Shown here: piece after piece, positions 1-64,000 of the stretch
How positions within the stretch are numbered: the stretch's first letter is position 1
How the letters are laid out: every line of letters begins with the position of its first letter
Translations under genes and position numbers: made by a program
The notes under the pieces: model-generated
The model's database searches: none
What the model was told of the DNA's origin: nothing
Seen by the model: the letters and a program-made list of their open reading frames with translations, nothing else
From: an uncultured Alistipes sp.
GTDB lineage: Bacteria > Bacteroidota > Bacteroidia > Bacteroidales > Rikenellaceae
Reading direction: 5' to 3'
Assembly (NCBI GenBank): GCA_948603215.1
Contig: CAPECJ010000002.1
Span: 171,805 to 235,804, forward strand
Length of the DNA: 64,000 nucleotides

Positions 1-2
1 GC

Positions 3-1385
3 TATGTATTGGCCGAGCATGCTGCCGTCCGGGCTCCGTTTTCCTTTCTGCGAACTGTCTATCTCGGCGACGGGTTCGACGGCCATCGTCGGGTGATCAT
101 TTTGCACCATGAGGCCAGTCACGTACGCCATCGCCATTCGGTCGAGCGTATTGTGATGGAAGCGATGCTTTGCGTATTGTGGTTCAATCCGTTCGTGTGG
201 GTCGCTGCACGGCGGTTGCGCGAAGTGCAGGAGTGGGAAGCCGACCGCGATGTCTTGGACGGCGGTTGCGACCTGACGGAATATCGAATGACCTTGTTCT
301 CTCAGCTTTTCGGTTATAATCCGGATATGACCTGCGGGCTGAGCCATTCATTCACTAAAAACCGATTTCTTATGATGACACGTAACAAATGGGGGCGTTT
401 CGCCGGATGGCGGCTCGCCGCCGCTCTCCCCTTCGTGGGCGGGATGCTCTGCCTGTGCGGTTTTACGACCCGCACGACCGATGATTATAAGACTGCGACT
501 GTGCACATTGCTTCCGACGGTTCGGTAACTTTAAACGGTCGGCCCATTGCTAAAGAAGAATTGCTTGATTTCGTGACTGCAGAACGGGAGAAGTTCGCCG
601 AGGCCGACCGCAAGGATCTGACCGTGCGTATCGTCTCCGAGCCTGCGGAGAATCCGCGGATTTTTATTGCCGAGAACGGTTCTGTGACGCTCAACGGTAA
701 CGCTGTAACACTTGATGCGCTCGAATCGGAGCTCAAAGCGTTCCGTGCCGGTTTGTCGACTGAAAAACTCGCAGACACCTACGTCGAGCTTTCGAGTGCT
801 CCTGCGACGCCGATGTCGGCTGTGGCTGAGGTAAAAGAGGTTTTGCGCCGTGTTCCTCTTTTGAAAATCCGGTATCGGAGCGACGAATGTTCGGTTTCGC
901 GAATGCTGTCGCCGGTTTCAGGCAACGATGGCAAGGTCAAGGTGATTGCGCCTGTCCCTAATAAACGGAACGATTTATTGGTGTTCGTCGATAAGCAAAG
1001 CCAAGTGCGGGTCAAATCGGGCGGTTCACAGTCGAAAATCATGTCGTTGAAGGAGTTGTCCGGCCGAATTGCCGATTTCGTATCGGACAAAGCCGGTAAG
1101 GCTAAGCAGCAGGTGACTTTGTTCGAATTGCCCGATGGTCGGACAGTCGATTATCCGGTCAGTCGAAGAGCCGTGTTTTTGTCGATCGATCCTCGCACGC
1201 CCTACAATAGTTTCGTTTCGGTGCAGACGGCTATTGCAGCCGGTTTCGATGCCGTTCGCGATGAAGTTGCACGAAAATGGTTCGACAAGAGTTTTGCAGC
1301 GTTGACCGATGCTGAACGACAAGTCGTATGGCGGGCTGTTCCAATGAATGTGGCCGAGGCGGAACCGCAGCCTCATGCCGAGTAA
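3..1385 (+). CDS. M56 (BlaR1/MecR1-like) metallopeptidase-domain membrane protein with C-terminal ExbD-like domains; 5' end lies outside the window
   Basis: HEASH zinc motif followed by WFNPFVW...EWEAD and SHSFTKNRFLMM (M56 pattern). Then a TM segment and repeated 'I-x-I-xx-DGSVTLNG' ExbD-like units. The frame is open from position 3. Confidence 0.75.
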   Translation, partial: YVLAEHAAVRAPFSFLRTVYLGDGFDGHRRVIILHHEASHVRHRHSVERIVMEAMLCVLWFNPFVWVAARRLREVQEWEADRDVLDGGCDLTEYRMTLFSQLFGYNPDMTCGLSHSFTKNRFLMMTRNKWGRFAGWRLAAALPFVGGMLCLCGFTTRTTDDYKTATVHIASDGSVTLNGRPIAKEELLDFVTAEREKFAEADRKDLTVRIVSEPAENPRIFIAENGSVTLNGNAVTLDALESELKAFRAGLSTEKLADTYVELSSAPATPMSAVAEVKEVLRRVPLLKIRYRSDECSVSRMLSPVSGNDGKVKVIAPVPNKRNDLLVFVDKQSQVRVKSGGSQSKIMSLKELSGRIADFVSDKAGKAKQQVTLFELPDGRTVDYPVSRRAVFLSIDPRTPYNSFVSVQTAIAAGFDAVRDEVARKWFDKSFAALTDAERQVVWRAVPMNVAEAEPQPHAE

Positions 1386-1423
1386 ATGACCGATTTCGAA
1401 ACTCCCACGAATCCATAAGCGGG

Positions 1424-1470
1424 AACCCCTGCATCGGTGAATCTCTCTCGATGCAGGGGTTATTTCTTTC
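1424..1470 (+). terminator. Intrinsic terminator hairpin
   Basis: AACCCCTGCATCG (1424-1436) / CGATGCAGGGGTT (1449-1461) followed by a T-rich tract, between convergent genes. Confidence 0.75.
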
Positions 1471-1522
1471 TGCCAAAACGTTGGGTTTTGGCAGAATGGG
1501 ATTTATGAAATTCGTCTTCTGA

Positions 1523-1849
1523 TTATTTTTGTAATTTTTCGTTGTTTTTGTGGCGTTCCTTGTCACGAGCTGTTTTTTTCGCAAACGACGCCTCGATAGC
1601 TTCCGTCAGGTCGACCCCCGTTTGGTTGGCCAAGCAGGCCAATACCCACAGCACATCGGCCATCTCTTCGGCCAGATTGCATTTTTCGCCCTCCTTGAAC
1701 GATTGGTCCCCGTATTTGCGGGCTACCACACGAGCCAATTCCCCCACCTCCTCGGTCAGTACGGCCATATTGGTCAGTTCTGAAAAGTAGCGAACGCCGT
1801 ATGTTTTGATCCATGCGTCCACCCGTTGTTGCAGTTCCTTGATTTCCAT
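1523..1849 (-). CDS. MazG-like nucleotide pyrophosphohydrolase (single domain)
   Basis: LTEEVGELAR and LAEEMADVLW acidic motifs; 108 aa. Confidence 0.9.
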   Translation of the reverse strand: MEIKELQQRVDAWIKTYGVRYFSELTNMAVLTEEVGELARVVARKYGDQSFKEGEKCNLAEEMADVLWVLACLANQTGVDLTEAIEASFAKKTARDKERHKNNEKLQK

Positions 1850-2497
1850 TTATTTCACATAAATCAGATTGAGTCCGTCGCGCAGCGGTGCGATAACGTT
1901 TTCCACACGCGGATCGTCTGTCACCATGCGGTTGAACTCGATGAGCGCTTGTGTATGGCGGTCGTTGTGCGCCACGGGTTGCAGGACTTTGCCCGACCAA
2001 AGGATGTTGTCGGCAATTAGCACCGAACTGCTGTGCACCAGTGGTTTACTGTTTTCGTCACCCATCAGCATCCGATAGTAGTCTGGATATTCGCGTTTGT
2101 CGCCATCGATGAATACGAGGTCGAACGTCAGACCCAGCGTCGGAGCGATGTCGAGTGCCGAGCCGATATGCAGCCGGATTTTGCGGCCGTGGGGCGAACG
2201 GTCGAAATAGGATTGCGCCAGCGGTTGCAGTTCGTCGTCCACTTCGATGGTGTGCAGTTCGGCATCGTCAGCCAGTCCGGCAGCCATCGACAACGCCGAA
2301 TAGCCCGTGAACGTGCCGATTTCCAGCACATAGTGCGGTCGGTTCATCCGTACGAGTAGTTCCAGCAGACGTCCTTGCAGATGGCCCGACAGCATACGCG
2401 GTGCTACTTCGCGCATGTGCGTTTCGCGATCGAGTTCTTGCAGCAGCGGGTCTTCGGACGAGGTGTGGTCGTGCAGGTATTTTTCGAGAGCGTCCAT
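1850..2497 (-). CDS. SAM-dependent O-methyltransferase (methyltransf_3 family)
   Basis: MLSGHLQGRLL, VLEIGTFTGYS, DLVFIDGDK and ADNILWSG motifs. Confidence 0.92.
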   Translation of the reverse strand: MDALEKYLHDHTSSEDPLLQELDRETHMREVAPRMLSGHLQGRLLELLVRMNRPHYVLEIGTFTGYSALSMAAGLADDAELHTIEVDDELQPLAQSYFDRSPHGRKIRLHIGSALDIAPTLGLTFDLVFIDGDKREYPDYYRMLMGDENSKPLVHSSSVLIADNILWSGKVLQPVAHNDRHTQALIEFNRMVTDDPRVENVIAPLRDGLNLIYVK

Positions 2498-2498
2498 C

Positions 2499-3095
2499 CT
2501 ATTCGTTGTAAAATCCCTGCTTGTTGAATCGATACGAGGTGTCGATCGCTTCCGGTGTGTCGGCTGCGAGAGCGAGCAGACATTCGCGCGTAAATTCGAG
2601 ATAGCCTGTGCCGTTGGCTGTTACGAGGTTGCCGTCGCGTACGGCTTGGCGTTCCTCGTAGTGAGTCGAGCCAGTGTAGCGGTCGCCGCCCCATTGTTGC
2701 AGTATCTCGACAGTGTTGCCTGTGTGGCGGGCTTCGTTGAGCAGTTCGTGGGCCGCAAGAAATGCCGTCGCATTGCAGATGGCGCCGAGCAGTAGCCCGC
2801 GCGTAAGTGCTTCGCGGGCCAGCGGTTCTGCTGTGGCGGCTTCGGGCGTTTGCCAGTTCATGCCGCCGACCAGCACTATGCCTGCGCATTCGTCTGGCAG
2901 CCCTGCTTCCGTGCTGCGGTCGGGTGCGACGGTCAGTCCGCCGATGGAACGGACGGGGTACCCGCCCGGAGTTGCATAAGCGATTTCGTAGCGGCCCGTG
3001 TGGCCGGGCATCACACCTCCGCGCAGGGCTGATGCCAGAAAGGCCGCTTCCCAGTCGGCGAAATTGTCTAACAGAATGAATAATATAGTTTTCAT
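2499..3095 (-). CDS. DJ-1/PfpI family protein
   Basis: FADWEAAFL, SIGGL, GAICNA (catalytic Cys) and LVTANG motifs. Confidence 0.9.
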   Translation of the reverse strand: MKTILFILLDNFADWEAAFLASALRGGVMPGHTGRYEIAYATPGGYPVRSIGGLTVAPDRSTEAGLPDECAGIVLVGGMNWQTPEAATAEPLAREALTRGLLLGAICNATAFLAAHELLNEARHTGNTVEILQQWGGDRYTGSTHYEERQAVRDGNLVTANGTGYLEFTRECLLALAADTPEAIDTSYRFNKQGFYNE

Positions 3096-3096
3096 T

Positions 3097-4323
3097 TCAT
3101 TGATAAATCAGTCGGGACATTCCGGTGAATATTTCTTCGGCTACATCGGTCAGTTGTCGGGCCGTAAGCGACCGGATTTTGGCGTAGACCTCCTCCATCG
3201 TATCGACCTGCTTGTGGGTCAGCAGGCTTTTGCCAGCTCCAAGCATATAGCTTTCATTACTTTCGCTCGATATGGCCAGTTGTGCGATGAACTGCTTTTT
3301 CGCCATTGATAGCCTCCGTGTCGTGAGCGGTTCCGTCCGAAGTCGTTGCAATTCCCGTTCGATCAGTTCGATACATCGTTCGGCGTTGGTGTGGTCGGAA
3401 CTGAAATAGATGGCCACGATGCCCGTGTCGCCGTAGGGCGTGTACGATGCTTCGATGTTGTAAGATAGGCCGTGTTTTTCGCGGATGCTGACGTTGAGGA
3501 GCGAATTGGCGCTCGGTCCGCCCAGCAGATTCACCAACAGCGCCAGCGGCAGCCGATTCGCCTCGCCGATGCCGTAGGCCCGTCCTCCGATGATGCAGTG
3601 GGTCTGGTGTGTATGTTTCGTAACGCTTTTTTCGAAAGGTCGGTAAGCCTCGGGGGCGATTCGTTCGAAAGCACGTGTCGTGGTTGACTGTTGCCCGAAA
3701 TAGCGGGTTGCAATCGCTTCGGCCGTTTTGCCCGAAAAGTTGCCGATCGACGAAAAAACCATCTGGTCGGTCGTGTGTGTGCGTGCGGTGAATGACCGCA
3801 GGTCGTTGCCCATGTAGCGCATCAAAGATGTTTTTCGCCCTAAGATGTTGTGCCCTAGTTCCGATCCATCGAAAAGCATATCTTCGAATGTATCGTAAAT
3901 CAGATCGGCCGGCGAATCCTTGTAGGTGTTGATTTCATCGCAGATGACCTCCTTTTCACGTTCCAGCTCGCGTTTCGGAAAGGTCGATCGGAATGCAATG
4001 TCAGCGATAAGCTCCGCCGCTTTCGAGAAATCGCCTCGCCGCGTCGTCGCATGAATGGTCGTATCCTCTTTGGTCGTGAATGCGTTCAGTTCGCCGCCGA
4101 GGTTCTCCAACCGGCAGTTGACCTGCCATGCGCGACGTCGTTCGGTGCCCTTGAAAAAGGCGTGTTCGACGAAATGCGCCAGTCCGTATTGGTCGGGGTA
4201 CTCGTCGCGGCTTCCAGCATTGATGACCAAAGCGCAATGCGCTACCGTGTTTTTGACTTGCCGATGGATGCCGCGGATGCCGTTCGGGAGTGTGTAAGTG
4301 TGAAATTCGGCCACTTTCTTCAC
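3097..4323 (-). CDS. M16 (pitrilysin/insulinase) family zinc peptidase
   Basis: Inverted HFVEH zinc motif, GGELNAFT and REKHGLSY. The GTG start at 4323 overlaps the uvrA stop (GTGA); the upstream part of the 616-aa ORF is not plausibly coding. Confidence 0.9.
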   Translation of the reverse strand: MKKVAEFHTYTLPNGIRGIHRQVKNTVAHCALVINAGSRDEYPDQYGLAHFVEHAFFKGTERRRAWQVNCRLENLGGELNAFTTKEDTTIHATTRRGDFSKAAELIADIAFRSTFPKRELEREKEVICDEINTYKDSPADLIYDTFEDMLFDGSELGHNILGRKTSLMRYMGNDLRSFTARTHTTDQMVFSSIGNFSGKTAEAIATRYFGQQSTTTRAFERIAPEAYRPFEKSVTKHTHQTHCIIGGRAYGIGEANRLPLALLVNLLGGPSANSLLNVSIREKHGLSYNIEASYTPYGDTGIVAIYFSSDHTNAERCIELIERELQRLRTEPLTTRRLSMAKKQFIAQLAISSESNESYMLGAGKSLLTHKQVDTMEEVYAKIRSLTARQLTDVAEEIFTGMSRLIYQ

Positions 4324-7112
4324 AGTTTTTCGCGCATTCGCAGGTATTTGCCCGTGTAGCTCTCGGGGCATTGTTCCAGTTCGTGCGGTGTACCCTCGAA
4401 GACGATGCGACCGCCGTCGCGGCCCGCTTCGGGTCCGAGGTCGACCACCCAGTCGGCGCATTTGATGATATCCATGTTGTGTTCGACGACGACGATGGTG
4501 TGTCCGCGTTCGATCAGCGCTTGGAACGCCGCCAATAGTTTCGATATGTCGTGGAAATGCAGTCCTGTCGTCGGTTCGTCGAAGATGAACAGCACGCTGC
4601 TGCCGACACTCTCTTTCGTCAGGAACGAGGCGAGTTTCACCCGCTGGCTTTCGCCGCCCGAAAGGGTCGACGACGATTGTCCGAGCCGTATGTATCCCAG
4701 TCCGACATCCTGCAACGGTCGCAACCGGTCGACGATACGGCGGCACGTCGGGTTGGTCTTCTGCTCCTCGCTGAAAAAGACGATGGCATCGTCGACCGTC
4801 ATGTCGAGCACCTCGCTGATATTCTTGTCGCGGTATTTGACTTCCAGTACCTCGTCGCGGAACCGTTTGCCGCCGCAGGCTTCGCAGACCAGCTCGACAT
4901 CGGCCATGAATTGCATCGAAACCTTGATGACACCCTCGCCCTGACACTCCTCGCAGCGTCCGCCAGCGACATTGAACGAAAAATGGGTCGCATTGAGCCC
5001 CGTATGTTGGGCGTAGGGTTGGTCTGCGAAGAGTTTGCGGATTTCGTCGTAGGCCTTGATGTAGGTGACGGGATTCGAACGGGTCGATTTGCCGATCGGG
5101 TTCTGGTCGACCATCTCGACCGCTTTCAGCAGATTGACATCTCCTTCGATGCCGTCGAAATCGCCCGGTTTCACGCCCGTATCGTAGAGCATGCGCCGCA
5201 GGGCCGGGTAAAGTAGTCCGCGTGCCAGCGACGATTTGCCGCTGCCGCTCACGCCGGTGATGCAGGTCATTGCGCCCAGCGGGATGCGCACGTCGATGTT
5301 GCGCAGGTTGTTTTCGCGGGCGCCCTTGACCGTAATCGAATGGTTCCAGCCGCGAATGCCGGAAGGGATGGCTATGCTTTTTCGATCGGTCAGATAGTCG
5401 GCCGTCAGACTTTTCCGGCTTTTCAGCAGTTGGGGAATCGTGCCGCTGAATACGACTTCGCCGCCGTGTTCGCCCGCTTCGGGGCCCATGTCGACGATCC
5501 AGTCGGCTGCGCGAATCACCTCTTCCTCGTGTTCTACCACGATGACCGTGTTGCCCAAATCGCGTAACTGTTTGAGAACTTTAATCAGTCGGTTCGTATC
5601 GCGCGGATGGAGGCCGATGGAGGGTTCGTCGAGGATGTAGAGCGATCCGGTCAGATTGCTGCCCAGCGAGGTCGAAAGGTTGATGCGTTGGCTTTCGCCG
5701 CCGGAGAGGGTCGATGACAGTCGGTCGAGCGTCAGATAGCCCAGCCCGACATCGGCCAAATATTGCAGTCGGTTGCGGATTTCGACCAAAATACGTGCGG
5801 TGGTGCGGGCATCGTAGGCGTCCAGTTGCAATTCGTTGAAGAATACGAGCAGTTCGTCAACGGGCATCGTCACCAAATCGGCGATGGTTTTGCCATCGAC
5901 ACGCACGTAAAGCGCCTCTTTGCGCAGGCGGCTGCCGCCGCATTCGGGGCAGCGTGTCTTGCCTGTGTAGCGCGATTTCATCACGCGGTACTGGATTTCG
6001 TGCTTTTTCGAATCGATGTAAGCGAAAAAGTCGTCCAGTCCGTGGAAATATTCGTTGCCTGTCCACAGCAGCCGTTTTTGTTCGTCGGTCAGTTCGTAGT
6101 AGGGCGTGTGGATCGGGAAATCGAATTTGTAGGCGTTTTCAACCAGCTCGTCTTTCCATCGGCTCATCTTTTCGCCGCGCCAGCAGGCCACGGCCCCTTC
6201 GTAGATGGTCTTGCCCTTGTCCGGAACGACCAGATCTTCGTCGATGCCGATGACCTTGCCGTAGCCCTCGCATCGCGGACAGGCTCCGAGCGGATTGTTG
6301 AAACTGAAAAGGTATTCCGTAGGCGGTTCGAAACGGATACCGTCGGCTTCGAATCGGGCCGAATATTCCGTCGCTCCCTTGTTGTCGATGACGATGCAGG
6401 TTTCGTCGCCGTAGGAGAATGCCCGCGCCACCGAATCGCGGATGCGGGTTTGTGTATCATCGTCTTCGGCCACTTTCAGCCGGTCGACAACCACCGCGAG
6501 CTCTTTCGCACAAGTTTCGGATTCGATTTCCGGAAGCACATCTTCGATCATCCGCACTTGGCCGTCCATCCATACGCGCATCAGGCCGTCCGACAGCAGG
6601 AGGGTCAGTTTCTCGATGATGCCCTGCCCTTCCGTCAACCGCAGCGGAGCGGCGATGACAGCTCGTGTGCCCGCGCCGGAGGCGAGGATGCGTTCTGCTA
6701 CATCGTCGACGCTGTAACATCGCACTTCTTGTCCCGATACGGGAGAAAATGTGTGCCCCGCGCGCGCGAAAAGCAGTTTCAGATAGTCGTATATCTCGGT
6801 CGTCGTGCCGACGGTCGATCGCGGATTGCGTGTGTTGACCTTCTGTTCGATGGCGATGGCCGGAGCAATACCCGTGATGGTATCGACGTCCGGTTTGTTG
6901 ATTTTGCCGAGAAATTGCCGTGCATAGGCCGACAGACTTTCGACGTAACGGCGCTGCCCCTCGGCGAAGATGGTGTCGAATGCCAGCGTCGATTTGCCGG
7001 ATCCCGAAAGACCCGTGATAACGATCAGTTTATTATGCGGTAGTTCGACCTCGATGTTCTTGAGGTTGTGCACTCGCGCACCTTTGATGTATATCGAATT
7101 TTCGTGTGTCAT
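4320..7112 (-). CDS. uvrA: Excinuclease ABC subunit A
   Basis: GARVHNLKN, two Walker A motifs ([18 protein letters not shown]), two LSGGESQR signatures and CxxC zinc fingers. Confidence 0.97.
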
Positions 7113-7715
7113 TTATTCGTTTTCGGGAATGCTGCCTCCCGCTTTTTTCAGTTTTTCGGTCAGTTGTTCCGCGCGGCTTTCGCGGATGGCGAACTCCATC
7201 GTACATAAATTGTCGAATGCTTGTCGCAGGATTTCGGGCCGTTCTTCCTTGACTACCCGCATGATTTCGTTCATTGCGACATAAGGAAAGTCGACCCGTA
7301 CGATGCGGTCGACCGTCCGTTCGATGATGTCCGCGGCATCCAGTACTTCGGCCGTAGCCTCTTTGTAGGCGGCTATCAGTCCGGGGACGCCGAGTTTTGT
7401 GCCGCCGAAATAACGGACGATGACTATCAAGCAATCGGTGACTGACCGCGACAACAACTGCCCGAGAATCGGTTTGCCTGCTGTCCCCGAGGGCTCACCG
7501 TCGTCGTTTGCCCGCCACGATGCACCGTCCGGTCCGAGACGCCAAGCGTAACAATGATGGGTTGCGTCGTAGTAGCGTTTGCGCAGCGTTTCGAGGTGGA
7601 TGCGTATCTCCTCCTCGCTTCGTACGGGCCATGCGAATGCAAGGAACTTGCTGCTGCGTTCGCGTAAAGCCGCTTCCGCAGGAGTCGCGAGGGTCAGATA
7701 GCTGTCGTCCGCCAC
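7113..7715 (-). CDS. YigZ/IMPACT family protein
   Basis: [26 protein letters not shown] and RYFGGTKLG motifs. GTG start just after the lepB stop. Confidence 0.92.
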
Positions 7716-7716
7716 C

Positions 7717-9075
7717 CTATCGCACTTTTCGGAAAAGACGCCGCCAGCGGATGTTCGACGGGAACGACTTGTTCGCATCGAGCGAAAGCCAGATGAACGA
7801 TGCTTTACCCACGATATGGTCTTCGGGTACGAAGCCCCAGAACCGTGAATCAGCCGAATTGTGGCGGTTGTCGCCCATCATCCAGTAGTAGTCCATCGCG
7901 AAAGTGTATTCTGTCGTTTCTACGCCGTCGATGTAGATTTTGCCGTCGCGTTCTTCGAGTGCATGTCCTTCGTAGGTCTCGATGATGCGCCGGAAAAGCG
8001 GCAGGTTTTCCGTTGTAAGTTGCACGGTTGCACCTTTTTTCGGAATCCATACAGGGCCGTAGTTGTCTTGGCTCCAGCGCGGCATCTCCCATTGCGGGAA
8101 GACGTCGGTGTTGGGTGTGTAGACATAGCGGCGCATAGAACGGACGTTGTTCAGCTCCTGCACTTTTTCGGCTGCTTCATCTGTAAGATACATGTAGTAG
8201 ACTGAGCCATTGCCGCTGTATTCCGTGATGCCGAGTTTGTCGACCGCATATTGCGAGAATGGTTCCGACGTCTGTACAATGTACATGTATTGTACACCTT
8301 CGATGGGTTCCTGCTGCTTGCCGTTCACCCAGATCCTCCCGTCGCGCACTTCGAGCGTATCGCCCGGGATGGCGACACAACGTTTGATATAGTTTTCGCG
8401 TTTGTCCACCGGCCGGCTGATGACCGTATATTCTTTGGCCAGCTCCTTGCGGGCGTTTTTCTTGCCGAACGAAGCTTCGTAGCCGCGCAATACGTCGTAA
8501 TAGCTGACGGCTTGGTTTTCGAGTAGCACCGTGTCCCCTGCCGGAAAGTTGAAGACTACGACATCGTTCCGACGGATTTTACGCAGCCCTTTCAATCGGT
8601 GATAGGGCCATTGAACGATTTCGGAGAACGATTTGCGTGTCTGCGAAAACGGCATCGTGTGGTGCACGAACGGGAATGAGATCGGTGTGTTGGGCATTTG
8701 GGGGCCGTAGGTCACCTTGCTGACATAGAGATAGTCGCCCACCAAGAGCGATTTTTCCATCGACGAGGTGGGGATGACGTACATCTGGAAGATGAAGATA
8801 TGTACGAGCGAAGCGACTACCGTGGCGAATACGATGGCATTGACCCATTCGTAGACGGCTTTGTAGACTTTGTTGCGTTCGCACATTTTGGCGTTGCGAT
8901 ACCAGACGAAGCGATAGAACCAGTGCGTGATGTAAAAATCGAAAATGAGCGGCAAACCCAGCAGCAACCACGGGTTACCCGTCCAAATCACGAACCACAA
9001 CGTATAGAGTGTCGCAGCCAGCGCGAATCCTACCCATTTGTTTTGAAAGAACTTTCTGATTTTCTCCTTATTCAT
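7717..9075 (-). CDS. lepB: Signal peptidase I
   Basis: IPTSSMEKSLLVGDYL (Ser), YIKRCVA (Lys) and GDNRHNSADSRFWG motifs. Start set at MNKEK. Confidence 0.95.
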   Translation of the reverse strand: MNKEKIRKFFQNKWVGFALAATLYTLWFVIWTGNPWLLLGLPLIFDFYITHWFYRFVWYRNAKMCERNKVYKAVYEWVNAIVFATVVASLVHIFIFQMYVIPTSSMEKSLLVGDYLYVSKVTYGPQMPNTPISFPFVHHTMPFSQTRKSFSEIVQWPYHRLKGLRKIRRNDVVVFNFPAGDTVLLENQAVSYYDVLRGYEASFGKKNARKELAKEYTVISRPVDKRENYIKRCVAIPGDTLEVRDGRIWVNGKQQEPIEGVQYMYIVQTSEPFSQYAVDKLGITEYSGNGSVYYMYLTDEAAEKVQELNNVRSMRRYVYTPNTDVFPQWEMPRWSQDNYGPVWIPKKGATVQLTTENLPLFRRIIETYEGHALEERDGKIYIDGVETTEYTFAMDYYWMMGDNRHNSADSRFWGFVPEDHIVGKASFIWLSLDANKSFPSNIRWRRLFRKVR

Positions 9076-9086
9076 CGGTGTCGATT

Positions 9087-9806
9087 CTAATTGTTTTTGA
9101 GTAAGTCGTCCATCGTGTATACGCCATGCTTTCCGCAAAGGAATTCGGCTGCAATGACTGCGCCGAGTGCCAGCGTGCGGCGATTTTTGATGGTGTGCCG
9201 CAGTTCGATACGGTCGTCTTTCGATTCGTAGCATACGGCGTGAATGCCCGGAACATCACCTTCGCGAACCGAGTGGATTTCGATCTGTTCGGCGGTGGCC
9301 GGGATGTCGTTCACCCATTCGTTTTTTGTGTGCAGATTCTCAATGATGCCTTCCGCCAATGTGATGGCCGTGCCGCTCGGCGCATCTTTTTTCTGCGTAT
9401 GGTGCACCTCTTCGATGCCGACTTCGTAACCTCCCACACTGTCGATCATTTCGGCCAGACGCTTGTTGAGCCGGAACAGCAGATTGACGCCCAGACAGAA
9501 ATTCGACGCATAGAAAAGTGCGCCGTTCGTTTCGCGACACAGAGTCTCCAACTCCGGCAGGAGGGCCGTCCATCCCGTTGTCCCGCTTACCACGGGCGTA
9601 TTGCAGGCGATGCAGGTGCGGATATTGTCATAGGCTGTCGCTGGCGTGGTGAACTCCAACGCGACATCGACATCTGCAAGGTGTCGTGCATCCAAATCGG
9701 AGCGGTTTTCCGCATCAATGATGAGACTGACAATATGTCCACGTTCGGTGAGAATCTTTTCGATTTCCCGTCCCATTTTACCGTAACCTATGATGGCTGT
9801 TTTCAT
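9087..9806 (-). CDS. dapB: 4-hydroxy-tetrahydrodipicolinate reductase
   Basis: IIGYGKMG, VSGTTGW and EVHHTQKKDAPSGTA motifs. Confidence 0.96.
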   Translation of the reverse strand: MKTAIIGYGKMGREIEKILTERGHIVSLIIDAENRSDLDARHLADVDVALEFTTPATAYDNIRTCIACNTPVVSGTTGWTALLPELETLCRETNGALFYASNFCLGVNLLFRLNKRLAEMIDSVGGYEVGIEEVHHTQKKDAPSGTAITLAEGIIENLHTKNEWVNDIPATAEQIEIHSVREGDVPGIHAVCYESKDDRIELRHTIKNRRTLALGAVIAAEFLCGKHGVYTMDDLLKNN

Positions 9807-9879
9807 CTTTCTATTTTCATTTTCCGGCAAAGATGATGCAAACGCAGTCGAAGCCGCTCTTTGCTCGTTTCTCCGGCTG

Positions 9880-9887
9880 CAAAGATA
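9880..9887 (-). promoter_or_regulatory. Bacteroidota -7 promoter element for dapB-lepB-yigZ-uvrA operon
   Basis: TATCTTTG on the minus strand (TAnnTTTG consensus). Confidence 0.6.
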
Positions 9888-9988
9888 GCGATTTCACCGC
9901 GAATTTCATAAACTTTCCCGAATAACGTATTGAAAGTTGAAATGTTGTTTCCGGCGACATGAAAGTATGTTTTGTCCGGCGTTTTTGC

Positions 9989-9996
9989 TAACTTTG
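9989..9996 (+). promoter_or_regulatory. -7 promoter element for truA
   Basis: TAACTTTG, 5 nt upstream of the ATG. Confidence 0.6.
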
Positions 9997-10001
9997 CGGT
10001 C

Positions 10002-10772
10002 ATGCGTTACTTCGCTGAATTGAAATACGATGGTGCCGCTTATTGCGGATGGCAGCGGCAACCTGACCAACCGACCGTGCAGCAGACGCTCGAACGAGCG
10101 TTGTCGACATTGTTGCGGACATCGACCGAAGTGGTCGGTGCAGGACGCACCGATACGGGGGTCAATGCCTCCTACTATGTGGCTCATTTCGACGTTGCTG
10201 AACCGATAGCCGATATACGACAGTTTCTTCGCAAGCTCGATTTTCTGTTGCCGCCCGACATTGCCGTCAGTTCGTTGACACTGGTTTCCGATGCAGCGCA
10301 TGCCCGTTTTAGTGCGCGTGAACGCGAGTATCGTTATTTCATCGAGCCGCACAAGAATCCGTTTACGCGCGGCGGTTCGTGGCAGTATTACGTGCCGTTG
10401 GACGTGGTCCGCATGAATGAAGCGGCGGCCATGTTGTTGGAATTCGACGATTTCACTTCATTCGCCAAACTCAATTCGAACAATCATACGAATATCTGCC
10501 ACGTCCGGCGGGCCGACTGGATAATAGAACCCTCTGGAACGCTGTGTTTCACGATCCGCGCCGACCGTTTCCTACGAAATATGGTACGGGCAATTGTCGG
10601 CACGTTGGTCGATGTCGGTCGCGGTCGTTATTCGCCCGAGGAGTTCCGAGCGATCATCGCCAGTCGCGATCTCTCGCAGTCGAGTGCCGGAGCTCCCGCG
10701 CAGGGGCTATTTCTGAGCGATGTGAGCTACCCTCCCGAGGTTTTTACCAAGGTGAATTTTGCAAATAAGTGA
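10002..10772 (+). CDS. truA: tRNA pseudouridine(38-40) synthase
   Basis: YDGAAYCGWQRQP, GAGRTDTGV, HARFSA and FLRNMVRAIVG motifs. Confidence 0.96.
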   Translation: MRYFAELKYDGAAYCGWQRQPDQPTVQQTLERALSTLLRTSTEVVGAGRTDTGVNASYYVAHFDVAEPIADIRQFLRKLDFLLPPDIAVSSLTLVSDAAHARFSAREREYRYFIEPHKNPFTRGGSWQYYVPLDVVRMNEAAAMLLEFDDFTSFAKLNSNNHTNICHVRRADWIIEPSGTLCFTIRADRFLRNMVRAIVGTLVDVGRGRYSPEEFRAIIASRDLSQSSAGAPAQGLFLSDVSYPPEVFTKVNFANK

Positions 10773-10821
10773 AAGTTGAAGCCATCCGCTGAGGGGTTAA
10801 AGGCGAACGATCCTTTCTATC

Positions 10822-10866
10822 GCAATCAAAAAGGCAGAAGCTTATTGCTTCTGCCTTTTTGATTGC
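10822..10866. terminator. Bidirectional intrinsic terminator
   Basis: Perfect 20-bp inverted repeat GCAATCAAAAAGGCAGAAGC-ttatt-GCTTCTGCCTTTTTGATTGC between convergent genes. Confidence 0.85.
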
Positions 10867-10877
10867 TTTCGGGAGGA

Positions 10878-12041
10878 CTATTCCATTTCTTCCGGGTCGA
10901 TGATCTCGTGCGTGCGCAGGTCTACGAAGAATTCTTCCGACGTTTTGCCGCTACGCGTCATGGCGTCCTTGACTTTGACCACGTGTTTGCTTACCAGTTC
11001 ATATTCGCGGATTTCTCCTTTGAACACACCCACCTGCACTAACGTCTGCTTCTTGATGTCCGAAATCCAAAGCGTGCTGTCGTTCTGTGCGAAAACGCGT
11101 TCCGGATTGCCGAATGCGAATCCTTTGACGGTTTTCAAGGTCTTGATCCACTCTTTTTTACCGAGGTCATAGATATTTACTGCATCGTTGCTTCCGGTAA
11201 CATATGTACGTTCGGCTGTCCTGGCGAAAGTCTTGGGTTTGAAAGGAATTTCCCATATAGCCTCTTTGATGTCGATGGAGGTGCCGTTCTTCATATTGTC
11301 GGTCACCAGCGCCGGATCGAGTACACGAATCGTCTGCGCCTCGTAGGCCGTCAGCAGGATCCGCCCCAAAGTGTCGGTCTCCATGTAGTGGGCGGTGAAA
11401 GCGTTGTTGGAGGAATTTCCTTCGTTGGGACCGGCTTGTTTGTATCGGTTGATCTTCTGATAGTTTGCCGGCGTGACATCCGATTCCTTGTAGACACTGA
11501 CCTTACCGTCCTTATCACGGGCAAAAATCAGTCCGTCTTTTACGGTCATCGCCTGAGCCTGGAATACCGGACCGCTCCAGTTCCCGTTGCCGATGCAGGA
11601 GAAATACTTCATGTCCGGTAGCGAGAACACATGGATGAGCGATTGCCGCTCTGCTACGTAGAGCCGATTGTTCGTCGCCACGATCGCATTGATCGGGCTC
11701 GTGAATTTCTTTTCAGTGTTGTTGACCGTCCATGCGTTGATGGTTCCGAGCGGCCGTTTTGCCTTTTTGCTATAGAGAATCAAGCTGTTTCCCGCCGCTA
11801 AGTTGGCCACGAAAAGCGTGTCGCCGCGCTGGGCCACTGCGTAGGGGTTGAAATCGGCAGCCTGCTCCAGTCCCAGTGTCTCGTGGTTTACGGTCTGCAG
11901 CGCTTCGTAATTGTAGTACCAGTAGCTGGTATAGTTAAGGTTGTCCATGTCGTCGACATCGGGGATGGACGTTCCTTCTGTGCATCGCATGCTCGTTAGG
12001 ACACATGCCAGCAAAAGCGTATATGTGAAAGTGCGTTTCAT
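10878..12041 (-). CDS. Putative lipoprotein with beta-propeller (NHL/YVTN-like) repeats
   Basis: Signal peptide with Cys (LLAC13 or Cys20). Repeated blades of the type P-x-A-V...-L-Y/F-V (PYAVAQRGDTLFVA, NAIVATNNRLYVA, AQAMTVKDGLIFA). Confidence 0.7.
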   Translation of the reverse strand: MKRTFTYTLLLACVLTSMRCTEGTSIPDVDDMDNLNYTSYWYYNYEALQTVNHETLGLEQAADFNPYAVAQRGDTLFVANLAAGNSLILYSKKAKRPLGTINAWTVNNTEKKFTSPINAIVATNNRLYVAERQSLIHVFSLPDMKYFSCIGNGNWSGPVFQAQAMTVKDGLIFARDKDGKVSVYKESDVTPANYQKINRYKQAGPNEGNSSNNAFTAHYMETDTLGRILLTAYEAQTIRVLDPALVTDNMKNGTSIDIKEAIWEIPFKPKTFARTAERTYVTGSNDAVNIYDLGKKEWIKTLKTVKGFAFGNPERVFAQNDSTLWISDIKKQTLVQVGVFKGEIREYELVSKHVVKVKDAMTRSGKTSEEFFVDLRTHEIIDPEEME

Positions 12042-12059
12042 TGTGTTGTCCGGATTTTG

Positions 12060-14114
12060 TTAGTTGAGCTGACTCAAGGGAATAGCATAGAGGCACAGCC
12101 CGCCTACACGGTCGATGATGAACAACGTGTTGTGGCGGATCAGACATTTGGCCGGATTGTTCAGCTTGATGTCGCCGATGGTGGTCAGGTTCTTGATTAT
12201 CTTGCCCGTCTTGGGATTCACTTCGCAGAACTTCTCTTCCGTTTCCTTTCCTTCGAACGAGACGAACAGGCGGCCGTCGGGGCTCCAGGCCGCACCCAGC
12301 GGGCTGGCTTCGAAGACCAGTTCGGTGCCCGTGTTCAGCTTGCAGGCTCTCATGTGACGGGGGTCTATCAGCACCAGTTTTTTCGAATGGTAGTTGATTT
12401 GATAGACGTTGCCTGCAAAATCGGCGGTCATAGTGTTGTTGCTGTGTGCACCTAAATCGTTGCTCGATGCCATGTAACCATGGGCAAGATCGTGCTCGGG
12501 GAAAGCTCTCACAATGCCTCGGGATGCGTACAGCGTACCGTTGGTTGCAGCCAGGCCCACGGCGTCGAATCCCAGACCCAGCGTAGCGGTGCACTCGTAG
12601 GTTGCGGCGTCGAATTCGAAAAGCATGTTGTTGCTGCCGCCCAGATAGATCTTGTCGTGCGTGCGGATGATTTCTGCCGGAGTGCCGATTTTTTGTTCAT
12701 TGCCGTTGGGTAGCGTCCATTTGGTGAACTGCTTTTCGTGTACGGGCTTTCCCGTCGACAGATCGTAGACATCCCACGTGAAATTGCCCCGACGGATGTC
12801 GTTCGTCACATACATCTTGTTGCCGTATACATAGACGCTGCGCGGCATGTAATTTTTCTGTTCTACGCCCGCGTCGTTGTAGTCCAGTCTGAACGAGAGT
12901 TCGGGAGCGTCCTTTATTTCGCCCCAGTCGGTATCCAGAAAATCGTTGCCTCGGGCCAGACCGCCGTCCATTTCGTCGAGTTCGGGGTCTTCGATCACGT
13001 ATTTCGACGACCGGTAGTATCCGCCGCCGGGCAGGTAGGCAGTTTTGGAGTGGCGGCTGTGGAGGAAGCGGCGCGAGTAGACGGGCAGTTTCTTGGCCAG
13101 CGCCAATTCTTCGTACACTTTGCCGCACAGCGAGGGCCATCCGGGCCCCGTCTGTTCGTAGGTCATGTTGCCCGCATGGCCGTAGCCCAGGCAGTGGGCA
13201 TATTCGTGGAACATGGTTTCCGTGATGCTCGAATCGTCCGGGTATTGTTCGAAATAGACCGATTCGTGCATGCCGAACGTCTCGCCGCCGCCGAGTCCCA
13301 TCACTCCGGTGGTGTAGCCGAAGACCAGACCGCGGTGGCCGATCGCCTGCTTGAGCAGGGTTTCCTTGTTGATGAGCGTCAGGTTGGCGTTCGAGTGGAG
13401 CGGGCCCCAGCCGTTGAGTTCCGCGGCGAATTCGGGGCTGGAGTACATGTAGGCCATGTTCAGCGCCATCGCCACGCCTTCGCGGGCATGGCAGGCGTGC
13501 AGCGGATAGGCCCAGCTGGTCTGATTGGGGTTGTAGCGGCCGAAGCGGATGTGCCAATGGCAGGTGATCGCCTGTAGCGTTTTCCAGTAGGTAGCGTCGC
13601 TTTCGGCCGTCAGCGTGATGTTCTCCTTGGTCAGGTGAGGATTGGCCATGATCCGGATTAGCTTGCCGCTACGCGTTGCCGCCGTGATGTCCTGCGTGGC
13701 AAATGGCAGTTCCATCCGGAACTGGTGAAATGGCATGATCTTTTCGAAGACGAAGATTTTGAATTCTTCTTCGTAGCCCTCGATCTTGGCCCATACGGTC
13801 ACGTTCGGAAGCGCGCGCGGGCTGTAGAAGCGAAGCTGGAAGCAGAGGTTGTCGTCTACGGTCAGCTGCAGCGGCTGGTCGGTGTAGAACCAGCGTTCGT
13901 TGGTGTTGAAGAATACTTCCGACGGTTCATCGTCGTTAAGCATGTAGTAGGTGTTCTCCCCGTTGTAGTCGGACGTCGACAGACGAATGGGAAGACCGTC
14001 TGCAAATTTGTCGGTGATTTCATCGGGCGAAAGGCTCTCTTTTGTGCACCCGATCAGTAGTATAATACTGATTATCAGCCCCCCCCCGAGGTTTGAGGTG
14101 AAAAATCTTTTCAT
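12060..14114 (-). CDS. Lipoprotein with zinc metallopeptidase (HExxHxxGxxH) domain and C-terminal beta-propeller
   Basis: Lipobox LIGC, GLGGG motif, HEYAHCLGYGH (13176-13208), followed by propeller-like repeats (PRSVYVYGNKMYVT, PLGAAWSPDGRLFVS). Confidence 0.8.
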   Translation of the reverse strand: MKRFFTSNLGGGLIISIILLIGCTKESLSPDEITDKFADGLPIRLSTSDYNGENTYYMLNDDEPSEVFFNTNERWFYTDQPLQLTVDDNLCFQLRFYSPRALPNVTVWAKIEGYEEEFKIFVFEKIMPFHQFRMELPFATQDITAATRSGKLIRIMANPHLTKENITLTAESDATYWKTLQAITCHWHIRFGRYNPNQTSWAYPLHACHAREGVAMALNMAYMYSSPEFAAELNGWGPLHSNANLTLINKETLLKQAIGHRGLVFGYTTGVMGLGGGETFGMHESVYFEQYPDDSSITETMFHEYAHCLGYGHAGNMTYEQTGPGWPSLCGKVYEELALAKKLPVYSRRFLHSRHSKTAYLPGGGYYRSSKYVIEDPELDEMDGGLARGNDFLDTDWGEIKDAPELSFRLDYNDAGVEQKNYMPRSVYVYGNKMYVTNDIRRGNFTWDVYDLSTGKPVHEKQFTKWTLPNGNEQKIGTPAEIIRTHDKIYLGGSNNMLFEFDAATYECTATLGLGFDAVGLAATNGTLYASRGIVRAFPEHDLAHGYMASSNDLGAHSNNTMTADFAGNVYQINYHSKKLVLIDPRHMRACKLNTGTELVFEASPLGAAWSPDGRLFVSFEGKETEEKFCEVNPKTGKIIKNLTTIGDIKLNNPAKCLIRHNTLFIIDRVGGLCLYAIPLSQLN
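14079..14087 (-). repeat. G9 homopolymer tract inside the signal-peptide coding region (codons 10-12, Gly-Gly-Gly)
   Basis: Nine consecutive C on the plus strand; reads CTC GGG GGG GGG CTG on the coding strand. Confidence 0.95.
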
Positions 14115-14166
14115 CGTTCGCGTTGTTTACGATAGTTTAAAAAAGGTTTTTTGATCAAAACAGCCG

Positions 14167-14174
14167 CAAAGATA
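14167..14174 (-). promoter_or_regulatory. -7 promoter element for the metallopeptidase/propeller operon
   Basis: TATCTTTG on the minus strand, about 50 nt upstream of the ATG. Confidence 0.6.
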
Positions 14175-14230
14175 ATTATTTTTTGTTTTTCCGTCCGTTT
14201 TTGGTAATCGGGTGGTTTATGATGTGAAAC

Positions 14231-14260
14231 GCCGGACTATCTTGTTCCAGATAGCCCGGT
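14231..14260 (-). terminator. Probable terminator hairpin of lpdA
   Basis: Minus-strand CCGGGCTATCT-ggaaca-AGATAGTCCGG followed by CGTTT; the U-tract is weak. Confidence 0.5.
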
Positions 14261-14285
14261 GAAATAATGTTTCTCTGCTTTTTAT

Positions 14286-15662
14286 TTACAGATGTATCGC
14301 GTGTCCCAAAGCAGCTTCGGCTGCTTCCATAACTCCTTCGTTCATTGTCGGGTGGGCATGGATGGTTCGCGCAATGGATTGTGCTGTAGTACCCAGCGTG
14401 CGGGCCAGTGTCGGTTCCGCCAGCATTTCCGTGACGTTCGCTCCGACCATGTGGGCGCCCAGTAACCGGTCGTCCGTCCCGAACAGCAGTTTGATAAATC
14501 CGTCTCGGTCTCCGGCTGCGGTAGCTTTGCCAGAAGCCGTGAAAGGGAAGCGTCCGACCTTGTAGTCGATACCCTGCTCTTGAAGTTGCTGTTCGGTCGA
14601 ACCGACCGATGCGACCTCCGGTGAGGTGAAGATGCACGACGGAATCGTCGTGTAATCGACCGGTTTCGGATTGAGCCCGCAGATGTGCTCCACACAACAG
14701 ATTCCCTCTGCCGAAGCTACGTGGGCCAGCGCAGGCCCCGCAATGATATCGCCGATGGCATAGATGCCCGCGATATTGGTGCGGTAGTATTCGTTGACCG
14801 CGATTTTGCCGTGTTCGACCGATACGCCGACCTTTTCCAGCCCGATTTCTTCGATATTCGCTTGAATCCCGACTGCCGAAAGCACGATGTCGGCATTGAG
14901 TGTTTCCAGTCCTTTTTTACCTTCGATTTCCACTTGGCAGAGGCCGTCCGGTGCGACCGTAACCTGTTTGACCGTCGTTGAGGTGAGGACGGTCGCCCGA
15001 AGTTTGCGGAATGCACGTTCCATTGTCTTCGAGACCTCCTCGTCCTCGAGCGGCATCATGCGGGGAAGGTATTCAATGATCGTGACTTTCACCCCCAATG
15101 CGGCGTAGAACCATGCGAATTCACTGCCGATTGCACCCGAACCGACGACGATCATCGATTGTGGCAACTTCGTGAGTGTCAGCGCCTGCTTCGACGAGAT
15201 GATGTGCTCGCCATCGATCGGCATGAACGGCATTTCGCGCGGACGGGCTCCTGTGGCAAGGATGATATGCTCCGCTTCGTAGTCGGTGCCGTCCACATCA
15301 AGATGTCCGGGCACCGTGATGCGTCCGAATCCCTGAATCAGGTCGATTCCGTTCTTGTCGAGCAGAAAACGGATCCCTTTCGACATCGTTTCGGCCACGT
15401 TGCGCGAACGGGCGACGATTTTTTCCAAATCGGGCTTCACTTCGCCCGTAAGTTCCAGTCCGTAATGAGCGGCGGCCGTGCAATAGTTGTAGACCTGCGC
15501 ACTTTTCAGCAATGTTTTCGTCGGGATGCAGCCCCAATTGAGGCATATGCCCCCGGGTTCCGCCCGCTCGACGAGCGCGACCTTTTTGCCTAACTGTGCC
15601 GCCCGTATGGCTGCCACATAACCGCCCGGCCCGCTGCCGACGACGATAATATCGTATTTCAT
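14286..15662 (-). CDS. lpdA: Dihydrolipoyl dehydrogenase
   Basis: GSGPGGY FAD motif, redox CLNWGC (GGICLNWGCIP) and HAHPT motif. Confidence 0.96.
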   Translation of the reverse strand: MKYDIIVVGSGPGGYVAAIRAAQLGKKVALVERAEPGGICLNWGCIPTKTLLKSAQVYNYCTAAAHYGLELTGEVKPDLEKIVARSRNVAETMSKGIRFLLDKNGIDLIQGFGRITVPGHLDVDGTDYEAEHIILATGARPREMPFMPIDGEHIISSKQALTLTKLPQSMIVVGSGAIGSEFAWFYAALGVKVTIIEYLPRMMPLEDEEVSKTMERAFRKLRATVLTSTTVKQVTVAPDGLCQVEIEGKKGLETLNADIVLSAVGIQANIEEIGLEKVGVSVEHGKIAVNEYYRTNIAGIYAIGDIIAGPALAHVASAEGICCVEHICGLNPKPVDYTTIPSCIFTSPEVASVGSTEQQLQEQGIDYKVGRFPFTASGKATAAGDRDGFIKLLFGTDDRLLGAHMVGANVTEMLAEPTLARTLGTTAQSIARTIHAHPTMNEGVMEAAEAALGHAIHL

Positions 15663-15668
15663 AGCCGT

Positions 15669-17369
15669 TTATTTTTTCGGTACCCGCAGTACATCTCCGT
15701 TGTCCGCTGCGACGGCCCGTTTCCACCGGTCGTTGTAGCCGGGGAACTGAATTTTTGCGGGAATCCGTCGTCCGTTGCCGTTATCCACGAAGTGTGCCGT
15801 GTTGTCCTCCGCATCGAGGTAATGCAGCACGTCGGCCTGCTCGCTTTTCACGTTGCCGTCGATGTATTTTATCAACAAATATTCGTTGAGTTTCGACCAG
15901 CGGTCGAACAACTGACAGGCCGTATCGACCGAGTATTTCGTCAGATAGCGTGTGCGTTTTTTCGCCGGAAGTTTCTCGGCCTCCGAATCAACAAACGGAA
16001 TTTGTAAGTCCAATTTGGTGTTTTCCCATGTGTTGATGACCTTGCGGATGTCGGCTGCAATCAAGTCGTAGCGCATATAGGCGAAGTTGGTCGTGCGGTT
16101 GAAAAGCCAGAATGCAGAGGTCGGCGAATAGTCGAGCATCGAACCGTTGGCCTCGCTGAAGCATTCGGGAACTTCGGTCGTCGAACAATAAATCGGTGTC
16201 AGGCAGGAGGTCGCCGCATCGTCGACTCCGAACCAAAGGATGCCCATGTCGTCGGGCAAATTCGGACGGGCCTGCGCTACGAACCAGAATCCGGTTTGTT
16301 GCGTGGCTGTTGCGCGTTCGTTAACATAGGTTTCGCCATCCACTTCGAAATCCATCGGGCGCCAGCGATAAGGGCAGTTGTGCCCTCCGGCTCCGAGGTC
16401 GAGAGTCATATCCATCGGAGTGCCTTCGTAGTGGTCGCGCATACAGTCGAATACGGTTTTGGGCGACACTTTCATACTTGGCTTGACCCACAACGGCATC
16501 TTGTTGGCGGGATTGTGGCCCATCGCGTAGTCCTGATAGGCATCCATACCGTCGGCAACCGTGCGGAAGAATGCCCATACGCGGGCTTCGCAGCCACGCA
16601 ACGCTCCGAAATCGGCCGGACAATAAGCATCGCAGAAACTGAACTCCTCGTCCGAGCCGTTGAAGTAGCCCATCTCCCGTGCGAAAGAAATGACGTCGGG
16701 TGAGTAGAGGCAGTTTTCAGGGTCGCTCAGCGGGAACGATGTGATGCGCGACTGATTGGCATGGGCGCAGACATAGCCGTCGGGAATGCGTCGGGCAACC
16801 CACACGATGCCTTTGCGGGCATTGCCGCCAGTTCCGTCGTCGGCATAGCCTTTGCCGATCAACTCCATGATCCACGCTTCTTCGGTGTCGGCGATGGAGA
16901 ACGATTCTCCCGACGAGGCATAACCGTAGGTATCAGCCAGTTCGGCGATGGTTCGGATCGCTTCACGGGCCGTGCAGGCCCGTTGCAGCGTGATGTAAAT
17001 CAATGAACCGTAGTCCATTTTGCCGTTCGGATCGGCCAGTTCGTCGCGGCCGCCGAAGGTCGTTTCTCCGATGATGAGCGAATGTTCATTCATGTTGCCG
17101 ATGGTCGAATAGGTCTCGGCAACCTGCGGAATGTCGGTCAGATAGTGTCCTGTGTCCCATTCGTAGACGGGCATCATCGTGCCGGCTTTGTATCGGCCGG
17201 CCGGTGTGTGGTAGAGCGCACCGTACAGAGCGTGCGAATCGGCAGCATAGGAGACCATGATCGAACCGTCGGTCGATGCACCTTTGGTTACGATGAAGTT
17301 GGTGCAGGCCGATGCGGTTCCATAAGCGAGCACAGCAGTAGCGATAAGGAAATAACGGACTTTTTTCAT
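15669..17369 (-). CDS. C69 family dipeptidase (secreted Ntn hydrolase)
   Basis: Signal peptide then N-terminal nucleophile CT (ASA-CTNFIV), NMNEHSLIIGETTFGG and RTIAEL...YGY...GESFSIAD motifs. Confidence 0.9.
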   Translation of the reverse strand: MKKVRYFLIATAVLAYGTASACTNFIVTKGASTDGSIMVSYAADSHALYGALYHTPAGRYKAGTMMPVYEWDTGHYLTDIPQVAETYSTIGNMNEHSLIIGETTFGGRDELADPNGKMDYGSLIYITLQRACTAREAIRTIAELADTYGYASSGESFSIADTEEAWIMELIGKGYADDGTGGNARKGIVWVARRIPDGYVCAHANQSRITSFPLSDPENCLYSPDVISFAREMGYFNGSDEEFSFCDAYCPADFGALRGCEARVWAFFRTVADGMDAYQDYAMGHNPANKMPLWVKPSMKVSPKTVFDCMRDHYEGTPMDMTLDLGAGGHNCPYRWRPMDFEVDGETYVNERATATQQTGFWFVAQARPNLPDDMGILWFGVDDAATSCLTPIYCSTTEVPECFSEANGSMLDYSPTSAFWLFNRTTNFAYMRYDLIAADIRKVINTWENTKLDLQIPFVDSEAEKLPAKKRTRYLTKYSVDTACQLFDRWSKLNEYLLIKYIDGNVKSEQADVLHYLDAEDNTAHFVDNGNGRRIPAKIQFPGYNDRWKRAVAADNGDVLRVPKK

Positions 17370-17486
17370 GCTTTGTGTGTTTTGCGGTATAAAGATAGCA
17401 AACTATTCGGAAACGCCAAAAACGGAATCCGGTGCCGTTCGGAAAAGTTTTGTCGGCAGGCGGCTTTTTGTTGCAGGATTTTTGCG

Positions 17487-17494
17487 TAAATTTG
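17487..17494 (+). promoter_or_regulatory. -7 promoter element for yggS
   Basis: TAAATTTG, 4 nt upstream of the ATG. Confidence 0.6.
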
Positions 17495-17498
17495 TCGT

Positions 17499-18203
17499 AT
17501 GAATACCGAACAGAAAATGAATGTCGCTTGTCAGTTGTCGCTCGTACGGTCGACCCTTCCCGAGAGCGTGACGCTCGTCGCCGTTTCGAAGACGCATCCT
17601 GTTGAGGCACTTTGTGCGGCATACGATGCCGGTCAGCGCATCTTCGGCGAAAGCCGTCCGCAAGAACTGGCCGAAAAACAGAAGGCCTTGCCGAAAGACA
17701 TCGAGTGGCACATGATCGGCCATCTGCAAACCAATAAAATCAAGTTGATCGCACCGTTCGTCGCGTTGATTCATTCGGTCGATAGCGCGCACCTTGCCGA
17801 AGCCATTCAGCGCGAGGCGGCCAAGTGCGGACGCACGATCGATATATTGCTGGAAATTCGTGTCGCTGCCGAAGATACGAAAACCGGTTGGGATTTCACC
17901 GAACTGATGCAGTACGTGCGTTCGGCACCTTTCGCCCGAATGAACAATATTCGGGTGCGCGGTGTGATGGGCATCGCGACCAATACGACCGATGCACGGA
18001 CGATCCGACACGATTTCGGTGAACTGAAACGTTGTTTCGATCTGCTACAGCCCCATTTCGGTGGACGGTTTGATACGCTCTCGATGGGAATGTCGCACGA
18101 CTATGGCTATGCTGTGGAATGCGGCGCTACGATGGTGCGGGTCGGTTCGCTGATTTTCGGTGAGCGTGACTATTCGCAGAAACCGGAAGCAGTCATGCTT
18201 TGA
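17499..18203 (+). CDS. yggS: YggS/PROSC family PLP-binding protein
   Basis: LVAVSKT, FGESRPQE, WHMIGHLQTNK, LSMGMSHD and VRVGSLIFG motifs. Confidence 0.95.
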   Translation: MNTEQKMNVACQLSLVRSTLPESVTLVAVSKTHPVEALCAAYDAGQRIFGESRPQELAEKQKALPKDIEWHMIGHLQTNKIKLIAPFVALIHSVDSAHLAEAIQREAAKCGRTIDILLEIRVAAEDTKTGWDFTELMQYVRSAPFARMNNIRVRGVMGIATNTTDARTIRHDFGELKRCFDLLQPHFGGRFDTLSMGMSHDYGYAVECGATMVRVGSLIFGERDYSQKPEAVML

Positions 18204-18224
18204 AAGCAGGCTGCTTCCGGTTTC
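18179..18224. terminator. Long hairpin overlapping the yggS stop codon
   Basis: GAAACCGGAAGCAG / CTGCTTCCGGTTTC arms, with an inner TGCTTT/AAAGCA stem. Confidence 0.55.
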
Positions 18225-18239
18225 TTGCCGTTGGATTCT

Positions 18240-18267
18240 TCGCGCAGAGTATTCGCTCTCTGCGCGA
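18240..18267. terminator. Second hairpin between convergent yggS and M23 genes
   Basis: TCGCGCAGAG-tattcgct-CTCTGCGCGA. Confidence 0.55.
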
Positions 18268-18270
18268 TGT

Positions 18271-19350
18271 CTATTTTATACGGATCTGTTGTCCGAAACG
18301 GATGACATCAGCCTCTTTGATGCCGTTCAACCGGCAAAGATTGGATACCGTCGTTCCGTATTTGTGAGCCAAGGTACTCAACGTTTCCCCTTTGCGAATC
18401 GTGTGGTAGCGACGGGCGGCTTGTTCGACGACCTCTTTTTTGTCCATCTCTTCGTTGGCGATTTCGTCGTCGAAATCCTGCCCCGCATTCGAATAGATGC
18501 TGAAGAACGATTTTTTGAGCAGGAATGTTTCGCGGCAAAGAATGCCGTTTTTGAAGTCGATCAACCGCTCGGGGTCGAACGAATGGCCGTAGTAACGGGT
18601 TTCGAAGTGCAGGTGCGGGCCTGTCGAACGGCCTGTCGATCCGCCCAGACCGATGATTTGGCCCGCCTCGACCCATTGGTTCGTCTCGACCAGACGTTCT
18701 GCGAGGTGGCCGTAATAAGTCTCCAGCCCATTGTCGTGGCGGATGATGACCAAGTTGCCGTAACCTCCGTAATTATACTGCGATATGCGTACACGACCGC
18801 TGAATGTGGCGTAGATCGGGTCACCGGTTTTCAGCGGCAGGTCGATTCCCTGATGCTGACGGCGACGCCGAGGTCCGAATTTTCCGTTCGGGTGGATGCT
18901 TCCCTGATAGGGGCAATGGTAACTCGTTACGGAATCGAGCAGCGTGATGACGACCGATTGCGGCAACTCGTCCATATCGACCTCTCGATAAGGAAAGAGA
19001 GTTGTCGTGCTCCAGTATTTCTCGAAAATCGTACTGTCTTTGGCTACCTCGCGGTCAAGGATGTATTTCCACGTGTTGTTGCTGTAAAGAATCACCCGCA
19101 GGGCGGCATTGCCCGAGTCGAGGGTGTCGATGATCGTCAGATCGTTCGTGTCGGCATTCGACAAAATCTGTTTGCGTTGGAGGCGCAGACGGAGAGCGGC
19201 GATGGAATCGGCGGCGTGAGCGTCGATTTCCGCTTCGACCTTGCCGGCCTCTGCGACCAGCGGTTCGTTCTCGGGTGCCGGTGCCTGCCCGTGCACCGTG
19301 GGCGTCGTCAGTACGACTGCGAAAAGAAATGAAAGGATAAATCGGTTCAT
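18271..19350 (-). CDS. M23 family peptidase with C-terminal LysM domain
   Basis: HQGIDL, GRSTGPHLHFETR and LysM YHTIRKGETLSTLAHKYGTTV motifs; signal peptide. Confidence 0.93.
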   Translation of the reverse strand: MNRFILSFLFAVVLTTPTVHGQAPAPENEPLVAEAGKVEAEIDAHAADSIAALRLRLQRKQILSNADTNDLTIIDTLDSGNAALRVILYSNNTWKYILDREVAKDSTIFEKYWSTTTLFPYREVDMDELPQSVVITLLDSVTSYHCPYQGSIHPNGKFGPRRRRQHQGIDLPLKTGDPIYATFSGRVRISQYNYGGYGNLVIIRHDNGLETYYGHLAERLVETNQWVEAGQIIGLGGSTGRSTGPHLHFETRYYGHSFDPERLIDFKNGILCRETFLLKKSFFSIYSNAGQDFDDEIANEEMDKKEVVEQAARRYHTIRKGETLSTLAHKYGTTVSNLCRLNGIKEADVIRFGQQIRIK

Positions 19351-19356
19351 ATTGTT

Positions 19357-19929
19357 TTATTTCGTATGCAAATAGTTTGCGGCGGCTTCGAGCGCTTGAT
19401 AAAACTCTTCGCCGAAACGCCGGATGATCGGTTCGCGCAAAGCTTTGTAAACCGGTATGCCCAACCGTTTGCCGCAGGTGCGGGCCGTTTCGCATACCGA
19501 CCACCGATGGTAGTTGAGGCCCGTGGTTCCGTTCGAGAACCGGACGAGCCGTATCGGATAGAGGTGGCACGAAATGGGTTTGCGAAAAGCTGTTCGACCT
19601 TCTTTCCAAGCCTTTTCGATGGCGCAGAACGTGATGCCGTTCTCGCAGCACGAATAGGCGCATTCGGCATTGTCGATGAGCGGTGTTGTGTAGTCGCCGT
19701 CGTCGTCGATGACCATGAATCCCTGACGTTCGATGGCCGCGATGCCCTCGGGCGTCAGATAGGGTTTGTAGGCTTCGTATTCGCGTTCGAGCACATCCAC
19801 TTCGTCCGCTTCGAGTGGAGCTCCGGCGTTCCCTTCGACGCAGCAGGCTCCCTTGCACGCTGCAAGGTCGCATGCGAAACACTCGTGCAAGAGGTCGGCG
19901 CTTACGATTTTATCGTCGATTTCGATCAT
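19357..19929 (-). CDS. DUF3109 family protein (Cys-rich, putative metal-binding)
   Basis: FACDLAACKGACCVEG...KPISCHLYPIR pattern. Confidence 0.88.
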   Translation of the reverse strand: MIEIDDKIVSADLLHECFACDLAACKGACCVEGNAGAPLEADEVDVLEREYEAYKPYLTPEGIAAIERQGFMVIDDDGDYTTPLIDNAECAYSCCENGITFCAIEKAWKEGRTAFRKPISCHLYPIRLVRFSNGTTGLNYHRWSVCETARTCGKRLGIPVYKALREPIIRRFGEEFYQALEAAANYLHTK

Positions 19930-20909
19930 TTGCGGCAGGTGTCGGCGATAACCAAGTCATAAAGTTCACCGAGCGACATGCCCATGGCGCGGGCCTGCTT
20001 CGGTACGATGCTGCCGGGGCTCATGCCCGGGATGGAATTCAGTTCGATGAAATAGGGTTTGCCCTCGGGCGTAATGATGAAGTCGACGCGTACTACCCCG
20101 CTGCAACGGCACGTTTTGTAGGCATCGAGCGTCATGCGGTTGAGTTCCGCGCGGACTTCGGGCGAGATACGGGCCGGGGTGATTTCTTCGGAGCGTCCGG
20201 CTGTGTATTTGGCCTCGTAGTCGAAGAAGTCGTTTTTCGGAACGATTTCCGTTTCGGGGAAGATGTACTCGCGGCCGCCGGCAATCAAGATCCCGCATCC
20301 GATTTCACGCCCTGTAATGCATTCCTCGATGAGGATTTCATCGTCTTGGGCGAAAGCTGCTTCGATGGCAGCTGGCAATTCCTCTGCCGTGTGGACTTTC
20401 GTCACGCCGAACGATGAACCGTTGGCGTTCGGTTTGACGAAAAGCGGCAATCCTAATTCTTGCACGATTTCTTCAGCGTCGCAGGGCTCGCCTTTGCGGA
20501 CGAACCGTTCGCGGGCCATGTTGACATGTCCGACCAGCGTACGTTTGGTCGTGATTTTGTCGAACGTTACGACCGACGAAACCATCGAACATGACGAATA
20601 GGGAACCCCCATCATGTCGAGGTAGCCCTGCAGTCGGCCGTCCTCGCCCGGTGTGCCGTGGATGACGATCAACGCGTAGTCGAATGCTTTGTGCACGCCG
20701 TCGACGGTAATTGAAAAATCGTTCTTGTCGACCTGCCATTGACGGCCGTCGGGCGCTGTATTGTGCCAGTCGCGGTGGTGTAGGTCGATCAGCGTGATGT
20801 CGTATTTTTCGTGGTCGAGCGCCTGCTCGATTTGTGCGGCGCTTTGGAGGGCGATTTCCCGTTCGGGCGAATCGCCTCCGGCCAAAAGGGCTATTTTCAA
20901 TCTTTCCAT
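19926..20909 (-). CDS. ddl: D-alanine--D-alanine ligase
   Basis: GGDSPER, HGTPGEDG, VKPNANGSSFG and ELNSIPG motifs. Confidence 0.95.
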   Translation of the reverse strand: MERLKIALLAGGDSPEREIALQSAAQIEQALDHEKYDITLIDLHHRDWHNTAPDGRQWQVDKNDFSITVDGVHKAFDYALIVIHGTPGEDGRLQGYLDMMGVPYSSCSMVSSVVTFDKITTKRTLVGHVNMARERFVRKGEPCDAEEIVQELGLPLFVKPNANGSSFGVTKVHTAEELPAAIEAAFAQDDEILIEECITGREIGCGILIAGGREYIFPETEIVPKNDFFDYEAKYTAGRSEEITPARISPEVRAELNRMTLDAYKTCRCSGVVRVDFIITPEGKPYFIELNSIPGMSPGSIVPKQARAMGMSLGELYDLVIADTCRK

Positions 20910-20918
20910 GCTATTTTG

Positions 20919-21734
20919 TCAGGGGTTGTAGATGTCTTTGTAACGGAATGCGAGTATTTCCTGTATCATATCAACGAATTGCCGGGCTTCGACGTGGTCA
21001 GCGGCGATTTGCAGAATACGGTTGAAATCGTTGAGTGCCGCACCCCATTCGTTGAGCCGGTAGTGCAACTTGCCGTGTTCGAGCAGCAGACCGATGTCGT
21101 CGGGCCTCTCGGCCAGTTGAGCCGTGACGACTGCCAAATGCGAGGCCGGGCTCCAAAGATCTTTCTGACGAATATGGGTGGCTACGTCGGGATGCAACAG
21201 ATCGGCGGTGTCTTCTCCGCTCTCGATGCGACGGCGTACTTCCGTCGCGGAAATGTCCAATAGCGGAGCATCTTTCAGCAACGTGATGCGATCGGTTAAT
21301 TCGGCGGGAATGACCGCTCCGCCTCGTGGATAGACGTAAATCGGATATTCGAGGATTTTATCGGATTCTTTCCAACCGCCGAGACGTTCGAGCTGGTCGC
21401 TGCCCATCAGAATGGAGAACTCCATGTCGTTGCCGTAGTTCTCTGTGAGGTGTCGCAGTGTGTCGATGGTGTACGAAGGCTTCGGCAGCAGGATTTCGAT
21501 GACCGAGGGTCGGATGCGGTCGGGATGGGCGGACGCCTTGCAGGCGATTTCGGCCATCTCGAAACGCTCCAGTTCCGGCGCCAGCGTCGCGGCGTCCTTG
21601 TGAGGATTCTGAGGCGAGACGATAAGCGCCACCTCATCGCACAAATCGTGCTTCACGACCCACTCGGCCAACGCGATGTGGCCTTTGTGGACGGGATTGA
21701 ACGACCCGAAGTAGAGCATCATGCGTCGTTTCAT
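20919..21734 (-). CDS. nadD: Nicotinate-nucleotide adenylyltransferase fused to a C-terminal TPR domain
   Basis: GSFNPVHKGH, PSYTIDTL and ISATEVR motifs. An extra ~75-aa TPR-like tail ends ILAFRYKDIYNP. Confidence 0.92.
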   Translation of the reverse strand: MKRRMMLYFGSFNPVHKGHIALAEWVVKHDLCDEVALIVSPQNPHKDAATLAPELERFEMAEIACKASAHPDRIRPSVIEILLPKPSYTIDTLRHLTENYGNDMEFSILMGSDQLERLGGWKESDKILEYPIYVYPRGGAVIPAELTDRITLLKDAPLLDISATEVRRRIESGEDTADLLHPDVATHIRQKDLWSPASHLAVVTAQLAERPDDIGLLLEHGKLHYRLNEWGAALNDFNRILQIAADHVEARQFVDMIQEILAFRYKDIYNP

Positions 21735-22300
21735 CGTTGGATGCCGATAAAGTTTTCGAGAATGCAGGCCGTTTCTTCGATTGCTTCGTCGAGCCGATCG
21801 TTGAGTACGATGTGGTCGAATCCTTGTGCCTTGGTCAGTTCGAACTCCGCTTTGGCGACTCGTCGGTCGATGACCTCCGGAGCGTCGGTGCCGCGGCTTT
21901 CGAGCCGGCGGCGCAGCTCTTCGACGGAGGGCGGCATGATGAAGACAGCGCAGGCATCATCGCCGAAAATACGCCGGAGGTTCAATCCTCCGATGACGTC
22001 GACATCAAAAACGATGACGTGTCCGTCGGCCCAGATGCGTTCGACTTCACTGCGCAGGGTTCCGTAGCAGGTGCCTTTGTAAACCTCCTCCCACTCGACG
22101 AACTTGTTTTCGGATACAGCCTGCATGAATTCCTCCTGCGAGAAGAAATAGTAGTCTTTGCCGTGCTGTTCGCAACCGCGCGGGGCACGGCTGGTGGCCG
22201 AAATGGAAAATTCGAGTTGCGGGTAACGTTCCAATAGGGCGCGGACGATAGTGGTTTTGCCCGAACCGCTCGGCGCGGAGAAGATGACGACCTTGCCCAT
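21731..22300 (-). CDS. gmk: Guanylate kinase
   Basis: SAPSGSGKTT, SATSRAPR and YGTL motifs. Start set at MGKVV. Confidence 0.96.
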   Translation of the reverse strand: MGKVVIFSAPSGSGKTTIVRALLERYPQLEFSISATSRAPRGCEQHGKDYYFFSQEEFMQAVSENKFVEWEEVYKGTCYGTLRSEVERIWADGHVIVFDVDVIGGLNLRRIFGDDACAVFIMPPSVEELRRRLESRGTDAPEVIDRRVAKAEFELTKAQGFDHIVLNDRLDEAIEETACILENFIGIQR

Positions 22301-23172
22301 TACAGAATGTTTAATACCTGTTCCTTGATTTTCTCTAACTCGTCTTTCATCTTGACGACCAGAATCTGGATGTTCGTTTCGTTGGCTTTCGAGCCCATCG
22401 TATTGATTTCGCGGCCCAGTTCCTGCGCGATGAAACCTAATTTGCGGCCTACGCCCTCCTCGGATGCCGCCACCTCGCGGAAATAATTGCAATGGTTGGT
22501 CAGCCGCACTTTCTCTTCGGTGATGTCGAGTTTTTCCAAGTAGAAAATCATCTCCTGCTCCAACCGGTTGCGGTCGACCTCGACGTTGAGTTTTGACAGA
22601 TTGTCGAGAATGCGTGCCTTGATGTTCTCCGTGCGGACTTTCTCATAAGGTACCACTTCGTTTTTGTACCTTTCGATCAGATCGATGCGCCGTAGCAGGT
22701 CGGCGATCAGCGTCGCGCCTTCCTGTGTGCGGAATTCATTCAGTTCGGCAGCGGCCTTTTCCGTAGCGGCGAGGAGTGCGGCGTGTTCTTCGTCGGAGAT
22801 GGTCTCGTTTTCGGTCGCCACGACGTCGGGCAGTCGCAGAATGCAGGGTACCAATGTATTGTAATTGGGTTCGAGGCCGGCGTATTCGAGCGCGTCGCCC
22901 ATCTGACGCAGGTATTCGCGGAAAGCGTCGCGGTTGATGCGGGCCGATGTCTCGACGGACTGCGATTCGACCGTCACGAACGCATCGACCTTGCCGCGTT
23001 CGAGGGCTCGTGTGATGATACTGCGGATTTCGTATTCCGATTGCCGATAGACGGCCGGCAATCGCAGGTTGAGATCCAGTTGTTTGGAATTGAGCGATCG
23101 GATTTCGACCGTGATTTTCTTATTCGATAACGTAACCTCGGCTTTTCCGAAGCCGGTCATTGATTTTATCAT
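22300..23172 (-). CDS. YicC/YloC family endoribonuclease
   Basis: MIKSMTGFG, SLNSKQLD, DITEEKVRL and GRKLGFIAQELGREINTMGSK motifs. Confidence 0.93.
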   Translation of the reverse strand: MIKSMTGFGKAEVTLSNKKITVEIRSLNSKQLDLNLRLPAVYRQSEYEIRSIITRALERGKVDAFVTVESQSVETSARINRDAFREYLRQMGDALEYAGLEPNYNTLVPCILRLPDVVATENETISDEEHAALLAATEKAAAELNEFRTQEGATLIADLLRRIDLIERYKNEVVPYEKVRTENIKARILDNLSKLNVEVDRNRLEQEMIFYLEKLDITEEKVRLTNHCNYFREVAASEEGVGRKLGFIAQELGREINTMGSKANETNIQILVVKMKDELEKIKEQVLNIL

Positions 23173-23369
23173 GATAACGGACCGTTTTGCCCCGCAAAAG
23201 TAATAAAAACTATTCAATATGTCACGGCATCGCACGGGTACATTGTGTTATTTGTCGTTTTTGCGTCCCTTCGGGCGATTCGCTTTCCTCGTGCGCTGCG
23301 AAAATTGCGACTGGAAACGGCTGTCGGGAAATAATTTGGGTCGGTATTGCTCAGTCTGAATATTTTTTC

Positions 23370-23377
23370 TATCTTTG
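23370..23377 (+). promoter_or_regulatory. -7 promoter element for serC operon
   Basis: TATCTTTG. Confidence 0.55.
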
Positions 23378-23434
23378 TGTTACTTCTTATAACAGAAAGA
23401 AAAATCATTGTCGAATCCCATAAACCGAACGGGT

Positions 23435-24508
23435 ATGAAAAAACACAATTTCTATGCGGGACCTGCCATTTTACCGCAGGAGGTGATCGAACAGGCGGCG
23501 AAAGCTATCGTCGACTTCAACGGCAGCGGATTGTCGCTACTCTCCATTTCGCATCGCACCAAAGATTTCGAGAACGTTCTCGCTGATGCGGATGCGCTTT
23601 TCCGCGAATTGTTGCATATTCCGGATAATTATCGGATTTTCTACGTTGGCGGTGGCGCCAGTACGATGTTCTACGAGGTGCCCGCCAATTTCCTTGGTAA
23701 GAAAGCCGGTTATGTAAATACGGGCGTTTGGGCGAAGAAAGCCATCAAGGAAGCCAAGTTCTACGGCGAGGTGGAGACGCTTGCTTCGTCGGACGACAAG
23801 AATTTCACCTATATTCCCAAAGGATTCGCCGTTCCGAGTGATTTGGATTATCTGCATATTACGACGAACAATACGATCTATGGTACGGAATATCACGAGG
23901 ATTTGATCTCGCCCGTGCCTCTCATCGCCGACATGTCGTCGGATATTCTTTCGCGGCCGGTCGACGTGTCGAAATACGCTATGATTTACGGCGGTGCGCA
24001 GAAGAATCTGGCTCCTGCGGGCGTGACGTTCGCCATCATCCGCGAGGATATGCTCGAACGGCAGGTGCGCGAGCTGCCGACGATGGTGTCGTTCCGCACG
24101 CATGTCGAAAACGGTTCGATGTTTAATACGCCGCCCGTATTCCCGATTTACGTGTTGTGCGAGTCGCTCAAATGGCTGAAGTCGATCGGTGGTGTGCCGG
24201 AAATTCATCGCCGTAACAAGGAAAAAGCCGCGCTGCTCTATGCCGAAATCGATCGCAACCCGTTGTTCCGTGGTACGGCTGTCGAGGAAGACCGTTCGCT
24301 GATGAACATCTGCTTCGTGATGTCCGAGGGTTACGAGGAATTGGCTCCCGAGTTCCTCGAATTTGCCAAAGAACGCGGCATGGTCGGTATCAAGGGCCAC
24401 CGTCTGGTCGGTGGATTCCGTGCGTCGTGCTACAATGCGCTGCCGAAAGAGAGTGTTGAGGCATTGGTGGCCTGCATGCAGGAGTTCGAGCATCTGCACG
24501 TCAAATAG
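23435..24508 (+). CDS. serC: Phosphoserine aminotransferase
   Basis: [28 protein letters not shown] and NTPP motifs. Confidence 0.96.
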
Positions 24509-24622
24509 CTCGGTGGTATGGCCTATCAATTCAAGATACCTACGGCTTACAGCGCCTTGACGGGCGAGGTGGTTGCGTGGGAACAGACCGAATTACAGGA
24601 GACGACAACATTGAAACAGACC

Positions 24623-25546
24623 ATGAAAATACTCGTAGCAACCGAAAAACCATTTGCGAAAAAGGCCGTCGACGGCATTCGCGGAATCATTGAAGGTGCC
24701 GGATTCGAACTGGCGCTGCTCGAAAAATATACGGATAAGGCCCAACTGTTGGAGGCCGTTGCCGATGCGGATGCGTTGATTATCCGCAGCGACAAAGTGA
24801 CCGCTGAGGTGATCGATGCGGCGAAAAAGCTCCGTATCGTCGTTCGTGCGGGTGCCGGCTACGATAACGTAGACCTCGCTGCGGCGACGGCCCGGGGCAT
24901 CGTGGTGATGAATACGCCCGGTCAGAATTCGAACGCGGTGGCCGAACTGGCGCTCGGCATGATGATTTACATGGCCCGCAATGGCTTTACGCCCGGCACG
25001 GGCTCGGAGTTGAGCGGCAAGACGCTCGCCATCCATGCTTACGGCAATGTGGGCAAGTTGGTCGCCCGCAAAGGCAAGGCGATGGGAATGCGTGTGATTG
25101 CCTACGATCCGTTTGTCAAGGATGCGCAGGTGTTTGCTGCCGATGGTGCGGAAAAGGTTGATTCGATTGAGGATCTTTATCGGCAGGCAGACTATCTGTC
25201 GCTCCATATTCCCGCGACCGACGAGACGAAAGATTCCATCGGATATGATTTGTTGACCTCGATGCCTAAAGGCGCGACACTGGTCAACACGGCCCGCAAG
25301 GAGGTGATCGACGAGGCAGGACTGCTTCGTGCGTTGACCGACCGTGAGGATTTGAAGTACATCACCGACATTGCTCCGGCCATTCAATCCGAATTGGACG
25401 AAAAATTCGGCAAGCGGGTTTTCGCTACGGCCAAGAAAATGGGCGCCGAAACGGCCGAAGCCAATATCAATGCGGGATTAGCTGCCGCAAACCAGATCGT
25501 CGCCTACGTCAAAGAGGGCGTGACTCGTTTTCAAGTAAACAAATAG
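24623..25546 (+). CDS. serA: D-isomer 2-hydroxyacid dehydrogenase, probable D-3-phosphoglycerate dehydrogenase (short form, no ACT domain)
   Basis: RAGAGYDNVD, NTPGQNSNAVAE, LHIP and VNTAR motifs; lies in the serC operon. Confidence 0.8.
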   Translation: MKILVATEKPFAKKAVDGIRGIIEGAGFELALLEKYTDKAQLLEAVADADALIIRSDKVTAEVIDAAKKLRIVVRAGAGYDNVDLAAATARGIVVMNTPGQNSNAVAELALGMMIYMARNGFTPGTGSELSGKTLAIHAYGNVGKLVARKGKAMGMRVIAYDPFVKDAQVFAADGAEKVDSIEDLYRQADYLSLHIPATDETKDSIGYDLLTSMPKGATLVNTARKEVIDEAGLLRALTDREDLKYITDIAPAIQSELDEKFGKRVFATAKKMGAETAEANINAGLAAANQIVAYVKEGVTRFQVNK

Positions 25547-25557
25547 ACGAAAGTGTT

Positions 25558-26808
25558 ATGGTACGCATCAAACCTTTCCGCGGAATACGCCCTCCGAAGG
25601 AGTTCGCCTCCGAAGTGGCGTCGCGTCCTTACGATGTGCTGAACTCCGTCGAGGCCAAAGCCGAAGCGACGGAACGTTCACTGCTGCATATCATCAAACC
25701 CGAAATTGACTTCGAGCCGATCGCCGATGAACATGCGTCGGAAACGTATGCCAAAGCGGTCGATAACTTCCGGTGTTGGCGCGAGAAAGGATGGCTCCGG
25801 CAGGATGCGGAGGAGTGCTATTATATTTATGCGCAGACGATGGACGACCGTACGCAGTACGGACTGACGATGTGCTGCCACTTCGAAGACTACCTTTCGG
25901 GGGCCATCAAGAAGCATGAGTTGACCCGTCCCGACAAGGAGGAAGACCGCATGATTCATGTGCGCAACCAGCAGGCCAACATCGAGCCGGTGTTCTTCGC
26001 TTATCCCGACAATGCCGAAATCGATGCTATCGTTGCCAGTGTGGTCGCAAAAGAGGCACCGGAATACGATTTTACGGCTGCCGATGGGTTCGGTCATAAA
26101 TTGTGGGTGATTCGCGACCGCAAGATCAACGACCGAATTACGGAACTTTTCGCAACGATTCCGGCTCTTTACGTTGCTGACGGACACCATCGTACGGCGG
26201 CTGCTGCGCGTGTGGGTGCCGAATGCAAGGCGAAGAATCCGCAGCATACCGGTAACGAGGAATACTGTTATTTTCTGGCTGTTACGTTTCCCGCGAGCCA
26301 ATTGCGCATCATCGACTACAATCGGGTCGTCCGCGATTTGAACGGTCTGACTGCCGAACAGTTCTTGGAGCAGCTGAAAGAACATTTCGTCGTTGAGGAG
26401 AAAGGTGCGACGGAGTATCGTCCCTTGGCGCTGCACAATTTCGCGATGTATTTCGACGGTCGCTGGTGGAGCCTGACGGCCAAGTCGGGCACTTATGACG
26501 ACAACGACCCGATCGGTGTTCTGGATGTTACAGTGCTTTCGGAGCATGTGCTGGACAAGGTTTTGGGAATTACAGATTTGCGCACGTCGAAACGAATCGA
26601 TTTCGTGGGCGGCATTCGCGGTCTGGGCGAACTGAAACAGCGTGTGGATAGCGGGGAGATGCAAGTGGCTTTTGCGCTCTACCCTGTTTCGATGCAGCAA
26701 CTGATCGACATCGCCGATACGGGCAATATCATGCCGCCGAAGACGACATGGTTCGAGCCGAAACTCCGTTCGGGTGTGGTGATACACTCTTTCGCAGAGC
26801 AAGATTAG
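25558..26808 (+). CDS. DUF1015 family protein (ParB/Srx-like motif)
   Basis: KPFRGIRP, PYDV, KKHELTRPDKE, YVADGHHR and MPPKTTWFEPKLRSG motifs. Confidence 0.9.
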   Translation: MVRIKPFRGIRPPKEFASEVASRPYDVLNSVEAKAEATERSLLHIIKPEIDFEPIADEHASETYAKAVDNFRCWREKGWLRQDAEECYYIYAQTMDDRTQYGLTMCCHFEDYLSGAIKKHELTRPDKEEDRMIHVRNQQANIEPVFFAYPDNAEIDAIVASVVAKEAPEYDFTAADGFGHKLWVIRDRKINDRITELFATIPALYVADGHHRTAAAARVGAECKAKNPQHTGNEEYCYFLAVTFPASQLRIIDYNRVVRDLNGLTAEQFLEQLKEHFVVEEKGATEYRPLALHNFAMYFDGRWWSLTAKSGTYDDNDPIGVLDVTVLSEHVLDKVLGITDLRTSKRIDFVGGIRGLGELKQRVDSGEMQVAFALYPVSMQQLIDIADTGNIMPPKTTWFEPKLRSGVVIHSFAEQD

Positions 26809-26846
26809 TTTTGACGGAAAAACCGTTCGGACGGTGATTTATTCAG

Positions 26847-26878
26847 CCTCTGCCGCAAATATTTGCGGCAGAGGTTTT
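26847..26878 (+). terminator. Terminator of the ser operon (perfect 28-bp palindrome)
   Basis: CCTCTGCCGCAAATATTTGCGGCAGAGG followed by TTTT. Confidence 0.75.
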
Positions 26879-26982
26879 ATTGCGGCTTTTCGAAAACCGT
26901 CGGACGATATTTTTTCGTATTTTCGGAAGAAACAATCGCTTCGGAATGGTGGAGAAAGTTTGCTTTTCTTCCGAAAAAATCC

Positions 26983-26990
26983 TATATTTG
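26983..26990 (+). promoter_or_regulatory. -7 promoter element for the oxidoreductase operon
   Basis: TATATTTG. Confidence 0.55.
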
Positions 26991-27016
26991 TCCTGAAATA
27001 TATCAATCAGGACGTT

Positions 27017-27244
27017 ATGGCAAAAATCAAAGGTTCTATCGTCGTCGACAACGAACGGTGTAAGGGTTGCGGAGTTTGTGTGGCTTCGTGTCCGTGCGAC
27101 GTGCTCGCTTTGTCGTCCGAAGTGAATGGCAAGGGGTATCCCGTCGTGCGGATGGCCCATCCTGAAGCCTGCACGGGGTGCGCTTCGTGCGGCGTGATTT
27201 GTCCCGACAGTTGCATTACGGTTTACCGTCAAAAAATCGAATAG
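27017..27244 (+). CDS. 2[4Fe-4S] ferredoxin, delta subunit of 2-oxoacid:ferredoxin oxidoreductase
   Basis: Two CxxCxxCxxxCP motifs. Confidence 0.93.
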   Translation: MAKIKGSIVVDNERCKGCGVCVASCPCDVLALSSEVNGKGYPVVRMAHPEACTGCASCGVICPDSCITVYRQKIE

Positions 27245-27248
27245 ACTT

Positions 27249-28343
27249 ATGGCAGAGAAAGAGGTGAAGTTGATGAAAGGCAACGAAGTGATTGCCCATG
27301 CGGCGATTCGCTACGGTTGCGACGGCTATTTCGGTTATCCCATCACGCCCCAGTCGGAGGTGATGGAGACGTTGATGGAGCTCAAACCGTGGGAGACCAC
27401 CGGTATGGTCGTCTTGCAGGCCGAATCAGAGGTGTCTTCCATCAATATGCTGTATGGCGGTGCCGCCACCGGCAAGCGTGTGATGACTTCATCGTCGAGC
27501 CCCGGCATCTCGTTGATGTCCGAGGGGTTGAGTTATCTGGCCGGTGCTGAACTCCCCTGCCTGATTATCAACTGCCAGCGCGGCGGCCCGGGCTTGGGTA
27601 CTATCCAACCGTCGCAGGGCGATTATTTCCAAGCGACAAAGGGAGGCGGTCATGGCGATTTCCATTTGATCGTCTTGGCTCCGAATTCTGTGCAAGAGAT
27701 GCACGATCATGTGGCCGAAGCATTCGATTTGGCATTCAAATATCGCAATCCCGCCATGATTCTGGCGGACGGCGCTATCGGTCAGATGATGGAAAAGGTC
27801 GTGCTGGCTCTGCAGCGTCCGCGTCGAACCGACGACGAAACTCGAGCTGAGGCCCGTGCATGGGCTGCATTCGGCAAGACCGACGACCGTAAACGCAATA
27901 TCGTGACATCGCTCGAATTGCAATCGGAGAAAATGGAAATCATCAATCAACGGTTGCAGGCGAAATATCGGACGCTGGAGAAGAATGAAGTTCGTTATGA
28001 GGCCATTGAATGCGACGATGCGGATTATGTCATCGTGGCGTTCGGTTCGTCGGCCCGCATCTGTTCGGCGACGGTCGAAATGGCCCGTGCCGAGGGGTTG
28101 CGTGTCGGTCTGTTGCGCCCCATCACTCTGTATCCGTTCCCGAAAAAGCAACTCGCCGATTTGGCGGCTCGTGGCGTGAAAGGTTTTCTCTCTGCTGAAC
28201 TGAATGCTGGTCAGATGGTCGAGGATGTCCGTTTGGCTGTCAATGGAAAAGCGCCCGTAGAGCACTACGGACGTCAGGGCGGTATGTTGTTCAACCCCGA
28301 CGAGGTGCTTGCGGCACTCAAAGAAAAACTGATTAAAAAGTAA
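27249..28343 (+). CDS. vorB: 2-oxoacid:ferredoxin oxidoreductase alpha subunit (VorB type)
   Basis: GNE, GYPITPQSE, QAESE and TSSSSPG motifs. Confidence 0.9.
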   Translation: MAEKEVKLMKGNEVIAHAAIRYGCDGYFGYPITPQSEVMETLMELKPWETTGMVVLQAESEVSSINMLYGGAATGKRVMTSSSSPGISLMSEGLSYLAGAELPCLIINCQRGGPGLGTIQPSQGDYFQATKGGGHGDFHLIVLAPNSVQEMHDHVAEAFDLAFKYRNPAMILADGAIGQMMEKVVLALQRPRRTDDETRAEARAWAAFGKTDDRKRNIVTSLELQSEKMEIINQRLQAKYRTLEKNEVRYEAIECDDADYVIVAFGSSARICSATVEMARAEGLRVGLLRPITLYPFPKKQLADLAARGVKGFLSAELNAGQMVEDVRLAVNGKAPVEHYGRQGGMLFNPDEVLAALKEKLIKK

Positions 28344-28348
28344 CGGCT

Positions 28349-29125
28349 ATGGCAGAGGTTGAGATAAAGGAGGAGAACAAAGTCTACGCGAAACCGCGTT
28401 TGATTTTGGATAATACGATGCACTATTGTCCGGGCTGTAGTCATGGCACGGTGCATAAACTGGTCGCCGAGGTCATCGACGAATTGGGACTTGCAGACCG
28501 GACGATCGGTGTTTCGCCCGTAGGATGTTCGGTTTTCGCCTACAATTACATCGACATCGACTGGGTCGAAGCGGCTCATGGCCGTGCTTTGGCGGTCGCT
28601 ACGGCGGCCAAACGACTCAATCCCGACCGGATGGTTTTCACCTACCAAGGCGACGGCGACCTGTCGGCTATCGGTACGGCCGAATCCATTCATGCAGCAG
28701 CCCGCGGCGAGAATGTCGTGGCGATTTACATCAACAATGCGATTTACGGCATGACCGGCGGTCAGATGGCCCCTACCACCCTGCTGGGTATGAAGACGGC
28801 GACGACGCCGTATGGTCGTGACCCGCGGCTGAACGGTTATCCTTACAAAATTGCCGAGATGATGGCTCATTTGGACGGTGCGACCTATATCACGCGGCAG
28901 AGCGTGCACAAACCGGCCAACGTGCGCAAATGCAAGGCGGCTATCAAAAAGGCATTCCAGCATGCGATGGACGGACAGGGATTTTCGCTGGTGGAGGTCG
29001 TTTCGACCTGTAACAGCGGCTGGAAGCTCTCGCCCGTGGCAGCGAACGAATGGATGGAGCAGAACATGCTGCCCTACTATCCGCTGGGCGATATCAAAGA
29101 CGAAAAATTGGATCCGACACGATGA
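28349..29125 (+). CDS. 2-oxoacid:ferredoxin oxidoreductase TPP-binding beta subunit
   Basis: YCPGC, HGRA, QGDGD...NN and YGMTGGQ motifs. Confidence 0.92.
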   Translation: MAEVEIKEENKVYAKPRLILDNTMHYCPGCSHGTVHKLVAEVIDELGLADRTIGVSPVGCSVFAYNYIDIDWVEAAHGRALAVATAAKRLNPDRMVFTYQGDGDLSAIGTAESIHAAARGENVVAIYINNAIYGMTGGQMAPTTLLGMKTATTPYGRDPRLNGYPYKIAEMMAHLDGATYITRQSVHKPANVRKCKAAIKKAFQHAMDGQGFSLVEVVSTCNSGWKLSPVAANEWMEQNMLPYYPLGDIKDEKLDPTR

Positions 29126-29667
29126 AAGAGACGTTGATTATAGCAGGATTCGGAGGACAGGGTGTCCTTTCGATGGGGAAGATATTGGCTTATTCTGGCG
29201 TGATGCAGGATTATGAAGTGACGTGGATGCCCTCATATGGGCCTGAGATGCGTGGCGGTACGGCCAATGTGACGGTCATTCTCTCCGACCGCAAAATTTC
29301 GTCGCCCATTGCGCACGAGTTCGATACGGCGATCATTCTCAACCAGCAGTCGATGGAGAAATTCGAGTCGATGGTGAAGCCGGGCGGCGTGTTGATTTAC
29401 GACACGAACGGCATCACGCGGCATCCCGTGCGGACGGATATTTCGGTTTACGCCATCGACGCTACGGCCGAATGCGCCAAGATGGGACAGGCCAAGTTGT
29501 TCAATACGATGATTTTAGGCGGTTATCTGAAAGTTTGCCCCGTCGTCGCAATGGAGAATGTGATGATCGGTTTGAAGAAATCGTTGCCTGAACGTGCTTG
29601 GAAGATGTTGCCTGCCAACGAGGAGGCTATCAAGCATGGAGGCGAGATTATCCGAAAAATCCGGTAA
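29122..29667 (+). CDS. 2-oxoacid:ferredoxin oxidoreductase gamma subunit
   Basis: AGFGGQG and SYGPEMRGG motifs; ATGA overlap with the beta subunit. Confidence 0.92.
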   Translation: MKETLIIAGFGGQGVLSMGKILAYSGVMQDYEVTWMPSYGPEMRGGTANVTVILSDRKISSPIAHEFDTAIILNQQSMEKFESMVKPGGVLIYDTNGITRHPVRTDISVYAIDATAECAKMGQAKLFNTMILGGYLKVCPVVAMENVMIGLKKSLPERAWKMLPANEEAIKHGGEIIRKIR

Positions 29668-29680
29668 TTGTTGATAGCAT

Positions 29681-29715
29681 GAAAAGGGCCCGACTTTTCC
29701 AGTCGGGCCCTTTTC
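29681..29715. terminator. Bidirectional intrinsic terminator
   Basis: GAAAAGGGCCCGACT-tttcc-AGTCGGGCCCTTTTC. Confidence 0.85.
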
Positions 29716-29717
29716 GT

Positions 29718-30107
29718 TTATTTTGCAGATGTATTTTCTTTCGGTTGGAAATCGATGTCATAGAATTTGAATTCGGGTTTCATCATTGCTCCGGTTGCAG
29801 CGTCGATACCCCACCCGAGTATGTCCAATAGGTTCAGGACTGCTACGGCATTGAAATTTTTGTCGATGATAATAGTCGCTGTTTCATAGGACGGAGCTTC
29901 AGCTTTTACGACTGTTTCATCGAATCCGCGTTTGATCTTGGTTGTATATGGGAATGTTACATTTGTGTGTTTCCTTCCGTCGATCGTCAGCGTCGCTTTT
30001 TCAGAAATGTCGCTGTTGAAAGTTACTTTTGTTTTTGAGCCGCAGAAAATGGTTGCACAAGAACTCATGGAAATAGCAGCAAATAAAATAAATCCGATAC
30101 GTTTCAT
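29718..30107 (-). CDS. Small lipoprotein (PEGA-like beta domain plus hydrophobic C-terminal segment), function unknown
   Basis: MKRIGFILFAAISMSSC lipobox; V-T-F-N-S...L-T-I-D-G...P-Y-T pattern; NLLDILGWGIDAATGA segment. Confidence 0.75.
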   Translation of the reverse strand: MKRIGFILFAAISMSSCATIFCGSKTKVTFNSDISEKATLTIDGRKHTNVTFPYTTKIKRGFDETVVKAEAPSYETATIIIDKNFNAVAVLNLLDILGWGIDAATGAMMKPEFKFYDIDFQPKENTSAK

Positions 30108-30172
30108 TTTTTGATAGCTTAAGTTTGTTAGTTTAATCAAGCACATAAAAAACGTAGGCTGAACTTTTTATC

Positions 30173-30291
30173 TGCTTTTCGAGGTCTTCGACTACCTGTA
30201 CGCCAAATAATGAGTAAAGCCCACGTAGAAACGTGAGCGTTCACACTTTACTCTTGACGTACTTTTGAAATTGTCGAAGTTTCGAAAAGCA
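30173..30291 (-). ncRNA. Putative structured 5' leader RNA (long imperfect hairpin), family unassigned
   Basis: Five nested stems: 30173-82/30282-91, 30186-92/30273-79, 30198-206/30254-62, 30212-19/30246-53 and 30220-26/30231-37. Confidence 0.6.
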
Positions 30292-30415
30292 AGAAATAAA
30301 GCTAACGCTTTTTATATGTTTGTGCCGGCGTTTTTAGTATGTGGACGGCACGGGGTGAAAATCGAAAGTCTGATCGTTATTTCTTCATAGGCAGATGATA
30401 TTAACGTTTCAGTCG

Positions 30416-30423
30416 CAAATATA
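30416..30423 (-). promoter_or_regulatory. -7 promoter element driving the structured leader and lipoprotein gene
   Basis: TATATTTG on the minus strand, about 310 nt upstream of the ATG at 30107. Confidence 0.55.
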
Positions 30424-30551
30424 AGCATTTTTGCACAGATAATTTCGGTTAGCTGCTGATTGTGCCCTCCGCGATAACTGTCTGAAATAAAATTCGCTCC
30501 TGCCATGCAATTCACACGGCGGGAGCGAATCGGTCTTCGTGCCGGAGTGGA

Positions 30552-31244
30552 TTACTCTACGGCTGCGCACTCGTTGACATACTGTTCGGCCAGTTTCGTC
30601 AGGGCGACGTCGGTCTTTTTCTCTCCGGCCAATATCTTCTCCAACATTTTCCGGACTTTCTTTTCGGGCAGATATTCTGCCAAAGCACACAGTGTACCGT
30701 AGGTCGCGATTTCGTAGTGCTCGACTTTCTGCGCTGCCAGAATCAACCCTGCATCCCGTACGAAACTGTTGCGCTTCGTGTCGGAAATGATTGATTCGGC
30801 CTCTTTCAACAGCCCGGCCATGGCATCGCATTTTTTGGCTTCGGGCTTCTCGCCCAACAACGAAAATATGGTTTCCAATTCAGCGATCTGTTGGTCACCT
30901 TCGTTGTAGTGTTTGTTGAATGCAGCCGATAATTGCTCCGTAGTGGAGGCCTTGCACATCTTTAGCAGCCCCTTTTTCAGATGCAATTCAGCCCAGTAGA
31001 TGTCTTTGAGTTCGTCAACGAAAAAGGTGTGGAAATCCGATTGTGCATCGCCGGTATATTGGCTTTTCTTTTTGGCTGATGCAGTCGATTTCATACCGGC
31101 GGCTGTTTTGGCTTTTGCCGTGGTTTTGCTCTTTACCGTATCGTCGGTCGTTTTGTAGTTGTCGCTCTTTTTTGAGGCGGCTGATTTGGCGTTGTGACCG
31201 GTGCCGGTTTTCGCCTCTTTGTCGTCGTTGTTGTACGTTTTCAT
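30552..31244 (-). CDS. Ferritin-like DUF892/YciF family protein with Lys/Ala-rich N-terminal extension
   Basis: ELKDIYWAE, KCDAMAGLLKE, AAQKVEHYEIATYG and E-KKTD...LA motifs. Confidence 0.9.
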   Translation of the reverse strand: MKTYNNDDKEAKTGTGHNAKSAASKKSDNYKTTDDTVKSKTTAKAKTAAGMKSTASAKKKSQYTGDAQSDFHTFFVDELKDIYWAELHLKKGLLKMCKASTTEQLSAAFNKHYNEGDQQIAELETIFSLLGEKPEAKKCDAMAGLLKEAESIISDTKRNSFVRDAGLILAAQKVEHYEIATYGTLCALAEYLPEKKVRKMLEKILAGEKKTDVALTKLAEQYVNECAAVE

Positions 31245-31372
31245 AACATGTGGATTTTGGTTTGTCGATTCAGTCGGCAAATAGCATACCACAAACATTC
31301 GTTTTGTATGATCTTTCCGGCCCGAGGCATCGTATTTGCAAGACCGGATAACGAAACAAACGTTACTGATTT

Positions 31373-32071
31373 ATGGAAAATAAAACATGCGCGATGCCGC
31401 TCATCGGCGATAAGGCTCCGGCTTTCGAGGCCGAAACGACGCAGGGAAAGATTCGTTTCCCGCAGGATTTCAAAGGGAAATGGGTGATTCTGTTCAGCCA
31501 CCCGTCTGATTTTACGGCGATATGCACGTCGGAATTCGTCCTTTTCGGGGCGATGCAACAGGAGTTCGAGGCGCTCGGTTGCCGATTGGTCGGACTTTCG
31601 GTCGGCACACTCTCCAGCCACATCGCGTGGCTGCGGTCGATTCACGACCGAATCGAATACAAAGGACATAAAAAGGTCGAGCTGAATTTCCCGTTGATTG
31701 CCGACATGTCGATGGAGGTGGCCCGCAAATACGGGATGATTCAGCCCGGAGCCAGCACGACGACGGCTGTACGATCGGTCTTTTTCATTGATCCGACAGC
31801 TACGGTGCGGGCGATCATCTGCTATCCGGCGCAGTTGGGTCGCAATTTCGATGAGTTGAAACGCGTGTTGGTCGGTTTGCAGACGGTCGACAAATATAAG
31901 GTGGCATTGCCTGCGGATTGGCGGCCCGGCGAGGATATCGTGGTTCCTGCGCCGACGACCTATGATGGCACGGAGCAATCGACCGACGGGATGAAATGCT
32001 ACGAATGGTACTTCTGCACGAAGCCGCTACCCGAGGTGAAAACCGAACGGCAGCAGCCAGTCGAAGCGTAA
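31373..32071 (+). CDS. Peroxiredoxin (AhpC/TSA, Prx6-like)
   Basis: LFSHPSDFTAICTSE, VRSVFFIDP, GRNFDE and PADWRPG motifs. Confidence 0.92.
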   Translation: MENKTCAMPLIGDKAPAFEAETTQGKIRFPQDFKGKWVILFSHPSDFTAICTSEFVLFGAMQQEFEALGCRLVGLSVGTLSSHIAWLRSIHDRIEYKGHKKVELNFPLIADMSMEVARKYGMIQPGASTTTAVRSVFFIDPTATVRAIICYPAQLGRNFDELKRVLVGLQTVDKYKVALPADWRPGEDIVVPAPTTYDGTEQSTDGMKCYEWYFCTKPLPEVKTERQQPVEA

Positions 32072-32088
32072 CAACCAGTCACATAGCA

Positions 32089-32128
32089 AAATCGCTCCTG
32101 TTTGCAAAATTGCAGGCAGGGGCGATTT
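32089..32128. terminator. Probable bidirectional terminator
   Basis: AAATCGCTCCTGTTTGCA-aaat-TGCAGGCAGGGGCGATTT, imperfect stem between convergent genes. Confidence 0.6.
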
Positions 32129-32152
32129 GGATAGAAAAGTGTGTCGCGGCGG

Positions 32153-33124
32153 CTACTCGCCAAATCGGTAAGCGTCGATGTCACGGAAGCCCAACAACAA
32201 GTCGTGTACTGTCATGCGGCGTTTGCCGGCAAACTGAATTTCTAGAATTTGTATCCATCCGTCGGCACAGGCTACGGATAACTCTTCGCGCCAGTCGGTT
32301 GCAACGGTTCCCGAAGCTGCCGCTGGAAGACTTGTGTCGAATCGGGCCGCAAAAATCTTAGCCGTATTGACCGCTTGTCCGTCGCGGAACATCGGGCTCC
32401 ATGCTGCCGGATAAGGCGAAAGCCCGCGAATGAAATCGACGATGCGTTTGCCGTTCCAACTCCAGTCGATGCGACAATCGTCCTTGAAAATCTTGGGTGC
32501 CGGTTTGAGTACGGATTCGTCGATACCCTCTTGTTTCATCGGTTGGACGTCGCCTGTCGCAAGGCGTTCTACTGTCTCCAGCACGAGCGACGGGCCGAGG
32601 TGCATCAAGCGGTCGTAAAGCGTGCCTATGTTGTCCTCGGGGGCGATTGGGACACGGGTTTGTCCGAGGATAGCCCCCTTGTCGATTTCGTGATTGAGCA
32701 GGAACGTCGTGATGCCCGTTTCGGTTTCGCCGTTTATAATGGCCCAGTTGATGGGGGCCGCTCCGCGGTATTGGGGCAGTAGTGAAGCGTGCAGGTTAAA
32801 CGTACCTAATCGCGGCATGGCCCAAATCACCTCCGGAAGCATCCGGAATGCGATGACAATGCTCAAATCGGGCTGTAATTCCCGCATGGCTTCGATGAAC
32901 TCCGGTGCTTTGAGTTTTTCGGGTTGAAGTATCGGTAATCCCAACTCCTCGGCTGCGATTTTTACGTCGCTTTTGTGCAGTTGCTGACCGCGGCCGGCCG
33001 GTTTGTCGGGGGCTGTGACGACTGCGACGACGTGGTAGCCGCTGTCGACTAACGCCCGAAGCGAGGGTACGGCGAATTCGGGCGTACCCATGAATACGAT
33101 GCGTAAATCTTTGGCGTTCATCAT
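32153..33124 (-). CDS. fmt: Methionyl-tRNA formyltransferase
   Basis: VFMGTPEFA, NLHASLLPQYRGAAPI and APKI motifs. Confidence 0.96.
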   Translation of the reverse strand: MMNAKDLRIVFMGTPEFAVPSLRALVDSGYHVVAVVTAPDKPAGRGQQLHKSDVKIAAEELGLPILQPEKLKAPEFIEAMRELQPDLSIVIAFRMLPEVIWAMPRLGTFNLHASLLPQYRGAAPINWAIINGETETGITTFLLNHEIDKGAILGQTRVPIAPEDNIGTLYDRLMHLGPSLVLETVERLATGDVQPMKQEGIDESVLKPAPKIFKDDCRIDWSWNGKRIVDFIRGLSPYPAAWSPMFRDGQAVNTAKIFAARFDTSLPAAASGTVATDWREELSVACADGWIQILEIQFAGKRRMTVHDLLLGFRDIDAYRFGE

Positions 33125-33510
33125 TCGGATTTCCATGTGAGTTCTATCGGATTGCCGTCGGGGTCTTCGATCACGCTTTCGAAATAGCCGTCTCCGGTCA
33201 TTCGAGGTTCGCTGATGACGCGATAGCCATCCGTTCGCAAGCGTTCGGTCTGTACAAGAACCGCTTCGCGATTCGCACATCCGAATGCCATGTGGCAAAA
33301 TCCTGTTCGTGCTTCCGGTGTGCGAGGTTGAATATCCTTGCAACACATCAACTCCAAAGCGCAACCGTCGTCGAACCGGATGAAATACGATTCGAATCCC
33401 TTGTTCGGATTGACGTACTTTTCATTGCTCCGTCCGTTGAAATAGCGGGTATAGAAATCTCTGAGCTCTTCCAACCGATTGGTCCAAAGTGCGATGTGTG
33501 CGATTTCCAT
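33121..33510 (-). CDS. VOC/glyoxalase family protein
   Basis: IAHIALWT, HMAF and EDPDGNPIEL motifs. Confidence 0.9.
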   Translation of the reverse strand: MEIAHIALWTNRLEELRDFYTRYFNGRSNEKYVNPNKGFESYFIRFDDGCALELMCCKDIQPRTPEARTGFCHMAFGCANREAVLVQTERLRTDGYRVISEPRMTGDGYFESVIEDPDGNPIELTWKSE

Positions 33511-33514
33511 TGAT

Positions 33515-34744
33515 TTATTGTTCGTGTTTGTGCAATCCCAACTTGTGATCCATGCGCTCCTCTTTGGTTTCGAGGTAGTGGAGATTGTAGGGATTGGGCG
33601 CGATGACGATGGGTACGATCTCCTCGATGCTCAGGCCGTAACCCTCCAATCCTGCGCGTTTCAACGGATTGTTGGTCATCAGACGCATCCGCTTGATGCC
33701 TAATTCGCGAATGATGCTCGCACCGACGCCGTAGTCGCGTTCGTCGGGTCGGAAACCCAATTCGATATTCGCATCGACCGTATCAAGCCCTTCCTCCTGT
33801 AATTTGTAGGCGCGGATTTTATTGAACAGCCCAATGCCGCGCCCCTCTTGGTTGAGATAGACAACGGCGCCTTTGCCCTCTTTCTCGATCATCTGCATCG
33901 CTTCGTGGAGCTGCGAGCCGCAATCGCAACGGCACGAACCGAGAATATCGCCCGTGGCACACGACGAATGCACCCGAATCAACACCGGTTCGTCCTCCGT
34001 CCATTCACCTTTCGTGATGGCCATGTGTTCCAGTCCGTTGCTTTTCTGGCGGAAAGCCGTGATTCTAAAGTGGCCCCATTGGGTCGGCATATCGGCCGTT
34101 TCACCCCGTTCGACGATCGATTCTTCTCGGAGTCGATAGGCGATAAGCGAGGCGATGGAGATGATTTTCAGATCGAACTTGCGGGCGATTTCGACCAGCT
34201 GCGGCAGACGGGCCATCGTGCCGTCGGGATTCATGATTTCGATGAGTGCTCCGGCGGGTTGCAATCCGGCGAGACGAGCCAGATCTACCGCTGCTTCGGT
34301 ATGCCCAGGGCGGCGCAGGACGCCTTTCTGACGGGCACGCAACGGATTGATGTGCCCCGGACGTCCCAGATCGGCCGGACGGATCGAAGGGTCGGCGAGC
34401 GCACGGATAGTTGCGGCGCGGTCGTGGATGGATACGCCCGTCGTACAGTCGTGGCCCAGCAGGTCGACCGTGACGGTGAACGGAGTGCCTAACAACGATG
34501 TGTTGTTTTCCTCCATCATGTTGAGTTCCAATGCTTCGCAGCGTTCTTCCGAAAGAGGTGCGCAAAGTACGCCTCTCCCCTCTTTGAGCATGAAATTGAC
34601 GATTTCGGGCGTTATCTTTTCGGCGGCGACGATGAAATCCCCTTCATTTTCGCGATCCTCATCGTCGACGACGATGACGATTTTCCCATTCCGGAAGTCC
34701 TCGATGACCTCCTCCACACTATTCAATACCGTCTCTTTTGCCAT
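33515..34744 (-). CDS. ribBA: Bifunctional DHBP synthase / GTP cyclohydrolase II
   Basis: [27 protein letters not shown]...CDCG and EGRGIGL motifs. Confidence 0.96.
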
Positions 34745-36221
34745 GACGTTTGTTTTTGATTGCATGCCATAATTTCGCGATGCGCGGTTCGATCTTTTCG
34801 CGCAGTGTCTTGATTTTTCCGATATACCAGTCGGTATCGAGCAATGCCGAATCGTTGGTTGCTTTGTAGGTGAGGTATGCGGCGATGGGCGTTAGCACGA
34901 TGGTCGACAGCCACATCCCGTAAACCGCATTCCACGTACCCTCTTTTGCGAATTTTTCGCCCGAAAGGCTGATCATGTAGTAAATGACGAAGAAAATTAC
35001 CGAAACCACGACCGGAAGCCCCAAACCGCCTTTGCGGATGATGGCCCCCAACGGTGCGCCGATGAGGAAAAAAATCATGATGGAGACCGGCAGCGAAATC
35101 TTCTTGTGCCATTCCACTTTGCTGCGGTAGAGTTGGTTTAGCGACTCCTTCGATGCCGATTCGTCGAAAGCGAACATGTTGCGAGAGTTTTTCGCCAGTA
35201 TTCGAGCTTGATTCCAGATGCGGTTCTTCTCGCGAATCGGCAGATGGATGAGCGAATCCGTTATCAAAGCGTTGCGGAAGTTGCTTTTGTCGAAACGCAG
35301 GCTGTCGGGCATCGGCAGCACCGAATTGTCTCGGACGAAAAGCTGCTCTTTCAGCAACGGTTCGTAGGAACGGGTCGTCGATGCGTTCACCGTCCGTTCC
35401 AGCGAATCGATGTCCTGTTGCAATTCATTGATATTCTTCGTCTGGCTGTTCGAAAAGAGGTTGGCATCGGTGCGGCCCATCGCAAAACCGTCCATCGCGA
35501 TTTTCTGCTCCTGCACGTCGAACCGGTGGTGCCGCAATGCACTTTTGTTGAACCATTGGCTGTTGCGGGTCTGTTCGTAGGTCTCGCCGTTGTACAGGAT
35601 CACGTGCAGATAACGTTTGTCGTCGGACAGGCGGATGTAACCCGAATCGGCGACGACGGTGTTCATATTGCCGTTGACGGCGCGGTTGTCGTAAATCAAC
35701 ACGTCGTGCAGCAGATTGGTGCCGGGATCCTGTCGTTCGACACGGATGGACATATTCTCGATACCGTTGAAAAAGAGCCCGTCCTGGAATTCGAGTGCCT
35801 GTTTCTGCTGTCGGATGTCGAAGATGATGCTGAACATCTTCCGGTTGGCGTAGGGTACGAGGTTGTTCGTGATGAAGAAACTACCCACGGCGATGAACGC
35901 CGTGAGAATAATTAACGGCTTCGTAATCTGTAGCAGCGACATGCCGGCCGATTTCATGGCCAGCAGTTCATAATTTTCGCCCAAGTTGCCCATCGTCATG
36001 ATGGCGGCCAGCAACATGGCCAACGGCAATCCCATCGGAATCATGTTGGCCATCGCATAGGTGAATAATTCGATGATGATGCCGGTGCTCAGACCCTTGC
36101 CGACCAGTTCGTCGATGTAACGCCACACGAAGTTCATCAGCAGGACGAACATCACAATGAAGAACGTGAGGATCATCGGGCCGAGATAGGCTTTCAGAAC
36201 GAATTTATGAATGGTTTTCAT
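34719..36221 (-). CDS. LptF/LptG family permease
   Basis: [16 protein letters not shown] and [13 protein letters not shown] motifs; 3+3 TM architecture. Confidence 0.9.
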
Positions 36222-37062
36222 GCGGCAGTTTCGGTTTTCGGCCGAGCGTTATTTTCGGCAAAGTTAACAGTTTTACCAAAATAAGTGCAACGGTCAGAAT
36301 AAATATGATGGCGGCGCCGGGCGGCACTTCGAAATCGTAACTGGCGGCCAGTCCGGCGACGTTCCCTGCGACGGCAACGACGGGTGCTCCGACGGCAAGT
36401 ATGCGATAGGAACGCGAGAGTGTATTGACGATGACGACGGGCATCGTCAAGAGTGAAATAAGCAGTACGATGCCCATGATGCGGATGGAGAGTACAATCG
36501 TCACGGCGATCAGCACGGCCATCAGATAGGAGATGATACGGGTCGGAATGCCGCGGCTGCGGGCGAAGTCGCGATCGAATGCGACGTACATCACCGGCCG
36601 CAGCCATAACAGTGCACCGGCGAGAATCGTAAGCGTCAGTCCCGCAAGCGCGAAGACATCGCTTCGGGTTACGGTGATGATGCTGCCGAAAAGATAGGCC
36701 GACAAGTCTCCTGAAGTGTACCCGGGACGCAGATTCATGAACAACGCGCCGATGGCCATGCCGACCGACCAGATAATGCCGATGGCGGAATCTTCACGGA
36801 TACGTCCGCTGCTTCCGGCCCATTCGATGCCGAGTGCCGAGAGAATGGCGAACAACATGGCTCCGCCGATGGGATTGGTGCCGAGGTAGAAAGCGATTCC
36901 CAATCCGCCGAACGAAGCATGGGTGATTCCTCCGGCCAAGAAAACCATACGCCGACAGACGACATACGTGCCGATGATTCCGCAGGTGATGCCCGACAGT
37001 ATACAGGCGGCGAAAGCATTGGTCAGATAGCCGTATTGGAACAAGTCGCTGAAAAATCCCAT
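36205..37062 (-). CDS. Metal (Zn/Mn) ABC transporter permease, ZnuB/ABC-3 family
   Basis: GGITHASFGG, YLFGSI and GIVLLISLL motifs. Confidence 0.9.
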   Translation of the reverse strand: MGFFSDLFQYGYLTNAFAACILSGITCGIIGTYVVCRRMVFLAGGITHASFGGLGIAFYLGTNPIGGAMLFAILSALGIEWAGSSGRIREDSAIGIIWSVGMAIGALFMNLRPGYTSGDLSAYLFGSIITVTRSDVFALAGLTLTILAGALLWLRPVMYVAFDRDFARSRGIPTRIISYLMAVLIAVTIVLSIRIMGIVLLISLLTMPVVIVNTLSRSYRILAVGAPVVAVAGNVAGLAASYDFEVPPGAAIIFILTVALILVKLLTLPKITLGRKPKLPHENHS

Positions 37063-37156
37063 CATCCGTTTCGGTAAAGCCCGCAAATTTACGTTTTTTT
37101 GGCGGGTGTTCCAAAAAATGCGTAAATTCGCAAGCGAATTCAACTCAACGAATGCC

Positions 37157-38455
37157 ATGTCTTCCCGCAAAGTCAGTTTTCATACGCTCGGCTGCAAACT
37201 CAATTTTTCGGAGAGTTCGACGCTCGCCCGTCAGTTCGAGGAGGGCGGATTCGAACGGGTCGCCGCCGATGTTTCTGCCGACATCTGTGTCATCAACAGC
37301 TGTTCGGTCACGGAGCATGCCGACAAGAAATGCCGGAATCTCATCCGCAAACTGCATCGACGCAATCCGCAGGCTATTATCGCCGTAACGGGGTGTTATG
37401 CCCAACTCAAACCGCAGGAAATTGCTGCAATCGAGGGTGTCGATCTTGTGCTGAGCAACAATGACAAGGGTGATCTATATCGGCGCGTGTGCGAACTTTC
37501 GGGCAAGGGGCGGACGCAGGTATACAGTTGCGAGACAGATGAACTGACTTCATTTTTCGCGGCTTTTTCGAGCGGCGACCGGACGCGGGCTTTCTTGAAA
37601 GTGCAGGACGGATGCGACTACTGCTGTGCCTATTGCACCATCCATTATGCGCGCGGTGCGAGCCGTAACATGCCCATTGCCGACATTTTGGACGAGGCTC
37701 GCAAGATTGCAGCCGCGGGACAGAAAGAAATCGTTCTCACGGGCGTGAATACGGGCGATTTCGGGCGTACGACGGGTGAACGGTTCATCGACTTGCTGCG
37801 GGCACTCGATGGTGTGGAAGGTATCGAACGCTACCGGATTTCCTCCATCGAACCGAATTTGCTGACGGACGAAATCATTGCATTCTGTGCGGCATCGTCC
37901 AAGTTCCAGCATCATTTCCATATCCCGATTCAAAGCGGGTCCGACCGGATTCTCGGGTTGATGCGCCGGCGTTATACGACGGCCCGGTTCGCCGATCGCA
38001 TCGAGGCGGTGCGGCGTGCGATGCCCGATGCTTTTATCGGTATTGATGTGATCGTGGGATTTCCGGGCGAGACGGATGAGGATTTCCGCACTACTTATCG
38101 TTTTTTGGAGGAATTGCATCCCGCTTTTCTGCATATCTTTCCGTTCTCTGAACGTCCCGGAACTCCGGCGGTCGATTTGCCCGACAAGGTGCAGCCGTCC
38201 GTGGCGACTCGTCGGGTCGAGGAGCTCGAAGCGCTTTGTGACCGACTACACGGTACGTTCTGTGCATCGGCGGTCGGTACGGAGGATACGGTGCTGTTCG
38301 AAAGTACGCGCCGGAACGGCATGATGTTCGGATATACGGGCAATTATCGCCGTGTGAAAGCTCCCTACGACCGCTCACGAATCAATACGATTTGCCGCGT
38401 GAAACTCGGTGCGATGGATGAATTTCACGACTTGGCGGGAGAAATCATCGACTAA
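37157..38455 (+). CDS. mtaB: tRNA t6A37 methylthiotransferase
   Basis: TLGCKLNFSES, INSCSVT, VTGCYAQ, CDYCCAYC radical SAM motif, DVIVGFPGE. Confidence 0.94.
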   Translation: MSSRKVSFHTLGCKLNFSESSTLARQFEEGGFERVAADVSADICVINSCSVTEHADKKCRNLIRKLHRRNPQAIIAVTGCYAQLKPQEIAAIEGVDLVLSNNDKGDLYRRVCELSGKGRTQVYSCETDELTSFFAAFSSGDRTRAFLKVQDGCDYCCAYCTIHYARGASRNMPIADILDEARKIAAAGQKEIVLTGVNTGDFGRTTGERFIDLLRALDGVEGIERYRISSIEPNLLTDEIIAFCAASSKFQHHFHIPIQSGSDRILGLMRRRYTTARFADRIEAVRRAMPDAFIGIDVIVGFPGETDEDFRTTYRFLEELHPAFLHIFPFSERPGTPAVDLPDKVQPSVATRRVEELEALCDRLHGTFCASAVGTEDTVLFESTRRNGMMFGYTGNYRRVKAPYDRSRINTICRVKLGAMDEFHDLAGEIID

Positions 38456-38461
38456 AATGCG

Positions 38462-38469
38462 TATATTTG
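38462..38469 (+). promoter_or_regulatory. -7 promoter element for the trkH-nfeD-floA operon
   Basis: TATATTTG. Confidence 0.55.
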
Positions 38470-38546
38470 CATGCGCATCGGGAACGGAATATCCGTTCGG
38501 TTTTTCGTTGCGGCTGAAAATAAGATTTTTTTAATGGAATTGTACA

Positions 38547-39320
38547 ATGACAGGTCTGCGTAAAAGGGTGACCGTCGGCTTTTTGAGTATCGTTTGCCTG
38601 CTCTTTTTTTCAGGCATGGTGTCGTTTTTGGAATTGAGCCATCTGAGCCGCGATACGGGCGATATACTCGAAGCCAACCAACGGAATATTTCGCTGGCGA
38701 AGCAGATGCTCGATGCTGCGCACGAGCAGAATGTGGCGTTGATCCATCTTTCGGTTTTCGGCGACCAGAGCTACGACAGTCTTTGTCGGGCTTGTATGAC
38801 GCGATTGGAGAATACGTTGCTGGTCGCACAGCAGGAGGCGGTCGATAAATCGTTTCTCGATTCGTTGGCTTTCGCTACGACGGATTTGCGGCTGCTGGTC
38901 GATTCCTATCTGGCTTTCGGCGAAAACGAACACGATGCGAATGCCCCCGAGGCGGGCAGCAAGTGGTATAACAACGAATACGAAGCACTCCACACACGGG
39001 TGACCTCCGCCATCAAGGCTTATATGACCTCGACGCAGAGCTCGTTGGCTCCGCGTGCGGATCAGATGCGCAAAAATGCTTACAGGGCCGTTACGCCGGT
39101 GCTCATTTCGCTGGTCGTGATGATTGCCATCGTCTTGATGCTCTATTATTTCATGTCGATTTATTGCGTCCACCCCATCGTACGGATGAACAAAGGATTG
39201 GACGATTTTCTGACGTTCCACATTCCGTTTGCCGTGAAAGGACAACTGAAAGACGAGGTGCTGGAACTGAAAGAACGGATCGATACCTTGATTTCTATGA
39301 CCAAGCAGCCTAAATTCTGA
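38547..39320 (+). CDS. Membrane protein with periplasmic four-helix-bundle sensor-like domain and a terminal HAMP-like segment
   Basis: TM1 at residues ~8-28, helical periplasmic region, TM2 at ~190-210, then HPIVRM...KDEVLEL (HAMP-like) and a stop. Confidence 0.6.
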   Translation: MTGLRKRVTVGFLSIVCLLFFSGMVSFLELSHLSRDTGDILEANQRNISLAKQMLDAAHEQNVALIHLSVFGDQSYDSLCRACMTRLENTLLVAQQEAVDKSFLDSLAFATTDLRLLVDSYLAFGENEHDANAPEAGSKWYNNEYEALHTRVTSAIKAYMTSTQSSLAPRADQMRKNAYRAVTPVLISLVVMIAIVLMLYYFMSIYCVHPIVRMNKGLDDFLTFHIPFAVKGQLKDEVLELKERIDTLISMTKQPKF

Positions 39321-40771
39321 TGGAAATGCGGTTGGATGTCGTTTTGCGTTATATCGGAGTCGTGATGCTTTTCATTGCGACGTTCATGTTGTTGTCGGCG
39401 GGAATCTCCTACTTCAACGGTATGGACTCGGCATTCTATCCGTTGCTGCTTTCGGCATTGTTGACGACATTGCTGGGTATTTTTCCGTTGATTTTCGTTG
39501 AGCGGCAGGAACAACTGACGACCAAGGAGGGATTCTGCATTGTCGTCGGGGCTTGGCTGCTGGCGTGCGTCGTCGGTTCGTTCCCCTATCTGATTTGGGG
39601 CGGTGAGTTCTCGGTGATAAACGCATGGTTCGAAAGTGTTTCGGGGTTCACTACTACGGGTGCGACCGTGCTGAACGATATCGAATCCCTGCCGCGCGGA
39701 ATGCTTTTTTGGCGCATGTCGACGACTTGGATCGGCGGTATCGGTGTCGTGATGTTCGCACTCGTGATCCTGCCTTCGATGGGCCGGAATAAACTGACTC
39801 TGACCAATGTGGAGCTTTCGACGTTGGCGAAAGACAATTACCGTTACCGCACGCAGGTCATTGTGCGGATTCTGTTGGCGGTTTATGTCGGACTGATGAT
39901 AATCTCCATGCTGTTACTCAAATTGGCAGGCATGAACTGGTTCGACGCCTTGTGTCATGCCATGTCGGTCTGCGCGACGAGCGGCTTCTCAACGAAAAAC
40001 GCCTCTATCGCCTATTTCAATAGTCCGGCCATCGATTGGGTGCTTATTTTCTCGATGATGATGGCAGGTGTTCATTTCGGATTGATTTTCGCTACGGTGA
40101 CCGGTAAACGGAACAATTTGTTCCGCTCCGAAGTGGCTCGGTGGTATTTCGGCATGTTGCTTCTCGGCGGACTTCTGATAACCGTAAGCGTTTTTGCCGC
40201 AGATCTATACCCTACTTTCTTCACTGCATTTCGTGGCGGACTGTTCCAGTTCGTTTCGTTGATGACGACGACCGGATTTGCAACGGCCGACACTAATCAA
40301 TGGACGTCGTTCGCTATTGTCATTCTGCTTTTCGGTTCGTTGGTTTGCGCTTGTGCGGGGTCGACGACGGGCGGTCTGAAGATCAATCGACTCATTCTGT
40401 CGTTGAAAATGATTCGGGCCCGATTGAGCCAGCAACAACACCCCAATGCCATCATCCGTATCCGTTTGGACGGAGCGATACAGGATACGGAGTCGTTGCA
40501 TTCGGTGACGGTCTTCATTGTTACCTATCTGTTGTTGATTCTGGTCGGCACCGTTTTCGGGACGATGCTCGGTATCGATTTGATGACCAGCTTTTCGGGT
40601 TCGATCGCTTCGATCGGCAATGTGGGCCCCGGTTTCGGCGAGGTTGGCTCGATGAACAACTTTTCGGCTTTACCGGCAGCATTCAAGCTGTCCAATTCGC
40701 TGTTGATGTTGTTCGGGCGTTTGGAAATATTCGGTTTGATACAACTCTTTTTCATAAAATGGTGGAGATGA
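39320..40771 (+). CDS. trkH: TrkH family potassium uptake protein
   Basis: FESVSGFTTTG, ATSGFS, TTTGF and GNVGPG pore-loop motifs. Confidence 0.95.
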   Translation: MEMRLDVVLRYIGVVMLFIATFMLLSAGISYFNGMDSAFYPLLLSALLTTLLGIFPLIFVERQEQLTTKEGFCIVVGAWLLACVVGSFPYLIWGGEFSVINAWFESVSGFTTTGATVLNDIESLPRGMLFWRMSTTWIGGIGVVMFALVILPSMGRNKLTLTNVELSTLAKDNYRYRTQVIVRILLAVYVGLMIISMLLLKLAGMNWFDALCHAMSVCATSGFSTKNASIAYFNSPAIDWVLIFSMMMAGVHFGLIFATVTGKRNNLFRSEVARWYFGMLLLGGLLITVSVFAADLYPTFFTAFRGGLFQFVSLMTTTGFATADTNQWTSFAIVILLFGSLVCACAGSTTGGLKINRLILSLKMIRARLSQQQHPNAIIRIRLDGAIQDTESLHSVTVFIVTYLLLILVGTVFGTMLGIDLMTSFSGSIASIGNVGPGFGEVGSMNNFSALPAAFKLSNSLLMLFGRLEIFGLIQLFFIKWWR

Positions 40772-42324
40772 TTCGTGTGTTGCGCAGAGCGGTATGGGCA
40801 GTTGTTTCGGTGCTTCCGGTTGTGGGGTGGCTTTATGCTCAGCCTCCGGTGCCGGGAACGCATCCTGTGCGGTTGGAGTCCGATCGGCAATATATTGCAT
40901 TGTTGGAGGCTGACAAACTCTTGCAACTTCGTCAGGATTCCATCGTGTGGGCTGTGGAGCATTTGCGGACGCGTCTGCGGACGAATCCCGAGGAACGGGA
41001 GCGCATTTCGGCAGAGATTCTGCGTCTGGAAAACCGGATTTTCGAGGTGCGCAGTGCCAAAGGGCGTCTTGTCGACCGGATCAATGCTCTCGAACAAGAG
41101 TGGGTATTGGCTCAGTTGGAGCAGGCTGATTCGTTGGGCGATACGGCGCCGCAGACGAATAACGGGCAGAGAGTCATTGCCGAAGGACCAAAAGTCCGTA
41201 ATCTGGTTTATAACCGCTATTTCCGTGAGAACTTGCCGGAACCGGATTATGCCGCGCTGATGGAAGCACAGCGGATGGAATCGCAAGTCGAAGCACTTGC
41301 CAATCGCTATTTTGCCGGTTATGATACGTTGGCGATGCTCTCCCATTCTTATGAAGCAGTTACGACGTCGGAGGAGGCCACGCCGCTTTATGCACGCTTC
41401 CATGCTTTGAGAGATGCAAACCGTGTGTTGGCGGATTCGCTTGCGACGGCTTGGAATTATGTTTTCGACAACAAAAGCTACGCATATGGTTATGTGTTGG
41501 ATAAATTCGGTTACGACCCGCTGTTAGCCGAGCAGGAGACCCGGCTTTCGGAAGCGATGCTGCAACTGGCCGAATTGCGCGACAAGACGGTATCCGATGA
41601 AATGGCCGATTATTTCATCCGCAAGCGTGCAGCACTCGACTATGAGATTTCCGTTGCGCAGTTATTGGGGATGGATTCGGCCCGAGATTCGCTTGTGCAA
41701 GCGGTCGAACGGGTGAAATCGATCGATTTCCGGAAGCCGAAAATCGACATGACCGAGCGTTTTTTCGTTGACTACGAAGCTCTTGAATTTTCGAAAACAC
41801 CGAAATATACAGCCCAAAAGCCTATACCTGAGTCCCGGATATACGAGCGTGGAACGATTTACCGGATTTTGCTCGGTACATTCAATTCGAAACGTCCGGT
41901 CTCTTTGTTCAAGGGCGTTTATCCGCTCTCCTATCTGATCGACGACGCGAAAAAATGGAACTATTATGCCGGAGGATTCGCTACGCTTGCGGAAGCTGAG
42001 GCTGCACAGGCTCTGCTGAAAGAGAAAGGATTCCAACGTCCGGAAATCGTCGTATGGATACATGGTATGGCGCATAATCTCTCGCAACAACCCGATGTGC
42101 ACGCAAAATCGTATCGTATCGAAATCATGAATACGGAAGTTCTGTCCGATAAGATTCGGGCTGCTATTGCGGCGATTGCCGAGGATGCCGAAGTTTCTAA
42201 AGTCGGTCAGAATATGTTCGTGGTGGGTTTGTTCTACGATAGAGGGCTGACCGATGCCATAATCGATGCTATTCGGAAAGCGGATGACAATCTGGAGATA
42301 AAAGTGGCCGAAATGGCACAATAA
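40768..42324 (+). CDS. Exported hypothetical protein with coiled-coil region and C-terminal SPOR-like domain
   Basis: Signal peptide, heptad-rich N-terminus, YRILLGTF...YYAGGFATLAEAEAAQALLKEKGF (SPOR-like). Confidence 0.6.
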   Translation: MIRVLRRAVWAVVSVLPVVGWLYAQPPVPGTHPVRLESDRQYIALLEADKLLQLRQDSIVWAVEHLRTRLRTNPEERERISAEILRLENRIFEVRSAKGRLVDRINALEQEWVLAQLEQADSLGDTAPQTNNGQRVIAEGPKVRNLVYNRYFRENLPEPDYAALMEAQRMESQVEALANRYFAGYDTLAMLSHSYEAVTTSEEATPLYARFHALRDANRVLADSLATAWNYVFDNKSYAYGYVLDKFGYDPLLAEQETRLSEAMLQLAELRDKTVSDEMADYFIRKRAALDYEISVAQLLGMDSARDSLVQAVERVKSIDFRKPKIDMTERFFVDYEALEFSKTPKYTAQKPIPESRIYERGTIYRILLGTFNSKRPVSLFKGVYPLSYLIDDAKKWNYYAGGFATLAEAEAAQALLKEKGFQRPEIVVWIHGMAHNLSQQPDVHAKSYRIEIMNTEVLSDKIRAAIAAIAEDAEVSKVGQNMFVVGLFYDRGLTDAIIDAIRKADDNLEIKVAEMAQ

Positions 42325-42368
42325 TCGAAATATTTGATTATCTTTAGACCATCATTCAATCTGTCGTT

Positions 42369-42845
42369 GTGGCTATGTTTTACATCGTATTGCTTGTTTT
42401 CTTCGGTCTGCTCTTTCTGGTAGCCGAACTGGTCTTGTTGCCCGGGGTATCCATCGGTGCTTTGTTGTCGTTGGTTTGTTACGGCAGTTCGATTTATCTG
42501 GCGTTTCGCGATTATGGTCCGTTGACGGGGGCAGTCGTGGTCATTGCGATACTCGTTTTGTCGTGCATTGCGATCGTCATTTCGTTGCGCGCCAAGACGT
42601 GGCAGCGTTTTTCGCTCAAGCAGGAAATCCATTCGTCGTCGATGCCCGAACCGGACAAGGAGTTGCAAATCGGAGCTCGCGGAACAAGTGTTTCGCGTCT
42701 TTCGCCGATGGGGAAAATTTCGATTGACGGCCGGATCTACGAAGCCAAATCGCAGGATATCTATATCGATCCGCGGAGCGATGTGGAAGTGGTCGGTTTC
42801 GAGAATTTCAGCGTGATAGTTCGGAAAGTCGAAAATAACATATAA
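42369..42845 (+). CDS. NfeD family membrane protein (short form)
   Basis: FLVAELVLLPG and LSPMGKI OB-fold motifs; directly upstream of floA. Confidence 0.88.
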   Translation: MAMFYIVLLVFFGLLFLVAELVLLPGVSIGALLSLVCYGSSIYLAFRDYGPLTGAVVVIAILVLSCIAIVISLRAKTWQRFSLKQEIHSSSMPEPDKELQIGARGTSVSRLSPMGKISIDGRIYEAKSQDIYIDPRSDVEVVGFENFSVIVRKVENNI

Positions 42846-42862
42846 ATTATAAAGTATAAATT

Positions 42863-43828
42863 ATGGATCAGGGAATTCTTGCATTGGTGATTTTCGTGGG
42901 GCTCGTAGCCGTATGGCTCGTCTTCTACTTCATTCCGGTAGGATTGTGGTTTTCGGCACTGGTTTCCGGTGTGCGAATCAGTCTGTTGCAGTTGATTCTG
43001 ATGCGCTGGCGTAAGGTTCCGCCCTCGACCATCGTTTCGTCGATGATCGAAAGCACCAAAGCCGGTCTTTCGCTCAACCCCAACGAGTTGGAAGCACATT
43101 ATCTGGCGGGTGGTAATGTGACGAATGTCGTTCATGCGTTGGTATCGGCCCAAAAAGCCGGTATCCTGCTCGATTTTCGGATGGCGACGGCTATTGATTT
43201 GGCCGGCCGTGACGTATTCGAAGCAGTACAGATGTCCGTGAATCCGCGGGTCATCAATACGCCGCCGGTCGCTGCGGTTGCCAAAGACGGTATTCAGTTG
43301 ATTGCCAAAGCGCGTGTAACGGTGCGTGCGAATATCAAGCAATTGGTCGGCGGTGCTGGCGAGGAGACCGTTCTGGCGCGTGTCGGCGAAGGTATCGTGT
43401 CGTCCATCGGTTCGGCTGCCACGCATAAAATCGTGTTGGAAAATCCCGATTCGATTTCGCGCGTCGTATTGGAAAAAGGCCTCGATGCAGGAACGGCTTT
43501 CGAGATTCTGTCGATCGATATCGCCGATATCGACGTAGGCAAGAATATCGGTGCCCAGTTACAGATGGATCAGGCGCAGGCTGACAAAAATATCGCACAG
43601 GCCAAGGCCGAGGAACGCCGTGCGATGGCTGTGGCGCTCGAACAGGAGAATAAGGCCAAAGCACAGGATGCACGTGCGAAAGTGATTTTGGCCGAGGCCG
43701 AGGTGCCGCTGGCAATGGCCGAAGCATTCCGCAACGGAAATCTCGGAATCATGGACTATTACAAGATGAAAAATATCATGGCCGATACGTCGATGCGTGA
43801 GACGATTGCCAAACCCGAGAAGAAATAG
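42863..43828 (+). CDS. floA: Flotillin-like protein FloA (YqfA family)
   Basis: [26 protein letters not shown] and [14 protein letters not shown] motifs. Confidence 0.94.
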
Positions 43829-43945
43829 CTTTTATATTGCGGGGATACTTTGGGGATTGTCCGATGGTATCTCTTCGCTTCTTTCAATCCTTGCAGGAGA
43901 TGTTCTTGCAAGGATTTTTTGTGCCGTTGCTGGTGCGCATATCGT

Positions 43946-44713
43946 TCAGTAGACTTTTTCCGGCAGCGTTTCGCCATCCGGCACGCATTCGATTTTGTCG
44001 CGCCACTTGACGGACGCATGCGTGCCGTCGCAATAGGGTTTGTTGGACGATTGCCCGCACCGACAAAGCACCACCCTGTTGCGTATCGCGTAGGTTTCTC
44101 CCGTTGCGCGCTGGATGGGAATGCCGCCTCGTACCCAAAGTCCGCCGCTGGAACCGATAGCGTTGTCTTCGATCAATCCGAGACTGGGCTCGAAATGGAA
44201 TTCGAACGGTTGTCGGGTTTTACGGTCGCGGGCGGTCAGCCGTCCGCTCGGGCACATCGAGGCCTCCCGTATGGCTAACTGGCGGGAATCCGGCGCATCG
44301 GAATGCTCGGTCAGATCCCACGTATCGCCGCCCGGATGGCAGAATCGGGCAAAAACGCAGAATTTGCTGTTATCCAACAAATCGAGGGTCGCGCCTTCGA
44401 CTGTTTCCACTTCATCCGACCGGATTTCGGGTGAAGCGGTGAGTTGCGGATTCCAGTCGGTATTGGCATGGCTGCCGTCGCAGTACGGATGGCGCTTCGA
44501 GGAGCCGCATCGGCAGAGTGCTGTGGGATCCGTTTTGGTGGAGAACGAACGACCGGCTTGGAAATACCAGCTTTCGTTATTGTCGTCGGGCATGATATAT
44601 TGCATTGCCAAAGGCGGACAACCGTAGACCAAATAGGGACCTTGTTCGGTGACGGTGATGTGAATCGGCGCGTCGTTAATCTTATTTTTCGGGTGTTGCA
44701 TACTATTCGTCAT
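43946..44713 (-). CDS. Tandem CDGSH iron-sulfur domain protein with central ferredoxin-like domain
   Basis: LCRCGSSKRHPYCDGSH and LCRCGQSSNKPYCDGTH motifs; central CVFARFC...CPSGRL. Confidence 0.88.
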   Translation of the reverse strand: MTNSMQHPKNKINDAPIHITVTEQGPYLVYGCPPLAMQYIMPDDNNESWYFQAGRSFSTKTDPTALCRCGSSKRHPYCDGSHANTDWNPQLTASPEIRSDEVETVEGATLDLLDNSKFCVFARFCHPGGDTWDLTEHSDAPDSRQLAIREASMCPSGRLTARDRKTRQPFEFHFEPSLGLIEDNAIGSSGGLWVRGGIPIQRATGETYAIRNRVVLCRCGQSSNKPYCDGTHASVKWRDKIECVPDGETLPEKVY

Positions 44714-44820
44714 TCTGTTCCGTTCGTTCAGCGGTGGCAAGAATTGTTCCAGCCGGATGGCTCGGCAGTGTCGAATGGAAAATAGGAAACGATAAATTTG
44801 TTTCTGCGTGCGGCTTGTGC

Positions 44821-44828
44821 TATCTTTG
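44821..44828 (+). promoter_or_regulatory. -7 promoter element
   Basis: TATCTTTG, 31 nt upstream of the ATG at 44860. Confidence 0.55.
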
Positions 44829-44859
44829 CCGAAGAATAAATTTTCGAACAACGTGAATT

Positions 44860-46323
44860 ATGAAAGATAGGAAAGGCTTGGCAAGATGGATGTTCCTCAT
44901 GGTATTCGTAGTACCGATGTTTGCGTCGTGTAGCGATGATGACGCCGATAATGCTGTGTTGTCATTCGATGTACCTTCGGTCTATTTTTCTGGCGCGGGA
45001 GCGCAAAAAACGGTCTTATTCTCGGCGCGTGGGGTCGAGCGGCTCTATGTTTCAGCTAAACCCCAAGGCTGGAGCGATGACAATGTGGTGCTGGATGCCG
45101 AGAATCGGTCGGTGATAATTACCGTACCGGAGCAGTCTGCCGATGAGTCGGTTGCTTCATCCGGAACGATTACCCTTGCCGGGTATTCTTCGTCCAATCG
45201 CTCCGTGAGCGCTTCGCTGTTTGTCGGGATTGCCGGTGAAAAAATCTTGCAAGGCCCGGCCAACAGCTTTATTGCCAGCGAGAAAGAGACGCATTATACG
45301 TTCGTTCCAATGCGGGCCGACGGATCCGATGTGCAACCTGTAAGCGTCGGTGTGATATGGCAGAGTGCCGGCAAACTATTGCAATACGTCGATCTCGATG
45401 AGGATAATCGGATTTCGTTTTATGTGGGAGCCGATGCCGACCGCACGGATGAAATCAAACGAGGCAACGGGTTGATCGGTGCTTATGATGCGGCGGGCAA
45501 CCTGTTGTGGAGTTGGCATATCTGGACGGTGCCCTACGATCCGGAGCAGGATATGGTAGAATGGAATGGCTATCGGTTGATGAGCCGTAACCTCGGGGCG
45601 CTCAACAATGCCAATACGACGGCTGAGGAGCGTCTTGCCTCCTATGGATTGTTCTATCAATGGGGGCGCAAGGATCCGTTTGTTGGCCCCGGTAGCTATC
45701 GGGCGAATAACGGAAGTTCGGCGCTTATCTACAATGCGGATGGGGCAAGTACGAAATTGACGTTCGTCGAATCCTCGGCCGAAACTGGAACGGAAAGCTA
45801 TGCGTTGCAACATCCGCTGTGTTTTATCACGGGCGTAGGTTCGAATGGATACGATTGGTTGTGGGATGATTCCGCTGTGGGTTGGAGCGAGCAAAATGAT
45901 CCGTGCCCGTATGGGTGGCAGGTCGCACCGGCAGAAGCATTCGTCGGCTTGCAGTTGGACGGACAGCCGACCGCTGCCGATTGCGATCTTTTCGGGTGGA
46001 AGTTGACCGATGGTGCGACGAGCTCGCTTTTCATGGCTGCCGGACGCCGTGTTTATCTCAATGGCAAGATTCAGAATGTCTATCAACCTGCAATAGTTTC
46101 GGACGCAGTTGCCGTGCGCAGCAATCCGGCAGAGGAAGCGCAACCGTGGGTCGGTCTTTATTGGACGGCGGATGCTGCGATCGACCGGAACTCGAAGGCG
46201 CTCTATTTCTGGTACGACAAGAAAAGCGCGCTTGAAGGAGAAACCGAGACAGGCAGGGTTTTTCCTGCAGCATCTTATGCACGAGCCAACGGAATGTCGG
46301 TTCGCTGCGTGAAAAAGCAGTGA
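44860..46323 (+). CDS. Surface lipoprotein with 'FYQWGRKDPF' domain (Fib_succ_major/fimbrillin-associated type)
   Basis: Lipobox FASC followed by acidic SDDD; WSWHIW, MSRNLGA, GLFYQWGRKDPF, DPCPYGWQV and GMSVRCVK motifs. Confidence 0.75.
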   Translation: MKDRKGLARWMFLMVFVVPMFASCSDDDADNAVLSFDVPSVYFSGAGAQKTVLFSARGVERLYVSAKPQGWSDDNVVLDAENRSVIITVPEQSADESVASSGTITLAGYSSSNRSVSASLFVGIAGEKILQGPANSFIASEKETHYTFVPMRADGSDVQPVSVGVIWQSAGKLLQYVDLDEDNRISFYVGADADRTDEIKRGNGLIGAYDAAGNLLWSWHIWTVPYDPEQDMVEWNGYRLMSRNLGALNNANTTAEERLASYGLFYQWGRKDPFVGPGSYRANNGSSALIYNADGASTKLTFVESSAETGTESYALQHPLCFITGVGSNGYDWLWDDSAVGWSEQNDPCPYGWQVAPAEAFVGLQLDGQPTAADCDLFGWKLTDGATSSLFMAAGRRVYLNGKIQNVYQPAIVSDAVAVRSNPAEEAQPWVGLYWTADAAIDRNSKALYFWYDKKSALEGETETGRVFPAASYARANGMSVRCVKKQ

Positions 46324-46381
46324 ACGGGACGGATTCCCGATATTTTGTGATAAATAATTTTGCGGATTCGGAAATTAGGCT

Positions 46382-46389
46382 TATCTTTG
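46382..46389 (+). promoter_or_regulatory. -7 promoter element for tRNA-Pro
   Basis: TATCTTTG. Confidence 0.55.
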
Positions 46390-46419
46390 TGCGCTCTTAA
46401 AAGATAAGGGTCGTTTGTT

Positions 46420-46494
46420 CGGGGTGTAGCGCAGTCCGGTTAGCGCGCCAGCTTCGGGAGTTGGAGGTCGCTGGTTCGAATCCAGTCTCCCCGA
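46420..46494 (+). tRNA. tRNA-Pro (anticodon CGG)
   Basis: Cloverleaf: D stem GCGC/GCGC, anticodon stem CCAGC-TTCGGGA-GTTGG, T loop TTCGAAT. CCA is not encoded. Confidence 0.93.
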
Positions 46495-46505
46495 CAAATT
46501 ATCGG

Positions 46506-46543
46506 AAAAAGATTTCTGCAAAAAGATGCGGAAATCTTTTTTT
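46506..46543 (+). terminator. Terminator after tRNA-Pro
   Basis: AAAAAGATTTCTGCA-aaaaga-TGCGGAAATCTTTTT plus a T tract. Confidence 0.75.
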
Positions 46544-46565
46544 CGTTTAGGGTATCGAGTACATT

Positions 46566-47261
46566 ATGAAAAAACTGGTTGTCTTTACCGGTGCCGGAGT
46601 GAGTGCCGATAGCGGACTGTCGACGTTTCGCGATGCAGATGGATTGTGGGCGAATTATCGCATCGAGGATGTCTGTACACCGGAGGCATTGGCACGCGAC
46701 CGTGCTACGGTCGTGAAATTCTACAACGAACGACGGCGGGAAATGCTGGCGGCGAAACCTAATGCGGGGCATCGGGCGATAGCAGAGCTTGAACGTGATT
46801 TTGCGGTCGAGGTGGTGACGCAGAATGTCGATAATCTGCATGAACGGGCCGGTTCGACCCATGTGATCCACTTGCACGGCGAATTGACTAAAGTACGCTC
46901 GTCGGTCGATCCTGACGAAATCGTATCGCTCGATGGTTGGGAACAGCGGCTGGATGCTACGGCATCCGACGGATCATTGTTGCGGCCGCATATTGTGTTT
47001 TTTGGCGAATCCGTCCCTATGTTCGACCGAGCGGCGGAAATTGCAACATGTGCCGATTTGATGGTAGTTGTGGGGACTTCGCTGGCTGTCTACCCTGCCG
47101 CTTCATTGGTGCGTTATGTGCGGCCCGAGATTCCGATTTTCGTGGTCGACCCGGGAAATCCGGATGTGTCATCCGTTCGCAATCCGTTGACTATCATTCG
47201 AAAAAGCGCTGTCGACGGTCTGCCGGAACTAGCATTGTTGCTGCGCCAAAAATATCTTTGA
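46566..47261 (+). CDS. cobB: NAD-dependent protein deacylase (Sir2 family)
   Basis: GAGVSADSGLSTFR, TQNVDNLH, HLHG and VGTS motifs. Confidence 0.93.
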   Translation: MKKLVVFTGAGVSADSGLSTFRDADGLWANYRIEDVCTPEALARDRATVVKFYNERRREMLAAKPNAGHRAIAELERDFAVEVVTQNVDNLHERAGSTHVIHLHGELTKVRSSVDPDEIVSLDGWEQRLDATASDGSLLRPHIVFFGESVPMFDRAAEIATCADLMVVVGTSLAVYPAASLVRYVRPEIPIFVVDPGNPDVSSVRNPLTIIRKSAVDGLPELALLLRQKYL

Positions 47262-47332
47262 CCAGAAAATTCGCCCGAGTCGTCGGCATGGGTTTCACGG
47301 CAGCCGACGGATTGGCTGTTGGAATTGTTCGA

Positions 47333-48409
47333 CTACAATTTGCGATAGTGACAATAAAGCAGTTGTCCGTCGTCATCGTGTAGGTGCATGCCGCCGCCTA
47401 AACAATAACGGAACATCTTGCAGTTTGCGCATTCGCCTTGTCTGGCCCATTCGCGGTTGCGGAACGGTTCGAACCGATGCTCCCAAACCTCCCAGAAATC
47501 ATCTCGATAGATATTGCCTTGATGGAAGTTTCCGCGAATGGATGTGCATCCCGAAATGGAGCCGTCGACCCGTATCGAAGCGACCGAAATTCCGGCTGCG
47601 CATTGATAGAAATTATCGCGCACTTCGGCTTCATAGCCGCCTAAAAATCCTTCACAGGCATAACTGACATCGATTCGGCCTTCGCGTCGGGTGCGGCGGA
47701 TGAACTCCAACAGCGAACGGAATTGCTCGTCGCTCAGATATAACGAAGCGTCGTTACGCGCACGACCCATCGGGAAAATCGAGAAAATGCGCCAATGTCG
47801 AACCCCCTCGGCAATCAACAAGTCGCAGAACTCCTCCAAATGCGGAATCAGAGCACCTGTCGCGCAGGTGATGACGTCGTAGGTCAGATTCGGCTCCCGT
47901 ACGATGCGTCGGATGGCTCGCAGGGCCCGTTCGTAACTCAAGGCGTTGCCACGAATGTGATTATGCTCCCGCTCGAATCCGTCGAGGCTGATGGAAATAC
48001 TCCGCAGACCGGCCTGCATCAATCGGTCGAGCCGCTGCGGAGTTAGCGCCATGCCGTTAGTGACCATTCCCCACGGATATCCGCGACGGGTTACCTCGGT
48101 TCCGGCCTGCTCCAAATCCTCGCGGACGAGCACCTCGCCACCGGAAAAAATGATAAGCACCTCCGTCGGATCGACATGAGGCGTTATTTGGTCGTCGAGC
48201 ACTTTCAGAAAATCGGCCAACGGCATGTCAGGCACTTGCGGATCGACGCGACAGTCGCTGCCGCAATGTCGGCACGCGAGATTGCAGCGCAATGTACATT
48301 CCCAAAAAAGCGTGTTCAACCGATGTTCGGCAACCGTTGTGGTGTAAAGGTCTGAGAAAATATTGAGGGCCCATCGTTTTCGGAGGCCCAACCAGCGGCG
48401 GGAGAACAT
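47333..48409 (-). CDS. Radical SAM/SPASM enzyme of the rSAM-lipoprotein system (TIGR04133-like; splicease-related)
   Basis: WECTLRCNLACRHCGS (CxxxCxxC), SGGE, SISLDG, SPASM CAAG...DGSISGC and CANCKMFRYCLGG motifs. Confidence 0.88.
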   Translation of the reverse strand: MFSRRWLGLRKRWALNIFSDLYTTTVAEHRLNTLFWECTLRCNLACRHCGSDCRVDPQVPDMPLADFLKVLDDQITPHVDPTEVLIIFSGGEVLVREDLEQAGTEVTRRGYPWGMVTNGMALTPQRLDRLMQAGLRSISISLDGFEREHNHIRGNALSYERALRAIRRIVREPNLTYDVITCATGALIPHLEEFCDLLIAEGVRHWRIFSIFPMGRARNDASLYLSDEQFRSLLEFIRRTRREGRIDVSYACEGFLGGYEAEVRDNFYQCAAGISVASIRVDGSISGCTSIRGNFHQGNIYRDDFWEVWEHRFEPFRNREWARQGECANCKMFRYCLGGGMHLHDDDGQLLYCHYRKL

Positions 48410-48416
48410 ACGAATC

Positions 48417-48686
48417 TTATTCTTCCGTCGATTGTGAATCCGGAGTTGTTGCCGTAGTTGTAGTACTGTCTTGCTGCAAGGCGGAATCCAACGGACTGTA
48501 ATTAGTTTTTGCAGCTGGAGGACGCACGCCATACATAACGATGATGGGGCGTGCCACCGAGACCGTATCGCTTGCAGCCTCCGCATCAACCGACCCTTTC
48601 GAGGGGGCGTTCTTGACGGTGGAACAAGCTGCCGAAAAACCCATAAGAGCAGCTAAAGCGAGTTTCAGTTTTCGGTTCATGGCCAT
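48417..48686 (-). CDS. Small lipoprotein, putative radical SAM substrate (TIGR04134-like) with MYG motif
   Basis: MNRKLKLALAALMGFSAAC lipobox; IIVMYGVRPP; 7 nt upstream of the rSAM gene. The start may be 48680. Confidence 0.8.
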   Translation of the reverse strand: MAMNRKLKLALAALMGFSAACSTVKNAPSKGSVDAEAASDTVSVARPIIVMYGVRPPAAKTNYSPLDSALQQDSTTTTATTPDSQSTEE

Positions 48687-48708
48687 TCAGTCAATGGATT
48701 CGATGCGA

Positions 48709-48716
48709 CAAATATA
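48709..48716 (-). promoter_or_regulatory. -7 promoter element for the lipoprotein-rSAM operon
   Basis: TATATTTG on the minus strand. Confidence 0.6.
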
Positions 48717-48815
48717 GAAAAATTTATTTCTCGGACGAAAAAACATGATGAAAAGTTTTGACGGCGCATGTTTTTTACGTTACTTTGTCGCGCATAACAC
48801 TTAATAATTTTATTT

Positions 48816-49016
48816 ATGACAGGTACGGTAAAATGGTTCGATAGCAAGAAAGGCTACGGATTCATTACGGAGGAGAGCGGCAAGGAGATTTTCGTGCACT
48901 ACTCTGGGATTGTTGCAGGAGGATTCAAGTCGCTTAACGAAGGCCAGACGGTTGAGTTCGAGGTCGCCGACGGCGCCAAAGGCGAACAAGCCGTGAATGT
49001 GACCATCGTTAAGTAA
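48816..49016 (+). CDS. Cold-shock domain protein
   Basis: GTVKWF...KGYGFI and IFVHYS motifs. Confidence 0.96.
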
Positions 49017-49039
49017 ACGATAGAATGCCACATTGGACG

Positions 49040-49070
49040 GGGCGATTTTCAAGAGAAAATCGCCCTTTTT
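49040..49070 (+). terminator. Intrinsic terminator
   Basis: GGGCGATTTTC-aaga-GAAAATCGCCC-TTTTT. Confidence 0.85.
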
Positions 49071-49169
49071 AGTTTGTTGCTGAGGCCGATCGGCTGCGGT
49101 GGATTCGGATTTCAGGTGCCGAATGCGAAATCCGTAAGCGCGGAACGATGTCGATTTCGGAAAATATCG

Positions 49170-49177
49170 TATATTTG
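49170..49177 (+). promoter_or_regulatory. -7 promoter element for pfk
   Basis: TATATTTG. Confidence 0.5.
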
Positions 49178-49270
49178 GACGATGATTTCGGATGTGCCCG
49201 AATCACTTCCGTATTGATTTATGCGATAATCAGTAGATAAACCGAATATTAATAAAAAAGTGTGAAAAAC

Positions 49271-50506
49271 ATGAAAGAAGCAATCGCTATTCTGACCGGC
49301 GGCGGACCGGCCCCGGGCATGAATACTGTGGTCGGCAGTGTCGCAAAAACATTTCTACGCAAAGGCTATCGCGTAATCGGCTTGCACGAAGGATATACCG
49401 GTTTGTTCATCCCCGATCCCCGTACGGTGGACATTGATTATCAGATGGCCGACGGAATATTCAATCAGGGCGGTTCGTTCCTCCAAATGAGCCGTTTCAA
49501 ACCGAAGGATTCCGATTTCGAAAACAACTTCAATCTGAAATTCTTCACCGATAACAATGTCAAGCTGTTGGTGACCGTGGGCGGTGACGATACGGCTTCG
49601 ACGGCCAACCGCATTGCCAAGTTCCTCGAAGCGAAAAGGTATCCGATTGCCAATATCCACGTTCCGAAGACCATCGACAATGACCTCCCGCTTCCGAACG
49701 GTACACCGACTTTCGGTTACGAATCGGCTAAAGACAAGGGTGCCGTGATCGCTCGGGCCGTTTATGTCGATGCACGTACCAGCGGAAACTGGTTTGTGTT
49801 GGCTGCGATGGGCCGCAGTGCGGGACACTTGGCGTTCGGTATCGGAGAGGCTTGCCACTACCCGATGATTATCATTCCCGAGATGTTCGACAAAACCGAA
49901 ATCACGGTCGATAAAATCGTGAAACTGGTTATATCGTCCATCGTGAAGCGTAAAATCATGGGGATGGATTACGGTGCTGCTGTCATTTCCGAGGGCGTAT
50001 TTCATGCGCTTTCCGACGAAGAGATTCGCAAGAGCGGTATTCATTTCACTTACGACGAACACGGTCATCCCGAGTTGGGAAAGGTCTCGAAAGCGCATAT
50101 TTTCAATGAATTGATTGAAAAACGTGTCAAGGAATTAGGTCTCAAGGTTAAGAGCCGTCCGGTGGAATTGGGTTACGAAATCCGCTGTCAGACCCCGATT
50201 GCTTACGACCTGACTTATTGTTCCGAGCTCGGTTTGGGCGTTTACAAACTTTTCTCCGAGGGTAAAACGGGTTGCATGGTCTACGTCAACACGGAAGGTA
50301 ATGTTTCGCCGCTCTATCTGAAAGATCTGCAAGACCCGACGACGGGCAAGATTCCGCCTCGTCTGGTCGATATTCGTTCGGATAAGTTCCATGCAGTTGT
50401 CGAGAACATTCTCAATGCTATTGTGCCCGAAGACTACGAAGCGGCCAAAGCCTATCTGTCCGATCCGGCGGAGTTTGATTTCCACAAGATTCTAAACTGG
50501 AAATAA
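49271..50506 (+). CDS. 6-phosphofructokinase, probably pyrophosphate-dependent
   Basis: GGGPAPGMN, GGDD, PKTIDND and MGR motifs. GGDD together with PKTIDND is the PPi-type signature. Confidence 0.92.
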   Translation: MKEAIAILTGGGPAPGMNTVVGSVAKTFLRKGYRVIGLHEGYTGLFIPDPRTVDIDYQMADGIFNQGGSFLQMSRFKPKDSDFENNFNLKFFTDNNVKLLVTVGGDDTASTANRIAKFLEAKRYPIANIHVPKTIDNDLPLPNGTPTFGYESAKDKGAVIARAVYVDARTSGNWFVLAAMGRSAGHLAFGIGEACHYPMIIIPEMFDKTEITVDKIVKLVISSIVKRKIMGMDYGAAVISEGVFHALSDEEIRKSGIHFTYDEHGHPELGKVSKAHIFNELIEKRVKELGLKVKSRPVELGYEIRCQTPIAYDLTYCSELGLGVYKLFSEGKTGCMVYVNTEGNVSPLYLKDLQDPTTGKIPPRLVDIRSDKFHAVVENILNAIVPEDYEAAKAYLSDPAEFDFHKILNWK

Positions 50507-50516
50507 ATTCGCACGG

Positions 50517-51362
50517 ATGAAGAAGAATCACCTTGGTACGATGGCTTTTCGTCTTCTGTGCTGTTTGGTCATGCTTGGCTCGGTTTCTTTCGTTCACTCA
50601 AGAGAGCGGGCGGAGCGCGAACGGTCCGTACGTCGTCCTTTCAGTAACTTCGTTGTAGGTGTGAGTGCCGGTACGACCGGTTTTGGTGTATCGGTCACTA
50701 CCCCGCTTTGCAATCATCTTTCGTTGCGGGCAGGTTTAGCGACAGCACCGTTCAGTTACAAATTTTCCTATAATGATTTCGACTTCAACGCGCTTCTGCC
50801 GAGTAAATTCGGAATGCCGTCTTCGGTAGTCGATCGGCTCAATGCGGTCGAATTGCAGCTAAAAGGCGAATTGCAGAAGACCTTAGGCCATGTATTGTTC
50901 GATTTCGTCCCATTCCGGCGAGGCAATTCGTCGTTTTTCATCACAGCGGGCCTTTATTTCGGTACTGGCAAACTGATTACTGTCAGCGGTCGGTTCGATG
51001 ACCGGACGATGACCGATTTAAAGGATTGCGGGGTCGATATTACAAAGATTCCGGTCGAAATCGGTGATGTCAAGGTGCTGACGAATCCCGACGGTTCAGT
51101 GAGTGCGGACTTGAAAGTCCGTTCGGTCAAGCCCTATGTCGGGCTCGGTTTCGGGCGTCCGATTCCGCGGCGGCGTGTCGGTTTTCGGTTCGAGTTGGGT
51201 GCTCTTTTTCATGGCAGTCCCAAAATCGTTTCGAAAAATCTGATGGAAGAAAATTTCGATGAATTGAATGATGTGAATAAGTTTTTGAGGGATTTTTCGA
51301 TTTATCCGCACCTCAATTTTCAAGTGACGGTTCGTTTACTGAAAGATAAGAAGAAAAGGTGA
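50517..51362 (+). CDS. Hypothetical outer-membrane beta-barrel protein
   Basis: Signal peptide; amphipathic strands (GTTGFGVSV, LSLRAG, FFITAGLYFG, PYVGLGFGR, YPHLNFQV). Confidence 0.65.
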   Translation: MKKNHLGTMAFRLLCCLVMLGSVSFVHSRERAERERSVRRPFSNFVVGVSAGTTGFGVSVTTPLCNHLSLRAGLATAPFSYKFSYNDFDFNALLPSKFGMPSSVVDRLNAVELQLKGELQKTLGHVLFDFVPFRRGNSSFFITAGLYFGTGKLITVSGRFDDRTMTDLKDCGVDITKIPVEIGDVKVLTNPDGSVSADLKVRSVKPYVGLGFGRPIPRRRVGFRFELGALFHGSPKIVSKNLMEENFDELNDVNKFLRDFSIYPHLNFQVTVRLLKDKKKR

Positions 51363-51390
51363 TTTATTCTTTATTACGAAATTACGAATG

Positions 51391-51420
51391 ACGCTCCGAC
51401 TATTCGGTCGGGGCGTTTTT
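51391..51420 (+). terminator. Intrinsic terminator
   Basis: ACGCTCCGAC-tattcg-GTCGGGGCGT-TTTT. Confidence 0.8.
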
Positions 51421-51459
51421 TGTCGTAGATATTTGCGGGTTTTCAGCTGAAGTCGTAGT

Positions 51460-51972
51460 TCAGAGGAATAATTCCGGATCCGGATAGACCGATAGCGGTG
51501 TCGACGGATGAAGATGAATCAATTTTCGCCGTTGGGCTAAAGCCCGCTCTACGGTGTATCGGGTACCGCCTGTCGAACCGTCGTACCATGTTATAAGCGT
51601 GGCCGCGTGGGCGATCAAATAATCGTTGCGGACGGCATATACGCCCCGAGTGTAGTATTCGGAGAGTATGACCGTTTCATCGGCTTCAGCGAGGATTTGT
51701 TCGTAACGAATGCGGTCATGGCTTGAAAAACGCTCTTCTTGTCCGCGAAACGGGATGACTGCGACCAGCCGGATATCGGTCCGTGCAGTTCGGCAATCCA
51801 AAACAGCTTCGGCAGCCGCCATGTCGAACCCCGCAGCCATTCCGCTCAAAAAGGTATGTTTGCCGGCGCTGTGGAGTGATAGAACGGTATGCCGTAGCAG
51901 TCTGTTGGCCTCGTGGTTGTATGTGCGGTGTCCGGTGAATGCGACACAGGTCGTTATTGCGGCGTTGTTCAT
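51460..51972 (-). CDS. SLOG family protein (DUF1273/YspA-like)
   Basis: CVAFTGHR, FLSGMAAGFD, RNDYL and GGTRYTV motifs. Confidence 0.88.
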   Translation of the reverse strand: MNNAAITTCVAFTGHRTYNHEANRLLRHTVLSLHSAGKHTFLSGMAAGFDMAAAEAVLDCRTARTDIRLVAVIPFRGQEERFSSHDRIRYEQILAEADETVILSEYYTRGVYAVRNDYLIAHAATLITWYDGSTGGTRYTVERALAQRRKLIHLHPSTPLSVYPDPELFL

Positions 51973-51977
51973 GTGTG

Positions 51978-51985
51978 CAAAGTTA
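51978..51985 (-). promoter_or_regulatory. -7 promoter element for the SLOG gene
   Basis: TAACTTTG, 5 nt upstream of the ATG. Confidence 0.6.
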
Positions 51986-52043
51986 TGAATTCTGGCGCGG
52001 ACTTTGCACTTTTTTCGATCGGATTTCAAAAACTATTACGATT

Positions 52044-52253
52044 ATGAAACACACAGGTATTGTCGTTGCCTCGCTTCTCGGCGGTGCATTGATCGGTTCG
52101 GCTATCGCCATTCTGTTTACACCGCATTCGGGTCCTGAAATGCGTCGCCGCATCAAGGATTTCGTCGATGACGAAATGGATAAAGTGAAAGACGAATTCG
52201 AGCGGTTACGTTGTAAGTGCGACGAACACGGCCACTGCGATTGTGCTGACTAA
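52044..52253 (+). CDS. YtxH domain-containing protein
   Basis: LLGGALIGSAIAILFTPHSGPEMRRRI motif. Confidence 0.88.
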   Translation: MKHTGIVVASLLGGALIGSAIAILFTPHSGPEMRRRIKDFVDDEMDKVKDEFERLRCKCDEHGHCDCAD

Positions 52254-52272
52254 CGCGTAAAGCATATCGTTC

Positions 52273-52617
52273 ATGGCAGCGCAAAAATCTTCCGGCGGTA
52301 ATTTCCTTGTGTCGTTGTTATTGTTCGTGACTGCGGCTGGAATAGCTGTGCTTTTGTTGCTTGTATCGGCGGTCGTATGGTTATCCGTTTTGTTGGATTC
52401 GTTCATTTTCTCGACCTTGATTCTCGGTGGCGTGTTTACCCTTGTCGCAACGGCGATTTATTTTCTGTCCATGCGGAAATCGTTGGCACATATTCGAGAA
52501 CAGGCTGAAACGATCTACGAGGTGGCCCGGTTGGCGAAAAACGCATACGAATGGTTGGCTGAGAAGTTGCGTTGGATTCGGGCGATATGGAATTTTGGCA
52601 CTGAAAAACCGGTATAG
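52273..52617 (+). CDS. Small two-TM membrane protein (phage holin 3-6/YqjE-like)
   Basis: Two long hydrophobic segments followed by an amphipathic tail; follows ytxH. Confidence 0.55.
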   Translation: MAAQKSSGGNFLVSLLLFVTAAGIAVLLLLVSAVVWLSVLLDSFIFSTLILGGVFTLVATAIYFLSMRKSLAHIREQAETIYEVARLAKNAYEWLAEKLRWIRAIWNFGTEKPV

Positions 52618-52646
52618 TAGCCTGTCGGGTTCTGTTATCGGGGATG

Positions 52647-52685
52647 GTTACGGCCTGTGTCGGAAAGTCCGATACGGGCCGTAAC
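52647..52685. terminator. Long hairpin between convergent transcription units
   Basis: GTTACGGCCTGTGTCGGA-aag-TCCGATACGGGCCGTAAC, 18 bp with two G-U pairs on the plus strand; no U tract. Confidence 0.5.
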
Positions 52686-52743
52686 ACGTGTTTGCATATG
52701 GGCTTTGTTGTCGTTCGCTTCATATTGCGCAACCTTACCCAAC

Positions 52744-52768
52744 AAAAAAGGTCCTTCGAAAAGGACCT
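52744..52768 (-). terminator. Terminator of tRNA-Gly
   Basis: Minus-strand AGGTCCTT-ttcg-AAGGACCT followed by a T tract. Confidence 0.8.
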
Positions 52769-52772
52769 CGTG

Positions 52773-52845
52773 AGCGGAAAACGAGACTCGAACTCGCGAC
52801 CCTCAGCTTGGGAAGCTGATGCTCTACCAACTGAGCTATTTCCGC
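52773..52845 (-). tRNA. tRNA-Gly (anticodon CCC)
   Basis: GCGGAAA/TTTCCGC acceptor stem, TCAGC-TTCCCAA-GCTGA anticodon arm, TTCGAGT T loop. Confidence 0.96.
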
Positions 52846-52856
52846 ATTACAGTTTA

Positions 52857-52864
52857 CAAAGATA
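52857..52864 (-). promoter_or_regulatory. -7 promoter element for tRNA-Gly
   Basis: TATCTTTG, 11 nt upstream of the mature 5' end. Confidence 0.6.
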
Positions 52865-52903
52865 AACTGCTTTTTTGTAATTCCAAGCGCCGAAGCGATA
52901 AAT

Positions 52904-54817
52904 TTATTGTCCGTTCACGATTTTTTCGAGCGATGCAAGGTTTTTGGGATTGTCCGATTTGCGTCCATCCGGTGTGTAAAGGTATTCCAGACGGTCGGAA
53001 AAATGCTTTTCGACCTTGTTGCGCACGATTTTCATTGTGCTGTTGACCAGTCCGTTCTGTTCCGTGAATGCTTCGTCGACGATCGCCAATCCGGAAGGCA
53101 ACCAACGTTCGGGGAATTCGCCTGCAAAATTGCCTCCGGCTCGATAACGGTCGATTTCAGCAGAGATGATTTCGGCAGCAACATGCGGTCGTTGTTCCGC
53201 GTGAACGTTTCGGGTGCTCAATTCGCGTTTCAAGGCATCGCCGTCGGGCACGATGATGGCACCGGTAAAAGGCGACTGGTTGTTGTAAATTAGGATCTGG
53301 GAAATATAGGGCGACTTGTCGACAATGGCCTCTTCCATTCCTTCGGGACTGTATTTCTCGCCGTCGGCGGAAATCAACAGACTTTTGAATCGCCCCAGCA
53401 CATACAGAAATTCGTCATCCGAAACATACCCCATATCGCCCGTATGCAGCCAACCGTCGCATACCGTTTCGTCCGTAGCCTCGGGATTCTTCCAATAACC
53501 GGCCATAACGTTTTCGCCTCGGATGATAATTTCGCCCTTTTGGCCGTGCCGCAATTCGTGCCCTGCATCGTCGATAATCTTCAATTCCAACGGTATCAGT
53601 ATCTTGCCAGACGAACCGAACCGGTGCCAATGCCGCTTGGGCGAGTTGGTCGAAATGACCGGCGTCGCTTCGGATAGTCCGTAGCCTTGATACATCGGGA
53701 TGCCGATGGCGTAGAAAAAACGCTGTAACTCGGAATCGAGCAAGGCTCCCCCACCGACGAAAAACCGCAACTCACCGCCGAAAGCCTGACGCACTTTGCG
53801 GAACAACACGAAGTCGAAAAGCGAAACGAGCGGTTTCAACAGACAACGCCATCCTTGTCCTTTGCCGTATCCGTCGGCGTTGTAGGTATAAGCAATGCGA
53901 AGCGCGAACCGGAACAGTCGTTCGGTGACGCGGCCTTTTGCCTGAATGGATTTTTCGATGTTCTTGCGGAAATTCTTGGCCAAGGCCGGTACGGAGAGCA
54001 GAAAATGGGGCCGCACTTCGCGGATATTCTCCGGAATGTGTTTCAAGGTCTCCATCGGTGTGGCTCCGATTTGGACGGTCGCCACTGTTGCACCGCAAGC
54101 AATCATGATATAGAATCCGACGACGTGGGCGAAACAATGGTCCAACGGCAGGATGATGAGCGTCCGGTACCACGATGGGATGTCGACGCGCGAAAGCGAC
54201 TGCTCGACGTTGGCCGTGTAGTTGCGGTGGGTCAGAATTACGCCTTTCGGGTCGGAAGTCGTTCCCGATGTATAGGTTATCGTGGCGTAGGTGTTGTTTG
54301 TGAGACTTTGACCGATTTTCAGAAACTCCGTCTGGTTGTCGGCGAGATATTCGCGTCCTTGTCGTTTGAGTGTTCCGTAGGCCGTTTCGCCCGCTTCGAG
54401 CGGAATGGAACCGAAAACGATGATTAGTTCGAGTTCTGGCAGTTCGGCGCGGATGCGGCGGATTTTGGGCAGCTGCTGTTTCGATACGAAAAGCGCTTTT
54501 ACTTCGGCATGGCGCAGACGGAATAGCAAATCGTTCGATTCTTCCAATTTCACCGACAGCGGTACGCTGATGGCACCAGCATAGAATAATCCCAACTCGG
54601 AGATGATCCATGCGTTGCACCCTTCGGAGAGAATTGCTACCTTGTCGCTCGGGCGGATGCCCGATGCGACCAATCCTGCACCGACTTTGAGAGCCTGCTC
54701 CCTGGTTTCGGCATAGGTCGTGGGTTCGAATCGGTGATGTCTTTTTTCGAGCAAGAACGTTTTGTCTCCGTACTTTTCCACGGAGGATTCGAACAGGTCT
54801 ATAAGGGTCTTTTTCAT
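52904..54817 (-). CDS. Long-chain fatty-acid--CoA ligase (AMP-binding)
   Basis: YTSGTTSDPKGV, QGYGLSE and GWLHTGD motifs. Confidence 0.93.
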   Translation of the reverse strand: MKKTLIDLFESSVEKYGDKTFLLEKRHHRFEPTTYAETREQALKVGAGLVASGIRPSDKVAILSEGCNAWIISELGLFYAGAISVPLSVKLEESNDLLFRLRHAEVKALFVSKQQLPKIRRIRAELPELELIIVFGSIPLEAGETAYGTLKRQGREYLADNQTEFLKIGQSLTNNTYATITYTSGTTSDPKGVILTHRNYTANVEQSLSRVDIPSWYRTLIILPLDHCFAHVVGFYIMIACGATVATVQIGATPMETLKHIPENIREVRPHFLLSVPALAKNFRKNIEKSIQAKGRVTERLFRFALRIAYTYNADGYGKGQGWRCLLKPLVSLFDFVLFRKVRQAFGGELRFFVGGGALLDSELQRFFYAIGIPMYQGYGLSEATPVISTNSPKRHWHRFGSSGKILIPLELKIIDDAGHELRHGQKGEIIIRGENVMAGYWKNPEATDETVCDGWLHTGDMGYVSDDEFLYVLGRFKSLLISADGEKYSPEGMEEAIVDKSPYISQILIYNNQSPFTGAIIVPDGDALKRELSTRNVHAEQRPHVAAEIISAEIDRYRAGGNFAGEFPERWLPSGLAIVDEAFTEQNGLVNSTMKIVRNKVEKHFSDRLEYLYTPDGRKSDNPKNLASLEKIVNGQ

Positions 54818-54822
54818 ACGCA

Positions 54823-56613
<1,791 letters not shown>

Positions 56614-56635
56614 AGAGATCGAATAAAATCGTCCG

Positions 56636-56643
56636 CAAAGATA
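56636..56643 (-). promoter_or_regulatory. -7 promoter element for lepA
   Basis: TATCTTTG on the minus strand. Confidence 0.6.
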
Positions 56644-56698
56644 CGAATTTTTTTATTAGTCCGATGGACGACCGATTTGCCGATTCCTGCCGGATCGT

Positions 56699-56706
56699 TA
56701 TCTTTG
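56699..56706 (+). promoter_or_regulatory. -7 promoter element for the EamA gene
   Basis: TATCTTTG. Confidence 0.55.
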
Positions 56707-56738
56707 CACCTCAATACATTGATTTCTGTCTGATAAAA

Positions 56739-57638
56739 ATGTGGTTGACTCTTGCTTTCGTTTCGGCTGCCTTGCTCGGCTTTTATGATGCAGCCAAGAA
56801 GAAGTCGCTCACGGATAATGCTGTATTGCCCGTATTGTTGCTCAATACGCTTTTTTCGACCTTGATTTTTTTGCCTGCCGTGCTCTCCTCGGAGTTGCAC
56901 CTCGGTTGGTTCGACGGCACTGTGCTGGCGGCGGAACCGGGGACGCCGTATGCGCACGGACTGGTCGTGCTCAAATCGATAATCGTGCTGACGTCATGGG
57001 TATTCGGTTATTACGGTATGAAACACCTCCCGATCACCCTCGTCGGGCCGATCAATGCGACTCGTCCGGTACTGGTGCTCGTCGGAGCGATGCTGGTTTT
57101 CGGCGAGCGCTTGAACGGTTATCAATGGGCCGGTGTGGGGGTGGCGCTAGTCTCGCTCTTTCTTTTGAGCCGGTCGAGCCGCCGCGAAGGAGTCGATTTC
57201 GTGCACAACCGGTGGATTTTGTTCGTGGCGCTTTCGGCCCTGACTGGGGCTGTCAGTGGGTTGTACGACAAATTTATCATGGCACGACTCGATGCCGTGT
57301 TCGTGCAGAGTTGGTACAACCTTTATCAGTTTCTGATGATGGCAGTCGTCGTAGCTGTCGTCTGGTGGCCGCATCGCCATACGACCACGCCGTTTCGCTG
57401 GAATTGGGCGATTCCGTTGATTTCGGTTTTTCTTTCGCTGGCCGATTTCGCTTATCTGTATGCTTTGCGCGACCCCGAGGCGATGATTTCCGTCGTTTCG
57501 ATGATTCGACGCGGGTCGGTCGTGGTGTCGTTCGTGTGCGGCGCGGCACTCTTTCACGAACACAATCTGCGTGCGAAAGCGGTCGATTTGGCTTTCATCC
57601 TGGTCGGTATGGTTTTTCTGTGGATCGGCTCCCGATAA
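56739..57638 (+). CDS. EamA/DMT family transporter
   Basis: About 10 TM segments; LPITLVGPI and LVFGERL motifs. Confidence 0.88.
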   Translation: MWLTLAFVSAALLGFYDAAKKKSLTDNAVLPVLLLNTLFSTLIFLPAVLSSELHLGWFDGTVLAAEPGTPYAHGLVVLKSIIVLTSWVFGYYGMKHLPITLVGPINATRPVLVLVGAMLVFGERLNGYQWAGVGVALVSLFLLSRSSRREGVDFVHNRWILFVALSALTGAVSGLYDKFIMARLDAVFVQSWYNLYQFLMMAVVVAVVWWPHRHTTTPFRWNWAIPLISVFLSLADFAYLYALRDPEAMISVVSMIRRGSVVVSFVCGAALFHEHNLRAKAVDLAFILVGMVFLWIGSR

Positions 57639-57716
57639 GGCGTTCGGGCGGAATGCAAACACGGGATATCTTGAAATTCGCATGGATTCCGGACGGACAT
57701 ATTCGCAAAAAAATGT

Positions 57717-57724
57717 TACCTTTG
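57717..57724 (+). promoter_or_regulatory. -7 promoter element for pheT
   Basis: TACCTTTG. Confidence 0.5.
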
Positions 57725-57753
57725 TTCGATTTTATGGATTAAATGCTTACGCT

Positions 57754-60219
57754 ATGAATATTTCGTATAACTGGCTCAAACGTTACATCGATATCGACCT
57801 TCCGGCTGGGGAGGTAGCTCGGATTCTGACCGATATCGGTTTGGAGGTCGAGAGTTTCGAGAAAATCGAAACTGTCAAGGGCGGACTTCAAGGTGTGGTC
57901 GTCGGTGAAGTGAAAACCTGCGTCGATCATCCCGATTCCGACCATCTGCACGTGACTACGGTCGATGTAGGTGCCGATGAACCGTTGCCAATCGTTTGTG
58001 GCGCAGCAAACTGTCGTGCCGGTCTGAAAGTATTGTGTGCTACGGTAGGTGCTGTGCTCTACCCCAACGGCGGAGACGAGGAGTTCAAAATCAAGCGCAG
58101 CAAAATCCGCGGTGTGGAATCGCTCGGTATGCTCTGTGCCGAGGACGAACTGGGTATCGGAGTTTCGCACGACGGAATCATGGAACTTCCGGCCGATGCA
58201 CCCGTCGGAATGCCGGCGAAAGAGTATCTGCATGTCGAGGACGATTATCTGATCGGTATCGGTCTGACACCCAATCGTGTCGATGCGGCATCGCATATCG
58301 GTGTCGCGCGTGATTTGGCCGCCTATTTCCGGAGCCGCGGTAAGGATATTCGGGTGAAATGGCCCGATGTGTCGGCTTTTGCGGTCGACAATCACGCATC
58401 GGAGGTGAAAATCAAGGTTGAAAATTCCGAGGCAGCTCCCCGTTATGTCGGTGTGAGCGTTACGGGTTGTAAAATCGGCCCGTCGCCTGAATGGATGCAG
58501 AATTGTTTGCGGGCTGCAGGCATCAACCCCAAGAACAATCTGGTCGACATCACGAATTTCGTGCTGTTCGAACTCGGGCAGCCGTTGCATGCTTTCGACG
58601 CATCGAAAATCGAAGGACGCGAAATCGTTGTCCGCACGTGTCCCGAGGGCACGCCTTTCGTAACGCTGGATGGTGTGGAGCGAAAGTTGACTGAACGCGA
58701 TCTGATGGTTTGTTCTGCCGAACGACCGATGGCGATTGCCGGTGTATTCGGCGGATTGGATTCGGGCATCAGCGATACGACGACCGATGTATTTATCGAA
58801 AGTGCTTATTTCAATCCCGTGTGGGTGCGCAAGACAGCCAAACGGTTCGGCTTGAATACCGATGCTTCGTTCCGCTTCGAGCGTGGCATCGACCCTAATT
58901 TGCAGGTGTATGCCGCCAAGCGGGCCGCCTTACTGTTCAAAGAATTGGCCGGAGGTACCATTTCGAGCGAGATTACGGATGTGTGTGTCGCTCCGGCGCA
59001 GGATTTCGTCTTCGATATTTCGTTCGCGCGTATTGACGCATTGATCGGAAAACATATCCTCGAGGAGACCGTCCGCACGATTCTCGACGGGCTGGAAGTG
59101 AAAGTGCTTGCCGAGAAAGACGGCGTGCTGACGGTTGCTGTGCCGCCCTATCGGGTCGATGTGCAGCGCGAAGCCGACCTGATCGAAGACATTTTGCGGA
59201 TTTACGGATATAACAATGTCGAGATACCCTTGCAAGTACGTTCGACGCTCTCCTATGCGCAGAAGCCCGACCGCAATGTACTGATGAATACGGCGGCCGA
59301 TTTTCTGACGGCCAACGGCTTTACGGAAATCATGTCCAATTCGCTGACGAAAGGGGCTTATTACGAGGGTTTGACCTCCTACCCTGCCGACCGTTGCGTG
59401 CGGATACTCAATCCGTTGAGTGCCGATTTGAACGTGATGCGCCAAACGTTGTTGTTCAATACGCTGGAAGCAGTTGCGCTTAACGCCAATCGACGCAATG
59501 GCGATCTGAAACTTTACGAGTTCGGCAACTGCTACTATTATGATGCGGCGAAGCGTACGGACGAAGAACCGCTGAATGCTTATTCGGAACAATATCGGCT
59601 GGCTATAGTTATGACCGGTTTGGCCGTACCCGCTTCGTGGAATGCGCAGCCGGTGCAGGCGTCGTTCTTCACGCTGCGGGCGGTAGCCGAAAAACTGTTG
59701 CGTCGATTCGGTGTGGATATTTATGCGTTGCAGACCGAGGAGCTGCAGAACGACTTGTTCAGCGACGGACTTTCGATGTCGATGAACGGCAAGGAGTTCT
59801 TGCAAATCGGAGTTGTGAGTGCGAAAATCCGTCGTCAGTTGGATATCAAGCAGGATGTCTATTTCTTGGAACTGAATTTCGATTCACTCGTGAAGTCGAC
59901 GAAAAAGTCGAAAATCTCGGTCGAAGAACTTTCGAAGTATCCCGAAGTAAAGCGCGATTTAGCGTTGCTCGTCGACAGTAAGGTGACGTTCGCTGCTTTG
60001 CGCGAGGTGGCATTTGCGACGGAGCGCAAATTATTGAAAAGTGTTTCGTTGTTCGATGTTTATGAAGGCGACAAACTGCCCGCCGGAAAGAAGTCCTATG
60101 CGTTGAGCTTCCTGTTGGAGGACAAGAGCCGCACGCTGGATGATAAAACCATCGAACGGATCATGTCCAATCTGACGACGCAGTTCGAACAGAAATGCGG
60201 CGCTACGGTGCGGGCGTGA
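57754..60219 (+). CDS. pheT: Phenylalanine--tRNA ligase beta subunit
   Basis: MNISYNWL, IVCGAAN, TPNRVDA, RFERGID and YPEVKRDLALL motifs. Confidence 0.97.
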   Translation: MNISYNWLKRYIDIDLPAGEVARILTDIGLEVESFEKIETVKGGLQGVVVGEVKTCVDHPDSDHLHVTTVDVGADEPLPIVCGAANCRAGLKVLCATVGAVLYPNGGDEEFKIKRSKIRGVESLGMLCAEDELGIGVSHDGIMELPADAPVGMPAKEYLHVEDDYLIGIGLTPNRVDAASHIGVARDLAAYFRSRGKDIRVKWPDVSAFAVDNHASEVKIKVENSEAAPRYVGVSVTGCKIGPSPEWMQNCLRAAGINPKNNLVDITNFVLFELGQPLHAFDASKIEGREIVVRTCPEGTPFVTLDGVERKLTERDLMVCSAERPMAIAGVFGGLDSGISDTTTDVFIESAYFNPVWVRKTAKRFGLNTDASFRFERGIDPNLQVYAAKRAALLFKELAGGTISSEITDVCVAPAQDFVFDISFARIDALIGKHILEETVRTILDGLEVKVLAEKDGVLTVAVPPYRVDVQREADLIEDILRIYGYNNVEIPLQVRSTLSYAQKPDRNVLMNTAADFLTANGFTEIMSNSLTKGAYYEGLTSYPADRCVRILNPLSADLNVMRQTLLFNTLEAVALNANRRNGDLKLYEFGNCYYYDAAKRTDEEPLNAYSEQYRLAIVMTGLAVPASWNAQPVQASFFTLRAVAEKLLRRFGVDIYALQTEELQNDLFSDGLSMSMNGKEFLQIGVVSAKIRRQLDIKQDVYFLELNFDSLVKSTKKSKISVEELSKYPEVKRDLALLVDSKVTFAALREVAFATERKLLKSVSLFDVYEGDKLPAGKKSYALSFLLEDKSRTLDDKTIERIMSNLTTQFEQKCGATVRA

Positions 60220-61093
60220 TGCAAACCCAGTCGTAGACTGCTTTCGAGATGGCGGCGATGACGGATGCGTTCGTTTCGTCGCTTTCTTTCGAATCGCGGA
60301 TGAACACGGTGATATAATAACGCCGTCCGTCGGGCAAATAGACTACTCCGGCATCGTTGTCACCGATGAGAATGCCTCTCACGGTGCGATCCGAATGACC
60401 GGTTTTGTGACCGAGCCGGATACTTTCGGGTAATCCGGCTTTCAGTTTTTCAGAGCCGGTCGACGTGGCGAGCATGACCTGCTCCAGCAGAGCAAACGAT
60501 TCGGTGCTCAGACCATCTCCGTCATAGACTTTTCGTAACATCCGCACTATCGAGCGGGGCGTACTCCGGTTGTTGTAGCTGCGCTGGATATCCTCGTGCA
60601 TCGTCGCTTCTGTTTCCGAGAGCCGGAATCGCCCGATTCGCAATTTTCGCGCACAACGATCTACGGCCTCGATTCCTCCGGCAAATGCGATGAGCCGGTC
60701 GCAAGTGCAGTTGTCGCTGAGCGATACGGTATAGCGAATCAGTTCCGCAAGTGATAAGCGAACGTTTCGGCTCGGATTCCGGTCGCGCAACGGACTATAT
60801 GTTCCGTACGGCAGCCACGAGGCGTCGAGCGTGATAAGGCTGTTCGGCGAGATGCTTTCTCGCTCCATACGTTGCAAGACCGCGACCGCCACGTGGAATT
60901 TGAATACGCTCATCAACGGATAGCACCGACTGTTGTGCAGCGTGAAGCACCGACCGTCGGATGTTTGTACAGCCACACCGACGGTAGCTTTTTTATCGCG
61001 GACGATATTGCGTATTTCCTGTCGCAGGTCGTTTCGGGCCACAATCGGCATGGTCAATAGCAACAAGACTATTGTAAGCAATCGTCGTTTCAT
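60203..61093 (-). CDS. Class A serine beta-lactamase, subclass A2-like
   Basis: YPLMSVFK (SxxK), TYSPLRD, SDN, ETEATMH (E166-equivalent), STP and HKTG motifs; signal peptide. Confidence 0.9.
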   Translation of the reverse strand: MKRRLLTIVLLLLTMPIVARNDLRQEIRNIVRDKKATVGVAVQTSDGRCFTLHNSRCYPLMSVFKFHVAVAVLQRMERESISPNSLITLDASWLPYGTYSPLRDRNPSRNVRLSLAELIRYTVSLSDNCTCDRLIAFAGGIEAVDRCARKLRIGRFRLSETEATMHEDIQRSYNNRSTPRSIVRMLRKVYDGDGLSTESFALLEQVMLATSTGSEKLKAGLPESIRLGHKTGHSDRTVRGILIGDNDAGVVYLPDGRRYYITVFIRDSKESDETNASVIAAISKAVYDWVCITPAP

Positions 61094-63225
61094 AAAATTG
61101 GTTTGATGCGGGGCGGTTGAATGGTGACGTAAGGAGTGCCGTTGTCGTTGCAGGTTGAAACGATACGCACGCTCTTGATCGGTCGGTCAGGATGCAAAGT
61201 GATGCTGCCTTTTTCCAATTCTCCGGCTCGTTCGAATCGTTCGCCGTCATAGGATACTTCGGCGTAGCCGGTCGTGACGATGGTTTTCGGCAGTTGACGG
61301 TTGCCCGTTTGCAGATACATTTCCCGGCACCGAACCGCATTGGCAAAATCATAACGGATCCAATCCTGCTGTCGGCAGGCACGACGAGTGCGGGACAAAC
61401 CTTTGTATTTTTCGGCGTTGCTGTACGGTGTGCTCGAACTTTCTCCCATCGAGGTGGTGAGCGTAAAAGCGGGCACGATGGTGCGATGATAGGATTTGTC
61501 GGCCACGTAGGGACTGCGAGCCGTGCGATAGCGGGTGAAAAACCGATAGAGATGCGGTTGGTCGGTATGGAGCGGCCGTTTGTAACGGTGCTCGTCGTCG
61601 CTACCCTCCTTTATATAATAGATTTGCGAACCGTCGTCCGTCGCTGCTGTGAACACACCGTCTCGATAGGTTATTTTGGGCGGGAACAGGCGGAACCGGA
61701 TGCCCATAGCAGCCATTCGGTCGTAGTGCTCGTCGACAAGCTCGCGATAGAACGCATCCCATCCCTCGTCGTTGCCGCGCCATGCGATACGGGCCAAAGC
61801 ACAAACGCGCGGGAAACACATATAGTCGAGGTAGTCGGGCTGTTCGGGATGGTGCGAAACGTAGGCTTCGCTGAAAAACGTGCCTTCGAGCCCGACGACG
61901 TGCTGCATCTGTTCTTCGGTGAACCCGAGTTTCGCAAAGTCGAATCCGTAGACTTTTTTTGCATCGAAAATCGCCGCCCAGTCATGGCCGTCCTCTTGGG
62001 GGGTCTGGCGCATGTCGAAATAGAAGTATTCGCCCGGCATAACGACCGTCCGATAGCCTTTTTCGGTAGCATCGAGGTTGGCTTTGACGTGCTGCCAGCC
62101 GTAAACGAGGCAATCGTGGGTGAATTCGCCCGAAGCAGCTGCTTCATTCCATACGCCCGGATGTTTGCCGTGAGCTGCGAGCATCTCCGTGAGGCGGTTC
62201 ATGAAATAATCCTCCAGTTCGCTCGGGACGGTCATTCCTTTTCGGTGCATCAGCCGCCGGCAGTCGGGACAGCGCTTCCATTGCGAGAAATCAACCTCGT
62301 CACCGCCGATATGGATGTATTTCGACGGAAAGAGTTCGCAGATTTCGCCCAAAATGTTGGACAACAATGCGTAGTTTTCCTCGCGAGCCACGCACCAAGC
62401 CGAACGGTAATCGTATCCGTTGGTCGAAACCGTGTCGGGCGGATAGTTGCAACGGATTTCCGGATGAATGGATGCGATGTTGCGGCTGTGGCCGGGCAAA
62501 TCGATTTCGGGGATGATTTCTATATTGCGTACGGCTGCGTAATCGATCAGTTCACGTATCTCCGCTTGCGTGAAATAACCGCCGTATTTTTCGTTCCATT
62601 TGCCGTAGACGGCTCGTACGGGCGAGTCGCCGCCCCGGAATCCGCCGATTTCGGTCAGTTCGGGGTGCGATTTGATTTCGATGCGCCAGCCCTCGTCGTC
62701 GGCCAAGTGGAGGTGCAGTTTGTTGATGCGGTGGTAGGCCAGCAAGTCGATGAACCGTCGGACTGCATCGGGACTTTGCCATGTGCGGGCGACGTCGAGC
62801 ATCATTCCCCGATAGGCAAACCGCGGTCTGTCGGTCAGTATCGTGTCAGTCAGTTCGATGCGTTCCGGACGCTGTTTTGCATAGATTTCGGACGGCATCA
62901 ACCGGAACAGGGCCTGTATCCCGTTGAAGATACCGCCGTAGTCGGCCCCTGCGATGTCGACGCCTGACGGACGCACTTCGAGCCGGAACGCCTCGGACGA
63001 AAGCGTTGTGTCGAGGGTCAACCGGATGGAATTGGTATGTTTGTCCGGTTCTGCCGTTCCGACCGGCAGATAATCGGTGATGTATTCGGCCAACGGTGTG
63101 AGTGCGGGAGGAGAATCCACGCGGGTTGCTGCGGTGATGACGCATCGGGTCGGCAGCGGGCGGGAGCAGGCCGGAATCAAAGAGCAGCATAACAAGGCGA
63201 GCAATGCCGAACAGGTTCGTTTCAT
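61090..63225 (-). CDS. Beta-N-acetylhexosaminidase (GH20), lipoprotein
   Basis: PRFAYRGMMLDVAR, HLADDEGWR, PEIDLPGH and HIGGDE motifs; lipobox IPAC. Confidence 0.93.
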   Translation of the reverse strand: MKRTCSALLALLCCSLIPACSRPLPTRCVITAATRVDSPPALTPLAEYITDYLPVGTAEPDKHTNSIRLTLDTTLSSEAFRLEVRPSGVDIAGADYGGIFNGIQALFRLMPSEIYAKQRPERIELTDTILTDRPRFAYRGMMLDVARTWQSPDAVRRFIDLLAYHRINKLHLHLADDEGWRIEIKSHPELTEIGGFRGGDSPVRAVYGKWNEKYGGYFTQAEIRELIDYAAVRNIEIIPEIDLPGHSRNIASIHPEIRCNYPPDTVSTNGYDYRSAWCVAREENYALLSNILGEICELFPSKYIHIGGDEVDFSQWKRCPDCRRLMHRKGMTVPSELEDYFMNRLTEMLAAHGKHPGVWNEAAASGEFTHDCLVYGWQHVKANLDATEKGYRTVVMPGEYFYFDMRQTPQEDGHDWAAIFDAKKVYGFDFAKLGFTEEQMQHVVGLEGTFFSEAYVSHHPEQPDYLDYMCFPRVCALARIAWRGNDEGWDAFYRELVDEHYDRMAAMGIRFRLFPPKITYRDGVFTAATDDGSQIYYIKEGSDDEHRYKRPLHTDQPHLYRFFTRYRTARSPYVADKSYHRTIVPAFTLTTSMGESSSTPYSNAEKYKGLSRTRRACRQQDWIRYDFANAVRCREMYLQTGNRQLPKTIVTTGYAEVSYDGERFERAGELEKGSITLHPDRPIKSVRIVSTCNDNGTPYVTIQPPRIKPIL

Positions 63226-63276
63226 GCGAAAAGCGATTTGTTTCAGACAAAACTACGCTTTTTCGGGCGAAATTCC

Positions 63277-63284
63277 TAACTTTG
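63277..63284 (+). promoter_or_regulatory. -7 promoter element for mazG
   Basis: TAACTTTG. Confidence 0.55.
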
Positions 63285-63306
63285 TCCGAAAGTTGGCAAA
63301 TACTGT

Positions 63307-64000
63307 ATGGAAGATAAACGTTTGGAAGCGACGGCTCGCTTGTTGGAGGTGATGAACCGATTGCGGCGAGACTGTCCGTGGGACCGCGAACAAACTTTCG
63401 ATTCGTTGCGCAGCAACACGATCGAAGAGACGTTCGAACTGGCCGATGCCATTTCGGACCACAACATGGAGAGTATCAAGGAGGAGCTGGGCGACTTGCT
63501 GTTGCACGTGGTGTTCTACTCGAAACTGGGCGAGGAACAGGGCGCTTTCGATTTTGGCGATGTGGCCAATGCGCTCTGTGACAAGCTGATTTACCGGCAT
63601 CCGCATGTTTATGGCGAGATACATGCCGATACGCCCGATGAGGTGAAAGCGAATTGGGAAGCGCTCAAATTGCGTAAGAAAAACCGCAAGAGCGGCACGT
63701 TGGGCGGTGTTCCGCGGTCGCTACCGGCGATGGTGAAAGCCTATCGCATGGGCGAAAAAGCAGCCGGAGCGGGCTTCGACTGGCAGAAAAAGGAGGATGT
63801 TTGGGACAAGGTGAAAGAGGAGATCGGCGAAGTGGAAGCTGAAATGAAAGCGGGCCGGAAAGAGCCGCTGGAAAGCGAGTTCGGAGACTTGTTCTTTGCT
63901 TTGGTCAATGCCAGCCGGCTTTACGGTGTCGATCCCGAAGCGGCGTTGGATCGGACGAACAAGAAATTCATCCGACGCTTCAATTACATGGAACAACAGG
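63307..64000 (+). CDS. mazG: Nucleoside triphosphate pyrophosphohydrolase MazG (3' end beyond the window)
   Basis: My own translation: MEDKRLEATARLLEVMNRLRRDCPWDREQTF...EELGDLLLHVVF...KLIYRHPHV...EFGDLFFALVN. Absent from the ORF track because it has no stop in the window. Confidence 0.93.
   Translation, partial: MEDKRLEATARLLEVMNRLRRDCPWDREQTFDSLRSNTIEETFELADAISDHNMESIKEELGDLLLHVVFYSKLGEEQGAFDFGDVANALCDKLIYRHPHVYGEIHADTPDEVKANWEALKLRKKNRKSGTLGGVPRSLPAMVKAYRMGEKAAGAGFDWQKKEDVWDKVKEEIGEVEAEMKAGRKEPLESEFGDLFFALVNASRLYGVDPEAALDRTNKKFIRRFNYMEQQ

Follow-up and report, generated by a model that had tools for sequence, protein, structure and literature searches.

Slipped-strand mispairing at simple repeats is a textbook mechanism that is known from pathogens, and multi-locus repeat-driven "phasomes" have likewise been described mainly from these organisms. 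In Neisseria and Haemophilus, poly-G tracts are found in genes coding for outer-membrane receptors and lipoproteins, for example hmbR, hpuA and lgtA/C. Campylobacter jejuni, a bacterium that lacks mutS and mutL, harbors tracts of the same kind. Bayliss et al. (2012, PMC3401435) describe about 29 poly-G/C tracts in C. jejuni with a modal length of nine, which they attribute to a length-dependent bias between insertions and deletions. Current accounts of phase variation in the gut Bacteroidales attribute it to DNA invertases, and in Bacteroides both the capsules and the SusC/SusD systems vary by means of invertible promoters (review PMC11868660). A search for papers on phase variation driven by poly-G tracts or other repeats in Alistipes or Bacteroidales found none, and the slipped-strand mechanism is not described for Bacteroidales in the searchable literature.

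The locus analyzed here is located in a 64-kb stretch of Alistipes DNA, which will be referred to as the window. It consists of a run of nine G's within the signal peptide of a predicted lipoprotein, followed by the gene of a second lipoprotein. As in the pathogens mentioned above, the run is found at the 5' end of the coding region, here in a gut commensal.

The G9 tract and its reading frames

Read directly from the window sequence, the tract is a run of nine C's on the plus strand, equivalent to nine G's on the minus strand, which is the coding strand of the lipoprotein named P0001 (Table 1). The gene begins with ATG AAA AGA TTT TTC ACC TCA AAC CTC, continues with the nine G's (14087 to 14079) and then reads CTG ATA ATC. 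The original prediction had placed the run at codons 10 to 12 of a 684-amino acid lipoprotein, and this location was confirmed from the window sequence and its translation. The accompanying remark that this was the longest homopolymer noticed in any coding sequence was also correct, as no other homopolymer in the 64-kb window reaches 9 nucleotides.

The consequences of the loss or gain of one G had been worked out by hand translation, and the results held when the frames were simulated on the sequence. The G8 allele reads GGG GGG GGC TGA and stops at codon 13, leaving a 12-amino acid product, while the G10 allele ends in GCC CGA TGA, with the stop at codon 32 and a product of 31 amino acids. 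It had been claimed that both slips truncate the protein before the lipobox, and indeed the stops at 14077-14075 and 14022-14020 put the lipobox out of reach in both frames. No alternative start that could rescue the G8 or the G10 frame was found in the genome to which the window belongs. The next in-frame start of P0001 is Met58, located beyond the signal peptide.

Table 1. Features of the P0001 locus. Positions are counted from the first letter of the window.
Feature	Position	Strand	Description
Promoter motif, Bacteroidetes-type -7	14167..14174	-	TATCTTTG; about 53 nt upstream of the ATG
P0001, 684-amino acid ORF	14114..12060	-	protein start MKRFFTSNLGGGLIISIILLIGC
Signal peptide and lipobox	14046..14114	-	codons 1-23: n-region MKR, h-region LIISIILL, lipobox L-I-G-C23
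Putative slippage tract G9	14079..14087	-	codons 10-12, GGG GGG GGG, coding for Gly10-12 of the lipoprotein precursor
TGA stop of the G8 frame	14075..14077	-	from the sequence and frame simulation
TGA stop of the G10 frame	14020..14022	-	from the sequence and frame simulation; G10 seen in L047-L049
Zinc-binding motif HEYAHCLGYGH (HExxHxxGxxH)	13176..13208	-	residues 303-313
P0002, downstream lipoprotein gene	10878..12041	-	387 amino acids, beta-propeller-like; 18 nt after the P0001 stop

Tract length in related strains and species

The tract is not invariant across strains: G10 was found in the species of the window, and G8, G9 and G10 were all found in sister species. The commonest allele of the window's species (L046, encoding the protein P0123) has G9 and is unlike the window at 9 of about 2,650 nucleotides. 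An allele that is otherwise 100% identical to L046 over 2,583 bp has G10 and was recovered from three sequencing runs (L047-L049). These were the three places returned for the truncated P0123 product at which the tract was checked, and all of them had G10. In the collection searched, the full-length product of P0123 is indexed in 757 blocks and its Met58-truncated product in 34; a Met58-truncated form of the window's exact protein was not found there. A pattern scan of JGI metagenome contigs for the exact flanks of the window around a variable G run gave no match. A divergent strain that belongs to the 90% cluster of the window protein also has G10.

In a sister species whose protein shows 84% amino acid identity, the representative genome (G024) has G9, three other assemblies have G10 and another strain has G8. 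The G10 and G9 sequences of this species differ by 1 gap and 0 mismatches in up to 3,179 bp. In the G8 strain an upstream ATG in another frame restores an ORF of 693 amino acids (P0156) with a different n-region, so that in this species a protein may be produced from two of the three frames. A second sister species has G9 in the majority of cases and G8 in at least 11 contigs. Since the G8 contigs differ by 0-1 mismatches and represent one clone, they count as one event.

No further lesions have accumulated in the G8 and G10 alleles, which have 0 other differences over 2.6-3.2 kb. These alleles make up roughly 4% of the alleles in the window's species and about 10-15% in the sister species, and this minority, together with the presence of G9 in the representatives of all three species, indicates that the switch may be slow or the ON state strongly favored. 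Every G8 or G10 variant comes from a short-read metagenome assembly, in which homopolymer miscalls may occur, and several have a coverage of 3-9x.

Several observations concern the maintenance of the homopolymer. GGG is the rarest glycine codon in the genome (13%), and GGG GGG GGG was seen at 5 of 226 tri-Gly sites where 0.5 were expected. Orthologs with three glycines spelled in mixed synonymous codons would be compatible with a plain Gly-Gly-Gly sequence; instead, the three species representatives have an uninterrupted G9 despite differing flanking codons, and the gene has G9 in four or more species whose flanking sequences have diverged. An ortholog with 57% identity and the same gene neighbors lacks Gly10-12, but a separate run of nine G's is found at its codons 18-21 and is read in a different phase (GTG GGG GGG GGA). 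The named homologs are all from Alistipes and the more distant ones from Rikenella, Bacteroides, Phocaeicola and Butyricimonas; the homologs from other genera lack the three glycines. The retention of G9 across species in spite of the rarity of GGG, its relocation in one lineage and the absence of the three glycines elsewhere argue for selection on the run itself rather than on the glycines that it encodes.

G9 tracts in the genome and in the genus

The assembly that includes the window (1.9 Mb in 50 contigs, 54.5% GC) has 54 G/C runs of length 6, 5 of length 7, 4 of length 8, 27 of length 9 and 0 of length 10 or more. Taking the count at length 8 as lambda, the Poisson probability of at least 27 runs (lambda = 4) is about 4e-14. 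This spike at 9 makes the distribution non-monotonic, and base composition cannot account for it. Seventeen of the G9 runs are inside long ORFs, eight of them within 150 nt of the start against 1.6 expected (P 4e-5), and the sense strand carries the G's in 15 of the 17. The genes bearing a G9 run include eight SusC-like TonB-dependent receptors, two family-2 glycosyltransferases, one acyltransferase-3, a sulfatase-family protein, M16 and M20 peptidases, and several lipoproteins. Nine G's leave most of the tract genes in frame. For at least four of the G9 loci (C3:13724, C3:167359, C7:106651 and C14:17322) a long ORF requires eight or ten G's, and for a G8 tract at C13:1659 it requires nine. 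In an ortholog search the SusC-like G9 gene on contig C8 found only paralogs of at most 47% identity, and for the G9-bearing DUF5017 lipoprotein five relatives were searched without a match. Both mutS and mutL are intact in this genome.

Exact-G9 runs were found in 60 of 61 Alistipes genomes. The numbers of runs of 7, 8, 9 and 10 were 27, 40, 124 and 2 in the complete genome G004, 3, 16, 100 and 9 in the complete genome G011, 9, 18, 91 and 1 in the complete genome G069, 6, 7, 65 and 12 in G047, and 10, 8, 36 and 2 in G024; runs of 11 or more were not found in these five genomes or in that of the window. Among other Bacteroidales, represented by one genome for each of 80 families, the number of exact-G9 runs was mostly 0-6 and reached 24 at most. 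Slippage by one nucleotide in either direction about a preferred length would be expected to produce a distribution like that of Alistipes, which peaks at 9 and has smaller numbers at 8 and 10. An origin of the tracts from a shared flanking motif or a mobile element was considered and rejected, as the flanks have no common motif. A cap imposed by the assembler at nine was rejected as well, since G10 is present in other assemblies and in complete genomes.

Properties of the P0001 protein

P0001 is organized as a lipoprotein signal, an N-terminal beta-sandwich, a metzincin-like catalytic domain and a C-terminal beta-propeller. The first 23 codons have the n-region, h-region and lipobox of a lipoprotein signal (Table 1), and C23 is invariant across 47 homologs. 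The mature N-terminus is CTKESLSPDE, and orthologs have CTDE, CTNE or CTADE at the same place; these acidic residues close to the lipidated cysteine are suggestive of the export signal of Bacteroidetes surface lipoproteins. A sequence search matched residues 64-345 to the PDB entry 9tpb_A, described as "metzincin", with an E value of 2.4e-17. The similarity to this protein (9tpb/9tpc) includes the HExxHxxGxxH motif followed by GNMTY, and the P0001 segment HEYAHCLGYGH-GNMTY aligns with HEFGHVAGYGH-GNMTY of 9tpb. Within the 47 homologs H303, E304, H307, G310 and N316 are invariant; H313 (conserved in at least 90%) and M317, the methionine of GNMTY, which aligns with that of 9tpb and is a candidate for the Met-turn residue beneath the zinc site, are nearly so. 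No paper on 9TPB was found in a literature search.

The AlphaFold model (pLDDT 89.6) includes a disordered segment of residues 1-36, a beta-sandwich, a helical catalytic domain and a C-terminal beta-propeller. In a fold search the C-terminal 280 residues resembled the propellers of YncE, the Bacteroides surface lipoprotein BtuG and NHL domains, and they share the propeller fold of the YncE/BtuG structures 8ptd, 8ptf and 3vgz. The propeller dominated the fold-search matches, among which no protease fold was present; the protease assignment is based on sequence. The identity of P0001 to the 9tpb/9tpc and YncE/BtuG structures is about 25-30% only, and no solved counterpart with a metzincin and a propeller in one lipoprotein was found among the structure matches. 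Neither P0001 nor P0002 had a significant match to a Pfam or NCBIfam family. P0001 is predicted to combine a metzincin-type metallopeptidase with a YncE/BtuG-like beta-propeller, and it is probably exposed at the cell surface. The earlier designation of the protein as a surface metalloprotease finds support in the HEYAHCLGYGH motif, the match to 9tpb and the lipoprotein signal.

Promoter and neighboring genes

A Bacteroidetes-type -7 motif precedes P0001 (Table 1) and is also kept upstream of the orthologs. The next -7 motif on the minus strand is found only at 9880-9887, with none in between. As this single motif is ahead of both genes, P0002 is probably co-transcribed with P0001 and is likely the second gene of the transcription unit. 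The arrangement is conserved in orthologs, in which lpdA precedes the P0001 counterpart and the propeller gene follows it. The promoter is not flanked by inverted repeats; the only palindrome found is in the -7 motif, and the only repeats are within the coding region of the upstream lpdA. A switch based on an invertible promoter was ruled out because no inverted repeats surround the promoter.

Discussion

The G9 run of P0001 can very probably be considered a translational ON/OFF contingency switch that operates by slipped-strand mispairing. The locus combines an in-frame homopolymer at the 5' end of the gene, truncation upon a change of one nucleotide in either direction, polymorphism between strains and conservation of the repeat against codon usage, and the strain comparison supports the original prediction that it is a contingency locus which is currently ON. 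During replication, slipped-strand mispairing would add or remove one G. With nine G's the gene would be ON, and the lipidated, probably surface-exposed metallopeptidase-propeller protein would be made. With eight or ten G's it would be OFF, the ribosome stopping after 12 or 31 codons before the lipobox has been read, and a restart at Met58 would yield a protein without an export signal. An OFF allele would probably also reduce the expression of P0002, since the promoter motif is the only one common to both genes; such a polar effect is plausible from the arrangement of the two genes. We infer slippage as the cause of the length changes, and likewise the reversibility and the rate of switching. 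The slippage rate should be lower than in Campylobacter as mutS and mutL are intact. The selective agent could be phage, host immunity or the niche.

Two other explanations take the G8 and G10 alleles as something other than states of a switch. According to one of them they are sequencing or assembly errors, and the tract is a stable stretch of three glycines whose codons are GGG by coincidence. The exclusive origin of the variants from short-read assemblies, some at 3-9x, the presence of G9 in all three GTDB species representatives and the dominance of the ON form (757 versus 34 blocks) would agree with such an explanation, but one G10 allele recurs in three independent runs and is identical elsewhere, and G8 recurs in at least 11 contigs. 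Errors would also leave unexplained the threefold use of a rare codon in every species, the G9 that a second lineage has elsewhere in its signal peptide, and the way in which run lengths in complete isolate-grade genomes peak at 9, with smaller numbers at 8 and 10, and we consider them a very unlikely source of the variation. The other explanation accepts the alleles as real and regards them as one-way losses of function, that is, pseudogenisation at a mutational hot spot with no evolved reversible switch. Frameshifts in homopolymers are the commonest inactivating mutations and the OFF alleles are in the minority, as would be expected; however, purifying selection should interrupt a harmful hot spot with the synonymous codons GGC, GGT or GGA, and instead at least four species have retained the run, and it has arisen anew at another position. 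The OFF alleles, moreover, are free of secondary decay, with 0 other differences in 2.6-3.2 kb, and the same architecture is present on dozens of surface-protein genes, all of which makes pseudogenisation extremely unlikely.

A change of length could also take place in the transcript. If transcriptional slippage were the main mode, a mixture of G8, G9 and G10 mRNAs would lead to leaky or lowered expression and there would be no heritable switch. A run of nine G's covers the length of the RNA:DNA hybrid within RNA polymerase, and the length is sharply 9 at about 100 loci per genome whatever the coding state, which could point to a molecular driver specific for this length; at least four G9 loci of the window's genome (G000) are out of frame at 9, and MMR is intact. 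Against this, slippage of RNA polymerase is best documented at A/T runs, and the heritable DNA length variants of natural strains suffice for ON/OFF switching. The modal length in C. jejuni is also 9, and there slippage of DNA is proven (PMC3401435). Transcriptional slippage as the main mode is very unlikely, although it may act as an additional layer, and replication slippage remains the preferred mechanism. A broader proposal combines both processes. Alistipes would possess a genus-wide contingency system of about 100 loci in which a molecular driver, rather than selection on each gene, fixes the number of G's at nine, and the tracts would slip in transcription too, so that a heritable switch coexists with a leaky, non-heritable one in an MMR-proficient commensal, where they would largely have taken the place of the invertase switches known from its Bacteroides relatives. 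We offer this proposal as a speculation that is unlikely to be correct in full.

The locus and the genome-wide set of tracts indicate that the abundant gut commensal genus Alistipes has poly-G switches of the Campylobacter style, with nutrient receptors, surface enzymes and glycan-modifying genes as their targets. "Frameshifted pseudogenes" in annotations of Alistipes genomes may be switches in the OFF state, and the way in which strain variation and escape from phage or immunity are read from metagenomes would be affected. Alistipes would also provide a second, independent modal-nine system in which to ask what sets the length of a tract.

Comparison with known systems

The invertase systems of Bacteroides are found in the same order and share with the Alistipes tracts the kinds of target, SusC-like receptors and surface glycans, as well as the presumed purpose. 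The mechanisms differ, inversion of a promoter in one case and a frameshift in the coding region in the other. The switches of Neisseria and Haemophilus resemble the P0001 locus in that a homopolymer in the 5' coding region turns translation of a surface protein ON or OFF in an MMR-proficient, host-associated bacterium. They belong to a different phylum, and the Alistipes tract is inside a lipoprotein signal peptide, where it codes for Gly10-12. The tracts of C. jejuni are similar in being intragenic poly-G runs often near 5' ends, in affecting genes for surface structures at multiple loci, in their modal length of nine and in the ON/OFF outcome of a change by one nucleotide. Alistipes differs from C. 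jejuni in being a Bacteroidales gut commensal with mutS and mutL intact in the window's genome, and its length distribution is much sharper, six genomes being free of runs of 11 or more. The complete Alistipes genomes have 91-124 tracts, three to four times the number in C. jejuni, and these are carried mainly by genes for SusC-like receptors and lipoproteins, whereas those of C. jejuni are in capsule, LOS and flagellar glycosylation genes.

Length and orientation of the tracts

Run-length counts in G000, the genome in which the window occupies C2:171805-235804, and in its Alistipes relatives G004, G011, G069, G047 and G024 showed that exactly 9 nucleotides is a sharply fixed size of the G/C homopolymers. 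The whole-genome count for G000 gave 27 runs of length 9 and 4 of length 8, and none longer than 9. Complete Alistipes genomes include 91 to 124 exact-G9 runs each; lengths 8 and 10 form shoulders of this peak, and no G/C run reaches 11. In other Bacteroidales families the number of exact-G9 runs is mostly 0 to 6. Of the 17 intragenic tracts of G000, 15 read as G rather than C on the sense strand. The run listings of G069 and G004 contain long chromosome arcs with + strand G9 runs and other arcs with − strand runs, and therefore the orientation of the tract follows the direction of the genes or of replication.

Four poly-G/C runs of G000 are no more than about 60 nt away from the end of a contig, which suggests that these tracts are places where assemblies break. 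The flanks of the runs at C5:87872 and C11:48153 are near-identical, and both correspond to paralogous SusC 5′ ends.

Reading frames and alleles

At L016, a tract-bearing locus of the sister species represented by G024, there is an ATG about 10 nt 5′ of the annotated ATG and in another frame (MNDGKSFCQNFRGG...). When the tract is G8, the frame of this upstream start again encodes the full 693-aa lipoprotein precursor, so that species may have two productive tract lengths out of three; a second such start is absent in the window's species. At L039, another sister-species locus (protein allele P0137), the alleles show a 3-nt in-frame difference directly 3′ of the tract: in some sister-species alleles G9 is followed by TGG (Gly-Gly-Gly-Trp) and in others by CTG at once.

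The stretch 3′ of the two-gene unit (window 9888-10877) includes a Bacteroidetes-type promoter motif and an ORF.

Several tract-bearing genes of G000 that are out of frame as assembled, among them a GT2 glycosyltransferase and an M20 peptidase fusion, are candidate OFF switches, and annotation would call such genes pseudogenes.

Coordinates of tracts, tract-bearing genes and features downstream of the two-gene unit
Feature	Location	Strand	Remarks
Tract-bearing gene	G000 C3:13724		Long ORF at G8 or G10 only; out of frame as assembled
Tract-bearing gene	G000 C3:167359		Long ORF at G8 or G10 only; out of frame as assembled
Tract-bearing gene	G000 C7:106651		Long ORF at G8 or G10 only; out of frame as assembled
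Tract-bearing gene	G000 C14:17322		Long ORF at G8 or G10 only; out of frame as assembled
Tract-bearing gene	G000 C13:1659		Long ORF at G9 only; out of frame as assembled
Poly-G/C run near contig end	G000 C10:6-14		
Poly-G/C run near contig end	G000 C11:48153-48161		C11 ends at 48188
Poly-G/C run near contig end	G000 C14:55-62		
Poly-G/C run near contig end	G000 C14:18762-18768		C14 ends at 18824
−7 motif	Window 9989-9996	+	
ORF	Ends at window 10772	+	Convergent with the propeller gene

Follow-up and report, generated by a model that had tools for sequence, protein, structure and literature searches.

The window analysed here is a 64,000-nucleotide stretch of the genome of an uncultured Alistipes sp. 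(contig CAPECJ010000002.1, positions 171,805 to 235,804). Its minus strand carries a gene for a 129-residue lipoprotein (MKRIGFILFAAISMSSC..., positions 29718-30107), whose translated product has a lipoprotein signal and belongs to no Pfam family. Related genomes carry orthologues of this gene with the same leader (L011 and L013). The ATG at 30107 is located 309 nt from a Bacteroidota -7 promoter box (consensus TAnnTTTG), TATATTTG, at 30416-30423 on the minus strand, in agreement with an initial annotation of this DNA that had placed a promoter about 310 nt upstream of the gene. An inner TTATTTG was considered as a second promoter and rejected, since it is out of register with TAnnTTTG. The sequence itself shows, near the 5' end of the leader, a mini-ORF module, GCCU AUG AAG AAA UAA (30377-30392; ATG at 30388-30386, stop at 30379-30377), the tiny upstream ORF that had been noticed earlier. 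Further along, the MFE fold contains a short GC-rich hairpin, P0 (GUGCCG ... CGGCAC, 30322-30351), immediately 5' of a 177-nt hairpin of six helices, P1-P6 (30142-30318). This hairpin, the rod, is the conserved core of the family described below. A different GC-rich hairpin is found at the P0 site in other copies, where compensation was judged by eye in the alignment. An A-rich spacer (30108-30141) connects the rod to the start codon.

The leader is strongly structured on the strand of the gene. As minus-strand RNA it folds at -89.2 kcal/mol, compared with -57.9 +/- 4.8 kcal/mol for shuffled sequences (z -6.6; matched by none of 100 shuffles), whereas the folding z-score of the plus strand is -3.2. 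For the core alone, the energies are -70.5 kcal/mol on the minus strand and -54.4 kcal/mol on the plus strand. The initial annotation described five nested stems between 30173 and 30291. These stems are real, with exact 10-nt arms at 30173-30182/30282-30291 and exact 8-nt arms at 30212-30219/30246-30253, and correspond to P2-P6 of the rod. It also noted that two C-A mismatches on the plus strand, 30203/30257 and 30221/30236, become G-U pairs in the minus-strand RNA; this is correct, and both are paired in the MFE fold, which contains 10 G-U pairs in total. The structure is longer than first described: an outer helix, P1 (approximately 30305-30318 with 30142-30155), closes the rod. The 3' strand of P1 is ACG followed by six U residues (30152-30147), and a U tract thus lies directly after the complete structure. 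The earlier statement that no U tract follows the stem holds for the inner stems only, and the conclusion drawn from it, that the element is not a simple terminator, has to be revised: a conserved U6-7 tract closes the complete structure, and the 3' half by itself is terminator-like.

Comparison of related copies provided further evidence for the rod. A covariance model built in the present analysis, R1, scores about 190 bits on the sense strand and about 45 bits on the opposite strand; the window copy matches it over the full model length with 190.5 bits. In MAFFT alignment A1, 97% of the cells are paired and 22 pairs have changes on both sides, a number that none of 500 shuffles reached, although the significance of this and the other shuffle tests is overstated because the copies are related to each other. 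Among 99 further sequences, 95% of the cells are paired and changes on both sides occur in 38 of 49 pairs. The core is under selection as RNA on the strand of the gene, as had been proposed from the wobble pairs: the folding scores, the model scores and the strong covariation all agree on this point.

The family is uncatalogued, being absent from Rfam 15 and having no published description that we could find. A cmscan of positions 29000-31500 with E values up to 10 returned no Rfam 15 family at its gathering threshold; at the hairpin it gave only noise from microRNA models (21-27 bits, against thresholds of 100-140). This accords with the earlier failure to name an Rfam family. No matching description was found in the Breaker-lab motif papers or the B. 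thetaiotaomicron transcriptome papers. At the level of description, nothing matching was found either in a catalogue of structured RNAs from the human microbiome (PMC8040213), which includes 'palindromic' Bacteroidetes candidates. Homologues number in the hundreds, and the R1 model detects copies in four orders of Bacteroidota, with 13 loci in the source Alistipes-type genome, about 27 in an Alistipes senegalensis assembly and 6 in Alistipes putredinis DSM 17216; overall, 5 to 27 genes per genome carry a rod-shaped leader. Copies within one genome are only 71-75% identical, and are thus old and separately maintained. GenBank phages yielded a single partial match of 39 nt, and a motif scan of IMG/VR yielded 4 contigs, of which the model confirmed 3, so the family is not mainly a phage element.

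The genomic setting of the copies is highly consistent. Of 159 members, 131 have a TAnnTTTG box in the 200 nt that precede them, and such a box hardly ever occurs within the element or beyond it. Downstream of the rod, an ORF in the same orientation begins within 140 nt in 114 of 132 cases, compared with 22 of 132 in the mirrored test, and rod and ATG are most often 40-60 nt apart. On the upstream side, the neighbouring gene is frequently divergent. Among the downstream genes, 49 of 60 begin with a signal-peptide-like sequence, compared with a genome background, permissively estimated, of 39%; in a larger set, 111 of 138 do so. The proteins belong to unrelated Pfam families. Paralogues share promoter, upstream ORF and hairpin modules ahead of unrelated lipoprotein genes. 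This fits the earlier suggestion of a mobile cassette that travels with small accessory genes, and the suspected recurrence of such leaders before accessory genes in Bacteroidales is borne out by homologues that lie consistently between a promoter and a co-oriented gene. The initial annotation had named an absence of homologues and covariation as grounds for giving up its proposal of a cis-regulatory RNA; both were found in abundance, and together with the strand bias and the position between promoter and gene they support that proposal. The other roles offered by the initial annotation, an antisense target and an RNase III substrate, gained no support here, although the genome does encode RNase III. 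The window copy itself has the promoter, the co-oriented lipoprotein gene and a six-helix rod with compensatory changes. We read the region as the leader at the 5' end of the lipoprotein mRNA, and it belongs to a large family of rod-shaped Bacteroidota leader RNAs. The family does not have the character of a riboswitch, a ligand-binding aptamer with a multi-helix junction or pocket that serves a single class of metabolic genes: R1 has 0 branch points and the downstream genes encode functionally unrelated surface proteins.

The two halves of the core can also fold separately. The 5' half alone forms a hairpin, HP-5' (30236-30309, minus strand; GCGUU/AACGC, GCUUUA/UAAAG, GAAA/UUUC), with an energy of -17.9 kcal/mol in the window copy; it is present in the MFE of 31 of 32 copies and has a mean folding z-score of -2.5 over 163 copies. 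The 3' half alone forms a terminator-like hairpin, HP-3' (30152-30226, minus strand), which has ACGUGGGCU/AGCCUACGU as its base and contains an inner hairpin, AGGU(30197-30194)/ACCU(30185-30182). HP-3' has an energy of -25.2 kcal/mol in the window copy, is seen in all 32 copies and has a mean z-score of -3.6 over 163 copies; in 160 of these, the 3' half pairs CGUGGG with the segment just 5' of the U tract. RNAalifold returned no structure on either half of the model-fitted alignment because the insert columns are unaligned, and the pairs of the alternative fold were therefore written by hand from the consensus and then counted. In this count, 90.8% of the cells of the twin-hairpin structure are paired, on an alignment fitted to the rod and not to the twin fold. 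Changes on both sides occur in 22 of its 34 pairs, compared with 10.3 +/- 2.1 in shuffles and reached in none of 500, although complementarity in the twin fold follows partly automatically from the rod and one alternative hairpin, and independent evidence comes only from pairs whose nucleotides lie in loops of the rod. Such pairs covary. AGGU/ACCU, unpaired in the rod, changes to GGGC/GCCU in 5 sequences and never to a C-A mismatch, and GAAA/UUUC, likewise unpaired in the rod, changes to AAAA/UUUU four times. Alignment A5 had little covariation for the alternative fold at ACCUC and P6, bases that its search pattern had fixed, and alignment A6 was therefore used instead. A pairing of the P6 3' arm alone with the 3' end was rejected, as it has no covariation in the 32-sequence set. 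In a crude simulation of co-transcriptional folding, the apical hairpin P6 forms first and the rod is reached at barriers of 9-11 kcal/mol; the full base helix of HP-3' did not form in this simulation. Taken together, mutually exclusive terminator-like and antiterminator-like pairings are present in silico, with covariation in both, and at this level the core has two conserved folds that exclude each other, the long rod or HP-5' plus HP-3'.

The tail of the element resembles that of an intrinsic terminator in several respects. The GC-rich base of HP-3' is followed by the U6 tract (30147-30152, minus strand, read directly in the sequence), which lies directly 3' of the base of both folds and ends 39 nt from the ATG; across the family the tract is U6-7. 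Among 166 copies, the 3' T run has a mean length of 6.1 and its 5' A-run partner one of 4.3. In 143 copies the T run exceeds its partner in length, and the U run has at least five residues in 156. HP-3' differs from a compact terminator hairpin in its length of about 75 nt and its internal loops, and it was absent from the output of a simple consensus terminator scan. From its shape alone, we infer that transcription may terminate at the U tract.

The mini-ORF module, GCCUAUG with 1-4 sense codons after it and then a stop in frame, occurs in nearly all copies from the bacterial family of the window. Its codons are not conserved. The first ATG is followed by at most three sense codons in 30 of 40 copies, compared with 9 and 7 of 40 when the two remaining frames are read; in a larger set, at most two codons follow in 52 of 93 copies, compared with 24 and 18. 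Judging from these frame counts, the mini-ORF is under selection for an early in-frame stop. In 7 copies it is replaced by AAGGAGG without an ATG, a motif that resembles the STAB-SD stabiliser of cryIIIA mRNA. The mini-ORF is missing in some subfamilies and is therefore not a universal sensor. Its stop lies at a variable distance from the core, 28 to about 80 nt, often with P0 in between. In the window, the mini-ORF tail could form 9 bp with the rod's 5' strand (AAGAAAUAA with UUAUUUCUU, inverted repeat I2), but this pairing was rejected because its mean z-score over 79 copies is +0.19 relative to composition-matched shuffles. In the MFE folds of 19 complete leaders, the invariant GCCUAUG does not pair consistently with any one segment. 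The AUG is located 22-32 nt 3' of the -7 box, which matches the commonest 5' UTR length in B. thetaiotaomicron, 23 nt (PMC7366714).

Combining these observations, we favour, with roughly even confidence, a cis-acting leader with two states that is probably a transcription attenuator. In this model, transcription would start at the housekeeping-type promoter TATATTTG, and the mini-ORF AUG AAG AAA UAA, which occupies the usual place of a start codon, would be translated. RNA polymerase would then proceed through the P0 GC hairpin, the 177-nt core and the A-rich spacer of about 40 nt to the start codon. If the two halves of the core fold separately, HP-3' would halt the polymerase ahead of the gene. 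Pairing of the 3' half with the 5' half would instead trap the terminator's 5' strand in the rod; the polymerase would then read through, and the rod may persist as a stable 5' structure on the mRNA. The choice between the folds could be biased by ribosome occupancy of the mini-ORF or by a shared RNA-binding factor that recognises the invariant GCGUUAGCUUU.

Four-segment transcription attenuators of the trp, pyrBI and PyrR types are among the systems closest to the proposed mechanism. Like the present family, these are promoter-proximal, pair segments A:B and C:D (terminator) or B:C (antiterminator), and have a U tract after the terminator and a short ORF upstream. A leader-peptide attenuator has an ORF that overlaps the first pairing segment and contains regulatory codons, whereas the mini-ORF here has only 2-5 codons, which vary, and its stop is 28 nt or more 5' of segment A. 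A further difference lies in the fold for read-through, an end-to-end rod in which A:D pairing exists as well, and the family is found in multiple copies before unrelated genes for exported proteins, not in one biosynthetic operon.

The main alternative is that the leader is a constitutive stabiliser of the mRNA and contains no switch. The rod and a ribosome on the mini-ORF would shield the 5' end of an abundant mRNA for an exported protein against 5'-end-dependent RNases, or RNase III would cut the rod and yield a mature mRNA with HP-3' at its start. No other fold approaches the stability of the rod (-70.5 kcal/mol), the crude folding simulation ends in the rod, and it is close to the 5' end in all three architectures, including the one in which the promoter directly precedes it. 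AAGGAGG in the place of the mini-ORF is consistent with a stabiliser, as are the genes for RNase Y, RNase E/G and RNase III in the genome. RNase J, the classic target of ribosome-based 5' stabilisers, was however not found in the source genome, which is 92.6% complete. A stabiliser would also require neither near-invariant loop sequences, nor a conserved second fold with covariation, nor a U tract longer than its pairing partner. This explanation is possible, although in our view somewhat doubtful. The E. coli ompA leader, the Bacillus cryIIIA STAB-SD and the ermC leader are 5' UTR stabilisers that resemble the family in having a structure, a bound ribosome or both close to the 5' end of an abundant mRNA for an exported protein. 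Unlike the family, they are single-gene, short, not bistable and without a conserved terminator-like alternative fold. The mini-ORF could instead belong to a translational device, in which ribosomes load at the mini-ORF, terminate and are passed across the rod base to the main start codon about 40-50 nt further on. The order of elements (a mini-ORF of 2-5 codons, an elongated hairpin and a main ORF, with a gap peak of 40-60 nt), the location of the mini-ORF AUG at the usual promoter distance of a translated start and the SD-like AAGGAGG that takes its place in a few copies all agree with this, and such a device would be of use where, as in this phylum, Shine-Dalgarno pairing is not employed. 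The layout recalls the leader of cauliflower mosaic virus 35S RNA, in which a very short upstream ORF precedes an elongated hairpin with the main ORF near its base and ribosomes shunt by a eukaryotic scanning mechanism; we know of no bacterial precedent. In that leader the distance between short ORF and stem is fixed and short, whereas here it varies between 28 and about 80 nt, with P0 frequently lying within it, and many copies lack the mini-ORF altogether. Since it also leaves the U tract and the twin-hairpin fold unexplained, we consider this explanation improbable.

Two further explanations separate the element from the gene. An independent gene for a trans-acting small RNA, made up of the promoter, the rod and a terminator of its own, with the downstream gene expressed separately, would account for the promoter and the terminator-like 3' end. 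The co-oriented gene within 140 nt of 114 of 132 copies argues against it, and no conserved single-stranded seed region is apparent. Moreover, a promoter box is almost never present between rod and gene, and the gene therefore depends on read-through. An independent small RNA is thus distinctly unlikely. A selfish palindromic DNA repeat of the MITE or REP type, with no function as RNA, would be consistent with a palindrome that occurs in many copies (13 loci here and about 27 in the A. senegalensis assembly), often near contig ends in fragmented assemblies. Such a repeat would not be expected to have the strong bias in orientation and position (114 versus 22 of 132), the strand-specific G-U pairs and model scores, the compensatory changes that preserve pairing and not sequence, or the low identity among copies within one genome, and it is very improbable as an explanation.

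Other leaders and small RNAs of the same phylum can also be compared with the attenuator-like family. The tetQ leader of CTnDOT encodes a three-residue peptide. The tetQ-rteA-rteB operon of this Bacteroides element is transcribed constitutively and controlled by translational attenuation in its leader (PMC3809561). It is like the family in its phylum and in exerting control within the leader; unlike the family, it senses tetracycline and controls the translation of one operon, whereas the present family, compared here by description, is phylum-wide and has a terminator-like fold. The FopS/GibS and BTnc020 RNAs are multi-copy as well, have canonical sigma-ABfr promoters and are tied to the regulation of outer-membrane proteins (PMC11697453). 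The FopS RNAs are trans-acting and 65-70 nt long, with a single-stranded seed and a simple terminator (PMC11697453). FopS/GibS RNAs are in Rfam, whereas the window element is 177 nt long, fully paired and without an Rfam match, and is distinct from them; the BTnc020 family, unlike the rod leaders, adjoins transposases. BTnc198 (369 nt) and BTnc262 (319 nt) of B. thetaiotaomicron are intergenic sRNA candidates that are long and strongly folded (PMC7366714, supplement). The rod-leader family may explain some of the 'intergenic sRNAs' of this kind in the transcriptome maps of that species.

The rod-shaped leader family merits an Rfam entry, and it provides a testable system: its two folds are defined, its tail is terminator-like, its mini-ORF is optional, and it occurs in strains that can be cultivated, such as A. 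putredinis DSM 17216. Bacteroidota dominate the gut microbiota, and their post-transcriptional control is poorly known. To our knowledge, they do not use Shine-Dalgarno pairing and are without Hfq, ProQ and CsrA. With 5 to 27 leaders per genome, mostly ahead of genes for exported or surface proteins, the family would define a cell-envelope regulon that acts after transcription initiation. We put forward tentatively, as a possibility short of a likelihood, that this regulon extends across the phylum and that a shared input, either ribosome traffic on the mini-ORF or an RNA-binding factor on GCGUUAGCUUU, sets the folding of its leaders. If so, read-through or translation of otherwise unrelated lipoproteins, outer-membrane beta-barrels, fimbrillin-like proteins and T9SS sorting-domain proteins would be coordinated, and the family would fill the place in envelope control that is held in Proteobacteria by sigma-E-dependent small RNAs or CsrA. 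A conserved multi-copy leader whose downstream genes mostly encode exported and surface proteins would rank among the major regulatory elements of the cell surface, which in Bacteroidota is what hosts, phages and competitors see.

The leader lies on the minus strand between a DUF892 gene (30552-31298, minus strand), its upstream neighbour, and the gene of a 129-aa lipoprotein (MKRIGFILFAAISMSSC..., ATG at 30107), for whose product a domain search returned no Pfam family. Directly 3' of the DUF892 gene, a minus-strand hairpin at 30492-30530 (AUUCGCUCC...GGAGCGAAU, then UUUUAUUU) is probably the terminator of that gene, insulating the leader's own promoter. The leader's elements, all on the minus strand, are a -7 box read from the sequence (TATATTTG, 30423-30416), a mini-ORF module (GCCU AUG AAG AAA UAA, whose start codon begins at 30388 and whose stop codon ends at 30377), a GC hairpin (GUGCCG...CGGCAC, 30351-30322) and, downstream of it, a long hairpin of six helices, P1-P6 (30318-30142), which we call the rod. 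A U6 run (30152-30147) is followed by an A-rich spacer up to the start codon. Where the U tract ends, an AUG (30144-30146, UUUUUUAUG) within the extended P1 shares the reading frame of the lipoprotein ORF, with no intervening stop (ORF 29718-30146); a few other copies also carry an in-frame AUG there (gap -5), at about chance frequency. A strong 17-bp GC-rich hairpin (29679-29717), flanked on each side by A and U runs, separates the lipoprotein gene from the convergent oxidoreductase gamma-subunit gene; it is a textbook bidirectional terminator and produced weak Rfam matches to Thr_leader and others that were rejected as spurious.

The rod is an RNA structure on the strand of the gene. The initial annotation had proposed a structured leader before the small lipoprotein gene, and folding confirmed it (-89.2 kcal/mol, z -6.6 on the gene strand versus z -3.2 on the opposite strand). 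Folded by itself, the core reaches -70.5 kcal/mol as minus-strand RNA, compared with -54.4 for the plus strand. Both G-U wobble pairs that the annotation named on the minus strand are correct. The hairpin it reported is present but extends further, to an outer closing helix, P1, whose end is the U tract. Covariation, one of its suggested checks, is evident in A1, a MAFFT alignment of 32 copies: 97% of the cells are paired, against ~40-49% in slid controls, 151 cells have changes on both sides, and 22 of the 49 pairs show such changes, which none of 500 shuffles matched. In A5 (99 further sequences), which was fitted to the covariance model R1 and is hence biased towards the rod structure, 95% of the cells are paired and 38/49 pairs are compensatory, including all eight P1 pairs. 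Many copies have G-U at several rod pairs, where the opposite strand would give C-A, and R1 scores ~190 bits in sense versus ~45 bits in antisense.

The rod has conserved loops, and its two halves can also fold separately. The 5' half alone forms a hairpin, HP-5', in 31/32 copies (GCGUU/AACGC, GCUUUA/UAAAG, GAAA/UUUC). The 3' half alone forms another, HP-3', in all 32; its base, CGUGGG(C)/(G)YCCACG, is followed at once by the U tract, and its inner stem, AGGU/ACCU, is capped by a loop consisting of the P3 3' strand. Over 163 copies, the separate halves are significantly structured (mean z -2.5 for the 5' and -3.6 for the 3' half), and in 160 of them HP-3' has its closing base at the U tract. 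In alignment A6, whose fitting followed the rod rather than the twin-hairpin structure, 90.8% of the twin-hairpin cells are paired versus 43-54% when slid, and 22/34 pairs have both-side changes versus 10.3 +/- 2.1 in shuffles (0/500 as good). The cleanest evidence for this second fold comes from changes at nucleotides left single-stranded by the rod. In AGGU/ACCU, U-A is replaced by C-G in five sequences and by U-G in three, and by C-A in none. In GAAA/UUUC, G-C becomes A-U in four sequences; in at least one of them (L060), the rod partner of the same G has also changed, from C to U. The 7-nt P3 strands form the apical loops of both hairpins, so their first contact could be a kissing complex. 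In 143/166 copies, the U run at the 3' end (mean 6.1) exceeds its A-run partner (mean 4.3), so its conservation serves more than pairing. These in silico results show a strand-specific RNA that lies in cis and has two conserved folds that exclude each other, with a 3' hairpin shaped like a terminator.

The leader has no match in Rfam 15, and the recurrence expected by the initial annotation was borne out by BLASTN with the core, which found homologues in 101/201 genomes of the same bacterial family (23/31 genera). Two paralogues in the window's genome have diverged to 75% and 71% identity; one has the same promoter, uORF, GC hairpin and long hairpin, and precedes a different small lipoprotein gene. 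R1, built from the 32 copies of A1, found copies in 48/151 genomes sampled across the order, under strict filters and with just 18 candidates scored per genome. A motif scan of named genomes, with R1 as the second step, identified full-length copies in Alistipes putredinis DSM 17216, Odoribacter, Dysgonomonas termitidis, Tannerellaceae, Prevotella, Lentimicrobiaceae and Prolixibacteraceae, and rods on three IMG/VR contigs. Outside Bacteroidales, R1 confirmed copies in Flavobacterium, another Flavobacteriales genome, Cryomorphaceae, Mucilaginibacter and Catalimonadaceae; pattern matches in Deinococcus, Streptomyces, Myxococcales, Methylomirabilota and Hymenobacter were unconfirmed by R1, as chance matches would be. 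In the window's genome, R1 finds 13 loci. Counting R1 matches at E of 1e-4 or better, A. putredinis DSM 17216 has 6 loci (7 matches, one a reverse-strand duplicate), an A. senegalensis assembly has about 27, D. termitidis has 5 and one Flavobacterium has 2. The top scores among named relatives belong to Alistipes and Rikenellaceae. In three very fragmented assemblies of the order-wide sample (G215, G242, G275), many copies are found 200-600 nt away from the end of a contig. Blocks of leader plus gene start may be near-identical repeats that break these assemblies, and copy numbers there may therefore be underestimated. Tandem arrangements occur: at L068:1280-1663, 38 nt separate two back-to-back rods, and at L073:1245-2546 each of two adjacent paralogous genes is preceded by a rod.

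A co-oriented ORF (>=60 aa) starts within 140 nt 3' of the rod in 114/132 cases, compared with 22/132 in the mirrored test, and the gap to the gene peaks at 40-60 nt. A TAnnTTTG box is found at most 200 nt upstream in 131/159 copies and almost never within or after the element. The upstream neighbour gene is often divergent, so the rod belongs to the downstream gene. Products begin with a signal-peptide-like hydrophobic core in 49/60 cases, and in 111/138 of a larger set, against a background of 39% for this crude, permissive test over all long ORFs of the window's genome. They are otherwise unrelated, with T9SS sorting domains, OMP beta-barrels, lipocalin-like and fimbrillin-like proteins and LRR, BACON and PEGA domains; a few are cytoplasmic or mobile-element proteins. 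Behind one paralogous leader (L002:1799-2229, contig C4 of the window's genome), the lipoprotein gene is split near an A7 run (about 1941-1947): a 56-aa ORF with a signal peptide ends and the remainder is in another frame, which may represent a pseudogene or a slippage switch.

The mini-ORF module looks like a ribosome-binding site, but it is optional. Nearly all copies from the same bacterial family, and a scattering of others, have an invariant GCCUAUG 22-32 nt after the -7 box; 1-4 variable codons and then a stop in the same frame come next (peptides such as MKK, MRK, MDI, MNR, ME, MVK, MR, MM and MA). For the invariant (U)GCCU before the AUG (30389-30395 and homologous positions), we found no pairing partner or explanation. 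The first ATG after the box opens at most 3 sense codons in 30/40 copies versus 9 and 7 in the other frames, and at most 2 codons in 52/93 copies of the 159-rod set versus 24 and 18. Its position is that of a normal start codon; in B. thetaiotaomicron the commonest 5' UTR is 23 nt (PMC7366714). Another subfamily carries AAUGACAUAA, and in seven copies AAGGAGG without an ATG replaces the mini-ORF. Since the phylum generally lacks SD pairing, such a perfect Shine-Dalgarno-like AAGGAGG upstream of the rod with no ATG nearby (for example L051, L052, L057 and L069) is odd. In other copies, including six from the window's genome, the promoter directly abuts the rod.

We found no published description of this family. 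A human-microbiome catalogue of candidate structured RNAs mentions palindromic Bacteroidetes candidates that are themselves predicted terminators (PMC8040213). FopS/GibS and the BTnc020 family, known multi-copy Bacteroides RNAs, are unlike the rod leader in size, shape and context. Four-segment attenuators follow a similar logic but differ in their leader ORF and in the full rod.

We infer, with the chances about evenly balanced, that the leader may act as a transcription attenuator. Several observations weigh against this reading: HP-3' is long and interrupted, and was not called by a simple terminator scan; a crude simulation of folding preferred P6, followed by the rod; and the mini-ORF pairs with the core no better than chance and is missing in some subfamilies. 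The main competing reading, a constitutive element for stabilisation or processing, appears rather unlikely; the window's genome has genes for RNase Y, RNase E/G and RNase III, and RNase J was not found there. We give less weight still to a shunt-like translational device, an independent sRNA or a selfish repeat. If the leader is an attenuator, the twin-hairpin fold would lead to termination before the gene and the rod fold would permit read-through into it.

Follow-up and report, generated by a model that had tools for sequence, protein, structure and literature searches.

A two-gene radical SAM/SPASM enzyme–lipoprotein unit in Alistipes with a conserved M-Y-G-V-R-x-P site and a possible kinship to tyramine splicing

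The window analysed here is a 64,000-nucleotide stretch from an uncultured Alistipes sp., and its open reading frames include a two-gene unit on the minus strand, a small lipoprotein gene followed by a radical SAM/SPASM enzyme gene (Table 1). The 7-nt spacing suggests that the two genes are co-transcribed, and TATATTTG at 48709–48716 is a candidate promoter by its match to the consensus, a motif which is enriched in the window (41 occurrences compared to 21 ± 4 expected). An earlier note made on this DNA had described the minus-strand pair and its coordinates, the lipobox, the short gap, the CxxxCxxC and SPASM motifs, the position of MYG and the promoter match, and all of these sequence-level statements hold. 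The true start of the lipoprotein is likely the ATG at 48680, giving 87 aa, because aligned homologues begin with MNRKLKL. The flanking genes encode a Sir2 protein (convergent), a cold-shock protein (divergent), PFK and a CDGSH protein; their functions are unrelated to the pair, which therefore stands alone, as the note had proposed. It had also reported no PlpY/RRE gene nearby, and we found no PqqD/RRE-like (Y protein) gene within 2 kb of the pair. There are no cofactor-pathway genes near it, nor a protease or transporter gene with it.

Table 1. Features of the lipoprotein–enzyme unit, in positions of the window.
Feature	Positions	Strand	Remarks
Promoter-like TATATTTG	48709–48716	-	Lies 22 nt before the first ATG; fits the Bacteroidota -7 consensus TAnnTTTG
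Mini-lipoprotein gene P0002	48417–48686	-	89 aa from the first ATG; presumed substrate
Lipoprotein signal peptide	48624–48686	-	Ends in lipobox G-F-S-A-A-C, Cys21
M51-Y52-G53-V54-R55-P56-P57, presumed modification site	48516–48536	-	MYG at 48528–48536, within IIVMYGVRPP
Spacer	48410–48416	-	7 nt, between the lipoprotein stop TAA (48417–48419) and the enzyme ATG at 48409
Radical SAM/SPASM enzyme gene P0001	47333–48409	-	358 aa; TIGR04133 member
Radical SAM [4Fe-4S] motif C42-N-L-A-C46-R-H-C49	48263–48286	-	Followed by G50-S51 (common with spliceases) and the family-specific C53
SPASM region	47351–47656	-	C252, C270, C288, C327, C330, C336, C353; G340 at the usual fourth Cys of CX2CX5CX3C

The enzyme matches the TIGR04133 model over positions 1–349 of 350 with 598.3 bits (E 3.7e-180, cut-off 425), in agreement with a six-frame genome search and confirming the family that had been predicted for it. 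Pfam recognizes Radical_SAM (PF04055, 66.6 bits) and SPASM (PF13186, 31.4 bits) domains, and proteins 77–99% identical to P0001 occur in Alistipes under the name TIGR04133. Among sampled genomes, 85 of 401 Bacteroidales carry a match over the cut-off, compared to only 3 of 400 others of the phylum, all three from the same order. Bacteroides thetaiotaomicron has members of both TIGR04133 and TIGR04134 that score over the cut-offs. A natural read-through frame, P0429, in which the enzyme is followed by a prolipoprotein, was modelled with AlphaFold2. The enzyme is well folded, and the signal peptide, linker and EYG have pLDDT below 50 with no confident docking, the lipoprotein half having almost no alignment. 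In Foldseek the family model comes closest to SuiB (5v1s/5v1t), SkfB (6efn) and PqqE (6c8v), with E values from 1e-14 to 1e-11; no splicease structure turned up in the PDB by either sequence or fold search.

The lipoprotein is conserved in two places only. In 84 aligned Alistipes homologues the signal-peptide residues L14, G16, F17, S18, A20 and C21 are invariant, and so are M, Y, G, V and P57 of the presumed site, with R55 conserved in at least 90%. The mature peptide is otherwise hypervariable with indels, MYGV...P being its sole conserved element, and no obvious leader helix is present. The earlier note had paired the protein with TIGR04134; this did not stand, since P0002 has no match to that model even at E ≤ 10 (cut-off 39.8 bits), and it has none in Pfam. 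It does show the contextual features of TIGR04134, a lipobox signal peptide and a TIGR04133 gene alongside. At other loci, partner lipoproteins of 129–176 aa score 44–106 bits against TIGR04134, and those of 62–95 aa do not match. P0002 is a minimal form of the lipoprotein that lacks the TIGR04134 beta-sandwich. The sequence after the lipobox Cys, CSTVKNAP, is without the acidic signal for surface export that Lauber et al. described (PMC5080379), an absence already remarked on in the earlier note, and the mature lipopeptide (~66 residues) therefore probably stays on the periplasmic side.

We then asked how the site fares in related loci, taking the 32 TIGR04133 loci with enough upstream DNA (31 from Bacteroidales and one from a Treponema plasmid). 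A same-strand lipoprotein with x-Y-G was found at all 32, the motif standing 1–35 residues beyond the lipobox Cys (within 45 at every locus). In 30 of them Pro is the second residue past the motif Gly, and in 23, across the order, G-[F/Y] directly precedes the lipobox. An initial reading that two loci (L023 and L027) lacked a YG partner was rejected, as at both the YG lipoprotein sits two genes upstream. The partners vary in length from lipopeptides of 62 aa to proteins of 277 aa, some with two or three copies of the motif, and the only feature conserved among these otherwise unrelated proteins is a short linear motif placed in disordered sequence. In the window's own proteins, 17,426 residues in all, YG has a frequency of 0.28% per residue and there is a single YG.P; the presence of x-Y-G near the lipobox at every locus thus appears to be more than chance. 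Conservation of YG in the lipoproteins of orthologous operons, which the earlier note had put forward as a check, was therefore seen both across the loci and in the invariant residues of the Alistipes homologues. That the lipoprotein is the enzyme's substrate, with M-Y-G-V-R-x-P as the site, is well supported, though inferred.

What the enzyme would do at this site depends in part on its kinship with the spliceases, which excise tyramine at XYG (PMC11414181, PMC11626197, PMC9811515). Type II splicease systems work without a Y protein, and splicing extends to whole proteins (same sources). PlpX-family enzymes were reached by genome searches with the PlpA3 precursor sequence, TIGR04103 ('nif11 maturase 3') being the PlpX family (PMC11002830). 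In a tblastn search of 72,556 plasmids, the hits directly after the TIGR04133 matches were TIGR03913, TIGR04103 and two unnamed relatives, with 113–127 bits, and MftC, NirJ, TIGR04053 and TIGR04347 came lower, with 65–99 bits. An unrooted maximum-likelihood tree of 58 sequences separates a splice clade (TIGR04103, TIGR03913 and an Agathobacter enzyme) plus an extended TIGR04133 group from eight outgroup SPASM enzymes of about six families with support of 100/99. Within this tree extended TIGR04133 forms its own clade (99/99) beside the splice clade (97/94), with the group of P0001 not nested inside the latter, and a quick tree of 120 rows gave the same grouping (support 98). The topology places the TIGR04133 family as sister group of the splicease clade, not as a member of it. 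The earlier assignment of the enzyme to the splicease branch is thus correct as to its nearest neighbour but not as to membership: P0001 is 28% identical to a PlpX orthologue and scores 120.8 bits against TIGR04103 (cut-off 725), near its AhbD score of 119.4, compared to 806.7 bits for a true orthologue from Xenococcaceae, and the fourth Cys of CX2CX5CX3C is missing.

Residue-level comparison gave a similarly divided picture. P0001 and a PlpX-type enzyme have in common the signature WExTLxCNLxCxHCGS and, at the C-terminus, YCH[HY]R, and the likeness of the first of these, which the earlier note had pointed out, proved real on alignment. HC-G-S, W206 and A217 are common to the TIGR04133 group and the splice clade; the G-S that follows the cluster motif is a derived feature of both, as G50 is found in 0% of outgroups. 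The CxAG...DGxIxGC motif, also offered as a marker of the branch, turned out to be generic to SPASM. Position 340 is Gly in 100% of TIGR04133 rows compared to Cys in 100% of 24 splice-clade rows, and C38, C53, C182 and C252 are conserved in TIGR04133 while spliceases are without these four; the differing auxiliary-cluster ligands could mean different chemistry. On the substrate side, precursors beside 18 cyanobacterial TIGR04103 genes have [L/M]-Y-G-V-[V/I] cores, such as QAMYGVVRGD and PKYGGVRPP, and further cores in the splice clade include ALYGLPP and VIYGSPW. The DUF1843 peptides beside GDL maturases start with x-Y-[G/A], and the Agathobacter enzyme adjoins an unannotated 35-aa open reading frame ending in PVMYGTGVRM. 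Taken with the site itself, this analogy makes tyramine splicing at M-Y-G the leading candidate for the chemistry, with a probability that we put at about 0.45.

The most serious competitor is another radical reaction at or next to Tyr-Gly, such as a Tyr C–C or C–heteroatom crosslink, a three-residue cyclophane in which Tyr is bonded to C-beta of the residue that follows Gly, hydroxylation or desaturation at a C-beta, or epimerization, and we regard it as a credible reading, if one on which we would not wager. The pairing and site evidence fits it equally well. The TIGR04133 enzymes form a separate clade with a different auxiliary-cluster Cys pattern and the four conserved cysteines noted above, and radical SAM epimerases use a conserved Cys of such a kind as H-atom donor. 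The nearest solved folds (SuiB, SkfB and PqqE) are crosslinking maturases. Pro stands two residues after Gly in 30 of 32 motifs here but in no more than 3 of the 29 spliceotide-type cores sampled, which indicates that recognition rules differ. Furthermore, a C-beta is always present after the motif Gly, because the residue there is never Gly in the 32 lipoprotein motifs, a small sample that makes this a weak point. However, the known crosslinking families score below TIGR04103 and TIGR03913, and the strict Tyr (Phe, Trp and His never occur) and the equally strict Gly suit excision better than a cyclophane, as cyclophane formation in the triceptides tolerates other aromatics. The characterized spliceases of the sister clade (TIGR04103), moreover, excise tyramine at the same X-Y-G (PMC11414181, PMC9811515).

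It is unlikely that the lipoprotein is no substrate at all and that the enzyme acts on a small molecule, a cofactor or another protein, with the lipoprotein as a co-regulated receptor, carrier or anchor binding the product via Tyr-Gly. AhbD and NirJ, the nearest non-peptide relatives, have tetrapyrroles as substrates, and their scores on P0001 come close to that of TIGR04103; the AlphaFold model shows no docked motif, and the secreted lipoprotein and the cytoplasmic Fe-S enzyme end in separate compartments. Against this, a lone linear motif in a disordered stretch across unrelated partners, repeated in some, is the mark of a site recognized by an enzyme and not of a binding fold. In the entire sister clade, too, the enzymes act on peptides encoded next to them that bear this motif, and the surroundings of the pair offer no cofactor pathway. 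Finally, that the pair is a decaying or inactive remnant, as the small genome (1.9 Mb) and the loss of the beta-sandwich of TIGR04134-type partners might hint, is very improbable, given that both frames are intact with all cluster cysteines, that the enzyme is so closely conserved across many Alistipes and that the minimal lipoprotein type is itself conserved, its motif invariant in the aligned homologues.

Returning to tyramine splicing, we propose that the two genes form a ribosomal protein-modification unit. The prolipoprotein would be made in the cytoplasm and modified there, at M-Y-G-V-R-x-P and before export, by the radical SAM/SPASM enzyme; Sec export, lipidation of Cys21 and signal-peptide cleavage would follow through the general lipoprotein machinery, which would do the work of the transporter and leader peptidase that ordinary RiPP clusters encode for themselves. 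The most likely reaction would be that of the spliceases, giving an electrophilic ketoamide, presumably of beta-Met, on a lipid anchor. A role as protease inhibitor or reactive handle is speculation. In its full form the proposal is that a spliceotide-type edit has moved onto the lipoprotein pathway, with the signal peptide acting as the leader, Sec providing export and signal peptidase II removing the leader, placing a lipid-anchored alpha-ketoamide in the envelope of about one-fifth of sampled Bacteroidales, including common human gut genera, where the keto group may be a tethered protease inhibitor or a covalent periplasmic handle. We advance this wider picture tentatively, as a real possibility that falls short of an even chance.

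Our literature search found no experiment on any TIGR04133 member and nothing relevant on Bacteroidota spliceases or ketoamide lipoproteins. According to PMC10849128, Scott et al. (Chem 2022) looked for YG motifs beside all rSAM-SPASM genes and confirmed 27 pairs, in a survey that took in 189 genera; it may already cover the TIGR04133 system. If tyramine is spliced, ribosomal beta-amino-acid ketoamides would not be restricted to secreted cyanobacterial and proteobacterial peptides but would be common in envelope lipoproteins of dominant gut bacteria. This would be a new kind of post-translational modification for bacterial lipoproteins and a RiPP-like pathway that uses housekeeping export and cleavage machinery, and the enzyme would offer a compact single-enzyme, leader-free tool for putting reactive ketoamides into proteins. 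Should the reaction be another one, a large uncharacterized radical SAM family would still gain a defined substrate and site, directly testable.

Among named systems, the pair is closest to the TIGR04133/TIGR04134 'rSAM/lipoprotein system', with which it shares full enzyme membership, the order of lipoprotein then enzyme, tight spacing and the Bacteroidales distribution. These models are NCBIfam hypothetical equivalogs, defined purely by comparison, and PGAP names the proteins 'TIGR04133 family radical SAM/SPASM protein' and 'radical SAM-associated putative lipoprotein'. The TIGR04134 model spans 150 positions with the motif E-Y-G-[TSV]-P, whereas P0002 has 87 aa, no beta-sandwich and M-Y-G-V-R-x-P. 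SuiB, SkfB and PqqE have the partial TIM barrel and auxiliary-cluster domain of the TIGR04133 model at 17–20% identity; they either contain RRE domains or work with separate chaperones, and the bonds that they form are crosslinks. The GDL-motif maturase TIGR03913 is, with TIGR04103, the closest named relative by tblastn (113–124 bits), and its DUF1843 peptides carry x-Y-[G/A] near the N-terminus, like the x-Y-G here, but it lies inside the splice clade, its enzymes are larger (474–516 aa) and its substrates are cytoplasmic-type helical peptides of 56–64 aa without a signal peptide. The spliceases comprise type I systems, PlpX/PcpX with PlpY/PcpY (Pleurocapsa; TIGR04103 / IPR026482), and the binary type II systems RhaX, RcsX and RasX, and like the Alistipes pair they set a radical SAM/SPASM enzyme beside a gene-encoded X-Y-G substrate, with M-Y-G or L-Y-G and then V. 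The type II systems, as here, are without a Y protein. In contrast to the Nif11/NHLP leader of splicease substrates, P0002 has a lipoprotein signal peptide, and the Alistipes product would remain lipid-anchored in the envelope.

The lipoprotein and radical SAM enzyme genes lie on the minus strand with 7 nt between them, where the earlier note had placed them, and the TAnnTTTG-type promoter that it proposed is present as a match to the Bacteroidota consensus; this element is enriched within the window (41 observed versus 21 expected). The first product, MAMNRKLKLALAALMGFSAAC-STVKNAP...ARPIIVMYGVRPPAAK...TTTTATTPDSQSTEE, is 89 aa counted from the first ATG, and a start at the ATG giving 87 aa is likely, since homologues start at MNRKLKL; the second has the motif C42-x3-C46-x2-C49. 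The flanking genes encode a Sir2 deacetylase (convergent), a cold-shock protein (divergent), a phosphofructokinase and a CDGSH protein, so that the pair forms a unit of its own. An RRE, protease or transporter gene is lacking, in agreement with the earlier remark that no RRE or leader-peptidase gene is nearby. Database protein matches at 77–99% identity are Alistipes, and the source assembly is 1.9 Mb with a completeness of 92.6%.

Coordinates of the features in the window and at loci from other genomes and plasmids
Sequence	Coordinates	Strand	Feature
Window	44860-46323	+	487-aa lipoprotein
Window	48686-47333	-	lipoprotein/enzyme gene pair
Window	47333-48409	-	P0001, 358-aa radical SAM/SPASM enzyme (gene 2)
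Window	47351-48295		span of P0001 residues C38, C53, C182, C252, G340
Window	48417-48686	-	P0002, mini-lipoprotein (gene 1)
Window	48680		likely lipoprotein start ATG
Window	48709-48716		TATATTTG, TAnnTTTG match
L023	508-1489		three-gene operon
L027	388-1466		three-gene operon
L065, Treponema saccharophilum plasmid pTS1	1318-3610		TIGR04133/TIGR04134 pair
L066, Azospirillum	1528-2243		DUF1843 peptides, GDL-motif maturase
L068, Aureibacter	1647-2360		DUF1843 peptides, GDL-motif maturase
L069, Agathobacter rectalis NZ_CP143948.1	2309-2416	+	unannotated 35-aa ORF

In a profile search P0001 scored 598.3 bits on the radical SAM model TIGR04133 (cut-off 425), which the earlier note had named, and the runner-up families were far lower and closely spaced (TIGR04103 120.8, AhbD 119.4, TIGR03913 116.6 and NirJ2 115.9 bits). 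The lipoprotein does not belong to the partner model TIGR04134: P0002 had no match in NCBIfam or Pfam, with TIGR04134 absent even at E ≤ 10. Because partners of 129–176 aa at other loci match TIGR04134 at 44–106 bits and short ones of 62–95 aa do not, we read the window lipoprotein as a minimal partner made of signal peptide, disordered linker, motif and low-complexity tail, without the prealbumin/CarboxypepD_reg-like beta-sandwich of the longer TIGR04134-type partners.

Same-strand ORFs adjoining the enzyme were surveyed at 31 Bacteroidales loci and the Treponema locus, and a lipoprotein with x-Y-G was present at all 32 loci having enough upstream DNA; L006, where the sequence ends 350 nt upstream, is uninformative on this point. 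The motif lies 1–35 residues (median 8.5) after the lipobox Cys; the X residue is E at 20 loci, M at 6, L and V at 2 each, and A and C at 1 each. Pro stands at G+2 in 30/32, and several partners carry two or three copies. L023 and L027, the window's nearest sampled relatives, were considered as exceptions and rejected as such, as a YG lipoprotein lies two genes upstream in both; it is followed by a second lipoprotein (164–176 aa, no YG.P motif), after which comes the enzyme. The background rate of YG in the window's own proteins is 0.28% per residue, with YG.P occurring once in 17,426 residues, and by chance YG would be expected within 45 residues in about 12% of proteins. Furthermore, just twelve columns are invariant among 84 aligned Alistipes-type homologues: L14, G16, F17, S18, A20, C21 and V24 in or adjoining the signal peptide, and M51, Y52, G53, V54 and P57 in the mature part, with all columns between variable and containing indels. 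Conservation of this kind is typical of a short linear site that an enzyme recognizes within a disordered peptide. The nine database homologues without YG run out into unrelated sequence, which suggests truncated or chimeric contigs. The earlier note had made its reading depend on YG being conserved across related operons, and it is; we put the joint probability of the lipoprotein being the substrate and M-Y-G being the site at about 0.85.

To place the enzyme, we took IPR026482 to correspond to TIGR04103, the model of PlpX-type spliceases (radical SAM enzymes excising tyramine at X-Y-G). PlpX is a member of IPR026482 (PMC11002830). Genomes probed with the PlpA3 precursor sequence from a paper supplement yielded a three-gene Xenococcaceae locus with a Nif11-type precursor whose C-terminal sequence is ...AGGRFNVIYGSPWKPWPWPF, an enzyme scoring 806.7 bits on TIGR04103 and a small PlpY-like ORF, and 19 further cyanobacterial loci were then recovered. 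P0001 aligns end to end with the Xenococcaceae enzyme (28% identity, E 3e-32), and both have WE-x-TL-x-CNLAC-x-HCGS, the likeness that the earlier note had pointed to, and a C-terminal YCH[HY]R. When 72,556 plasmids were searched with P0001 in an unbiased tblastn, four enzyme types came directly behind the TIGR04133 matches at 113–127 bits and 86–97% coverage, i.e. GDL-motif maturases (TIGR03913), a Nostoc 'nif11 maturase 3', an Aureibacter GDL-like enzyme and an Agathobacter rectalis enzyme; MftC, NirJ, TIGR04053 and TIGR04347 reached 65–99 bits. An unrooted tree with eight outgroup enzymes (MftC, NirJ, NirJ1/AhbC-like, NirJ2/AhbD-like, two TIGR04053, TIGR04347 and one PqqD-associated) supported the extended TIGR04133 group (99/99) and a splice clade of TIGR04103, TIGR03913 and the Agathobacter enzyme (97/94), and the branch splitting both from all outgroups received 100/99 in a careful search and 98* in a 120-row quick tree. 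With the root anywhere but on the stem of either group, this topology makes TIGR04133 and the splice clade sisters. The enzyme had been placed within the splicease branch; the kinship stands, but the separate grouping, low TIGR04103 score and modest identity put it beside that branch.

A column comparison showed that G50-S51 after the cluster motif is common to both groups, with G50 in none and S51 in 37% of outgroup rows. The fourth Cys of CX2CX5CX3C is Cys in all 24 splice-clade rows and Gly in TIGR04133 (G340 in P0001), and TIGR04133 has conserved cysteines of its own, C38 (87%), C53, C182 (96%) and C252, whose splicease counterparts are I, A, Q and N. In solved SPASM enzymes the first auxiliary cluster is the one nearest the substrate. 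Because Gly replaces the fourth Cys and other cysteines are conserved, this cluster must be ligated differently in TIGR04133 enzymes from spliceases; the extra cysteines may be ligands of an additional or rearranged cluster, or may act as an H-atom donor. With the sister relationship on one side and these differences on the other, we hold tyramine excision to be slightly short of an even chance, and another Tyr-directed radical reaction in its place to be somewhat less likely; the first reading as a whole is partly supported.

In an AlphaFold2 model (103-row alignment) of P0429, a database ORF that joins a TIGR04133 enzyme to a TIGR04134-type prolipoprotein downstream of it, pLDDT is mostly >90 for the enzyme part and <50 for residues 363–410 (read-through linker, signal peptide, acidic linker and E-Y-G), and a beta-sandwich begins at residue 413, so the motif is predicted in a flexible stretch just ahead of the domain. 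The model gives no sign of docking of the motif onto the enzyme, a weak test with the lipoprotein half almost without alignment. P0429 and the similar P0481 (526 and 508 aa) have the enzyme first, the reverse of the window; they are genuine read-throughs or else errors of gene calling. By Foldseek the nearest solved folds are SuiB, SkfB, BlsE, DesII and PqqE; PDB sequence and fold searches returned no splicease structure.

Since the enzyme lacks a signal peptide and depends on Fe-S clusters, SAM and reductant, established knowledge would place its action in the cytoplasm, on the prolipoprotein while this is still unfolded and ahead of Sec export; lipidation and signal peptidase II would afterwards take off the N-terminal part of the modified lipoprotein. 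G-[F/Y] precedes the lipobox in 23/32 partners, and the Alistipes signal peptide is unusually conserved compared with the variable mature linker. That the enzyme also reads the signal peptide is possible but unsupported, and the P0429 model has no such docking. Bacteroidota surface-export signals are of the K-(D/E)2 or Q-A-(D/E)2 type after Cys (PMC5080379). As the earlier note held, the window lipoprotein has no such signal (STVKNAP, first acidic residue at +13), and for this reason the lipopeptide is probably on the periplasmic side; among the longer partners, many are acidic directly after Cys (e.g. CDSDDPGVEYG, CSNEDDQN) and may be surface exposed. The 487-aa lipoprotein 2 kb away, with a weak Fib_succ_major match, has a strongly acidic, surface-export-type C-SDDDADN, in contrast to the CSTVKNAP of the mini-lipoprotein.

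Within the same order, 85 of 401 sampled genomes have TIGR04133 above cut-off, some of them twice; of 400 other genomes sampled phylum-wide only three do, all of that order. A search of a 50%-identity representative library with the enzyme gave 324 clusters at E ≤ 1e-30, and the extended family is therefore wider than Bacteroidales. TIGR04133 was also found on Treponema plasmid pTS1, as a pair outside Bacteroidota; X of the motif is there the lipobox Cys itself (LTSC-Y-G-M-P), and an adjoining Mpi-family DNA invertase gene suggests that expression may be phase-variable or that the pair may have been transferred horizontally.

The gene pair is already catalogued by NCBIfam, without assigned function. 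Our literature search found nothing on it, and the survey of Scott et al. (Chem 2022) may include the family: as summarized in a review, the neighbours of all rSAM-SPASM proteins were screened for YG motifs, giving candidates in 189 genera and 27 confirmed pairs (PMC10849128).

Finally, we compared substrates across the sister clade. All DUF1843 peptides, three upstream of each Azospirillum and Aureibacter GDL-motif maturase, carry x-Y-[G/A/M] inside their first 12 residues (e.g. MLYGGA, KPYGVA, QPYGAG, PMYAAS), so a Tyr-centred site seems common to the whole clade. The Agathobacter ORF, MFNLEELSLEFVKISELKTSKNLFGPVMYGTGVRM, ends GPVMYGTGVRM and lies 80 nt upstream of the radical SAM/SPASM gene (TIGR04103 235 bits, TIGR03913 225 bits); an MFS transporter gene comes next, making this a candidate spliceotide-type cluster of a common human gut Firmicute. 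PlpX, PcpX, RhaX, RcsX and RasX excise tyramine at XYG, type II spliceases work without a Y protein, and splicing also occurs on whole proteins bearing a splice tag (PMC11414181, PMC11626197, PMC9811515, PMC10533398). A Nostoc precursor ends ALYGLPPELF, and the cores of ORFs adjoining cyanobacterial TIGR04103 enzymes include QPLYGVVWPP, QAMYGVVRGD, LMYGVIRIDD and PKYGGVRPP; of 29 cyanobacterial motifs, 19 have L and 4 have M as X, and 22 have V directly after G. The M-Y-G-V of the window agrees at four positions with the commonest cyanobacterial core, [L/M]-Y-G-V.
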